The notes beneath the pieces were generated by a model. The model was not told the origin of the DNA and ran no database searches. It saw nothing but the letters and a program-made list of their open reading frames with translations. From positions 4,216,001 to 4,280,000 of the forward strand of contig OU015568.1 in NCBI GenBank assembly GCA_907165135.1: 64,000 nucleotides of DNA. Reading direction: 5' to 3'. Source of the DNA: Oikopleura dioica. Lineage: Eukaryota; Animalia; Chordata. This document shows, one piece after another, positions 1 through 64,000 of this stretch. The translations under genes were made by a program, and so were the position numbers. Numbering within the stretch: the stretch's first letter is position 1; each line of letters begins with the position of its first letter.

Positions 1-1649
1 AAGATTGGCTCAAACCCTCTTCCTCTTGCTGCCGAACTGAAAACTGTAACTATCGAATCGACCCCGATGATCCGGAGTACAATCAAAAGTGCGATTTCTG
101 CCCAGCCAACGTCGACGCTCCTGCTTTCCCAATTTTCGAAAATTCCTGTCTCGACTGCCAACGAGGCATTTTGTCGCCAGAAAAAGCTGAAGAAAGCTTC
201 AAAACATATCTTGATTACTTTTTGCTAGGTAAAAATTATCTTTCCTTTTTCTTTTTCTTACAAGTTAAGATAAACCAAACGAATTCTGCTCAAAAGGTGG
301 ATATGCGTCCTACAGTGCAGCTGTTAACTACACGATGGCGGATGAAGTCGTCTATGATTCCATCGCAGCATCAGCTTACATGGCTTATCATCCTGTCTGT
401 GTTGATTCCGTTGACTGTCAGGTACTGGCCTATTGCTTTTTGGGCATGGGACTCAATTCAGTTTAGGCAAATCTCGAGATGGGACGAGAATTAGCGCATA
501 ACATCACTTTGACGATTCGAGAAAAAGTTGCCACCATCAACAACCAGTCAGGTCTCGTTCTTGGGGATGAAGACTACGTCGACCCTGAATCCATCTCTGT
601 CTGGACTTATGCCATCTACTACCCTTACTACGAACAGTACATCACTCTTGGTGGAGATGCTTTGATTCAACTTGGTATTTGTCTCATCCCAGGTTTGAAA
701 GAAAGAGATGAAACTTGTCGTTCACGTTTCTTTAAGTTTTTGTCTTCACATTCATTCTGCTTGGATTCGACGTTGTTTCCGGACTGATAGTTTTGGTTAC
801 TGTTGGTTTGATTGTCATTGATACTTATGGCTTCTGCGTTTTGTGGGATGTTGACATGAATGCTCTAACACTTATAATTATGGGCTAAGATTAAGTAGAT
901 TCAATCAGACAAAACCTTAAAAAATCAGTTTCTTAATCTTCCTTCTCTATCAGATCGATCTTATATTAATTTTAGGTCAGGTTATCACTGTTATAATTTT
1001 ACTCATTAGAAAAGTTAGAAAGCATCCTTTTGGTTTTTGAAACAGATTTTTTCTAGAAAAAGAAGAAGCAATTAAATTAAGCCCCCTCAAGACCTGATTT
1101 CCGCTGCAGGCCTTTCCGTTGAATTCTGTGGACATACAGTCAGAACATTTGCCTTGACAACAGAAGGAACAAGAAAAGACCGAACAATCCAGACGATGTC
1201 TGTCATGGGCCCTAGTGTCCTTCTCGTAAGAAATCAACTGAAAACGAAAACTGAGTGTTTCTATTTAGGGTGTCGCTCTGACAAATTTGCCTGGAATCGT
1301 GTGCCTAAACTGGGCCAGTGCTCAGCTGATCGAAATTTTCTTCTTCAGGATGAATTTTGTCATGACTTTGCTTGGCATTGCTCATGGATTGATTCTCCTG
1401 CCGGTTATTCTCGCCTATTTCGGTGAGGCTTTCTTCATCACTCGAAACAAAAACCTTTCAGGCCCAAATCCGAACAAAGCAAAAATATACGAAGAACAGC
1501 AAGAAGCTATCGCCGAGCTTGGAAGAACTCGATCAGAAACGAAAACGGACAAAAAGACCGACTCGATCAAAATGAAGCCATCCTCCAAAATCGACCCGGC
1601 GGAGCCATCTGCGCCAGGATACGCTGATTTGGAAGAATCTGCTTTCTGA
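1..1649 (+). CDS. NPC1: Niemann-Pick C1-like sterol transporter, 3' part (gene starts upstream of the window), multi-exon
   Basis: Spliced translation gives DWLKPSSSCCR, DKPNEFCSKGGYASYSAAVNY, YAIYYPYYEQYITL, MNALTL..LISAAGLSVEFCGHTVRTF, FFFRMNFVMTLLGIAHGLILLPVILAYFG. These match the NPC1 cysteine-rich luminal loop and C-terminal TM helices. Stop at 1647-1649. Confidence 0.92.
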
Positions 1650-3225
1650 GAGAATCGGACAAAATCGGACAGAGCGAATAGGCTTGTAAAATTTTCACTG
1701 TACAAAATTAGAATTTGAAAAATCCTATGAGATTATGACAATACATCAGTTATTTGAATCTTCAAATCAATTTTCCATTTTCATTCGAGACAGAAAAAGG
1801 TTCTGAATCGCACGATCGTGAGAGAGAGAAAGAGAGAGCAAACAGAGTCAAATGTCGCGTGACTTGAACTTGAACTGTTAAGTTCACTCCAAGGTCCAGT
1901 TGTCTCTCAGACTCGATCCGAGCAGCACGCCGTGGAGACAGAGAAACATGTAAGTTCATTTGTGTAATGAGCAAAGCGCAAATAGAAGTCTGTCAGATTC
2001 GTTTTCTCCCAGACTGGGATCTCGGAAGACTTTATTCGCGAATCGCGAAGAAAAAAACGCGTGAAAATTACGACCTCTGAGTAACGTCTCAACGTCCTTG
2101 ATCAATAAAATTTCTAAAAAGGACTCTTCAAGATCGCAATTTTCAAGATTATCGTTCTAGTGATGAGTTATTTACGGGCAAATTTCGTTACAAGAAAAAT
2201 TTAAAAAATACATAAAACCATATTATTTGACCAAAACATCTATTTTCCATTGAAAATGACTGAAAAGAGCATTATTATTGCAAGTTGGAAGGCTACAAGC
2301 TCTCATCTCTTCAGAAATAAGACCTAAAATTAAAGGGTTCCGTCGATTTTTCGAAGCCGTAATGGGCCAGCTCAGGTTAATGGGATTCTTTTCTAGAGCA
2401 TTTTTCATCCCACTAACCCAAATCCTGACTTATCAAAGGCTCTGTGTAATATTTTTGCTTGTGTCTTTCTCTGTATCTTCCTCTCTCTCTCTCCGTTATT
2501 GAATTTCTTTGATCTAGAAGTTCGTGGAATTTTTATCAAAAAAATCGATAATTATTTCTCTCTTTATATTTCCCCGTCCGCCCGGAGAATATTCCGCAGG
2601 AGACGAGTGCGGTAGCTTTTATTGACTCAAAAATGCTGACTGGCACACTCTGGCTTCGTCGCTGAGACTCGATGCCAGTTCGGTCGCGATTTTGGCCTTC
2701 GTCCTTGTTCAATGATCTTTCAAAAATTTCAGAAAAATATTACAAGAAATCTTAAATCATTGAGATTTTGGATAAAAAAAATTGGATAAAAAAGTGTTTA
2801 CGAGTTCTAAAAATCTATAAAAAATGGCGAAAAAAAAAGATTTTTTTTTTATTTAAAAAAGTCGCAGATCCTGAAAAATTATTATATAAAAATTTCTCTG
2901 AGAGGTGCAAAAGCAAGAAAAAAAGATGAAAGAAGCCGCCTCTACAGAGAAAAATAAGCGCCGGAGGCGAGTCAGGGTCAGGGCAAACAAGTATTACGAG
3001 ATGACATGCTTTCGTCACGTGCCAATTCAGAATCGCAACCAGCAGATGATTCGGTTTCAATCACAAAAGAACAGGAAGATTCATTTTACAAAAAAGTACT
3101 TCTGACTAGAATTTGAACAAAGAAATCAAGGAAGAAAACACTCATTTTTCGATCGAATGATTTATTCATAAAAAATCTCTCCAGTCATCACAAAAACTTT
3201 TTTGATGGAGCAAAATGAGGGTAGT

Positions 3226-3580
3226 TCATTGTTTGACAGATGGAGTGCGCTTGACTTGAGCAGAATCTTGTTCTGTAGATGGTTGTTGAGCTTCGAACTC
3301 GACTTTTTCCAGGACAGGTTTTTCTTCGAAAACATCACATGGCTCTTAGGAATCCTCTTTTTATTACCCATTCTGTGATTTTGACTTTACCTTGTTCTTG
3401 AGCTTGTTGAACTTCTGGAGCAGCTTTTTCCGCTGGAACTTCAACTGGTTCCTCTCCCAACGATGCGCGAACCTTCTTGATCATTCCACCAACCTGGTCT
3501 AAAATGACTGTAAATCAACTCCTCCATCACATTTGAAAATCACCAGAAATGCTCTGAATTCGTTGTTGAAGACCGCTCAT
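3226..3580 (-). CDS. Small acidic hypothetical protein (~87 aa, 3 exons)
   Basis: ATG at 3580 and two short GT-AG introns join in frame to MSGLQQRIQSISDQVGGMIKKVRASLGEEPVEVPAEKAAPEVQQAQEQEPCDVFEEKPVLEK...KRTPSVKQ*. No family recognised. Confidence 0.6.
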
Positions 3581-4081
3581 TTTCGTAAATTAAAAAACTC
3601 TATGTAATCACTCTTTGCGAAAATTGAAGTAAGCTGATTATGAAGCTTTCTGCTGACTAAAAAGCAGTTAAAATCGGCGAAAGAGTCGTTTTACTTTTAT
3701 TTACGATTTATTTTAACGATGGGACCGTCTTTTACCCGGAATTTTTACGATTATTTGACACGGAAGTTAAATTTATTCATAAATTCTCAAGTTTCAACTA
3801 TCGATAAACCAAAAATCGCGAAAAAAACATCAAAAATGTCCAAAAACATAAAGCCGACCCAAACTGAATGATAAAGTTTAACTTATAATAATTTTCAATT
3901 ATCATAATTTTCAACGGGTGACTGCCCACACTTCTACTCCTATCCTGTCGCGGGCCAACACTATTGGAGTACTTTATTTTTGAATGAGTTCTTTCAAAAT
4001 ATATCTTATGAGATAAGCTCCCCCTTCAAAATAATAAATAGAAAAAGGATAGAGAAATCTCTGGTCAGAAGAAATAAGAAG

Positions 4082-7042
4082 ATGGTTTTCCTCAAATGGA
4101 CGCTGAGATTATTTATTGGAATGATTTTGCTAAGGGTTGAAAAAATTACTTGACCGCCAAAAGGGAAAAATTACCATATTTGTGCAAATTTTACTGATGT
4201 TTTTCTTGTGAGGTTGCACAGTTTGTATACCAGGTAACAGTTGGTTAACTTAGAGCTTCGTTAAGGTCGATAACAGTAACTCATTTTTGCTATAATATCC
4301 AGATAAATTACTTTTGTGAAATCTCGTACATGCAAAGAAAATAAGACTCATATGGTGAGCAAAAACTTTATTTCTAGAATCAGAAGATTGCTTGAGCTGA
4401 GCAATCTTCTGATTCTAGGATAAAGTTTCATTTTTTGCGGCGATATAAATATGAGAAAGTTATTCAATTTCTCGGACTAAACCAATTTTTGGAAGTGATA
4501 TTTTGGATCACAAATAAGATTGCTGTATTTGGCCTACCGGCCAATCAAAACCCTTTCCATAAAAATCTGTTCCGAAAATTGGTTCTACCCAATTTCTCTG
4601 GAGATAGATTAAGCTAAGCGAAATCAACCCATTCAAGTGCGATTTTGTCGATTTGGAAGGAATTTTCGACAACCATCAAGTTTTGACTACTGGCCTTCTT
4701 CGTTCACGAAAACGACGAGATGTCTCGAATTCTGACGAGGTAACTCAATCGCTGCACGAAGAAAAGAATATTGATGATGACTTCGCCATTCCCATGTCAA
4801 GAGAAGCAATCAAATGGTGCTCCGGAAGCGATGACGTCGACAACGAGTGCGATCACGTGATCGGCTTTCAGCCAGAAGCGCACTGGTTGATCTACAATCG
4901 TTATTTCTTCGACGAGCTTGATGGGATTCCAGGGGATTCTTCCGTCATCAATCAGTACCGAAACAAATGCGGTTCAAGCCGAGCCGGTCCATTCCCAAAG
5001 CTTTTCCGAGCAAATGACGATATGCAATCAAACTTCGGAATCGCGATCGAGAACTTTTTCATGCCTCCAAGTATCGAAAGCTACGGAAACTCTGCTCGCG
5101 TCAAAAATCAACTAGAACACGAGTGCCCGAATCTCAGTCCAAGTCAAACCATCAGAAGCGAAAATTTTTCAAAAGATCATTGTGAAGGTAAATTATAATG
5201 ACAGTCATTTTTATTGAAAAATAAGGGCCGTCAGAAATGGAAAATCCTCTCTTGAGAATAAGCACGGTAAAACAATCGGAGAAAAAAGAACAAGCTGTTG
5301 ACTTACTGATGTATCTTAGGACCGGTTCTCTCTTTTACTAAAAGGCTATTTGCCCTTTCAAAAGCTCCTTTCTTTTGAATAAAGAAATCAGCAAGAACCT
5401 TAAAAAGCTCCGACGATTGGGCCGGCTATACCTCCGCCCCTTCCCAGTCCTCCCTCGACGATAAAACGCGTTGCCACTCGTCCCATCTTTGTGGATACCC
5501 AATCCATTGTGACTACGACGAATGGACAATAAACGAGACAAAAAACTATTCTCGAAAGTCTCGATTCTTCTACGAAATCAACTGCAATAAATCGATGCCG
5601 ATGCTGATCGCGTTTTATCTTCTAATGATAATGTCGATTTCAACCTATGGAAATGTTCTGAGCATTGTCACTCTTGTCTCAAAGCTCAACTGTCCTCTGA
5701 AAATGAGAACTACTCGTAGGAGACATGTAAAAGTAAGTGTAAAATTGAGAATATAAATGTCTTAATTGAGATTCAGATCAAATTATCGCTTACCATCGCA
5801 GATCTGATACCAGCTATCTCTCTTTTGCCAATTATGGTTTATTACGTCCTGACAGGATATGGCAACCCGTCCCCTAGTGCTCATTACTATTACGGAATGG
5901 TCCAGGAATCAAAAGGCGCGGTCTGGGTCAATGTTTCAGGTACTAATGACTAATCGCAGTTTCGAGCCGACTTTTGACTGTTCCTAGGAGTCCTGTACAT
6001 CATCTACCTCGTCAGCACCGCCGCGAATCTTTCCCTCCTCTCTACTGAGCGATTTATTGCTTTGAAGTTTCCACTGCGAAATTTATCATTTTTGACCGAC
6101 ACTGGTTGCAACTCAATTATCTTATTCATCTGGATCATTTCGATATTCATATCTATCAGTAAGTCCCGAGTTTATTGCTCTTTTTTCTCTTATCGATGGT
6201 TTTTTTGATCAGTTCCATTTCTGATGTATGACTACTTTGGCTACTCATTTGATCCTCAAGTCTTCCTCAATAGCATTATCATCAAGGTATCAAGCCATAA
6301 AGTTGAAGACATGAAAATTCGATTTTAAGACAGACAAGACAGATGGAAGCAGACTTCATGGACTTTTTTACGTCTTCTGCGCTTTTGTCGGACCGTATTT
6401 TTACAACCTGATTCTTTGCATTCTCACTCTTGTTACTGTCCACAAGGTTGGTTACTCCACTATCTGTGGAGGTTAAAAGATCTTTAAGAGCATGAGCGAT
6501 CATCGGATATTCGACCAATCTCAAAGATACATCAGCACAGAGCGGGAAATTGCCAATTTTCAATGTAAGAACTTCAAAATTTTCGCATGAAACGTTCTCA
6601 TCCTTGATTTCAAGTTTTCCGAGTGACGGCAATTATGGTTGTTGGCTTTAGTATGACATTGCTTCCATACTCGATTATTTTGCTCTTGTTCGTCGCTGGA
6701 GTACTGACATGTGGCCCTACTACGTCGAGGATTTTTGTTTTTGCCACATTTTTCAGGTACTTTTTCCTTCGTTTTTCATGAAAAAATTCTTCTAGTCTAT
6801 CTGCGTGCGTTATAAACACAGTGGTTTACAACATTTCGTCGCAGAATTTTCAAAAAGAAGTTCTTTCATTAATTGGCATTGACAATCAATTGAGCAGTCG
6901 TTCCAGAATAGCTCAAATTGGAGTAAGTTTATGACAACATATATGGTTTTTATTGTTCTTTTTGAAGCCATCAAAGAGGATAATTGCACGCCGAACAAAT
7001 ATCAAAACGATCACAAGCGACGAACATACGCTTATGGAATGA
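4082..7042 (+). CDS. Rhodopsin-like (class A) GPCR with long N-terminal ectodomain; 5' end uncertain
   Basis: Seven TM segments across exons 5385-7042: TM1 ..MSISTYGNV, TM2 LSLTIADLI, TM3 ..LLSTERFIALKFPLR (DRY-equivalent ERF), TM6 FSMTLLPY, TM7 VINTVVY (NPxxY-like). ORF 4653-5198 splices in upstream. The putative signal exon at 4082 (MVFLKWTLRLFIGMILL) is tentative. Confidence 0.82.
4473..4586. repeat. Dispersed ~115-bp repeat, copy 1 (intronic in the GPCR gene)
   Basis: Shares ggactaaa..aataagattgctgtatttggccta..gccaatcaaaaccc..aaattggttc with 42595-42707. Confidence 0.8.
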
Positions 7043-7103
7043 ATGGTTTCTTTTATTTAATTTTTTTGTCTGCCAGATGAATCAACAGCAATAATAATCA
7101 AGT

Positions 7104-9581
7104 TCAATATTTCTCAAGAATCCAACTCGCCATTTTTTCATTGTCTGTTCTTGTCACGACGATTGGAAGATATCCGTCGCAGTCTTTGTCGAATCCAGCG
7201 ACGATTCCGTGAAGGTACCAGCCTTCTTCTTTGCCCATATAGCACATTAATGGTCCACCATTATCGTAATTGCACTAAGAAAAAGAAAGATTGAGACCTT
7301 GTCAGATTGGCAATCTGAGATTGCCCAGAAACTTACATGCTTGAAATCTGGATCATCATTTGAGTAAGTGCTCGTGTAGCAGTCCATTTCTTCTGACCAT
7401 TCATATTCAACTAGGATAAGCAATACAGAACTGCTAAGAAATCATTTTTTATTCATTACCGAAATTTGAGCTCTCAACCATTATATTCTTGATAACACTT
7501 TGACATTGAGCTGAATCGAGTCGCTATAAAATAATTTAAGTGTTGTTATACTGACCTAGGAGTTCCGACTTAGCACTCCGAAGATAGGAGTCAAAATATT
7601 GACAAACCTGAACAGTTCCATATGAGTTTCTCCGCTCTCCGTCTCGTCCTTGAAAGCCGACAGTCACACATCTGTAGGCTTCTGGCAAGGCCCATCCAAC
7701 GTGTCCAAATCGGACAGGTTTCACATATTCAGTAAATTGGAATGATTCGAAGGTTCGGAGAACACCGATGTTATTCTCGCCCGTTTTCTGACTAAATAAC
7801 TGTAATTTACTATCAATAATATTACCTCACTTGTATTCAGGATGATAGTATCGTCTCTCTAGAATTTTGACATCCCAAGCATCCCTGTCATCAGTCTGGA
7901 AATCGTTAACACCTCCGACTGCTGCATCTGCAGTTGACAGTCCTGCGAATATCTTCCTTGCACAAAAGCCGGATGTCAAAATGTTTCTGCTTGAAATGAG
8001 CACACCCGAGCACATAATCTTCGTTTGCTTATTATCTGTTATGAGAATTGACCAGGGGAAAACATCGATTTCAAGGCTGTTACTTTCTCCGATTATCTTC
8101 GGGCTTCTTGTTTTGTTGATGCTATAGAATGGACAGATGCCTTCATTTCGAGACAAGCACATCCACTGACCCTGGTGCTCAAAGCCAAAGAAATTTGATG
8201 TGACATTGACTAAAGATGGTGCAGCCGGGCTTTCGGTAGGATGGTTGGCGCTGGCTGAAAATTCGTCGAAAGTTGGTTCCGGTCTATACTCGATTCGAGT
8301 TGGAGGAGTTGGAAAGCATTTAATGTTGCAGCCTAAACAAGGATTCTCAGTTGTTGTTTCTGTGGTAGTGGTTGTTGTTGTCGTTGTTATGGTCGTCGTA
8401 GTGGAAGTGGTAATTGTTGTCGTGGTTGTTGTCGTCGTAGTAGTTGTTGAAGTTGTCGTTGTCGTTGTGGTAGTGGTAGTTCTTGTTGTAGTGGTTGTTG
8501 TTGATGTTGTCGTCGTCGTAGAGGTAGTTGTAGTTGTGGTTGTCGTAGTCGTCGTGGTAGGAGTTGTTGTTGTCGTAGTTGATGTTGTGGTTGCTGTTGT
8601 TGTCGTCGTCGTAGTGATAGTTGTAGTTATGGTTGTCGTAGTCGTTGTGGTTGAAGTAGTGGTAGTGGTAGTCGTTGTGGTCGTAGTGGTTGTTGTTGTA
8701 GTTGCTGTTGTGGTTGTCGTAGTCGTTGTCGTACTGGAGGTGGTTGTTGTAGTTGTCGTAGTCGTCGTGGTTGTCGTAATAGCAGTGGTAGTTATTGTTG
8801 TCGTAGTCGTCGTGGTTGTCGTAATAGCAGTGGTAGTTATTGTTGTCGTAGTGGTTGTTGTTGTAGTTGTGGTCGTTGTTGGAGGCGCTGTTGTACTGAT
8901 GCAGTCAGGCAACTTGCTATCTAAGCTTGGACACCAAACACAATCCTTTTCTCTTGAGCACTCCTGAAAGGTCGCGTAAAAGCTCAAGGTTGGACATGCC
9001 CGTCGATTATCACAATTTTCTCCAGGACAGTTATGTTCGTGATAGAAACACCAAGGAGTATCACGATATAATCGTGAAACTGGCTGGTAACAACAATTGT
9101 TCGCCAAGCATTCAGCTTCAGTTGTTCCATAATAGCCACAGTCGACTTTATCCTCGTTTACAGCTGTGCATTCGCTGCTTGCTAAATCACAATCGTCATT
9201 GTTTTTTGGTCGCTCGATGCATTGATATTCTTTTTCAGACGTTGCGCAGAATAAACATCCTTCTCTAGTACATTCCTCGGGCCTTACATGAAGGTGCTCC
9301 TCAGCGGTGAATTTTTTGCAGGGTTTTCTGCAGCCTTCTTCTGATGAGGGACACTGTGACTTTCCGTAAAAAGTTTCCGGTTGGAAACACCATGGTTCAT
9401 GGCTATTTTGTCCCCATTCTGACCAGCAGCAACCGGCATTAAGACAATCGTGTTCATTATCCTTGTGACAGTTTCTCAAATTATGAGTTGTTTCTACAGC
9501 ACATTGAGCCTTCCTGTCATCTCTACAGAAATTTCCAGCTAAAACGCTTTCAAAAACTAGTAAAACTAAAGTTGCTCTCAT
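7104..9581 (-). CDS. Secreted trefoil (P-domain) + Thr-rich mucin + catalytically dead trypsin-like domain protein
   Basis: Signal peptide MRATLVLLVFESVLAG. Trefoil-type motifs CLNAGCCW..PWCF and DCGYYGTTEAECLANNCCY..PWCF. Long Thr tract. Protease-fold motifs CSGVLIS..ILTSGFC, ENNIGVL and CNYDNGGPLMC, spliced to the stop at 7104-7106. Confidence 0.9.
8350..8880 (-). repeat. Coding poly-Thr (ACN)n mucin tract
   Basis: Degenerate gtt/gtc/gta/gtg triplets on the + strand, with mixed third positions as expected for a coding repeat. Encodes roughly 175 mostly Thr residues. Confidence 0.95.
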
Positions 9582-10005
9582 TTCCTCTTCTGATTTCGCA
9601 ATCCGCGTCGTAGAAACGTCAAATAATCGTGATTTTTATGTTTTGTAAAGGTCAAAAGTGGAATCGAGAAGAAGAATCAAATACTCTGTACTTTGTCTGT
9701 CTGTTACTTAACCGCTCATATTACATCATTTATTTTTAGGTGTCTAAAAAAAGATTGATCGAAAATAATCAGAATGAAAATTAAAATATTCGCTGTCAAA
9801 TGGGTTCTTTAAAAAAAAGTTTAGATTATCTGGCACGAAAACAAAAATGCCATCATCTAAGTACAGCTTTTCATCGCTTAATAACCCGAGACTCTCGAGT
9901 CGAGGGGGCGGCATACTAAGATATATCAAAAATGCATTATTAATCGGACGAGATCAAATAAAAAGGTGGAGACGAAGAAGATCAGTAGAATCAAAAGGTT
10001 GTTAA

Positions 10006-10352
10006 ATGAACTTTTTACTAAAAGGTTTGTCTCTCAAAGAAAAAATTTTGATAATTAATTTTTTTAAGGAAATTTCGGCAAACTTCTCTTCCTCGTTGGA
10101 TTTGCCCTTGCCGAACATGGCTGGATGGATTTTCTCGACAAGAGCTTTAACAACCCACGAGCCAAACGAGCCTTTCTTTTGGGTAAAAAATAAAAAAAAA
10201 AAAAAATCATAACAAATCATTTTTAAGATGACCACGATACTCAGGGTGCTCCTGATAAAAATTACGATTTGATGATGTACGATAAACGACACTTGATTCA
10301 GTCAAGAGGATTTACTGATGATGAGTGGCAAAGACTTCTTGATTTGTTTTAA
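10006..10352 (+). CDS. Putative neuropeptide/peptide-hormone precursor (85 aa, 3 exons)
   Basis: Exons 10006-10024, 10069-10182 and 10228-10352, with 44- and 45-nt GT-AG introns. Product: MNFLLKGNFGKLLFLVGFALA-EHGWMDFLDKSFNNPRA-KR-AFLLDDHDTQGAPDKNYDLMMYD-KR-HLIQSRGFTDDEWQRLLDLF*. Signal peptide plus two KR sites. Confidence 0.75.
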
Positions 10353-11047
10353 AACTTGTGCAAACTTCCTTAAATTTTTACTAGAGCAACAAGAAAGCAG
10401 TAAAATAATGACTCTTTATCGCAATTTACAACAGTGAATTGATGAATTAAATCGAAAAACGTGAGGAAGAAATGATAATATTAGTTATCGGATAATCGGA
10501 AAATCGCGCCGATTGACTTTTTGTTTCTAATTCGGCGCCATCAAACTTGCGTTTTGGCGTGAAAGGGTTTCATCCAAAGAGATTATTTGTCTAAAAGACA
10601 GCGAAAGTTAGAGAAACTGTCTTGTTTGAACATAACCGGACTTCAAATTTGTTTCAGAAAGGTTTATCAAAAGAAGATTTAAGGAAAGACTCAAGAAAAT
10701 GAATAGGGGTGAGTTATTAACACTTGGTCAAAAGAACAGTTTCTTATGGCTGCCTACTTTTTTCATGAAAAAAATCTTACGGCGAGGTTCTTAAAAGTGT
10801 ATATGAATCGGAAATTAACGATTATCTCGTAGTTATACCAAATCGTCATTTTAAAGAATAGATCTTATCTTAATCATAATCAGACCCAGTCTCGTCAAAA
10901 CATTTAAGAAAGCGAAATTAAAATAAACATAAAGATTTCGTGACCTCTCATGGATTTTTCAACAGCGCCACCGCGCGTGCTTTATCTGAATAAAATGACG
11001 CGTAATTTCGGATATTTATTCATATTCAAATTTTGAAGAAGAGAATA

Positions 11048-11830
11048 ATGAAGCTTTTTCAATTTTTCGCTGCGTCAACTTTTGCTCAAACGGTAAAAAA
11101 AGAGAAACATTTTTTATAATTTTCTTTGAAGTGAAGAAATTTTGCGGTAATTGAAAATTATTTTCAGCTTGACAACTCATTCTGGTCCTGTGACTTCGCT
11201 TTTGATTACTACGCCCTCGAAGCTCAAAACTCCTCGCTGCCAGACGGAGCTCGTTTCATTTCGAAAGGAACTCCAGCTTCAAAGGATTCCGTCAACGGTT
11301 TCATGAAAAGCGAAATCCGTGATGTGGTCTGCGGCGAATCTCAGAATCTTCTGGGCACAAGTCGAAGTGAAACTGAACGAGCAGAGACTCCATCGTGGTT
11401 TTGGAACGAGGCACAAGAAGATGGCAGTCTTCTGGTTCGATTTTGCTGCGAGCCAAGTCAGTACTTGGAGCCGATTGACGAGCTGAATAGAATTTTTGCT
11501 CTTGGAGGAAAGGCTGGAAATGAACAACTTGATGGCTTGTTGAAAAGAATGAAAACAGACTACAGGAAGAAAGTGGCAAAAGGATACGCGGAGACTGATG
11601 CTATTCATTTGTAAGTTTTTTTCGACCAAGAAATGGCGAATTGATTAAATATTTCATAATTTAGCCCATTCAATCTCTTCGAAAACGAGTGTGACCATCT
11701 TGCCGAATTCGCCCGAGTTTTGAAAAACTGGTCCAGCGTTCACAATTACAATTACACCAATCAAAATGGCCGCCGACACGCAAAATTTGTCCGAGAAATC
11801 GACGAAGCTTTCCTCCAGTTCGGATGTTGA
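11048..11830 (+). CDS. Secreted protein of unknown function (~220 aa, 3 exons)
   Basis: Exon 1 MKLFQFFAASTFAQT (11048-11092) splices to LDNSFWSCDFAFDYY... and, via a GTAAG intron, ends ...AKFVREIDEAFLQFGC*. Confidence 0.7.
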
Positions 11831-12158
11831 TGATGCAGAAAAACCATCAGTTCTCCCTGTAATATGCCTTTACTAACACTTTTTTTAATAAAAATGAATG
11901 AAAAACGTCTTCGTTGATTTCCAGGAAAAAAGAGGTTTATATAAGATTTTCTCTAGAAATGTTATCATACGGTAAAAAATCTTGATAAAAATACGCAGTT
12001 TTAAAAAGAAGAAAAAATGAAGAGGAAACACTCCGCAGCGGTAGATCAAGAACTGCAGCATACTGATTCTGCCTGCAGGAACTGGTCATTGAAAATTTCA
12101 TGAAGCTGTTTTTTTTAATTTATCACCAAAAATAAGTCATCTAACAACAGTTAGCGAT

Positions 12159-26194: not shown

Positions 26195-26820
26195 CAGTAG
26201 AGACGGGGATGATTGAAAATCTCAAGATCAACGCCACCGTCGAAAATTAGTTTCTGAAAATCAGGCGCCAAGCGCACACTCATTTCTTGACTTTACTAAA
26301 ACAGAATAGTTCTGTTTTCTACTGAATGGTTCTGTCATAAGAATTATTCCGAAGATCCGCCCAAAATAGCATTGATTCTTTGGTAGAAATGCGTGATACT
26401 CACCCTTAAAAATTGAACTTTCGACAAAAAAACCATCGGTTGGAAATGCGATTCAACACAAAAAAGAAGATTGAGCCTTTTTCTATGGTCGCGTGTTCCG
26501 TAACCGTAATTTGGTTATTTGTCGCTTGTGATTTTCTAAATGAGTTTATCTCGCCGCCACTTTGAATCAGGCGGCGACTAAATCCCGACCGCCGACTGAT
26601 AGCATTGACCGAGACAATCTTCTCGGAATAAGCTCGTAAACTTGGGTTCTAAAGACAGTGTAGGAGATTGATTGTCTACAAGACTTTCACTTGTCCTTCC
26701 AGCTTATTTCGACCGAGAACAGTTGTTTCAGTCTGCCCGCCAACAACTTTATCTATACCACGTGAGTTCACTGATTCGATTCCAACTGCGTTAAACATTA
26801 TCCTCTTGATTTTAGCGAGC
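26195..26820 (-). CDS. Partial exon set of an unidentified minus-strand gene
   Basis: Acceptor near 26820, then LAKIKRIMFNAVGIESV..GQVK, a 36-nt GT-AG intron, NPSLRAYSEKIV..EHATIEK, and further in-frame pieces ending ..FNHPRLY*. No start or family found. Confidence 0.38.
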
Positions 26821-27112
26821 TGCGAAATTTATATCAAAATAGTCTTTCTTTCTTTTGTTTTCTTTTGTCACTGGAATTTTTAAAATTTTTCTTTTGACTG
26901 TTTGAGGAACTACAGAGACTCCTCCACGTTTGTTTTGTTGATTAGTATGGAAAGTGGCACTTTCCTTTTCAAACAACAATCAGCGTTCTGACAGTCGCGA
27001 AATAAGAAAAACAGTGATTGTGAAATCGGAAATTCCAAAATGGCTCGTAAGAATGCTTTTTGAATATCCTTAAAATTCGGTAAAAGACCCAATTAAATAT
27101 TGTAATGAGGTT

Positions 27113-27333
27113 TTTCATTATATTTTCAAAAAGAGCCAATGAAAATTCTCGATTTTGCATTTTAGCCAATCAGAAATGCCTTAAAAATGAGTCTTAAAAT
27201 ATTCATAACTGAACTTATTTCTGATTGGCTGAAAATAAAGTAGTTTAAAAAAATCTCATTTAAAGGCATTTCTGATTGGTTCAAATCCAAAATCGAGATT
27301 TCTCATTGGCACTTTTTGAAAAATATATAAAAG
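27113..27333. mobile_element. Hairpin (foldback) MITE-like element with CCAAT-containing arms
   Basis: ~70-bp imperfect inverted arms: aaagagccaatgaaaattctcgattttg..ccaatcagaaatgcctt / aaggcatttctgattgg..caaaatcgagatttctcattggcactttt. Confidence 0.75.
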
Positions 27334-30158
27334 ATCGATTCTTTCCTATTTTTGTTCGATTTTTGATTTTAGACCGACTGTAATTACGCTTATTTTTAGA
27401 ATCTCTTAAATATCTGTAAAGCCTTCCTTCCGAAGTTCAGTAAGAAAACCAAATGACAGGGCCTCTCTGGGAACCGGTAACCGGTCCAAGTGCTCGTCAG
27501 GAAGTGTTCGTTTCCTCTAGGCGGTCGGAAAGGAGCATTTTCGCGAAACCAAGATGGTAACTTAGTTGTAGATCGGCTAGATCGAAATGGAGTCCCGCTG
27601 GCTGCGCTTGAGAAAACAAGCGACGTGAAATTTTCGACGAAAATTGCTCTCGTGAGAAGAACAAAGTGGAGCCAAAAATGAAGCTACATTTTGAAATTTC
27701 TAAAATTCTTGCGCGAAAAATGAAAAACTCAGGTCAAGTTCAATGAAGAAAATATCGCTTAGGGGACCCTTAATTTCGTCAAAATTGGCATCTCTTTTGG
27801 ACCATAAGTTATGGTCACAGAGGATTCTAGAGCTGCTACTGCTTCGGGTCTTTTCCTATCTAAATTTCCACTTTCCGCGATATGAACCTGCTGGTGCGAG
27901 GTGATTTTCACTCTCGCGAAAATTACGGTGAAAAGTGGCAGTGCGAATGGCGATAACGGCCATTGGAACGTTCCTTGGACTCACACATGCGATCATAAAG
28001 TGGTTTTTGCCTGGCCAGCTTGGCAAATTTATCAATTTTTATTTCCGAATGAAAGAGAAGACGCAAAAACGATTACGAGCCCGAAACTTAAATTTGAATA
28101 ATTATGGCGCCGTGAATAGTTAAGGGGATGTCCCCCGTGTCCGTGTCCGTAATAAGCAGGGGTGTTCATTGAGAAGTTCAACTAATGGCCTGGATAATGA
28201 GCAAAAAGGGATGACCGAAGGGACACTAGAAGAGCTGTAACTGCGGTCGCGACGGGAAAATGTAAGCATTCCACAAAAGCTGTCGCCATTAACACCCCCT
28301 TTTTTAGAGCCAAGGCGGCTTGTAATTATGACTCCTTTCGATTTAAGGGGGTGCACATCATAAAACAAAGTCATTCGTTTTCTTTTGGCAAAAATAAGGC
28401 TGTCAGTCAATAATTTTAAAGAAAATCAATTTGAATTTTAAGGATTTTTTGTTGAATAACTTCAAAAAAAATTAAGAGGAGGTACCCCCTAAATCGAAAA
28501 GGACAAAAAAATAATTTTTGAGCTGCACTTCTATAGAAAAAAATGTACCTCTGACTTGTTTTCTTAGCAGGCGTCGTAACTTAAAGCCCTTGATTGGCGG
28601 TTTTACGGTTGTTTCAGACCGGTTAACCCACCGGGTAATACTTATCCAAAAAAGAAGAGACATTGCATAGAAAGTTCTCCTTCACGCAAAATAGAATTAA
28701 AGACATTCACGTCAAAAAAGCGTAAAAATAATTGCTTCCCGCGAGGTTCATTTGAAATAAGCACTGGAATGTGTTTTGTTTAGCGCCGCTCCAATCAGGT
28801 TTTTACCATTACCGAGTTTTTACGAGTAATGAAAGATAAGGTGTGTTTCTTTTCCGCAATTTCTAGTGCGAAGTCTTCACAAGTGCCAAAACAGACACGC
28901 CCAAGAGGAAAAGAGGAAGCGTCTAAAAAACATAATATTTTGGCCAAACCCCGATGAACACAAAAATATTCAGATCGCGATTTCGACGTGTACTACAGAC
29001 AGGTTTCTTCCAGTAATTGACATGAAAAATGATGCTCTTCCCGGAATTGACTTTAAATCCTAGTTAACCCACTCTCGCTTCCTCGAGACGCCAAATGCGG
29101 ACAGCAAACTTAACTCGATAAGCTTTGGATCTAAATTCTAAATCGGCCTTTTTAAAAATTCATCTTGAATAAAAAAAAATTCACCTTCTTTTTTCTTCAA
29201 ATTTCGGGGAAAACATTTTGCGAGGAATATCGTACATAACGTTATGGCATGCTGGAAAGTTTGAAGTGAGGTGTCTAAATTGCCCTGCGACCGCTGTATC
29301 CACGCTTCTTCAAGTAGCCAAATCATCAAATTTTACGCAATCAAGATAATCCGTTTCCGCTCAAGACAGTTTAAAGATCCAAACAATCCAAAATGAGATT
29401 TCGACTTAAGGGGCCCACCCACGAATTTCTAACTTTCAGAAGGTTTTGATGTCTTTTGAAGGATTTTGAAAGATGACCATACCCTTAAATCGAAATTTTT
29501 TTTCATCAATTTTCAACTGAAACCCTTAAGTTCCTTGCCCAAAAGTATCAATCATTCCGATCGAGCGGCGTGTTAAGGGACGGAACGTGAATATTTTTTT
29601 GCGTAGTCGGTCGAAATCAAGAGGAGAGGCGCGTCCCTAATTTGTTTGAAACTGAGCGTTTAGAACAAAATTCCGCTAGGCAAATCGGACACCTCTAATC
29701 CACTCGACGCGCCAAATTCAACCCTTTTATCATAAAGCGCTTAGAATCAAAAAATGAGCATGAATAAACCGTTCATATAAGAAAGTTCATTTTTGCTCGT
29801 TTTGATGCAATTTACGATGCATCAAATGATCCCAAATGAGTAACAGCGCGCTCAACTTACTGGAAAGATCCGTTTGGTTGTTTTCGTTGCGCTCTAGAAT
29901 CTTGATAAAAGTAAGTATAAGGTTCCTGTTGAACAGGAAGTAGCGCTCCGTTGAAATTCCGCGGCAGAAACATTTCCTTTTTCTTCCACGATTCTTTTTT
30001 TTTCCCGAAATCGATCGACTCTAGTCAAAAAAGGCGACTTCTCCTGAGAGCTTTATTTTTCTTTTGACATGCACTGTTATGTCGAAAAATTTGAGATCTA
30101 ATTCATTTCAAATCAATCTTGCGTTTTTGTTTATTAATTTTTGTTTAATCTGATATTT

Positions 30159-30316
30159 CGGGGAGGTGTCAGGAACCGACAAATATCGACAAATTTTCTG
30201 TGGAAATTTCCGACCAATCAGAAGCCGCAATTCGGCTCACCGGCCAATCAGCGGCGGATTGGCCACCCACGCAAATTTTGTCGAGATTTTTTTGTCGATT
30301 CGTGACACTTCCCCGA
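30159..30316. mobile_element. Short inverted-repeat element
   Basis: Arms cgggaggtgtcaggaaccgacaaa.. / ..tttgtcgattcgtgacacttccccg. Confidence 0.65.
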
Positions 30317-31258
30317 TTTTTCCACACAAATATTTTTTACCCTTGCCTTAACCCTAACCCTAACTCTTTAATCATTCAACAGTATAAGAATTTTAGCTTG
30401 TCCATTTCCGGCCCTAAAGAGCTCAAAAAGAAAGGTTTGTCTATTTGTCTCATTGGTAATCCGCAGCCTTACATTACCCCAAACAACAAGAAAAAGAGCC
30501 CCCTGATAGAGCCCCTTTCTTGAGCGCTGTTTATTTTTTATTCAACAACGTTCCAGGGCAAATTCATTTACGGATGGTCTAACGGCTTTTGAAGATTCCA
30601 ACGAGCGCGTCTTGTAACTGGCAAGGAGCGAGAATTCTTTAAATTCAAGGGTAGATACTCTCGACGCGAAAAAAGGGGTATTAGCTTCAACACAAGGAAA
30701 AGTATTCTTTCTCAGATTTAAGGGGGTAGCCCTAATTTTTCCGTTTTTCTTTGAAATTTAACGGTCTTAGATTTAGCGTCGTTTACAACCTTAATTGGGT
30801 CCATCATCATTCCTTTGGTTTTCAACCCTTCGAAAAATCCGCCAGCTTCTTACCATGTGTCTGAAGTTAAAATCGAGCTTTAGTACTTTCAATTTTGAAC
30901 AATTTTGAAAGTCCGATACAAATTCAGTTTGATTCGCTTCCGCGGTCTAAGATTCCTTTTGCGCGTTCCCAAAGAGACGGATTCGAGAATCTCGAGTTAC
31001 GACTCAGTGCATAATCGTGAAGGGTTTTCGTGAAAGCTGATTGAACCTTTCCCTCTTCTCTTTGATTCTGTTATGCATAAGCTTTAATTGAGAACGTGAG
31101 AATTCGAAAATTGCCGCATCTGATAGTGAGTCGTCAGGAGGAGGATATGATTTTCTACCGTTTGCAAAATAAATTTAAGGGAACGATGCTTGATTCGATT
31201 TTTATCATCCAGAGTACAGGAAGATGCTAAGTTTTCAGCGATATAAAAACAAGATTAA

Positions 31259-31505
31259 GATCGACCACTCGCTCTTACGGCGGAAAAACCAACTTTAGCA
31301 TAAGACATGTTCCACCCTTAATTTCAGCTTTTTAAAAAGAGCTCAGGTCAGAATCAGGCGAAAAATTCATCAAAAGCAATTTTTAAAAAAGCCTGATTTT
31401 TCGCCTAATTCTGATTTGAGCTCTATTTAAAAAGCTAAAATTTAAGGGTGGAACATGTCTTATGTCCAAAGTTGGTTTAGTCGCCGTGAGAGCGTGGGGT
31501 AGATC
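31259..31505. mobile_element. TTAA-flanked palindromic MITE (Kolobok-like)
   Basis: Near-complete 247-bp palindrome with TTAA at 31255-58 and 31506-09. Termini GA...TC, fitting the RR..YY ends typical of Kolobok. Confidence 0.85.
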
Positions 31506-34500
31506 TTAATTTTTATTAAGAATTTTTTCTGGCCTTTACATAAAAATCAACTCGAGTTTAAAAATAATCCCTTCTTCAAAAATCACATTTTTTCGATAAG
31601 AATATGGTCTTAGCTCATAATCCTTCTTTATCACTTTTTCGCAAACGTGAGTTCTCGCTCTTTATTTTCAGCCCCCTCTTTTTTACCTTCTTAGATTTCT
31701 ATTTCGCGCTATTTTTTGTAATTTTAAAGAAATGCAGCGTCGAGAATGAACAATTACGCGAATTCTAACGCGAAAATTGTAAAACTCAAGAATTAAAAAA
31801 TTCTAGTTTACGGGTTATTTTTTTAGAAGGATCACAAACCCAAGTGCAAGAGGAAGCGAGGGGAGGAGAAGTTTGTGATAAGAACTTCTTTTTTGTAATA
31901 TTTACGCAACTTTAAGATGCAAATCTTGTTCTGCAACGAAAAAAAGATCAAAGAAAGCCAAAAATATGGATTGTCAGAAAAAAAAATTGAAAAATTATCA
32001 AAAAATCCTTCGTTTTCAAAAATAAAATAAAAACCAATTTTCGAAATGATACCCTTATTTTCAGCCGAAATTAAAAATTTTGAGATTGGAAGGATCGAAA
32101 AATAATCCGTTTTTCATCCCTTTCCTTATTTTCGATTCAGAAGTCCAAGTTTTAAGATTGATAAATCCCATCCATCAAGTCTTATCAGTTCCCTGTTCCC
32201 TTATCGCTTCGAATACAACGCGTCGCTTTCACGTTCACTCCAGGGCTTGGTCACCCGCCGAGAGACCGCACTTAGGGCAGGGGCTGGTTGATCTGATCAA
32301 AAGGCCCTGATCGCGCTTCGCGCACCTGGGCAAATCTTTCTTTCTGTACTCGACCGCAAAGAACTGATCGTAAAAACGCCTTTTCATCAAAGTCAAAAAG
32401 GGAGAAAATGACTTGTCGGTTACACGTGATATCTGTGATAACTCGAGAGCTAATGATGATTGATAAGGATTTAAAATTTCATATCGCGGAAATGGGTTTT
32501 AGAAAAATGCTCTAGAATTTCATGATTTCGGAAAAAAGGGTTTAAATAGAGAAAACTCATCCTTTTTGGACTTTTTCCTCTTTCAGAAAAAAAAAATTCT
32601 AGCGACCACGTTCAATGCCGCGGTGGTTTTTGCACAGGAAGTTCCAGCGTCTAAGCTTACAACTTGCCAACTACGTGTATTTTTGGCTAACGGACACTCG
32701 TGTTCTTTCACGTTAATTTGTATAGCCGTGTAAAACATGAGTATCAAATTGTTTTTTTCCGTGCACAGAATAGTCTGTGAACAAAATCATGTCTTTTTTA
32801 TAACAGAAGCTGCTCAAGAAAAGTGACAAAAGGGCAATGTAGGCAAAGATGTAAACTTTGACACGTGACTAGAAAAATTTTGAATGGATCATCAAAAGCT
32901 CACACTTAAAGTAAGATCACGGATTGAACTTTAATTTGCGCCATAGAGAGCTATTTTACCATATCTCTGAGCAAAGTTATTCAAGAAAACCCTTCTGAAC
33001 GCTGACAAGACCCTTAAGAAAATTCCAAATCTGAGCGATTTTAACCCACCCTTTGGCAGTGCTGAATCCGCAAGATTTTGATTATTATTTCCTCCAAAAT
33101 AAGAATGACAATCTGGCAATTGTTTTATGTCCCAGGTGAACTCATTAATTACGCCAATTAACTTACCATTTGTTTGAGCTGCATGCTAGTTGTTGTATTT
33201 CAAAGTATCGTGGTTTTCGCTTTTCACTTTTTCTTTCTTTAGTAGACTGCAAGTTGGATTTACTAAACAAGCGAACATGAGTCGAAGGTATAATTTAACG
33301 TGTGTTGCATTTAACATTAAATTGAGCCTTGTACAAAGGGGCGCTTTCGCTCTAGCGTTTATACCATATCAAAACGCTCAGCAGAAAAATAAAGAAGAAC
33401 CGGAAAGAGGGGAGGAATTTTTTGTTGACAAAAATAACAGACTTAAAAAGGCTAAAAATAAGAAAATGGGACTGGGCTCTTTGAACAACTAAGTTTGTAA
33501 ATATATTAAAATAAGGGGCCCTACCCCCTTAAGTAAGGTTTAAATTAAGGTCGATCTTGAAGGATAAGACCCTTAAGTTAAGGCTTAACGAATGATTTCC
33601 TAATGAAAATCTTCTCCTAAAAATCCGGTCCAGCAGAACCACTTGAAAATGATTCGGAAGTCGGGTTTTAAAGAATAAAGAAAAGTGAGAAGCGGCTCAC
33701 TTTGAGAGCAAATCCGCTTTGACAGGTAGCGGCATCGGTACTTGGACGACAAGTCGCTAATTGACAATTCACGACTTCGAAAAAGGCGTCAAGATGCCGA
33801 GAATGTTGTTCCTCGAAGTTCTTGAGACGCTTTAGAGCAAATCCGCGTGGCAACTATTTTATTTTTCTTTCGTACACATTTTTTTTTCACACACTCATTG
33901 CTGCTTTGCTGCAACAAATTCTTTTGAAACATGATGTTCCTTTCACCTTCAAAAAATTATTCAACGATTCGAACTTTTCTGGATCACATGAGAGGTCCAA
34001 TGTTATCCTACAGTAGCATCTTGTTGGAACGTATTGCGATCAAGTGCTTTACTGCAGTTTTTCGCGAAAATATTATTCATTATTATTGAATTTAAATTAA
34101 TATTTTTTAATCAATTTAATAAATAATTTAATGCAAAAGCTTGAAAAATTCTTGACCAATGAGATCTTCCCATTCTGGAGGCAAGCCAATCAGATTCCAG
34201 AAAAATAATTTCTCATAAAATTGAATCATTTTTGGTCGAAAATTGTCTTCTAGCGCCCCCATCCAATAATAAGATATTTTGGAAATCAAAACCCCTAAAA
34301 TACCGCAAAAACCAAGAATCTTGGTCCAAGATATCAACTATTTACCCTACCCCCAAAAACTGCTTATTCAGTGAAAAATTTTCTAACACATTGGATAAGT
34401 TCCGATAGAGAAAGCCCAAATTAAAGTACACGTGGGAAGAACCGCCTGCCAACGCCTCGGTCAGATAACATTGTGTCCGGAACCTGCTGATACGACTGCC

Positions 34501-37500
34501 AAAAGGATTTAGAATCGCCTTAGCGAAACCTTTTTTTTGGACCTGGGAACGGAATTTCGCGGAGAATTTTTGATCCACAAAGTTAATTTGAACATTTTCG
34601 GAAGTGTAGAAAATAAAGAGATACCCTTAATTCTATATTTGCGAAAATCGTTGAGTCAGCAATTTCGCAATCGAAAAATTTACTCTTCTTCCAAACAACC
34701 AGTTGGAATCACAACTTTTTTATCTCCAAGAGTCCTCTTTAACTCGTGTTTACCCGAGTTCTTGTTCGTTGTACCGTTTATTCTTCGTCTACAAAGAACA
34801 TTTAACGAACATTTTAGACGAGGAATACACGTGATTATCAATAATTAAAGCATGCCAGATGGCTTTTCTCAAATTTGCAGAAAATGCTTTTTTCGGAAAG
34901 ATGATTTTTCCTTGTTCAACAAAATTCTCAAATTTCACCTTCAAAACGACCAGCTTTTTGTTCAAATAATCGCATCGTTAAAATATTTAACTACACATGC
35001 GATAGCCTTAGCCCTTCTCGGTAAAATAACGCGGTTTAGAGGCCGCTTTTTCTCTGTTGTAAATGGGCTGAAACGGTAGTTGAACATTTTTTTGAGAGGA
35101 TCGAAAAGATTTAACCCGGGTTAGATCGAGGGGGATTAAAATGAGATAGAAAAAACGTGGTTCGAGTCCCTTAATTCTACTTTTTTAGACTTGAGACGAA
35201 GTTTTTACGCTAGAATTTAACCTTAGGATTCTACTGCCTCGAAAAAGATAGAAAAGTTAGATAATCTCTTTTCAGAAGAATGAAACAGAACTAGTTATTC
35301 AGGGAAGGGGTCCTTCCAGGTCACGATTTTTAAAAAATGACCGGAGCGGCTGACCCTTAGAAACGCTTTAGGAAACAAATATGCATATTCAATTCTGTCA
35401 CGATAATTCTGTATACTCGTGCGATACCGGTCTTTATGAGAAACAAAGCTGGTCATTATCTAAGATAATTATATAACCATAAATTTTTGATAAAAGAAAA
35501 TCTTTCTTTTCATACTGTATGAATCATACATAATTGAGAATTTCGTTCAATATGAGAATAAACGTGATAAAACCTTAACTTCTTATATTTTGTAAATTTT
35601 GTTTTCCCTATCAAATTAAGACCTTAGGAGCTAACTTCATGTTGTCATTTGAAATAAACGATCGGGATTCAAATCACCCCTTCTTTTTTTATAATCTTAG
35701 ACTGCACTTAATATCAACAATTTTAATCACCCATAATTTTTGTTATTTTTCAGGGTCTAAACATCGATATTAATTTTTCATCATAGCAAAAAGTTTCGTT
35801 TTCATGAAAAATAATTGTTTCAATAAAAAATATTCCTCATGTTTATATTTATTTTTTAATAAGGACCTTGCCAACTTATAATAATATCGCGCCTATTTTT
35901 TCATTGAAAAAAGTCATTTCTCAAAAATATATTATATGTATGTTTTCTTCGGATTGCAATTGTTGGTCCCACGTGAGAAAATATTCCCAGCAGCCAAATT
36001 CATCAGTCAAGAATAACCAATTATCAAAAAGGAAGAAGAAAAAACCAGAAACAAGAAAAACAGAATGAGAAAATGAAATTTATAAATCGAATTTGCAAAT
36101 TTGAAACTTACCCAAAGGGGATTGAAAGTGAAGTGTGTTCCTTCTTTTCAGTCCTCTGGTAGACGCTTGTGTTGAATTTACAGTATCTTCGTTTTCGCGC
36201 CAATCATCGCGGGAACACTCTTCATTTCATTCTCCGGCAGCCATAACTCTGGCTGACAGAAAAGAAATAAGAAAAAAATCTACCTTTTTGACTGTTTTTT
36301 TTTAATATAGAATATTTATAATTATCTTAAAATTTAAGGTCGTAAGGCTTGATTTCCTGTAGTAGCTCCAAAAGTCGCTAAATGCGTTTTTAATTTCGCG
36401 AAAATGCGCCAAAAATGGTTGAAGAAATGAGATTTAGCGGTTTTTTCCGGTAAAAGAAAACACTCACGTGATGACGATAAAAGACTTCTTGTGGTTTGAA
36501 AAAAAGCTAGAAAGTTTTGGTGAGTTGGACAGTTTTTTGGGGCGGTGGGCTTACTATACCTTTAAGAGTAAAAATCAACAGAAAAAAAAAGTTAAAAATT
36601 TTAACCCAGCGGCGTAAATTTTCCGAAAAATTGCGGCAGGAGCTTTTCGAGCAAAACACGATCAACGAGTTTTCAACTTTGACACAAATTTTGGTCAAAA
36701 TCGACTGATTTCCGATTTTCTCTTTTTGATTATTTTTGGGCCAAAAACAGTTTTTCATATAAAAAAACTTTGAATTTGCTAATTTACGTCGATGGGTTAA
36801 CGTGAAATTAACGGAAAAAATAATCTATCTCTTGGAAATAATTACATCCAAAACTTGGATGATCCATCTTAATTCTTTGCTTAGAAAATTCGCAAATTTT
36901 TTTCATACCAGTCTTGTGATATCAGTAGATTACATAAGGGTTTGTGTATAAAATTCGCAGCGCGATTTGCGGTCGATTTAATCTTCTATTTTTCAAATTA
37001 CATAATCAAGAAAAAATTTTATTTTTTGAACTTTTTTCATTAAACAAAACCCTTTTCTTTGAGTTTCTTGGGTCAAAAATTGAGTTTCTTATTTTAAAAC
37101 TAAAATATTCCAAAAAATCAAAAAAAAAAAACCATTTTTTTTAAAGTTATTGAATTTAATAGACCCTAATCTGTTAATCGTTAAGTTGACTGCTGAGAAT
37201 GACTGTATAAAAGGGGACTTTATGCAAGTCGTATTATATTATTTATTATTTATAATTATAAAGAAGCCCGAGTGACCGATTCAATCTGTCTAAAATAGAA
37301 CGATTGTTAGTGTTTTTTCTTCTTTTTCTGGAAACAGGAACGATAGGAAACAGTACCTAAAAATTTTGTTACAAAGAAAAGAAAATTTAGCAGGAACGTG
37401 TCAATTATTGGCTAAAACGGCTGAAAACGCCTAAATCCGGACTTCCGCTATTCACCCCGCGGTTCCAAGGCCTTTTTTAAGCCACGCCTCATCTAAAAAG

Positions 37501-40474
37501 CTAAAAAGGATATTTTGAATCAAGTTTGATAAACAATTTTCAGAGCTTTAAAAAATCCGTTATAAAATTGCTTTGCCGAAAATCTGTGTTCACATGAAAA
37601 AACAAGGATTTTTTTTATAAGAAAAAAGTCAATGCTTAGAAATTAAGAATGTCAGCAAAATTCTAGATCCCAGAATCGCTTAATCGAGCAAATAGCTTTC
37701 CTTCGTGGATGACATAAGAAAATCAAGTTATCGGAAATTCCCAAAAACGCCCCCTCTGTACCGAAAGTAGCGTAAAAATAACAACGAATCGGAAAACATC
37801 CGAAAGGATCCTTGAACCAAGAGCACTTCAAAAAAAATCGAGCTCGGCAAAATATCTCTATTGATTTTTTCTCATTAAAAACTTATTTTGGCGTCTTTTT
37901 CATGATTTTGAGAAAAGAATTTTTCTCGAAAAATTAGTAATTTAGTTGACATCATGTTTCTGTCAAAAAACGGCAGAAATCGTCCTCGTTTCTTTGATTT
38001 TTTCTCAATTTTTCTTTTGAATCATCAATAATTCGTCATCATTTTGTTCATCAAATTAAAAGATAAATTATGAATGTAAGAATTAATCTGATGAGGAAAG
38101 ACCCTTAGTCATGTTTAGTCAAGGACACTTCCGAAAATCATGAAACATTTTTCGTGAGCCCAGTAGTCACGTGATCAAAGAGGAACACGAGTTCCGCCAA
38201 ATCTAACAAGACTTGGTGACGCTGAAAACACGCTAAGCGCTCAAGCCATTTCCGACACCTAGAAAGTACTTTTTGTCATTTTTTCCGCGAAATTGAATGA
38301 ATTAAATTTTCCGATTTTTTTCTTGATTCTTTAGGAAGAAAAATAAAAAGACACAAAAAATAAAGCGGTTGTTGAAAAAATTTTTAAATAAAAATTAAAT
38401 ATTTTTTATTATAAATCAATTTTTTAAAAAATATTTTTTTTCAAATAATAAATTCTAAACTTATAAATGAGGCGTGGCTTAAAATGAGAGTTTCTATAAT
38501 AACTTACAATAAAATTATTTTCAGGTTTCTTCAAATAACAAAGATCTCTCAAATCTGATATTTTCAGTATTTCTTCTTTATAAGATATCTCTATCGGAAA
38601 AACGGAAACTACAAACTTTCGATCTCGAACTTTTTTTTCTTCAATTTTTTGCCAGATCGACCGAAACGATGCGCGAGGATCGACGCGCGCGGTGGTGGCG
38701 CTCGAGCGTTCACGCGCGCCATGAGATTTCATGAAAAATGGCAGAAATCTTAAACTTTTTACGATCGCAGCTCAGGAGCGCCTTATGCGGGGTTGCTTTC
38801 AAGTGGAGATACTATGTGTGAAATTGAATTGAGACTAGGTCTATTATGAGTTTCATTTTGCATCCGTGTTCTTGCGAAATTGCCGGTGACTGATGGAAAC
38901 GTCGTTCGAGGAAATTTTACTTTGATGATGGAAGGTCATCATCAATCAAACGTTGTCGTAATTAACCCGGAAAGAAACCCGAAACGGTCCTTGGAACGAA
39001 GACAGACCTATTTCTGATTATCAATCAGCCAAATTCATGACGTCGAAAATTTCAACAAAATTTGACCCCCGGAGAAAAATTTTGCGCTCGTTGCACTTTT
39101 CGAATAGGTCATTTAGAGGTCGCAAAGAAGTGCAGCTCCCAAATTCAAATCGAAATGGCAATCGTATTTGTAAGTTTGTAAAACACAGCCCCTCGCTTTC
39201 CCGTTTCTTCTTGTTTAGCCTAAAATATACGAGTCAATTTATTGTGACAAATTTAATTCATTTTTTCCGTATCTCTTGAAGTACAGGAATTTAATTATTG
39301 TTATTGCATGATGCACAAAAAACAGTAACGCCCTTAAGTTTTTCATCTATAATGATGAAATAATTATGATACTAAAATTAGAAAAGGGCGTTCTTCAAAT
39401 AAAAAATCCTGAAATAATATATTCTCCATGAGGATCACACAGAAACAGCTAATTACCCTTATCGTTTGCTGTCAATCAGACTTCAGACTGTATAGTGTGG
39501 CTCCAAAAAACAGAAATAAATGGCTTAGACACGATTTTGATGAATATTCTCTATGGGAAAAAGCTGGAGACTTCGGGGTCGAGGACGAAAATGGCTCGTT
39601 TCTGATTTGCTGGCGCAGAGAAAACAGGTTTCTCATTGGCCATAAGTCTGAAGCTGTAGGGAAAGTCTTGATTGGCGCAGATTTTGATTTCATCTTCAAT
39701 TTCGAAGAATTAAGAAAGGTCAATTCTTAAGCTCATCATAAAATAACCCTCATCTGTAATCTCATCTCGATATTTTTGTAGAAGCGATCGTGAACTCACT
39801 AAGATCCACAAAAACGTCCACCCCGGCTCCGCTTCTTCTCATCCCCCTTCTGAAACATCATTTTAGAAATCGTAATTTCTGACCATTTTCGAAAGCTTAT
39901 CCTTTTAGTTACTGAATATCAATCATCAGCGAAAAGCTTATCTTGATGATGCTTGGGATAAGATTCAGCGACTCTTCCTGTTTTGAACAACAGGGGAATT
40001 TTAATAACAGTTAGATTTTTTGCCTCAAAAGATAATGAAAAAAGAAAACGGAGGAATTTGTATTCACTGGAAAAAGTCCTTGACCCGCGAGTGGAGGATC
40101 AAAATATTGAGTTCTTGTGAACAGAAAGATTTTTTTTCTAGCTCTGACTTTTTCATGTAATGGATTTTGTATATAAAATAAGAAGAAAATTTCTAATGAG
40201 CATCGCTTTTAATAGCGAAAAATTCTTCATAATAATTTTAAACTACAGTTTTTCGTGAATTGAAAATAAATCAATCTGTTTTTATGACTTAGAATCGACA
40301 ATTTTCATTTCTGTTTTGATCATACCTAAACAGACGAACACAGGCATATTTATGCTTTTTGGATTTGATTAGGGACAATTCGTGGGCCACGAATTATTTT
40401 TACAAAACATAACAGAAAAAACCGTCTGTTCTTCAAATAGCAGCATTCATTTTCAAACATTTGCTCAGATATGA

Positions 40475-40540
40475 AAGGAGATACCCTTAAACTCTATGCA
40501 TCATTTTGAAAAGCGCGTTGTTTTTTAAGGGTGTCTCCTT
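40475..40540. repeat. Mini inverted repeat aaggagatacccttaaa / tttaagggtgtctcctt
   Basis: 17-bp arms with one mismatch. The motif gatacccttaa recurs at ~34620 and ~44986. Confidence 0.6.
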
Positions 40541-41171
40541 GATAACGGATTTTTTTTATAAATTTCTCATAAAAAACTGAGCGGTCAGATTTTAATGACA
40601 ACAAATGAAATTGTCAGTTGCATTTTTAAATTCTAGCAATCTGGGACGAGAAAATGCACATCTTTGTTTTGACTCACCTTGATGAAACCACGATGCGGTT
40701 GAGCTTGTTTGAGCCGGAAGAAAACAATCTAATACTTTGCGATTCAAATATTTAGCACAGTGCGCCATCTTAAAAATAACGATTTCTGCTGAGAAAGCAG
40801 TTTAGACGCTTTTCAAGAAAATTTGGAAGGAAGTCAACAAATTATTTTTGCGAGCAAGAAATTGTCGAATTTTGATTGAACAAGTTCGAATTTTCAAATT
40901 TCGCCGCTCTTGATAATTCATCGCATGTGTCAAAATAATGTCAAAAAGGCCTGAATCCTAACACGTTGATTTCCACGGGCGATCGGGCCGGCTGAGAGAC
41001 GTCAGCTTACTAATATTGTTACTCTCTTAATTTCCAGTTGAGGACAGGCGGCAATGATTGCAAAGCAGATTTGCCGGCTTTTACAAAGGGGGCGAAAAAC
41101 GTTTTACAAATCATGAGAAAAAAGAAGAAAATAATTACATCAATTTGGCTAGGAAACCTGTGTCAAAAACC

Positions 41172-41314
41172 TGAGTCAGGTTCTGAAAAGCCGCGTAGCG
41201 GCTTCGTTTTTAAAATACCCGCAAAGGGCGTCTAGATTCATGCTCTTCAAGACCTTGACTCAGGTTTTGGACACAGGTTGACGAGCTCATGATTTCAAAT
41301 TGACCTTGACTCAG
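41172..41314. promoter_or_regulatory. Putative enhancer: AP-1 and nuclear-receptor motif cluster
   Basis: TGAGTCA at 41172. gaccttgactcagg occurs twice (41251, 41302), combining a TCAAGGTC(A)-type site with TGACTCA. Confidence 0.35.
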
Positions 41315-42594
41315 GTCTTCTTCAGGGGTTGCCGGTATAAGATACCGATGATTTTTGATGATTACCTCGAAAACAAAAGCCCGAATTAGCGACATCGAGC
41401 GAGCAGATATCATTTTCTTTGTGCTCGGAGGACCCCCCCTGCTGGAAGAAATTTAAGTAAAAGAAGAATAAACTCTTCTGGAGAATTTGCTTTATTTCGG
41501 GATATTTACAGTCAGAGGTTGAGGAATATATAAAAATTTCAATTTTTTCTAAAGTCGATACTTATGTCGTAACTTTGCTAAAAAACCGGGGTCGGAAAAT
41601 GTGATCCAGGAAGATCCAGCTTTTGCTCGTCTCATTGCCAAAATAAGACGCTTCCCCTTCATAACGGGATGATTTTGGAAAGAAAAAAATGAATCCGGAT
41701 TGATGCTTCTCCCGAGAACGAGATTCTGGACATGTCACATGTGTCGTGCCGCCATGTTTAAAAGGCGATCTGAGATTTCCGCGACGGAAGTAAAAAAACG
41801 GAAAAGGATAATTTCTGTTTGTTTTTGTCCAACTCTTCTCAGGGGGCGAAGAAAGAAGGAATTTCAGGCGAATGGAAACAGGAATTAGAGAAACGTGCAG
41901 CTGAGCGATTTTCTGATAAGATGAAAGTTTTCGAATTCCGGATTGAGCAGAGCCCCAGTCCCGCCTTTTTCGAAGAGATCGCTTTTCGTAATGCTCATTT
42001 TTCTGTTTTTTTTTTCAAAAGCATCAATAACAATTCAATAGTGATAAAAAAGTTCACTTATTTGAAGCTGACTTTCGCGTTTTATGTAACTCTTCCGGGA
42101 GTAACTGCATGTTTTCAAAACACCACCTGCTGACATAATTTTCGCACATCCTCAATTGTTTTACTAGAAAAGGAGTTATTATTTGTTGAAAAAAATGACA
42201 CTTGTGATAAAGTAACATGGCTAAATCAAGGTGCAAATAAATTAGAATCAAGCAAAATTGATCAAATTAAAGGTTTAATTACGCGCTACGTTTATTGGCA
42301 AAATGATCTGTAGTTAGAAAAGCAAAGTGAAAGGCGATAAGGGCTGAGTGGAACATGATCAAGAAAGCTGCGACATGAATGGAGGCGAGGCGACGCGGAA
42401 ACATTTTCAAAGGACACGAAAACGTCAAAAGAACATGACTTCTTTAAAAATTGCTCTTCACGTTTTTTGACCATCTCATCGGACGATAAGCCCTTAATTT
42501 TCATTTGAAGCATTAAACGAAACTTTTTAGAAATAAGGGTATCAGTGATACCGTATCACTCTGTTAACGGAAAAAAAGGTTAAGTCCCTTTTTA

Positions 42595-42707
42595 GGGACT
42601 AAAACAATTCGTGGAAGCTTATTTTTGGATGACCAATAAGATTGCTGTATTTGGCCTATCAGCCAATCAAAACCCAGATCTATAAAATCACTTTCATAAA
42701 TTGGTTC
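42595..42707. repeat. Dispersed ~115-bp repeat, copy 2
   Basis: Homologous to 4473-4586 in the same orientation. Confidence 0.8.
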
Positions 42708-44699
42708 AACCTTTTTGAAGATATTACTTTGGAACTTATAAAGAATTATCAAGAAAAGATTTTGAGGTTTGAAGATTAATAATCTTGGTTCAGGCAAATA
42801 CAGAGTATTCGCTTTCCAAAAGGTATTCACTTGCCGGAAAGAATATATGGTAATTTTGGTGAGACGGAATTAAATAATGAGATGGCACTTTTCCTTCTCA
42901 CGTTTTCTAGTTCATCTTATTCTATACCCCAGAATCTGTGATTTACAGCGAAGGATACTAAGACTGTTTTTCTTCAATTCAAAATCTTCTGTCACGTGGC
43001 ATAAGTGACCCCAGCGCGGGGATAATCCCGCTCGTGACTTAAAAAAGATAAAACCGAGGAGAGTACAGATGGAAAATATCAAATTTGCGACAGTGTCTCT
43101 GCTACAATCTGTGTTTTTTATTTACGTCTTCTGCATAAAAACTGTACTTCAAATGCGTTTCTTCAAGTTTCTGAAAAATAATTTTATATCATTCTCGAAA
43201 AATGATGTGTTTTATGGGAAGTCCAGCTCGCCCGCAAAATTCGTAGCGATGGAGTTTAGCTGAAGTTCATTGGGAAATAAAAATGTGTGTTACAGAATGC
43301 TCTTACTTAGAAAACGGAAAGGAGAACACTTGGCGGAACAAGAATTTGAGGTTGAAAAACCATTTTTTAGTTTACTAAATAACATGAATTAAGGGCTTCA
43401 CTTACCTTGACTGAACAATCGTACAGTAGGATACCAAAGGAACAAATTTCAAAAAAAGAAAATTAAGGGGGTATCTTCGTAAAAAAATTTTGAAGATGAA
43501 TTCGCTCCATCAAGAGAAAAAATACTGAAATTCTTGTCAAACAAGCACAACAATGCCCTGAATCTACGTCATTTTTTCTGTTTTGCACCCTGTTGATCTA
43601 TTCACTCAAAGCATAGAAAAAGCGCTCGTCTTGTCAAAACTGCCAGTCGATGCAAATCAAAGACTGGTTCAGCCAGGAGACAATCAATGAAGGTAATTAT
43701 TAAAAGCCCTTCTTCTTTTTCTCGATCTTGATTTTCCGAGCAGACAGAATTTCTAATCAAAAATAGAGAGAAAAAGACAGAAGTAAAGATTAAGGATCAT
43801 GAGTTTTAAGCTGGCCGCGTGTTGTTTCGGAACTGGAAAGGTAATCAAGAAATTTCCTATCTCAAGTCCACTAAAAAGGTTTCGCGAGTAAGTTAAAGAA
43901 TAGAGAGAGTATGGCAATGTTTTTACAACCAGTTCAGGTAGCTAACAATTTTTTTGCGAATATAATAAATGAATCAATTATTAACTAAGTTAAAAATTGA
44001 TAAACAACAGTCTTTTTGATTCTTTATGGTTCGTTTTACCTTACAATCTCGAATCTAAAGTGTTGATTCTTCAAAACAGAAATAAGAACGGAACGTAGCC
44101 ACGCACGAGACGTAGCAAAAGTAAATTTACTGAGGTCTCTTTACTCTTTCCAATCGTCCCCTATCGATTGTTCCATTTCCTCATTCTTATTTTTCCATTC
44201 TAAAGTGCTCGGATAATACTCCTTCTTTCAAATTTAACTCTCGTCAAGGCTATATTCAATTCGATTGTCTACTAAATATAAATTGCTCGATTAAAAATGC
44301 ATCAATTAAGTCATCGTTTTTCGTAAAAAGATAGATAAGTGAGCCCCTTAAAAGTTGCCCGTTGTCCATTTTCAACAATAAAATGGGATCGCTTGAAAGT
44401 CCTCCGGCGAAAGTTTTCAGTATCCATATTGGATGACACGCTCGATTTGCTTCCTATCAAATAAATAATTCCGCGGCGCTTTTCTTTCAATTTTCCTTTC
44501 TTCCGAAAGTCATTTTTTCCATTTTTCTATTTGACGAAGCTTTCGATTTCCAAAATTTATCCAACGCGGAGCTCGTGATTTGATTTTTTTTCCAACTGAA
44601 TACATAGAAGAGACGCTGTTTGATCGCTCGTCAATCACTTACTTTTTTTTCAAGAAAAAAGAAACTTCGAAAAATATATTTTTTTTTTTGGAAATAAAA

Positions 44700-44882
44700 A
44701 TGATGAAAAAACGATTTCAGCTTACGAGACAAAATGCGATCGATGAAAATTCATCGAAAGAAATCGAGAAAAGTGCAAGTGCAGATTCCAAGAAAAACTC
44801 GATCAAAAGACAAAACGCGTTCGACGGAAATGAGAATATTTTGCGAAAACAGATTACTGTAATTCGAGCGCCTTCTTTGTGA
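44700..44882 (+). CDS. Putative 60-aa microprotein with two RQNAxD motifs
   Basis: MMKKRFQLTRQNAIDENSS..SIKRQNAFDGNENILRKQITVIRAPSL*. The repeats differ at silent positions (AAT/AAC, GAT/GAC). A T-rich tract precedes the ATG. Confidence 0.5.
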   Translation: MMKKRFQLTRQNAIDENSSKEIEKSASADSKKNSIKRQNAFDGNENILRKQITVIRAPSL

Positions 44883-45589
44883 TTTCTTTGCTTTCTGTAA
44901 ATAAATTTGCGTATACAAAAATGGGAAATCGTCTTTTGATTTCCCTAATTGGGAAAAAGTAACCTTAGACTAAGGTTACCTTAGTGATACCCTTAATTTT
45001 TGCTCTTATCAAAGATAAATAATCAAATAGCTTTCAGAAGCAATAAAAAATTGTCGCCTTTAACAAGCAACCGATTTATCATAATTTCAGAAACATCCGT
45101 TAAGATTTTTTCATCAAACGTGGCGTATCGTGATGTTCCGCTAAACTAGTTATGTAGTACAACATACACTTTTACGCGTTTTCACCTGCCACCCGTGGCT
45201 TAATTTATAACGGCCATTTTTATGTTTTGAAAACTTCGGAATTAAGATTCTTGAGGCGATAATTAGTCATTTTATACGAATAGAGATACAGGAGAAACTA
45301 TGTGTTGGCTAAGAAGACATCCGATTTTTTTAGGTCAATTCTTTGTAGTATAAATTTTTTTATTAAAAAACCCCTCATTCTTTGAAAAAATTTTTTAAAG
45401 CGGATCATAATTCTCGTTTCTTTTCCGGTTGTCTTCTTAGTGTCTCATAACATCGACCATAAATTTTTTATTATACAACGACGAAGGCGTCTACACAAAT
45501 TTTATTGCTCCTCTGAAAATGTAGCGGTGCCCAAAAGGGAAAGTCACTTTGAAAAATGCACGACAACTAACAACGAATCGATTTTTCCG

Positions 45590-46414
45590 ATGAGCGAAAA
45601 TTCAGAGCTTCTTAACACCCGCTGTTTAGCTAGCGCTTTTTTGACTTTTATCAAAAAGCCAGTCAAAGTTCAGGAAGTAGCAGTTAGAGAAAACTGTCTC
45701 CTTGCCTTGGAACGTAGACAAACCGGTGTTCATGTTGGTACTTATTTCGTCGCGAGAGACTCTGAAAACAAAGTCTTGAGGGACTATTACAGAATGAAAA
45801 TCAAGTACAAAATCAAGCCGGAAATTGCACGAGAATACTTTCAGCCAGATGAAGATGTTCCATTGTTCATTCTCCCTATCAACGATACTAACAAGTAAGA
45901 AAATGAAAACTTGGTCAATTCATCATTAAGATTTTTCATCGAATTTTTCACTGAAGCAGACTTGGCCGAATTCTACATGATAATGAGTGACATTGCGCTT
46001 GATAAAGGTTCAAAAGGGCATAAAATTTCATTGGGAGAATCTTATTCCTCGATCTTAGGAAAAGAAGGGCGTCAGAAGTTTAAACCAAAGAAGAGCGCAG
46101 AACACACTGAAGACATCATTTTCTACTACAAAAATCTGAGCTATTATCGAAAAGCCCTACTCGAAGACAAAGAGAGAGAAGGAGGAGAAAGCGATATCAC
46201 AGACGGTCGAGGACTGCTAGGAATCGAAGAAGTCATCGCTGCACAAAACATTTTGAGCAGAGTCATCGCCGCGAACCAGAATCGAAGATTAGATTCCGCA
46301 GTTGCTGAGACTGAGAGCGAGACTGAAAGCCTGGATTCTGATATTGCTGAAACTGAGAGTGTTTTGACAGTGGACACAATTGAAAGTCGTTCTGCTGACC
46401 GATTCCAAATTTAA
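45590..46414 (+). CDS. Orphan-family protein with PH-fold-like N-terminal domain, paralogue 1
   Basis: ORFs 45440-45898 and 45911-46414 are joined by intron 45895-45929. Clear protein similarity to 57503-58355. Confidence 0.75.
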
Positions 46415-46769
46415 CTCTGAGCTGTGTATATAAAAACTGTTTTTATATACAGTACATTCGCTTTCAAAAAATAAATTTGTTCTTGAAACAAAGATTAAAT
46501 TGATAATATTATCTTTCTTGAACGCCAAGATAGATTACCCGTCAAGTTAAAATGAATCGCCTCAGAGTCGAATTATCTTGGGCATTGGCAATTACTCTCT
46601 GTTGTACATTATGATGAGAAATGTAAGGTCAATCCCGCCTGATTCGGTCAATCAGTAACTGATTTGAGGTTCAGCCGCATTCCATTTCTAATTAATTCAA
46701 AGCAACATCAGAAAATAAAACGACACTGAGCATTTAACAAACGGCGATTTTGAATTTAACAAATTAAAA

Positions 46770-48420
46770 ATGAACGTTTTTCCCTGCGCCTTGACAAACA
46801 TAAATGCTGACAAAAGAGAGGAACGGCAAAGAGCGAAAATAGGTACTAGTGAAATTCTAGAAAAAAAGAAAGGAAATTTAAGGGGATCGAATTTACAAAT
46901 ACTCTGATGATGGAAGCTCGGCGCTAGAATTTAATGTTTCTGGAGAGCGATTTCGCGTGAATCGAAATCTTCTAGAGATGTTGCCAGAAAGCACTCTTGG
47001 GAACTTTTATAAAAGAGAAGTTTATTTCGACGCGAAAAGAAACGAGTACTTTTTGGATCGGCATAAAAAGACGTTTGAAGCAATCATTGATTTTTATTAT
47101 TCGAATCATTACAAGATCAGGATTCAACAATTGAAAAAGGCTCCATTTTCCATCAGCAATCCTCTGAAAGTCTCAAGGTCTTCTGCGCCCAAATGACATT
47201 CCACTGGATATTTTCATCGAAGAACTTCGATTCTATGATCTTCCGATTCCGATCATCCTTGATTTCCTCAAGTCAGAAGGGATTGATGTCATCGACATCA
47301 CTTACAAAGGAAAACCGTGGAACTATCATGTTTGGCAGTTTTTGGAAAGCCCTCGCTATTCAAAAAAGAGCTCGATTCTGCATCACTTTAATACTGTAAT
47401 GATAATCGGTAAGAAGCCCCTCTGTTCTTCCGAATTAATTTTTAGCTTCGATTTTCATCTTCTGCGTGGAGACACTCCCACCTCTGATCCAACAAGCTGA
47501 TGATAACTGTACAAAGGTTCGTGGTGGTTTTTCATAATCGCGCTCCAACCGCACTCTTAAATTTGTGTAAGATCACTGATCAGGATTGCTGATCCTTTTT
47601 TCAGGAATCGAAATGCTCCCCAGAAGATTTATTTGAACAGAAAATTGTCTCAAGTGAAAGCTTTTACAATCAGCTACCGAACTCAGTAATATTCAAAATA
47701 CAGTCAAAAGCTCTTTTGAAGAGTTGCTTATTATGCTTTCTTATTCGACGTTGTTTCGTCCATCTATTTTGGTTTGGAGCTTTTCGTCCGATTCAACTGC
47801 TGCGATGATAGATACGTCTTCATTTGCGACCCTTTCAATATTTTTGACTTCGTTGATTTCACCATTTTTTCACTGTACTTCGCCACTCGATTGTTGGCGA
47901 TTCAACAACATGGACCTGGAAGGCACTTTTTGATTGCTCTTATGCACAAAACAAGGTAAAGCATTCCCTGCTCTCTTTTTTCATCTCCAGACTTTTATGC
48001 ATTGCCCGACTTTTGAAACTCTGCCGTCATTCGCGAGGACTCCGGCTTCTTTCGGCAACGATTATGCACTCGAAATTCATGCTCTTCCAACTTGTCGTTC
48101 TTCAACTTATTTTCGCGATCATTTTCGGCAGCTTCATTTATTACTCTGAAATGGACGTCCCAAATAGTAGATTCGACAATATTCCAATTTCCGCTTATTG
48201 GGCGCTTTTTACAATGAACACGATGGGATATGAAGATTTTGTTCCTCAAACGACATTTGGCAGATGTCTTGGTTCACTGTGCACCATTGTTGGCTTGTTT
48301 TGTATTTCATTTCCTGTCCCAGTCATTGTATCTCATTTCGCTTATCTGTATAAGAGAGATAAAGCGGGAAGAGGGGTCAACGCGCTGCTGATTTTGAACG
48401 ACTCGTATAGAATAAAATAA
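46770..48420 (+). CDS. Divergent Shaker/Kv1-like voltage-gated channel subunit
   Basis: T1 domain FNVSGERF..RNEYFLDR..RPNDIPLDIFIEELRFY; S1 IFCVETLP; S2 LELFVRF; S4 RLLCIARLLKLCRHSRGL; pore YWALFTMNTMGYEDFVP; S6 FPVPVIVSHF. Confidence 0.9.
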
Positions 48421-48624
48421 AGATAAAGAGGATTTCCATTGTTTTGAACTATTTTGCCCGGTCAGAGTGCACTTGTTATCTGAGCAAATATTTTCCACTC
48501 TCGGAGGCAAGCGGCCTTGAAGTCCTAATTCGCCACTCCCATTTTCTTACATAACTGTTTCCGTATAATCACGGGAAAAATTTTCTCATCGTTCATTTTT
48601 TTCATAATTTTTTTTTCGGAGAAA

Positions 48625-50725
48625 ATGACAACTTTCTCCGATTATGTTTTTGATGAGCCTGATGCGAAAAAGCTATTAGGTGCATTTTTTACGCTGGGCT
48701 TGACGTTTTCGATTTTGAAGCAGATCTGTAGGAGAATTGAAGAATGGGGGATGGCAACCCTGCCGGATATGCCGGAGAGAATTCAAAGATATTTAATAAG
48801 GGTACGTTATTAATAAAGAAAAATTCCGAAAATAATATTTATCAACAAGGCGCATCTAAAATGGTGGAGTTTGCGCCTCCAAGCTGGCGGCAATGTCGAA
48901 AAACAGCACGAATACAAAGCGAAAATGGTCAAAATCTTCCGCGAAAACGAAAAGATCGCGGAAGCAACTGAAGAAGCAAAAGAACAACACTACGAAGTCC
49001 CAACTGAATTTTTCAAACTTTCACTTGGACGATGGCTGAAGTACAGTTCGTGCTACTGGCCAAGAGGTTGTGATAGTTTGAACGATGCGGAGGTAGCCAT
49101 GCTTGAGAAAATTTGCGAACGCGCTCAGGTAAAAAAATCGGAAAAACAGAATCTGATGACTGTTGATTCAGATAAAGGATGGTCAACATGTTTTGGACCT
49201 TGGATGCGGATGGGGGAGTTGTGGGCTCTATCTTCTAAAGAAATACCCGAACATTCACGTGACGTTTTTTTCCAACTCGCGAACTCAGCAGGTTTGTACG
49301 CTTAGTTTGCTTTCGGGGTAATGTCAATATCTAAGGAGCACATTCGAAATGAAGCAAAGAAAGGTGGAAACTTGAACAGAATCAGGTCGATCACTGGTGA
49401 TGTCAATGTCGTTGATGTCGTGGATGAAAATGGAAAGGTAAGCATATTTACATTGATGTTTCTTCAACGAAATTGTCTTAGCACTAACTAAAAAAATTGG
49501 TTATTTCTTATCAATTTTTAAAGAGGAAAAAGTTATATTCAAATGTGTCTTTGGACTATGTTATGATTTCTTTATCATAATTCTAGACAATCGAATTCGA
49601 CAGAATTGTGACAAATGAAATGTTCGAACACATGAAAAACTACGATCGTCTTTTCGAAAAAGTCTCAAAATGGCTCAAACCAGAAACTGGCCTTCTCTTC
49701 ATCCATGTATTCTGCCATCGAAACTTTCCGTACCAATTCAAAGTGAAAAAATCAAATAATGCCGATTGGATGGCGAAAAACTATTTCACTGGCGGAAGTA
49801 TGCCATCTTTTGGTAAGAAATTAAAAGAGGGAATAATTGGGGAATGACGACTAAGCTCGTGAGGACCAGGTTCAAGGGACTAGGTTCGTGGGACTAGGTT
49901 CGTGGTGGGTTCTGCCAGAGTATTGAAATCGGGCTATATTTTAGGGCAGAAAGGGAAAAGGGTTGATGTCTAGGTTCGTAGGACTAGGTTCGTCAGCTTT
50001 TAAATGGTAAAAATAAATGGGAACCTAGTCCCACGAACCTAGTTTTCACGAACCTAGTCTTCATGAACCTTGTCCCACGAACCTAGTCATCAACCCATTT
50101 CCTTTACTGCCCAAAAATTTTTTCTATTTAAAATTTCACGAACCTAGTCACACGAACCTAGTCATCAACCAATTTCCTTTACTGGCCAAAAATGGTGAAG
50201 ATACAAAAAAATACATATAAAAATCCGAATTCCACGAACCTAGTCACACAAATAATTTTTTCCGACGTGGCACCCACGAACCTAGTCGCACGAACCTAGT
50301 CCTCACGAACCTGGTCATCCCTCTCAATAATTGTTATTGATATCAATTTTTAGATACGTTCCTGTTTTTCCAGAGAAATTTGAGGATTCAGAATACCTGG
50401 ATGATGAACGGAACTCATTATTCAAAGGTAAAAACCCGTACTTATGACTCATAAGTTATGAGCCTTTGCTTATTTTTATAGACTCTAGAAGCGTGGCTAC
50501 AACTGATGAAAGACAAGAAGGCCGAAATTTCTTCCATTTTTGCAAAGGAATATGGCCCGAAAGAAGTTCAAAAACAACTCAATAATTGGAAATTATTTTA
50601 TATCATGTCCAGGTTTTTGCCTTTTTTCTCAATAGTTTTCTCATTTGTTTGATTCTAGCGAAGCATTTGCATACAACAAAGGAAACGACTGGTGCGTTGC
50701 GCATTACACATTCAAGCGAAACTAG
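48625..50725 (+). CDS. SAM-dependent methyltransferase, cyclopropane-fatty-acid synthase / coclaurine N-methyltransferase-like (CMAS) family
   Basis: [85 protein letters not shown]. Multi-exon. Confidence 0.88.
49839..50323. mobile_element. Foldback-type element with arrays of GACTAGGTTCGTG subterminal repeats, intronic
   Basis: About 6 copies in the left arm and more than 10 inverted copies (cacgaacctagtc) in the right arm, inside intron 49813-50353. Confidence 0.75.
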
Positions 50726-50901
50726 AAATCGACTGATCTTCCTCCTTATTTTCTGACAGCGTTGTTTTTCGACCCTTCAAATCAATAAATTTCATTCAAA
50801 ACAAAAAGTGTCATAAAATTTGTCGATCATTATTGGGCGCGGTCATGGGGGTTGTTTCAAGAATATAATTCAAGGTTCATTTTCTTTCGAGAGCAGATAA
50901 A

Positions 50902-53076
50902 ATGACACAAGAGACCGTTGTTTTAGCTTATTCTGGCGGTCTTGATACGAGCTGCATTCTCGTTTATTTGGTGAAGCAAGGGTACAGAGTTGTTGCTTGT
51001 ATTGCTGATGTTGGTCAAGGTAGGATAAGATGAGCTTCCTCGGCGCTAGAGATGGATTAAGGATATAGCCGTTCTCAAGGCACTTTCGTAGCGCCGAAAT
51101 GGGGCGATAAAATTTTTTCATTCTAAGACAGGTCCTACCTAAAATTATGTCTAGAATTCGATTGTGATGTTTTTTAAAATTTTTTTTCAAAGAAAATTTC
51201 TCTCTGGAGCGATTTGAAATCTTACGATCACTTTTTCTCGAAATCTTTCAATTAAATCGCTAAAACTAAACCGTGTATTATTATAAATAACTGCTAATCT
51301 ATCTTCCTAGGGCCTTAAAATCTCAAAACCCGAGCAAATTTTAATTCTAGCGTCTTCTTCTTTTTGGCTTTTCTTTTTCAAAAATACTGCGTTCAGGGCG
51401 CTCGACCAATCAGCGCGCTCTTTCACATGCCCGCCTCACCGCGCGATGGAGGAGAGCGCTCAGCGCAGCAAACCAGAGCGCTGTCTGACGCTTCGGCTCA
51501 CTCAAGTAAGCCTCATAAAAATGGCTGTAGAATCATAAATATTTAGAATTTTTTAAAATTTAGGCCCTAGGAATGTAGATAAAGGTCCAAATTTTTAATT
51601 TATCAAAAAAACTCGACCGATTTAATGGAAAATTTTCGAGAAAAAGTGATCGCAAGATTTAAAATTCCTCTAGAGAGAAATTTTTCCATTAAAAAATTAA
51701 AAAGAACACTAGAATCGGGTTTCTAAGGCAATTTTAGGTAGGGTTCCTTTTGAAGTGAAAAAATTTTATCGTCCCCTTTTGGCGCTACGAAAGTGCCTTG
51801 AGAACGGCTATATCCTTAAGATGAGGACTTCGAAAGAGCGAAAGAAAAGGCAATGAGCATTGGCGCTTCCGCCATCTACGTCGAAGATGTCAAGGAAGAA
51901 TTCGTTACGGACTTCATCTGGCCGTGGGTAAAGTCAGGAGCAATTTATGAGGAACAGTACTTGCTGGGGACGAGTCTTGCTCGACCGCTAATTTCCAAGG
52001 CGCTGGTTAAAGTTGCAAGACTGGAAAATGCCCAATATATTTCGCACGGAGCTACTGGCAAGGTATCTTTGTTTGTATCAATAACTAATGATTTCTGATA
52101 AGGGAAATGATCAAGTCCGATTTGAATTGTCAATCGCTGCCCTCGCCCCCGACATCAAAATCATCGCTCCTTGGCGCGATGCCGAATTTTGCGCCAAATT
52201 TGCTGGTCGAAATGACCTCTTCAATTTCGCTGAAGAGAACAATATCCCTCTTCCTGTCTCGAAATCGTCTCCTTGGTCGATGGACGCAAATCTGATGCAC
52301 ATTTCTTATGAAGCCGGAATTCTCGAGGTGAGTCTTTCTTGATTTCAAAAAGAGAAACGAGCGTTCAGGACCCAAATGTTTCTCCTCCTGATCGAATGTG
52401 GCTGATGACAAAAGATCCCGTCAACGCTCCCGATGCTCCTGAATTCATCGAATTGGTGTTCGAAAAAGGACTTCCGGTCATGATGAAATACAGGGAAACG
52501 GAAGTTTCAGCGCCGCTAGAGCTGTTCAAAAAGCTCAATGAAATTGCAGGAGAACACGGAATCGGAAGACTTGACATCATCGAATCAAGATTTGTCGGAA
52601 TGAAATCACGTGGTTGCTATGAAACTCCCGCTGGGACTGTTTTGCTCACTGCTCATAAAGGTTTGTTTAATAAAAACTCTGGAATAAATGTCGACCGTAG
52701 ATCTGGAATCGCTAACAACTGATCGAGAAGTTATCCGATTGAAGCAAAACCTTGGGCGAGAATTTTCCGTTCAAGTTTACAACGGAATGTGGAACTCGCC
52801 CGAGGCCCAATTTACGAGACAAGCGATCGATCATTCTCAGCAATTTGTCAATGGTTCCGTCAAATTGCAGCTCTACAAAGGATTTGTCCGAGTTGTTACA
52901 AGAAATTCGAAGACGAGCGTCTATGATGCTACTTTGGCGTCGATGGATGAGCTGACAGGTTAGTCTAGTTCTCTCGCTTTTGATATCAAAAGTGAATTTT
53001 AGATTATAACCCGGCTGATGCAGAGGGCTTCATCAGAATCAATGCTTTACGATTGAAGCAACATGCGAAACGTTGA
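50902..53076 (+). CDS. ASS1: Argininosuccinate synthase
   Basis: [86 protein letters not shown]. Confidence 0.97.
51061..51815. mobile_element. 755-bp TTAA-flanked MITE (Kolobok-like) in ASS1 intron 1
   Basis: TIR GGATATAGCCGTTCTCAAGGCACTTTCGTAGCGCC is perfect for ~35 bp, then imperfect for ~270 bp. TTAA at 51057-60 and 51816-19; GG..CC termini. Confidence 0.92.
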
Positions 53077-53095
53077 ACATCTATTGAACCATGAT

Positions 53096-53305
53096 TGTGG
53101 ATGCATAATATCTCGATTATCAGCGCTTGTCTGCTAGCGCACGCCTCCACACCGATAAGCTCAACCGGGGAGCCTTTCTGTTCATTCTGTTCACTCTATG
53201 TCTTACCGAGCCACAGCATTTACTTTGAAATAAAACAACAATATTGAGACATTACAACTTGACCACTCCTTGCAGCCCAGAGATCAGATTTTATCCACTG
53301 TTACA
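53096..53305 (+). repeat. 5' LTR
   Basis: TGTGGATGC...CTGTTACA, with AATAAA at 53229-53234. Confidence 0.95.
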
Positions 53306-54009
53306 AAGTGGTGACAAAGGTATGTTTTACCCATTTGTTTTCGGAGATTTTTGAGAGATCTGTGAGAGAGAGATCATCATTTTTAAATATTGAAAGTCTA
53401 TTTTTGAGAAATTGTTTTTCAATAATCAATTTTGGTAATTTCATTTACACCAGTGAAAAGGGAGATCGGGGAAAATCATCTGAAGCGAATAAATCAACTT
53501 TGATTCTCGAATGCAAATATGAATAAAAATCTGAAATAAAATTGAATGGCTCTTTTATAATACCGGTAATGTTTTCTTCTTTTCTATAATCTAAAACGAA
53601 AAACTCTTTATATAGAGTTCCAGAAGCTACAGTCATTTTTATTCTAAATACAATCTATCATTTTGCCTGTAAGACCAATTTCATTGGCAAAAGGCTCAAA
53701 GACCAACAAACTTGGCAAACTATTTTTATCTTTTTATGATTTTGAATCCATCTTATCATTATTTAAATGTAGCAAATTTCATTATTCCTTTTATGTTTAA
53801 TTAGTAAACTTCTAAAAATGTGATTTTTCAAAAAATTTTTCTGAAGAATTTCAAAAGTGCATAAAATAAGACAGACGATAAGCAATCGCGTCATAGATAA
53901 AGTGTCGTTCTCACGCGAAAGGGGTCAGACGTTGAGACATTTATGTTTGGGAGACGGGGAGACTCTAGAGCCAAAATGACTCATCGAGATGACGCATATC
54001 AACGAATAA

Positions 54010-54190
54010 GAATCTAGTAAAGGAGAATAAATCGAATGAGAATATTTTTTCAAGAAACTGGCCAATAAGAATCTGACCAATAAGAATCTGACCAATGAGA
54101 ATGTGGCAAATGAGAATATGACTTATGAGAATCTGGCGAATGAGAATCAAGCTTCAAAAATAAATGAGAATCAAGTTGTTGAGAATCGAG
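54010..54190 (+). repeat. Degenerate 15-bp minisatellite (aatRagaatctgRcc) in the LTR-element leader
   Basis: About 10 imperfect copies of aataagaat/aatgagaat. Confidence 0.7.
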
Positions 54191-54890
54191 ACATAAGTCT
54201 TTTAATAAAATATTTTTCTTCAATAGCAATTATTTTTCCAATTAAATGTTTTGAGGCATTAAATTCATATAAATTTTGATTAAGAATGATTTTCTATTCT
54301 CTTTAAACTTAAATATGGGCTCTGGGGAATAACAACTTGTGATGAAGATGAAGTAACGAACGCATAATTATATTTTTATTTTTCTTTAATATAAATGGTC
54401 GAAATTCATTGTGGACATTTAAGAATATTTTTTTTTTCATGTTTCCGAAATAATATATCGCTGATTGGTGGAGATTTCTGAGCGTAAATGGAATTGTCAA
54501 AATACGGGGGAATGAATTTGATAAAGCTTTTTGTAAACTCTGGCCAGTATTTCTACAATCATTTTTTTCAAATAATCATTTTTCTTAACATACACGTGTA
54601 TATTTTTGAGTGAGTGAAGGTGATGAAACGGAGTTTTGAGATGCAATGAGGAGTGAGAGTGACCTTGAGGGTCGATCAAAAAAATTTTTTTTTAATCAAG
54701 TATTGGTGTGGGGCGCGGGGAGTGGTTTAGTTTTTTTTTTGAATTTTTTATCTGGGTTAATTCTTTGAAGAAAAAATAGCAGGGGCTATGAGACTCGGTG
54801 GAGATTATTCGAAAGAAAAATTATTTTGATCATTAAATTTTCATAAAAGTTTTATTCAAGAAATATTATTTATATTTTTATTTATTTCAG

Positions 54891-56111
54891 ATGACCGGAC
54901 TTGTCAAACGTTATGTCAGAATGGAGACAGCAACTCTACCATATTTAAGATGGTTGGGGAAAAAGCATGAGATTTCGGGATATGATTATTTGAATAAAGA
55001 CATGCTGCTCAGAGAGCTCGAGAAGCTCAACATCGGGAATTCTTTTTTAATAACTTATGTTGAAGGCAGTCAGGGAAAGCCGCATTTAATTCCTATCACG
55101 GGTCTGACAAAGATTGGGGATGAGGAGATTCAGTACGCGTTTGATGAAGCGAAGCGTAGATTCATTTCGGGGGAAGATCATGAGCTTTTTCGATTTGATG
55201 ATAAGAGTATTCGTAAGGGTGATTACGGAACGTCAAATGAATCTTCGAGGGCTGTTATGTTTGAATTTTATTCGAATCAGAGGGCATTCGATAAATTTAG
55301 ATGCAAGCGAGTAAGTTTTTCAAGGGAAATTGGAGGAAGTTCAAATGAGAATTCACTTGCTAAGATCGATGATAGAATGGCAGCTTTAAGGGTTGAACTT
55401 GCAAAGATCGAAGATATGAAAAGACAAATTATGGCGGATATAAAAATTCAGGAAGATTTACGTGATTTTTGTGCTCGAGGGTGCCGTGCAAGAGAAGTGA
55501 TTCGGGAATCGAATGGTGATTCGTCCGAGAATGGAGTTGTGAAAGAGGGTATCGAGGGAAATGATCAAATTATTGCGCAGTGTCCTCCATGGGATTATTC
55601 ATATAAACTCAAACTGCCTGTTCTTTTTACTGATGAGACTGACGGGGAAAACAAATTTACAGATGTCAATTCCTGGTTTACCAGCATAACGTTCCTTATG
55701 GATTTGCAAAATATCACTTCGAGAAAGTCAAGACTAGCAAACTTGCTAGCAAACATTGGTGGTTCGCATCAGGGAATGGTGACGAAGGCGTTGAAATTGA
55801 AGGAAAACCCGACTGAGGATGATGTATTGAGTGAATTATTGAAAATTTTGAATTACAATAAAAGTTTTATTGAGCACGAAATCGAGAAATTTCAGATCGA
55901 CAGTAAGAAACAATTGATGACGCAATTTCATGCGTTACGAAATATGGTTGTACTCTTATATGAGAAAACGGCTTTAGGGAAAAATCATGAAATAACAATT
56001 GATCAGATAACATTGCGGGAGTTTAAAGCGAAACTTCCGAAACTAGTTTCAGGAAATATTATTTTTCGACTGGGAATCGAAAATAAAAAGCCGTTAGAAA
56101 TCGTCGAATAA
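54891..56111 (+). CDS. Gag-like protein (406 aa) of the LTR element
   Basis: Single long ORF inside the LTRs. The C-terminal half has capsid-like spacing (LPVLF..D...W+..+..L...; L..LL..L..; F..KLP). Central coiled coil; no zinc knuckle. Confidence 0.72.
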   Translation: MTGLVKRYVRMETATLPYLRWLGKKHEISGYDYLNKDMLLRELEKLNIGNSFLITYVEGSQGKPHLIPITGLTKIGDEEIQYAFDEAKRRFISGEDHELFRFDDKSIRKGDYGTSNESSRAVMFEFYSNQRAFDKFRCKRVSFSREIGGSSNENSLAKIDDRMAALRVELAKIEDMKRQIMADIKIQEDLRDFCARGCRAREVIRESNGDSSENGVVKEGIEGNDQIIAQCPPWDYSYKLKLPVLFTDETDGENKFTDVNSWFTSITFLMDLQNITSRKSRLANLLANIGGSHQGMVTKALKLKENPTEDDVLSELLKILNYNKSFIEHEIEKFQIDSKKQLMTQFHALRNMVVLLYEKTALGKNHEITIDQITLREFKAKLPKLVSGNIIFRLGIENKKPLEIVE

Positions 56112-56305
56112 GCGCAAAAATACTCGATTGTGCATAGGATCATTTGAACAAGTTTGAAGTTATAAGAAAATCAGCGTTACGATAATTGGGTTGTTTTCAT
56201 AAATTTTATCAGTTGACTATTTTAAATGTTTTTCTTTTGACGATTAAATGAAATGAAAAGACGGGTTGAATGAGGGTTAAATTAATATTTATTTAGTGAA
56301 TTATT

Positions 56306-56611
56306 ATGACGATTGGCGATTACAGAACCGATATTGAAAGATCAAAGCTGCTCGACCTTCCATATTTTCTTGAAATAGCCCTTTATGGAGCTTCTTGTTT
56401 TCGTTCAAGATGGGCGACAATGGAAGTCAATCAATTCGATATTCAGATTGTAAAAAGAGCCCTACAAATATTGTCGAATCCTTATTGGGTCAATGAAGTT
56501 CGGACGTTAGAAACGAGTGACGGGGAATTAGCTGTTGATACGGCTATTATGCTTGATGCGTTTTTTTTAATACATGGAAGAATACGAAATTCCGAGGGAC
56601 ACATTTTATGA
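56306..56611 (+). CDS. Accessory ORF of the LTR element (101 aa; frame stays open ~56 codons past the TGA)
   Basis: ORF preceded by an AT tract and atttag acceptor (ends 56296). The in-frame continuation LKSLKLGKRD..CEKGA* runs to ~56782. Confidence 0.5.
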   Translation: MTIGDYRTDIERSKLLDLPYFLEIALYGASCFRSRWATMEVNQFDIQIVKRALQILSNPYWVNEVRTLETSDGELAVDTAIMLDAFFLIHGRIRNSEGHIL

Positions 56612-57103
56612 TTAAAGTCGCTGAAACTGGGTAAGAGGGACATATCTTCTATGAATTTTCGGGCTCTAGATCTTATGTATGAGGGATTTTACGAGAACTT
56701 TAAATTTGAAACAAGGGAAAAATCGCATTTTCAAATGTTTAAGGAGGCGAGGGGCAGTTCAATATGCGAAAAAGGGGCTTAAACATCATCGAATAAAAAT
56801 GCGATGTTTGGATTATTTGGGAAGAAATATGGCTCTGTTGTTATCCAATTTGCTTCTGCTGGAATTAATTCTTTTCAATGGATTGACGATTTTCTGATAT
56901 CCTTTTGGCGCTGCGTGCTTTACGAAAATATCGACATTCAAATTGGTTGTTATTTATCGACGTTTATTTGCTCATGGTGCTATCTTTATCTGGACAGTCG
57001 TAATGGTTTGGATTTATGATGATGCTTGCTTTGGCTTTATTTATTTACTGGATTTGGATTGCGAGGCATGATTAACGACAAAAATTTGAGGGGAGGAAGG
57101 GTT

Positions 57104-57313
57104 TGTGGATGCATAATATCTCGATTATCAGCGCTTGTCTGCTAGCGCACGCCTCCACACCGATAAGCTCAACCGGGGAGCCTTTCTGTTCATTCTGTTC
57201 ACTCTATGTCTTACCGAGCCACAGCATTTACTTTGAAATAAAACAACAATATTGAGACATTACAACTTGACCACTCCTTGCAGCCCAGAGATCAGATTTT
57301 ATCCACTGTTACA
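57104..57313 (+). repeat. 3' LTR
   Basis: Same sequence as 53096-53305, preceded by the polypurine tract. Confidence 0.95.
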
Positions 57314-57502
57314 ATGATAATAAACTTTGAAGAAAAAAGGGACTTTGAGCTTGAAAACAAAAGGAAAGCCAAGTTTACGAGCATGATGTAAAAAGCTGTC
57401 AGAAAATATGTAATTTGTCCATTTTTTCTTGTTTTATGGCGAGAAGGGAAAACGGCTCGCGTACTTAACATTGATCTAAGGTTATCGTTAATAATTTGCG
57501 AG

Positions 57503-58355
57503 ATGAACCGGGCATATTCCGAGCGTCTTCATGTGAAATGCAAGGCTCCCGCAAATCTTACTTTGATACAAATTAAAGGCGGAGTACACGAGATAGGTCT
57601 AAGAGAAAACTGCGTGGTTTCATTGGAGATACGCCAGAATGGAATCGAAGCGTTTACGGAATTTGTCGCTCGAGACATGAGGGGCAAAACAATAAAAGAT
57701 ATATCGGGGATGAAGGTCGCGTATAAACTGAAGGAGGAAACAGCGAAGACATTCGAGAATCTTGACAAAGAACTTCGTCTCTTCATTTTGGAATTCAATC
57801 CGACATTCAAGTAATACAAAAATGTTCTTCCTTTTTAATTATTGAGTAATTAATTTCAGATTTTTCATTGAATTTCATTCCGTACAAAGGCAAGACGTTT
57901 TCTTGGAAAAAGTATCTTCATTAGGCGGAGTAATCTTTATCGCATAATCAATTATTATATACATTCAAACGTGTAGCTCCTGAAAAGCAGATACTTTGGG
58001 AAGATCTCAAAATGCAAGTTTTGTAAGTCGCTCTATGAGCGGCTTGTCACGGTCATTTTCATCCATGATGTCTTCGGATACAAAGAAACCCCAACGAGAT
58101 GAGGATCTTCTTTTCTATTTCAAAGAACTTAGCATTCATCGACTCAATGTTATTAGGAATTATGAACGAAAATTGAAAGAAAGTGCCGACAAAGAACATA
58201 AGTTCAAAAAAGTTGAGGCCCTTATCGGAGAAGTGAACAATGTACTCCGAGATGGTAGCACATCTAATAGTCTACCGTCCCTAAGAACAGAATCCGAAAG
58301 CAACTATTCAAATACTTTCGAAGATGATTTTTCCCAGCCTAATGATGACTACTAA
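57503..58355 (+). CDS. Orphan-family protein with PH-fold-like N-terminal domain, paralogue 2
   Basis: RENC..LE.RQ.G...T.FVARD...K...D...MK..YK.K.E.A......LFIL..N.T.K|FFIEF and ED++FY+K.LS are shared with 45590-46414, with the same intron position. Confidence 0.75.
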
Positions 58356-58922
58356 TGATGATTCACAGCTTCAGAAGGCTCTGATCTTGGTTTCAACAAG
58401 AGAATATTCCGAAGATAAAATTCTGAATATTACATAATCACTTCAACTAACAAATTCGGCCGCTGTGCACAAATTTGCGGATCTAACATTCATTTTTATT
58501 CTGTTATAAAACTCAACATCAAATTTACTCTTGGTTCTTTGCATCACAGTACTACGAATAAAATTCACTTCAATCAAATTTTTACCCCGGCAATGAAAGT
58601 TTCGGCAGAGATTGAAATCAACAAGGAGAATTCTTCAAGTCCTGGCTTGAAAAGAGCTCTGATCTTTCAGCAATTTGAGAGCAAATTTATCTTTGATTTT
58701 AAATGCCATAAAAATCATCTACTTCAGCCTTTTGAATGACTGTAGGATCCAATTAAGCCAAGTAAGAAGCAGTTTTCTAATCACGAACCCGTAGGTTCGG
58801 CTCTACCCAATCATCCACTGCTGATTATGGCACCATGCCAATATGTAGAATTAATCAGTCAATTTTTCATCCAATTTTCCGAAATTCTGACAGCAAATCG
58901 TAAAAAAAAGATAGAGAAAGAA

Positions 58923-60725
58923 ATGAGTCAAATAAGCAAATCAGCGCCTCTTTTAGCCAGAAAAAGAGATAGCAAGGGCGAAGATCAGAATGAAGAAGAA
59001 GGAACCAAGTCCTCTGGGAATAAATGGAGCATTTTGTTCCTACTTGCTGTTTCTCTTGCAAGGAACAGTTTAAATGCATCGTTTTGTTATTAAAGATAAA
59101 GAAATAGTAGCAACTCAGAAAAGGGTTGCCATGGGGATTTTCAACTCGATAACTGGACCTACTCTTCCCGTTCTAGCGCAGGAAAGAGGAGATTAATATC
59201 ATTAGAATCTTGACTTCTTGGTGATATTCTCATTAAAGCATGTCTGTAAATCACCAACCACCGTCAGTTGGATATTCTCCGGCCGATCCGTTGGATTCCT
59301 CATCGGCTCAGGGCAGGGCTCCTTTGTGATAAGAGCTTATCACTAGGAAAGCGCCTTCAAGACTGGATGGCCGAGCGGTCTAAGGCGTTGGATTAAGGCT
59401 CCAATCTCTTCGGGGGCGTGGGTTCGAATCCCACTTCAGTCAAACCTTTTTGAAGATTCTAGAGCCCGAACAAGCACTTTCCTCCGTCTTCGACCGTTTT
59501 GGGATTTCTCAAATGCTCATGCTCTCTATCAGCGTTTTGCTGTGCGCAGTTGGCTTGGCCTTGATGCCGATTTTGACGGATCTTTGGCTCTTGATCATTA
59601 TTGTGACGATGACGGGAATTATTGCTGGATACATTGATGCAGCGATTCAGTGCATTATGTTGAAAGTCTGGGGAGCAAAGAAATCGGCGTCGATTTTGCA
59701 GCTTCATCATTTTACCTTTTCTATCGGTGCTTTTCTCTCTCCGATTTTAGGTAAATAAAGGCCTTAGCAGATGATTTTAATCAATTATTCTAGTGACACC
59801 ATTCTACAGCGGCGACGATGATGTTTGCGTCGACGATACTGATGACAACAACGACCCAGTATGCATTGGAATAGGCGACAATAATGCAATTTTGACCCCA
59901 TTTCTCATCTCTGCTGGTTTCATCGCGGCTGTTTTCGGTCTGATGATTTGGCTGTATTTTGTCGACATCACGGAGAAAATCAAGGAAGACAATCAAGAAT
60001 CCGCGGATGAACGAAAAGAAGATGCTCTTGGTGATTTATGGCATTACTTTATCCCCGTGATCGTTTTCTACTTCTGCATTGTTTCTGGTGAAAATGTTTA
60101 TCAGTCGAATATCTTTTCGGTAAGAAACATGACCTTGTCTCATTTCATAAAGAAAAACTCAGTATGCTGCGTGTAAAGTCGGATGGGACAGTCGGAACGC
60201 TTCGATTCTCAATTCGATCTTTTGGGCTGGATTCGGAATTGGCCGGGGATCAGGAATTTTCTTCAGGTGGAATTTTTTTCTTTCAAAAATAATATTTTAT
60301 TAAGCCGTCTTTTACGACCAAGAACATACATCCTCATCGACCTGTTAATTTGCGCTCTAACGGCAACTTTTCTCTCAATTTTCCCCACTAACGAAATCAT
60401 GCTCTGGATTGGCTCCTTCACTTACGGCCTTGGAATCGCAACACTGTACTCTTGCGGAATCAGTTACAGTCACGAGCTGACGAATGTCTCGGGAAAGTGG
60501 ATAGTCGTTTTTGGAATTGGAAATGCCATCGGAGCAATGTCGATGCCGATCGTTGGAACGGCTCTTGTGTTTGACTCCGGAAGTCCAGAATCGCTGATGT
60601 ATCTTCTCGCCGGTCTTACAGGGCTGAACATTCTGGCGTTTGGTGGAATGCATCTTTTGGGGACTGTTTTTGGTCCTTTGCCAAAGCTGCTCAGAAAAAC
60701 CGCGGAAAAAGAATCTTCATTTTAG
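58923..60725 (+). CDS. MFS transporter, MFSD4/NAGLT1-like
   Basis: GIFNSITGPTLPVLA, VSWIFSGRSVGFLIGS, GIIAGYIDAA, LHHFTFSIGAFLSPIL, ILNSIFWAGFGIGRGSGIF, GNAIGAMSMPIVG; 12-TM pattern. Confidence 0.88.
59361..59442 (+). tRNA. tRNA-Leu (AAG)
   Basis: GACTGGA/TTCAGTC acceptor stem, D-arm TGGCCGAGCGGTCTAAGGC, anticodon loop ATTAAGG, long variable arm, GGTTCGAATCC T-loop, and a T-run terminator at ~59447. Confidence 0.96.
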
Positions 60726-60846
60726 AATTTTTTTTTCATCTTATTAGAATAAATTTTGTTGAAAATTGAATATTTACTGTATTGAAGAATTGGCAGTGCT
60801 TGGTAATAAATAATTGTTGAATGGAAGTGATGATTGAAGTAGATTT

Positions 60847-63800
60847 TCAAGGTGAAACGCCGATGAATGCGTTCCTCCTCGTTCGTTGCTGGTGATCCTC
60901 TTCGGTGACTTCGAAGGAAACATTTTGAGGAAAGGTGCAGGAGCCGTAAGAGACGCTGCGATTCCAACTGTCAGTTTTATTTACATCGATTTTTCTATGA
61001 AGATAAAATGAGAAAACGCTTACCAAGAAATAATTCGTAAAAATTGATAAAAAATATTTTTCTTTTATAAAAATTGGAAACAAAAACATACGTCGGAGGG
61101 CTTTTTGAAAGGCTGTTTGAAGTCTTAATAAAAATATTCGATTATCATCCCTTTTTCTAGTCAAAAACAAACTTACCGATCTTGGTCGGACTCTGGATTA
61201 CTCGAAAAGGTCTCACCAGAATCGATCGTTGAGTCTGTTGCAACTTCTCTCAGCGCCGCCAGCAGCGATTTAATACTGCTGATTTCTAATCAACTACAGT
61301 AAGAGTGTCTTCATAACTTCTGTCTTACCTTGCTTCACGACTTCTTGTTTCTCCTCGAGCCCTTTGATCTGATTGCTCAATTTTCCTATCAGATGATCTT
61401 GCAGAATTATATTCGATTGTTGTCTCTCCCTTTTTTCCTGATCACGGGATAGGTCAGGTGAGGAGATCTCAGAGGAGATCGTTTCCGGATGACGATGGGA
61501 GTTGGAGTGGGAATGGGAGTTGTCATCGTTTGAGTTTTCCACTTGATTGGTTTTTAAGCTCTTTAGCTTGTCCATCAAAGAGCTGAATTTTTGTCGGAAG
61601 CGAAGGAGAAGCAGTACTTACACAGGACTACTGGCTTTCTTCCTGATCGATCCATTTTTGGACGGTGCTTCGGAGCAAAGTGCACTCTTATCCTTGATTT
61701 TCCCGTTGACAGCTTTTGTCTTTCCCTTGAATTTTGAATTCAGGGCATTTCTTCCTGCCGACAGCCATCTTAAATGAATCATAAAAAATGAACAGGGCAG
61801 TTTTCTCGGTAAAAAATATACTTCTAATTCTTGAATGTGATGGTTTCAAGAATATCTCGTTTGATGAATAAGTTGTTAGTCTTGTTAGTTTATTGATTAA
61901 AGCTGGCAGAGGATGCTAAATTTTTATTTTTTCTTACAAGCGCCTTATGCGGGATCTGCCCTCGCAGATAGTTGAAAGCGGAGATATTCTTCTAAAATAT
62001 GAGAGCGTAATTTTTGGAACTATACTGTATGTTTCACACAGTATCAGACTTGAGGTATACCTCTCTCTGAATTTGCGATGAATCATGAAATTACTTACTT
62101 AAGTTTTGTATTATTTTCATTGACCGGAGTCGAGTTGCCTCCTTTTCTGACCATTTTTTCAAGCGCATCAAGTTTTCTGGAAATATACGTCGTCGTTATC
62201 GCTGTGTCATCGACCAAAAACTCTTTTTCCAACGATTGACCGACGGTTTCCGTCGACGTTTTCACACGTCGCCATTGCCAGAGAGCGTCGACATATGATT
62301 TGTGCGCGTGTCGACGGAGTCGATATCTATTTCATCACGCCGATCAATAATAGAAAAGAATTCAATGAATTACTTGGTAAAAGTCATTCTTCGGGCGAAT
62401 CCGTTTCCTCCTTCGTTGTCGCGGTCTTTTTGACGCTGGTAGAATCGCCAAGTCGCTTGAATGAGTTTTGCAGCGGCGTGCCGACGAATCTGATCAGCAC
62501 CTGAAAATTTCGAAATGTTTTTGAAGTAAAATTGAATTACAGTAATATTATAAATTTTTTTTAATAAATTTTAAGTAAATATTTTGCAACTCGCGGTAGA
62601 ACTGCTTCTGAACAGGCAGCAGATATTATTTTTTCCAGATCAATGTTACTGTTTACAATTTTTGGAAAATGTTCGAACTAAAAACATCGTTATGGTGTTT
62701 AATGATAGGCTATCATTGATAGCTTACGTTGTTTTTCTACGGATGCCAAAATCCTCTTCTCATCCGGCGGAATCACCAGCGTATCTGATAAAACTCCAAC
62801 GATCAAAGCAGTTTGAAATATTCCCAAGAGAGACAGAAGCGAGATGATGATTCTAGAGAGCCAGTAGCAAGGAGTGAAATCTCCAAAACCGAGATTTGTG
62901 ATTGTTACTCCCATCATCCAAACAACATCCGTGTACTCTGAAATTCAAATTATAAGAGTCTTCAAAGAAAAACCCTTCTGAAGAGTTTTGAATTGACGTA
63001 CCCATGCATTTTCCGCGAAGTCGCTCGAGGGCAAAAACAATGTATCCGACGGCAAATACGTTGAATAAGTAAAGCGCCATTAACATGGGAAGCGGTTTCT
63101 TTAGAAAGTAGCTCTAAATAATGCATGAAAAACACTTGATACTTGGATGCCTTCTGACCTTCAGAAGAAAGGTTGAAGACAGCTTCACCGAAGCAACCGT
63201 TTTGAGAATCTCGGTCATTCGATGATATCGCATCGGGTGGTGTTCTCGCATGTACTGAAAAGATTTTAAGCATATTTATGGATGAGGACAAAGAACATAC
63301 CTTGACGATATGATAAAGCCTCGCAAAAGTAACAAGCTGCATTTCTGTCGGAAAAAATTTCGGGAATCCTGGCGGTAAGTGAATGACGCATAATATCAGT
63401 TCTGCATAAAGTGCTCCAGCAAGAGGGGAGAAGAATAAGTTCACTGAGTCCGAAAGATGATGCCTAAAACTTATAACTCGAAAGAATGCTATTTCTTGTC
63501 ACCTGACAACAAGAAGTCTTCTCTCTAACTCGGAGTACCACCAAATCAAGCCGACGGTCAAAACCGTCAAGACGGAAATTGTGACTCTGACTGCAAAAGC
63601 CAGTGCTTTGAAAAAGTGTCGTTTTGTCTGTTGCCCGGGATTGTTTTCGAGGATCGAGCTATTTTGAGTTGCATTTTCGTTCCATGAAAATTGGCATCCA
63701 GGATTTTTTACGACGCAGGTGTCTTCAACCACTCCCACGATGTCGCCCTTTTCTTTGTAGTTGAGTTCTATGTCCAGTATGCTTAATACAGTAATTGAGG

Positions 63801-64000
63801 AAATTGAGGGATAAAATAGTGACACCCTTATTTAATCTTTTTTTGTTGAAAAATAGAGCATATGACAAATGAAAGTCTTCATGAAAATTCACAGTCTCTT
63901 TCATACCTGAATACTACTGTAATAACAGCAACAGCCAGTAATGCCGCGCTAGCTTGCCGTAGACTTCTGTAGACTCGAACCTTGAGCAGCTCTTTCCGTT
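60847..64000 (-). CDS. SK/KCNN-like calcium-activated potassium channel (starts beyond the window end)
   Basis: S1 ..ILDIELN, ELILCVIHLPPG, FARLYHIVK, pore WMMGVTITNLGFGDFTP, S6 TALIVGVLSDTLVIPPDEK, CaM-binding region AAAKLIQATWRFY..RRHAHKSYVDALWQWRRVK. Stop at 60847. Confidence 0.86.

Follow-up and report, generated by a model that had tools for sequence, protein, structure and literature searches.

g9622, an orphan gene of Oikopleura dioica predicted to encode an 85-residue secretory pre-pro-peptide

A short three-exon gene model is found on the forward strand of the window (the whole 64,000 nt stretch of DNA that was analysed), on the PAR chromosome of Oikopleura dioica OKI2018_I69 (C1:4216001–4280000 of the Okinawa assembly published in PMC8008620). 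A preliminary description, made by reading the sequence, had proposed three exons separated by two GT–AG introns of 44–45 nt. When the letters were re-read, the pieces translated and the exons joined by script, this model proved exact, letter for letter, giving a coding sequence of 258 nt that encodes 85 amino acids with no internal stops. Both introns begin with GT, end with AG and are in phase 1. The features of the gene and its predicted product, all on the plus strand, are as follows.

10003–10005 (+): in-frame TAA that abuts the ATG of the 85-residue model on its 5′ side
10006–10024 (+): exon 1, with the ATG at 10006, then five codons and one base of the seventh; beginning of the signal peptide, identical to residues 1–6 of CAG5080509.1
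10025–10068 (+): intron 1, 44 nt, GT–AG, phase 1, 82% A+T
10069–10182 (+): exon 2, 114 nt, 47% GC; completes the signal peptide, then encodes predicted peptide 1 and the beginning of peptide 2
10183–10227 (+): intron 2, 45 nt, GT–AG, phase 1, 89% A+T, with two in-frame TAA codons
10228–10352 (+): exon 3, 125 nt counting the TAA stop at 10350–10352; completes the acidic middle peptide, then encodes the second KR and the C-terminal 20-mer
10006–10112, split by intron 1 (+): predicted signal peptide, residues 1–21, with Lys6, Lys11, a hydrophobic core at residues 12–21 and Ala-Leu-Ala; likely cut after Ala21 (or Ala19)
10119–10133 (+): GWMDF, residues 24–28, internal and followed by Leu
10158–10169 (+): RAKR, residues 37–40, matching the furin/proprotein-convertase consensus R-X-K/R-R; cut predicted after Arg40
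10284–10289 (+): KR, residues 64–65, the second dibasic site, in the context Y-D-K-R
10290–10349 (+): C-terminal 20-mer, residues 66–85, with a His start, Leu-Phe at the protein's own C-terminus and a net charge of −2
10399–10451 (+): possible poly(A) signals, AGTAAA at 10399 and ATTAAA at 10446, lying 47 and 94 nt past the stop; hexamer matches only

A divergent gene on the minus strand starts at 9581, 424 bp upstream of the three-exon gene; it was read over 7827–9581 and continues below 7827. Its product combines a signal peptide and two trefoil (P-type) domains with several hundred residues that are almost pure Thr, followed by the beginning of a trypsin-like domain (Pfam Trypsin, 23 bits). 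The sequence reads ...SGFC at the trypsin catalytic-His motif, and the protein may thus be a fusion of a trefoil mucin with an inactive protease homologue. On the other side, the open frames downstream of the three-exon gene, up to about 13.9 kb, had no family match.

A phmmer search of 1.84 billion representative sequences with exon 3 returned an 85-residue protein, CAG5080509.1, whose residues 45–85 matched at 100%, and the full sequence of this protein is the same as that of the three-exon model. It is recorded as 'Oidioi.mRNA.OKI2018_I69.PAR.g9622.t1.cds', the product of gene g9622, and forms the one-member cluster UniRef100_A0ABN7RQ36, on record from one genomic contig (17,092,476 bases) only. 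As the model is identical to a public protein, the gene is annotated rather than hidden. It had been described as hidden and invisible in the ORF track, which is true of a list of unspliced ORFs, but the gene is present in the GenBank annotation. Thus, g9622 is already public, yet it is unnamed and undescribed; a literature search found no published account of it or of any Oikopleura neuropeptide precursor. CAG5080509.1 was used for the whole-protein searches reported below, the other searches were conducted exon by exon, and the exons were joined locally for arithmetic only.

The annotation comes from AUGUSTUS, which was given intron hints from RNA-seq reads and exon hints from a Trinity assembly (PMC8008620), although the model of g9622 may itself be ab initio rather than hint-supported. 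Codon usage was scored with a log-odds table. For its training, 26 open frames, each 200 codons or longer, were taken from 170 kb of this genome. The frame of g9622 scored +2.0 bits, while the five other frames scored from −0.7 to −18.4. Relative to 1307 short open frames, exon 2 was at the 89th and exon 3 at the 91st percentile, and the whole model was at the median of 85-codon chunks taken from the long ORFs of the window. The GC content of the two larger exons is 0.47 and 0.37, and the introns are richer in A+T (82–89%). The median intron length in the O. dioica genome is 49 bp (PMC8008620), and introns of 44 and 45 nt, being near this value, were counted in favour of the model. Two features were counted against it, namely the length of exon 1, which is only 19 nt, and the T at −3 relative to the ATG. 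Together, the RNA-seq-hinted annotation and the codon usage lend modest support to a real gene. An unspliced ORF of 96 codons on the minus strand (10002–10292; GTG start, first ATG at codon 25) lies across the whole gene. It was rejected as a chance ORF on account of a codon score of −20 bits and a poly-Phe reading through the A-rich intron. No credible RNA family was found when 9400–11000 was compared with Rfam, and a match to a bacterial sRNA (22 bits, E 0.37) was rejected.

The features of the predicted product resemble those of a small secreted precursor. The hydrophobic core at residues 12–21 has a mean Kyte–Doolittle value of about 2.8 and the N-terminus passes a crude −3/−1 rule, so the signal peptide of the preliminary description is also predicted by these simple means. 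The three KR-delimited peptides and the internal GWMDF that it listed were likewise present as described when the residues were read from the joined model. The part that follows the signal peptide is 64 residues long, contains 11 Asp and no Cys, and has a net charge of −4. The predicted products are 17, 23 and 20 residues in length, with net charges of −1, −5 and −2, respectively. As none of them ends in Gly, none would be amidated. Peptides that are all acidic and non-amidated are unusual for neuropeptides, and this was counted against g9622 as a pro-peptide gene.

Structure prediction gave no sign of a confident or globular fold for the product. AF2 run without an alignment placed helical segments throughout at low confidence (pLDDT 60, pTM 0.27), including a helix at residues 75–84 within the C-terminal peptide, and the Atlas model had a pLDDT of 0.52. 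In a language-model search with the whole protein, the nearest clusters were mostly assorted prohormones (PDH, DH31, NPY, galanin, urotensin, spexin and GnRH) with scores of 0.83–0.87, while the mature part recovered a more mixed set with scores of 0.79–0.86. All of these scores are below the tool's 0.9 line, and the clusters are leads only.

The frequency with which such a pattern arises by chance was estimated from six dinucleotide-preserving shuffles of the window, in which readings from ATG to stop of at least 85 amino acids were collected, allowing up to two GT–AG introns of 40–60 nt. Spliced readings of this kind were found at 86–96 separate loci per shuffle (about 90), compared with 82 in the real window. 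With the addition of the crude signal-peptide rule, at least two KR or RR sites and no Cys, 0.25 models per shuffled window were left, compared with one in the real window, when each ATG was represented by its longest path alone. Over about 1000 windows, this implies hundreds of chance look-alikes genome-wide. The KR sites are enriched: g9622 has two, whereas its composition would give about 0.3 (P=0.027, shuffling).

The GWMDF pentapeptide was examined in the same way across the 64.28 Mb assembly (19 contigs). DNA that could encode GWMDF was found in two places, and the copy outside g9622 (C4:9836144–9836158) lies within a longer ORF but not in its frame. DNA that could encode WMDFG was found in one place (C5:14434305–14434318), also out of frame; stops close by interrupt its frame, and a longer open frame runs alongside. 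The pentapeptide therefore occurs at about the chance rate. As a rough estimate, the a priori chance of finding this one word inside a secreted-looking model is of the order of 1e-3. That figure is tempered because any of many well-known motifs would have caught the eye of the reader of the sequence, and because GWMDF is not in a functional position here. Taken together, the shuffle counts and the GWMDF counts indicate that the sequence pattern alone is not beyond chance.

One rival reading is that g9622 is a gene-prediction artefact, a chance spliced ORF in a 1 kb gap between real genes that yields no stable protein. The reader of the sequence and AUGUSTUS would then both have been led by the same sequence signals. 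The counts per shuffled 64 kb, roughly 90 spliced ORFs reaching 85 residues or more and 0.25 prohormone-like models, are consistent with this, as are the short first exon and the weak codon support (+2 bits). The protein is also a singleton without a homologue, and a collection of 15 billion proteins has it from no other source. However, RNA-seq intron and exon hints were used by the annotation pipeline (PMC8008620), the frame of the model is the best of the six, the contrast in composition between exons and introns is typical, the KR sites are enriched, and a canonical A-x-A signal-peptide end adjoins the 10-residue hydrophobic core. On balance, we consider an artefact somewhat unlikely.

The search for relatives was unproductive. 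When the genome of O. dioica was searched exon by exon for paralogues, only the locus itself was recovered. Exon 3 had no credible homologue besides itself among the 1.84 billion representatives and no match among the PDB sequences, and a word-index search with CAG5080509.1 returned only this protein. Exon 3 also matched a 718-residue bacterial repeat protein via its ...FTDDGGNEE... repeat, which was rejected as compositional. A Pfam match to the MCM7 winged helix, obtained with the exon pieces and with CAG5080509.1, had an E value of 0.01–0.04 and 14–16 bits against a cut-off of 26.5, and was rejected as chance. In a metagenome scan, an exact 11-residue word corresponding to residues 28–38 of g9622 was found in a 640-residue ORF that has no Pfam match. 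This ORF belongs to a family found at three loci, as follows.

L004:1942–3864, also L005 and L006: metagenomic 640-residue ORF family, in JGI contigs Ga0222671_1000255, Ga0222674_1000975 and Ga0222647_1001796

Over the shared word the DNA is identical at 24 of 33 positions and the flanks are at chance level, and the match is most likely a pattern-selected coincidence. At such a short length these searches are blind to relatives below roughly 50–55% identity, and the DNA collections held no other Oikopleura genomes, so that 'orphan' here means that no relative was detectable by these searches.

Two families of peptide hormones had been suggested as possible kin. Members of the CCK/gastrin family end in a C-terminal amidated ...GWMDF, with a sulphated Tyr at positions 6–7 from the amide (PMC8428848). 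The exact pentapeptide GWMDF is common to g9622 and to cionin, CCK and gastrin (PF00918). Its position in g9622 is internal and without a Gly donor, as originally noted, since Phe28 is followed by Leu-Asp-Lys-Ser. In the CCK family the motif is near the C-terminus of the precursor, whereas in g9622 the mature product carries it N-terminally, with only Glu22-His23 and then the signal peptide before it, and the first peptide contains no Tyr. With no Gly-dibasic sequence after Phe28, no Tyr before it, a motif in the wrong part of the mature product and no match to the Gastrin profile, the proposed likeness to CCK, gastrin and cionin did not hold. The Pfam Gastrin profile (PF00918) found no match at E≤10 in the exon pieces or in CAG5080509.1, nor any in the whole genome, where this short profile has low power.

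The second proposed likeness was to the secretin/glucagon family, whose peptides have His1 and Phe6-Thr7 and are 27–44 residues long. The C-terminal peptide of g9622 similarly starts with His directly after KR and contains G-F-T-D, as do peptides of the secretin/glucagon/PACAP type. However, His66, Phe73 and Thr74 are at positions 1, 8 and 9 of the peptide, so that the spacing is off by two, and at 20 residues the peptide is too short. The Pfam Hormone_2 profile (PF00123) had no match at E≤10 in the exon pieces or in CAG5080509.1. In a scan of the genome, four other, random places reached 15–19.5 bits with this profile, and the g9622 locus was not among them. This likeness was therefore also set aside. 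HRM domains, which form the ectodomain of class-B receptors, had six matches in the genome, four of them over the cut-off. These domains are also present in adhesion, calcitonin and CRH-type receptors, and their presence is thus unspecific for secretin-type receptors. No PACAP homologue was found in tunicate transcriptomes that included that of O. dioica, and tunicate genomes have likewise provided no member of the family (PMC7251081).

A highly derived member of one of these two families would account for some of the observations. The locus holds the only in-frame GWMDF of the genome in a secreted-looking protein, and there are HRM-domain (class B) receptors in the genome. The gastrin cluster was at rank 26 (score 0.79) in the language-model search with the mature part. 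As the two other GWMDF or WMDFG places are out of frame, there is also no canonical cionin-type WMDF-Gly exon elsewhere by exact pattern, which hints that cionin has been lost or has strongly diverged in this larvacean. Against such a derivation, the amidation signal and the upstream Tyr are lacking and the motif is in the wrong place (features from PMC8428848), neither profile matched, the His to Phe-Thr spacing and the peptide length do not fit, the tunicate transcriptomes, O. dioica included, yielded no PACAP-type peptide (PMC7251081), and the pentapeptide is present at about the chance rate. The failure of these defining features refutes the reading as it stands, and we regard it as highly improbable. 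The comparison of sequences points to coincidence, rather than homology with CCK/cionin or secretin/glucagon, for both the GWMDF word and the likeness in His...GFTD.

In its general architecture, g9622 resembles the bilaterian prohormones that are processed by PC1/3, PC2 and furin. Shared features are the short length, the signal peptide, the dibasic KR sites, an acidic spacer, the lack of Cys and of a stable fold, and a phase-1 intron within the part that encodes the signal peptide. It differs from them in having no amidation signal, no repeated copies and no family motif in a functional position, and in that all its products are acidic. P domains of proprotein convertases (P_proprotein) were found at about seven loci in the genome. 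Cu2_monooxygen domains (PHM/DBH-type) were found at three loci. The 7B2 profile (Secretogranin_V) had no match in the genome, which is uninformative either way.

Our preferred reading, to which we assign a probability of about 0.45, is that g9622 is a real, lineage-restricted gene of O. dioica for an 85-residue secretory pre-pro-peptide that is cut at RAKR and KR. It is favoured by the signal peptide, the two KR sites (one of them a full RAKR) and their enrichment, the convertase loci, the lack of a confident fold and the prohormone-like neighbours in the language-model search. It is weakened by the 0.25 chance models per shuffled window, the failure to find relatives and the acidic, non-amidated nature of the peptides. 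Secretion, cleavage and any signalling role are inferred from the sequence. The signal peptide (residues 1–21) would direct entry into the ER and then be removed. The 64-residue pro-part, acidic, Cys-free and predicted to be largely unstructured, would be cut by furin/PC-type convertases after RAKR (residues 37–40) and KR (residues 64–65), and the basic residues would be trimmed by a carboxypeptidase. Processing would release as many as three peptides (17, 23 and 20 residues), none of them amidated. The middle peptide, with its net charge of −5, looks like a spacer, and the best candidate for an active product would be the amphipathic C-terminal 20-mer ending in LF. The locus had been described as a novel or highly derived tunicate neuropeptide precursor. 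The gene model and the pro-peptide architecture fit this description and a novel precursor is possible, but the kinship with CCK and glucagon does not stand.

A further reading accepts the gene and its secretion and takes the product to be something other than a source of signalling peptides, either an intact acidic polypeptide of 64 residues or one with a single furin cut, serving as a component of the house, gut or mucus or as a chaperone-like pro-region. RAKR-type furin sites serve many non-hormone proteins in the constitutive pathway, and the presence of such a site in a product whose parts are all acidic and non-amidated is in keeping with this role. The 424 bp divergent upstream region is common to g9622 and to the gene for the trefoil-mucin-trypsin-like secreted protein, and helical segments are predicted throughout. 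However, these do not form a confident fold, there is no Cys, and searches with phmmer (exon 3) and the word index detected no similarity to known house proteins or to any other protein. We consider this reading unlikely.

Oikopleura is a minimal chordate model with a brain of roughly one hundred cells. A list of validated peptide genes would help to tie this compact nervous system to house building, feeding and spawning, and g9622 is one plausible candidate for it, no more. To our knowledge, every animal genome contains orphan small secreted proteins, and as it stands g9622 is one of these. The apparent lack of a canonical cionin-type WMDF-Gly exon is of minor interest with regard to gene loss in larvaceans.

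A link to the LF peptides of Ciona can also be considered. The Ci-LF peptides are 5–9 residues long, and eight of them are released from one precursor. They are tunicate-specific and non-amidated, and g9622, also from a tunicate, shares their free Leu-Phe end (...Asp-Leu-Phe, stop). In contrast to them, g9622 has a single LF end on one peptide of 20 residues, and a likeness of two terminal residues is weak evidence. Neither phmmer with exon 3 nor the word index recovered any database kin of CAG5080509.1. Presumable O. dioica sequences have been placed, together with the receptors for Ci-LF, in a urochordate clade (PMC6475428), and this reported clade keeps the speculative link alive. It is conceivable, if quite improbable, that g9622 is a larvacean-specific neuropeptide or hormone precursor whose LF 20-mer, or a trimmed form of it, is the ligand of the orphan O. 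dioica receptors of the LF clade. If so, this would be the first peptide–receptor pair in appendicularians, and LF-type signalling would predate the split between ascidians and larvaceans despite the complete loss of similarity between the precursors.

What the first reader, a model, noticed from the sequence alone, without database searches (positions are those of the whole stretch)
53096..57313. Freshly inserted Gag-only LTR retroelement carrying orphan accessory ORFs and no pol
Seen: matching 210-bp LTRs, a 5-bp TSD, PBS and PPT, a 406-aa ORF and several short ORFs, with no protease, RT, RNase H or integrase motifs anywhere inside. Known: Gag-only non-autonomous LTR elements (TR-GAG type) are described in plants, while Oikopleura Tor elements are autonomous gypsy-type elements. 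Inference: this is an active parasite that supplies its own capsid, borrows Pol from a helper, and carries unexplained cargo ORFs. It may be an undescribed element class in this lineage.
Basis: partly seen in the sequence, partly recalled or inferred. Interest (0 to 1): 0.82.

Follow-up and report, generated by a model that had tools for sequence, protein, structure and literature searches.

The report
Gag-only defective LTR retrotransposon, recent insertion
A 4.2-kb LTR retrotransposon that keeps only a shortened capsid (Gag) gene and one small conserved extra gene sits just after a host gene's stop codon; it is a recently inserted, non-autonomous offshoot of an Oikopleura-type gag-pol element family, which is a known kind of parasite rather than a new class.

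Summary
There are two 210-bp, 100% identical TG..CA LTRs, a 5-bp ATGAT target duplication, a TGG-type PBS-like site, a 14-nt purine tract and a 406-aa ORF. No pol is present.

The ORF is a Gag. It aligns end to end (31% identity, E 1e-64) with the first 452 residues of a 571-aa Oikopleura dioica protein that ends in two CCHC knuckles. A metagenomic relative has the same Gag followed directly by a retropepsin. The window's Gag lacks the whole nucleocapsid part, and nothing downstream resembles NC or protease.

A second insertion with the same deleted architecture but a different flank appears in three marine metagenomes, so the deleted form itself has spread. Between the two copies gag has dN/dS 0.18. 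A 101-aa downstream ORF is open and constrained in both despite dS 0.5. The sharp identity mosaic points to recombination between lineages.

An AG|ATG acceptor-like junction at the gag start is kept in 5 of 6 diverged lineages. This hints at spliced or SL trans-spliced expression.

The insertion lies between the stop codon and the poly(A) signal of argininosuccinate synthase.

Verdict: a TR-GAG-like, semi-autonomous derivative. It is a new variant of a known kind. Trans-mobilisation and the helper element are inferred, not shown.

The parts
53091..53095 (+). Left copy of the 5-bp target-site duplication (ATGAT)
   Evidence: Sequence read; same pentamer directly after the 3' LTR.
53096..53305 (+). 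5' LTR, 210 bp, TG..CA, with AATAAA at 53229-53234
   Evidence: Identical to the 3' LTR at 210 of 210 bases.
53309..53320 (+). PBS-like site beginning TGG, 3 nt after the LTR; cognate tRNA not identified
   Evidence: Only 7 contiguous matches to the window's tRNA-Leu-AAG 3' end.
53320..54890 (+). Candidate leader intron or outron (GTATGT at its start, T-rich tract plus CAG at its end). It lies within a 1585-nt leader that holds 33 ATGs and no supported ORF.
   Evidence: The acceptor-like AG|ATG junction is conserved in relatives. Splicing itself is inferred.
54053..54148 (+). 15-nt tandem array in the leader (6.4 copies; looser copies span 54002-54190)
   Evidence: Function unknown.
54891..56111 (+). 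gag, 406 aa, uninterrupted but lacking the nucleocapsid-coding part (one truncating loss). Sub-regions: HeH/SAP-like motif about 54915-55031, long helix about 55344-55517, CA-like helical domain about 55605-56108.
   Evidence: dN/dS is 0.18 against the second copy.
56306..56611 (+). ORF101, an orphan accessory ORF that is open and constrained in both known copies
   Evidence: No Pfam family and no relatives beyond the sister locus.
56612..57087 (+). 3' internal region with short hydrophobic ORFs of unknown origin. Its last 300 nt are 95% identical to the second copy.
   Evidence: No family hit.
57088..57101 (+). Polypurine tract (14 purines), 2 nt before the 3' LTR
57104..57313 (+). 3' LTR, 210 bp
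   Evidence: The LTR of the second locus ends at the same base, then its flank diverges.
57314..57318 (+). Right copy of the target-site duplication (ATGAT)
51853..53076 (+). Neighbour: last exons of a host argininosuccinate synthase gene. Its stop codon is at 53074-53076, 19 nt before the insertion point.
   Evidence: Pfam on separate exon ORFs and frame translations. The exons were not joined.
57319..57324 (+). Neighbour: AATAAA directly after the TSD, the likely original poly(A) signal of the host gene
   Evidence: Its function is inferred.

Best explanation
This is a non-autonomous ('semi-autonomous') LTR retrotransposon. It descends from a gag-pol element family of Oikopleura-type appendicularians, through loss of everything between the end of the capsid domain of gag and a roughly 1-kb 3' segment. 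It keeps the cis parts needed for reverse transcription and integration: LTRs, a PBS-like site and a PPT. It also keeps a Gag made of an HeH-like N-terminal motif, a long helix and a CA-like helical domain but no zinc-knuckle NC, plus one small conserved ORF. Shown: the anatomy; Gag homology; absence of NC and pol; a second insertion of the same deleted form; purifying selection on gag and ORF101; a mosaic identity pattern; and the position in the host 3' UTR. Inferred: (1) RT, integrase, protease and NC-bearing Gag come in trans from a related autonomous element, and the mosaic arose by template switching between co-packaged RNAs. (2) The NC-less Gag co-assembles with helper Gag. (3) gag, and perhaps ORF101, are translated from RNA processed at the conserved AG acceptor. 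That processing would remove the 33-AUG leader, while unprocessed RNA serves as the template. (4) Host argininosuccinate synthase transcripts now end at the LTR's AATAAA.
For: Anatomy. Gag identity: ORF406 residues 2-406 align to residues 4-452 of P0020 (CBY39583.1, O. dioica, 571 aa) at E 1e-64. P0020 has CCHC knuckles at 515-531 and 546-566 that match retroviral NC structures at E 4e-6. Relative L007 has the HeH part, a CA part 45% identical to ORF406, two knuckles (38.7 bits) and then a retropepsin (34.1 bits). An AF2 model of residues 235-406 (pLDDT 67.8) has the PNMA2 capsid, the Copia capsid and the MOAP1 CA-like domain among its top Foldseek hits. Loss of NC and pol. Spread of the deleted form: L001, L005 and L006 are one second locus (99.8-99.9% identical including the flank), with the same gag-ORF101-LTR layout and a flank absent from the window. 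Selection: gag has 10 synonymous against 7 nonsynonymous differences, omega 0.18, binomial P 6.5e-4. ORF101 has omega 0.41 at dS 0.51, and 0 of 20000 neutral simulations were as conserved. Mosaic: 98.5% identity in gag, 71-83% in the centre, 95-98% at the 3' end. Acceptor: AG|ATG after a T-rich tract in 5 of 6 lineages. O. dioica trans-splice sites are unpaired AG sites usually followed by A (PMC6389100).
Against: No helper element sharing the LTR ends or PBS was found. Scans of viral and metagenome contigs with the LTR, the PBS junction and Gag patterns gave nothing. Only two insertion loci are known, and the 5' half of the second is unseen. The CA-fold match is below significance (best E 0.06, TM 0.35) and the viral fold library gave only noise. 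The source organism of the window was not established directly. A Gag without NC may not function in particle formation at all. No RNA data were available, so the splicing and poly(A) statements are untested. Henriet et al. found gag and pol transcripts of tested Tor elements starting in the 5' LTR and do not mention trans-splicing.
Confidence: 0.7

Rival explanations
1. The NC-less Gag is kept not to build the element's own particles but as an interfering or modulating factor. On this view a Gag fragment co-assembles with, and biases or inhibits, particles of related autonomous elements, as Gag-derived restriction factors do. The element persists because of that effect.
For: The nucleocapsid part is entirely missing while the rest is under purifying selection. 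The best fold matches are NC-less, Gag-derived host proteins, PNMA2 and MOAP1.
Against: The ORF sits inside a mobile unit with identical LTRs and a TSD, and the unit itself has spread. That is expected of a parasite and not of a host defence gene. Nothing here tests interference.
Confidence: 0.15
2. It is a dead-end defective provirus: a one-off internal deletion of an autonomous copy, with no replicating non-autonomous lineage. The short ORFs would then be chance products.
For: Internal deletion is the simplest origin. Only two loci are known. No relative of ORF101 exists outside the sister locus.
Against: Both loci carry the same deleted layout but lie at different sites, so the deletion predates at least one transposition. 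Gag and ORF101 show constraint between copies. The mosaic of 98% and 71-83% segments needs at least two diverged lineages of this form.
Confidence: 0.08
3. Assembly artefact or segmental duplication: the identical repeats and the second copy would reflect collapsed or duplicated sequence rather than retrotransposition.
For: Perfect LTR identity is also what a collapsed repeat would give.
Against: A clean 5-bp duplication flanks TG..CA ends, with a PBS-like site and a PPT in the canonical places. Three independent metagenome assemblies reproduce the gag-to-3'-LTR structure and the same LTR end.
Confidence: 0.02

Closest known systems
TR-GAG elements of plants (non-autonomous LTR retrotransposons that retain a GAG ORF and lack the enzymes; described as 'semi-autonomous' in PMC13570524)
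   Same: LTRs, a PBS-like site, a PPT, a single gag-derived ORF, no pol, and propagation of the pol-less form.
   Different: The host is an animal (appendicularian-type). The Gag lacks its nucleocapsid knuckles. There is a second conserved small ORF, a 1.6-kb AUG-rich leader, and an acceptor-like site abutting the start codon.
Tor elements (Ty3/gypsy Oikopleura retrotransposons; PMC4402516)
   Same: Lineage: the closest named Gag relative is an O. dioica protein. Both are LTR retroelements with recent, polymorphic insertions and near-identical copies. A gag-protease order is seen in relative L007.
   Different: Tor elements carry pol and often env, and are classified by Pol phylogeny. This element has neither, so membership cannot be tested that way. 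I did not compare it with any Tor sequence.
Deletion-derived defective proviruses mobilised in trans, such as mouse ETn with MusD (own knowledge, not tested here)
   Same: A non-autonomous LTR element family that depends on a related coding-competent family.
   Different: ETn has lost essentially all coding capacity. Here a constrained Gag fragment and an extra ORF are retained.
PNMA2, MOAP1 and Copia capsid structures (PDB 8rb3, 8uyo, 7lgc, 8vvw)
   Same: Top structural matches of the C-terminal helical domain model. PNMA-type proteins are likewise Gag-derived CA proteins without NC.
   Different: The matches are weak (E 0.06-1.3, TM 0.29-0.35). PNMA and MOAP1 are domesticated host genes and are not inside LTRs.

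Membership tests
LTR retrotransposon (structural definition) | Direct long terminal repeats with TG..CA ends | tested here: met
   210 bp, 210 of 210 identical.
LTR retrotransposon (structural definition) | Short target-site duplication | tested here: met
   ATGAT on both sides.
LTR retrotransposon (structural definition) | PBS complementary to a tRNA 3' end next to the 5' LTR | tested here: inconclusive
   A TGG-initiated 12-mer lies 3 nt after the LTR. Only 7 contiguous matches to the single tRNA available. The host tRNA set was not available.
LTR retrotransposon (structural definition) | Polypurine tract next to the 3' LTR | tested here: met
   14 purines at 57088-57101.
Autonomous Ty3/gypsy-type element | pol with protease, RT, RNase H and integrase | tested here: not met
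   No Pfam hit in any + strand segment. No tblastn match to the NC or PR of relatives. There is not enough room for pol.
Retroelement Gag | Homology to a Gag that carries CCHC nucleocapsid knuckles and precedes a retropepsin | tested here: met
   P0020; L007.
Retroelement Gag | Own CCHC nucleocapsid domain | tested here: not met
   ORF406 stops at the equivalent of residue 452 of 571 in P0020. There is no knuckle in the ORF or downstream.
Retroelement Gag | Two-lobed all-helical CA fold | tested here: inconclusive
   AF2 pLDDT 67.8. The Foldseek top hits are the PNMA2, Copia and MOAP1 capsid domains, but with E 0.06 or worse and TM 0.35 or less. No PDB sequence hit.
TR-GAG type non-autonomous element | Retains a GAG ORF, lacks the enzymes, and the family propagates | tested here: met
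   As in the rows above, plus a second insertion of the same form. The definition is taken from PMC13570524.
Tor family (Oikopleura) | Placement in the Tor clades by Pol phylogeny | not testable with these tools
   The element has no pol.
HeH / SAP / Rho_N-type motif | Helix-extended-helix motif recognised by family profiles | tested here: inconclusive
   AF2 is confident only for residues 11-50, with two short helices. The family profile retrieves multi-Rho_N proteins at E about 1e-5. Rho_N scores E 0.0035 in P0002, below the curated cut-off.

The most novel reading that the evidence does not exclude
The element family uses the host's splicing machinery to separate messenger from template. 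An acceptor abutting the gag AUG, conserved in 5 of 6 lineages, and a similar site just upstream of ORF101 would let SL trans-splicing (or cis-splicing from the GTATGT next to the PBS) resolve the transcript into translatable gag and ORF101 mRNAs, much like an Oikopleura operon. Only unprocessed RNA would keep R-U5-PBS and so be copied. Together with an NC-less Gag and a constrained orphan ORF, this would be a two-gene, semi-autonomous chordate retroelement with a lineage-specific mode of expression.
Probability: 0.25. Interest if true: 0.65.

Novelty: new variant of a known kind. Interest (0 to 1): 0.45.

Why it matters
Oikopleura-type genomes are extremely compact and carry few retroelement families. 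A pol-less derivative that keeps a selected, nucleocapsid-free Gag and an orphan ORF shows that parasites of parasites persist even there. It also offers a natural case for asking what a Gag without NC is selected for. The conserved acceptor at the gag start links retroelement expression to the host's unusual RNA processing, and this can be checked in existing transcript maps. For annotation, the locus should be masked as a transposon. The argininosuccinate synthase gene next to it should be flagged as having its 3' UTR interrupted between the stop codon and the poly(A) signal.

Tried and rejected
- **Family scans of ORF406, its C-terminal part and all other + strand segments:** Pfam gave only sub-threshold noise such as DIX, UBA_6 and ZPR1.
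- **PDB sequence searches:** the ORF and the family profiles gave nothing.
- **First AF2 run:** full length with 3 sequences gave pLDDT 41, unusable except for residues 11-50.
- **Viral fold library:** noise only.
- **Profile search of 1.84 billion representatives:** 11 hits, all short metagenome pieces. It missed the O. dioica protein that later aligned at E 1e-64, so absence in that library is weak evidence.
- **Locus scans:** the nine-sequence alignment was too divergent for the locus scan. The two metagenome scans and one viral scan, with Gag patterns, an LTR 22-mer and the LTR-PBS junction, found nothing.
- **Contexts of P0005, P0003, P0006, P0007 and P0004:** too short or without DNA.
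- **Remnants of NC or protease after the ORF:** none found.
- **ORF101 as a decayed protease:** rejected. There is no family hit and its Asp-containing stretch is not conserved in the sister copy.
- **TCTAGA male-promoter motifs:** 2 in the element, as expected by chance.
- **Bacterial promoter and terminator scan:** uninformative.
- **Exact look-up of a host ORF to name the organism:** not on record.
Full report
**1. Observation**

The repeat finder returns a single long direct repeat, 100% identical. Reading both ends places 210-bp LTRs at 53096-53305 and 57104-57313. They begin TG and end CA, and each is bounded by ATGAT. An LTR probe occurs nowhere else in the 64 kb, and BLAST of the element against the rest of the window finds nothing.

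A TGG-initiated 12-mer lies 3 nt inside the 5' LTR, and a 14-purine run ends 2 nt before the 3' LTR. Each LTR holds one AATAAA. The 406-aa ORF is the only long ORF.

**2. What the ORF is**

Pfam and PDB sequence searches are blank.

The word search found a 98% identical 415-aa protein and a 45% identical partial relative, both from marine metagenomes. The profile search of 1.84 billion representatives added only nine short or distant hits. One of these, P0005, carries a CCHC knuckle after the homologous region.

Looking up an N-terminal relative gave contig L007. In it, the HeH-like N-terminal part is followed by a CA part 45% identical to ORF406. Then come two zinc knuckles (38.7 bits) and a retropepsin (gag-asp_proteas 34.1 bits, RVP_2 23.6 bits).

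Searching with that Gag returned P0020, which is CBY39583.1, 'unnamed protein product [Oikopleura dioica]', 571 aa. ORF406 residues 2-406 align to its residues 4-452 at E 1e-64. P0020 ends in two knuckles that match retroviral nucleocapsid structures at E 4e-6.

So ORF406 is a Gag that lacks roughly the last 115 residues of the full-length form, including all knuckles.

Counting breaks:
- gag has one truncating loss and is otherwise uninterrupted.
- pol is absent altogether.
- No env is detectable.
- Nothing after the ORF resembles NC or protease, so the loss is a rearrangement and not just an early stop.

Among relatives:
- L002 has one in-frame stop.
- L004 and L007/L008 each have their N-terminal and CA parts in different frames, one change each. 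Whether this is an intron or a frameshift is undecided.

**3. Fold**

With three sequences AF2 was poor, pLDDT 41. Only residues 11-50 were confident. They form two short helices, consistent with the HeH/SAP/Rho_N-like signal seen in profile hits.

Residues 235-406 with six sequences gave pLDDT 67.8. Foldseek against the PDB ranks the PNMA2 capsid first (E 0.06, probability 0.98, TM 0.35), then a second PNMA2 entry and the Copia capsid, with the MOAP1 CA-like domain at rank 11. This is suggestive of a retroelement CA fold but it is not significant. The viral library gave noise.

**4. Copies and selection**

L001, L005 and L006, from three samples, are one locus: they are 99.8-99.9% identical including the flank. 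This locus has the same layout as the window from 135 nt upstream of gag to the LTR end. It then has a different flank that is absent from the window. The pol-less form therefore inserted at two sites or more.

Identity between the two copies is a sharp mosaic:

| Region | Identity |
|---|---|
| Leader end | 99.3% |
| gag | 98.5% |
| Next spacer | 71.5% |
| ORF101 | 83% |
| Second spacer | 80%, with a large gap |
| 3' region | 94.7% |
| LTR | 97.6% |

The synonymous divergence of gag is only 0.04, against 0.51 in ORF101. The divergent centre is therefore not relaxed selection. It indicates recombination between diverged lineages.

gag has omega 0.18 (P 6.5e-4). ORF101 is open in both copies with omega 0.41. 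None of 20000 neutral simulations kept it as conserved, and a 101-aa ORF arises in 0.4% of shuffles of that region. ORF101 has no family and no other relatives. The remaining short ORFs have no support.

**5. Expression signals**

These are inferred. The 1585-nt leader holds 33 ATGs. GTATGT overlaps the end of the PBS-like site, and a T-rich tract plus CAG abuts the gag ATG.

The AG|ATG junction after a T-rich tract recurs in 5 of 6 lineages whose upstream DNA is otherwise barely alignable. In O. dioica, SL trans-splice sites are unpaired AG sites usually followed by A, and 39% of genes are trans-spliced (PMC6389100). A similar Y-rich AG lies a few bases upstream of the ORF101 start in both copies.

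**6. Host context**

Exon ORFs scanned one by one are argininosuccinate synthase. The exons were not joined. The last exon ends at 53074-53076. The insertion is 19 nt further on, and AATAAA follows the right-hand duplication at 57319-57324. The element thus separates the host stop codon from its likely poly(A) signal, in the same orientation. The exon ORFs abut or overlap, so the introns must be tiny.

**7. Lineage**

An appendicularian, probably Oikopleura, is inferred from three things: the O. dioica Gag relative, near-identical copies in Tara Oceans marine metagenomes, and the tiny introns.

**8. Comparison and novelty**

The element fits the TR-GAG concept (PMC13570524), which is so far a plant term, and it resembles trans-mobilised defective proviruses. 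It differs in having an NC-less Gag, the constrained ORF101 and the acceptor at the start codon. Tor membership is defined on Pol and cannot be tested here.

**9. Steps left out, and a slip**

The named O. dioica relative sits on an 8.6-kb contig that may hold a whole retrovirus-like element of an animal. Before that name came back I had looked up ten short contigs of unnamed relatives, each 2.7 kb or less.

BLAST tables show hit bounds only, and no residue path was kept. One search printed natural upstream DNA of two relatives as it stands. Consensus lines printed by the alignment tools were not used.

Noticed in passing
window 48223-48336 (+), within 48013-48420: Rfam potassium-channel RNA editing signal (K_chan_RES, 67.5 bits against a gathering score of 51) inside an exon-like ORF that matches Ion_trans. 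This looks like a conserved A-to-I editing site element in a K-channel gene.
   Followed up: no
window 59361-59442 (+): tRNA-Leu(AAG) gene 2 kb downstream of the insertion. Its 3' end shares only 7 contiguous bases with the PBS-like site.
   Followed up: partly
window 7827-9581 (-) and 8001-9000: A 584-aa single ORF with a Trefoil domain. The same kilobase has an extreme GC skew of 0.38 and an AT skew of -0.35, which suggests a biased, repeat-like coding region.
   Followed up: no
window 54002-54190: Degenerate 15-nt tandem array in the element's leader. It would read as a pentapeptide repeat, but there is no supported ORF and its role is unknown.
   Followed up: partly
window 56112-56800 against L001: The centre of the element is 17-29% diverged from the sister copy while both sides are 1-5% diverged. 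This is a recombination-like mosaic with abrupt borders.
   Followed up: partly
search result, versus 78-79: The exhaustive profile search of representatives did not return the O. dioica Gag, which aligns to the query at E 1e-64 pairwise. A blank from that library should not be read as absence of relatives.
   Followed up: no
window 59793-60725 (+): Exon-like ORFs with a weak DHHC palmitoyltransferase match and an MFS transporter match lie just after the tRNA gene. Gene spacing is very tight across the window.
   Followed up: no
L007 90-160 and L009 640-700: Two diverged relatives share a short conserved leader motif about 100 nt upstream of the gag start. The window has no clear equivalent.
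   Followed up: no
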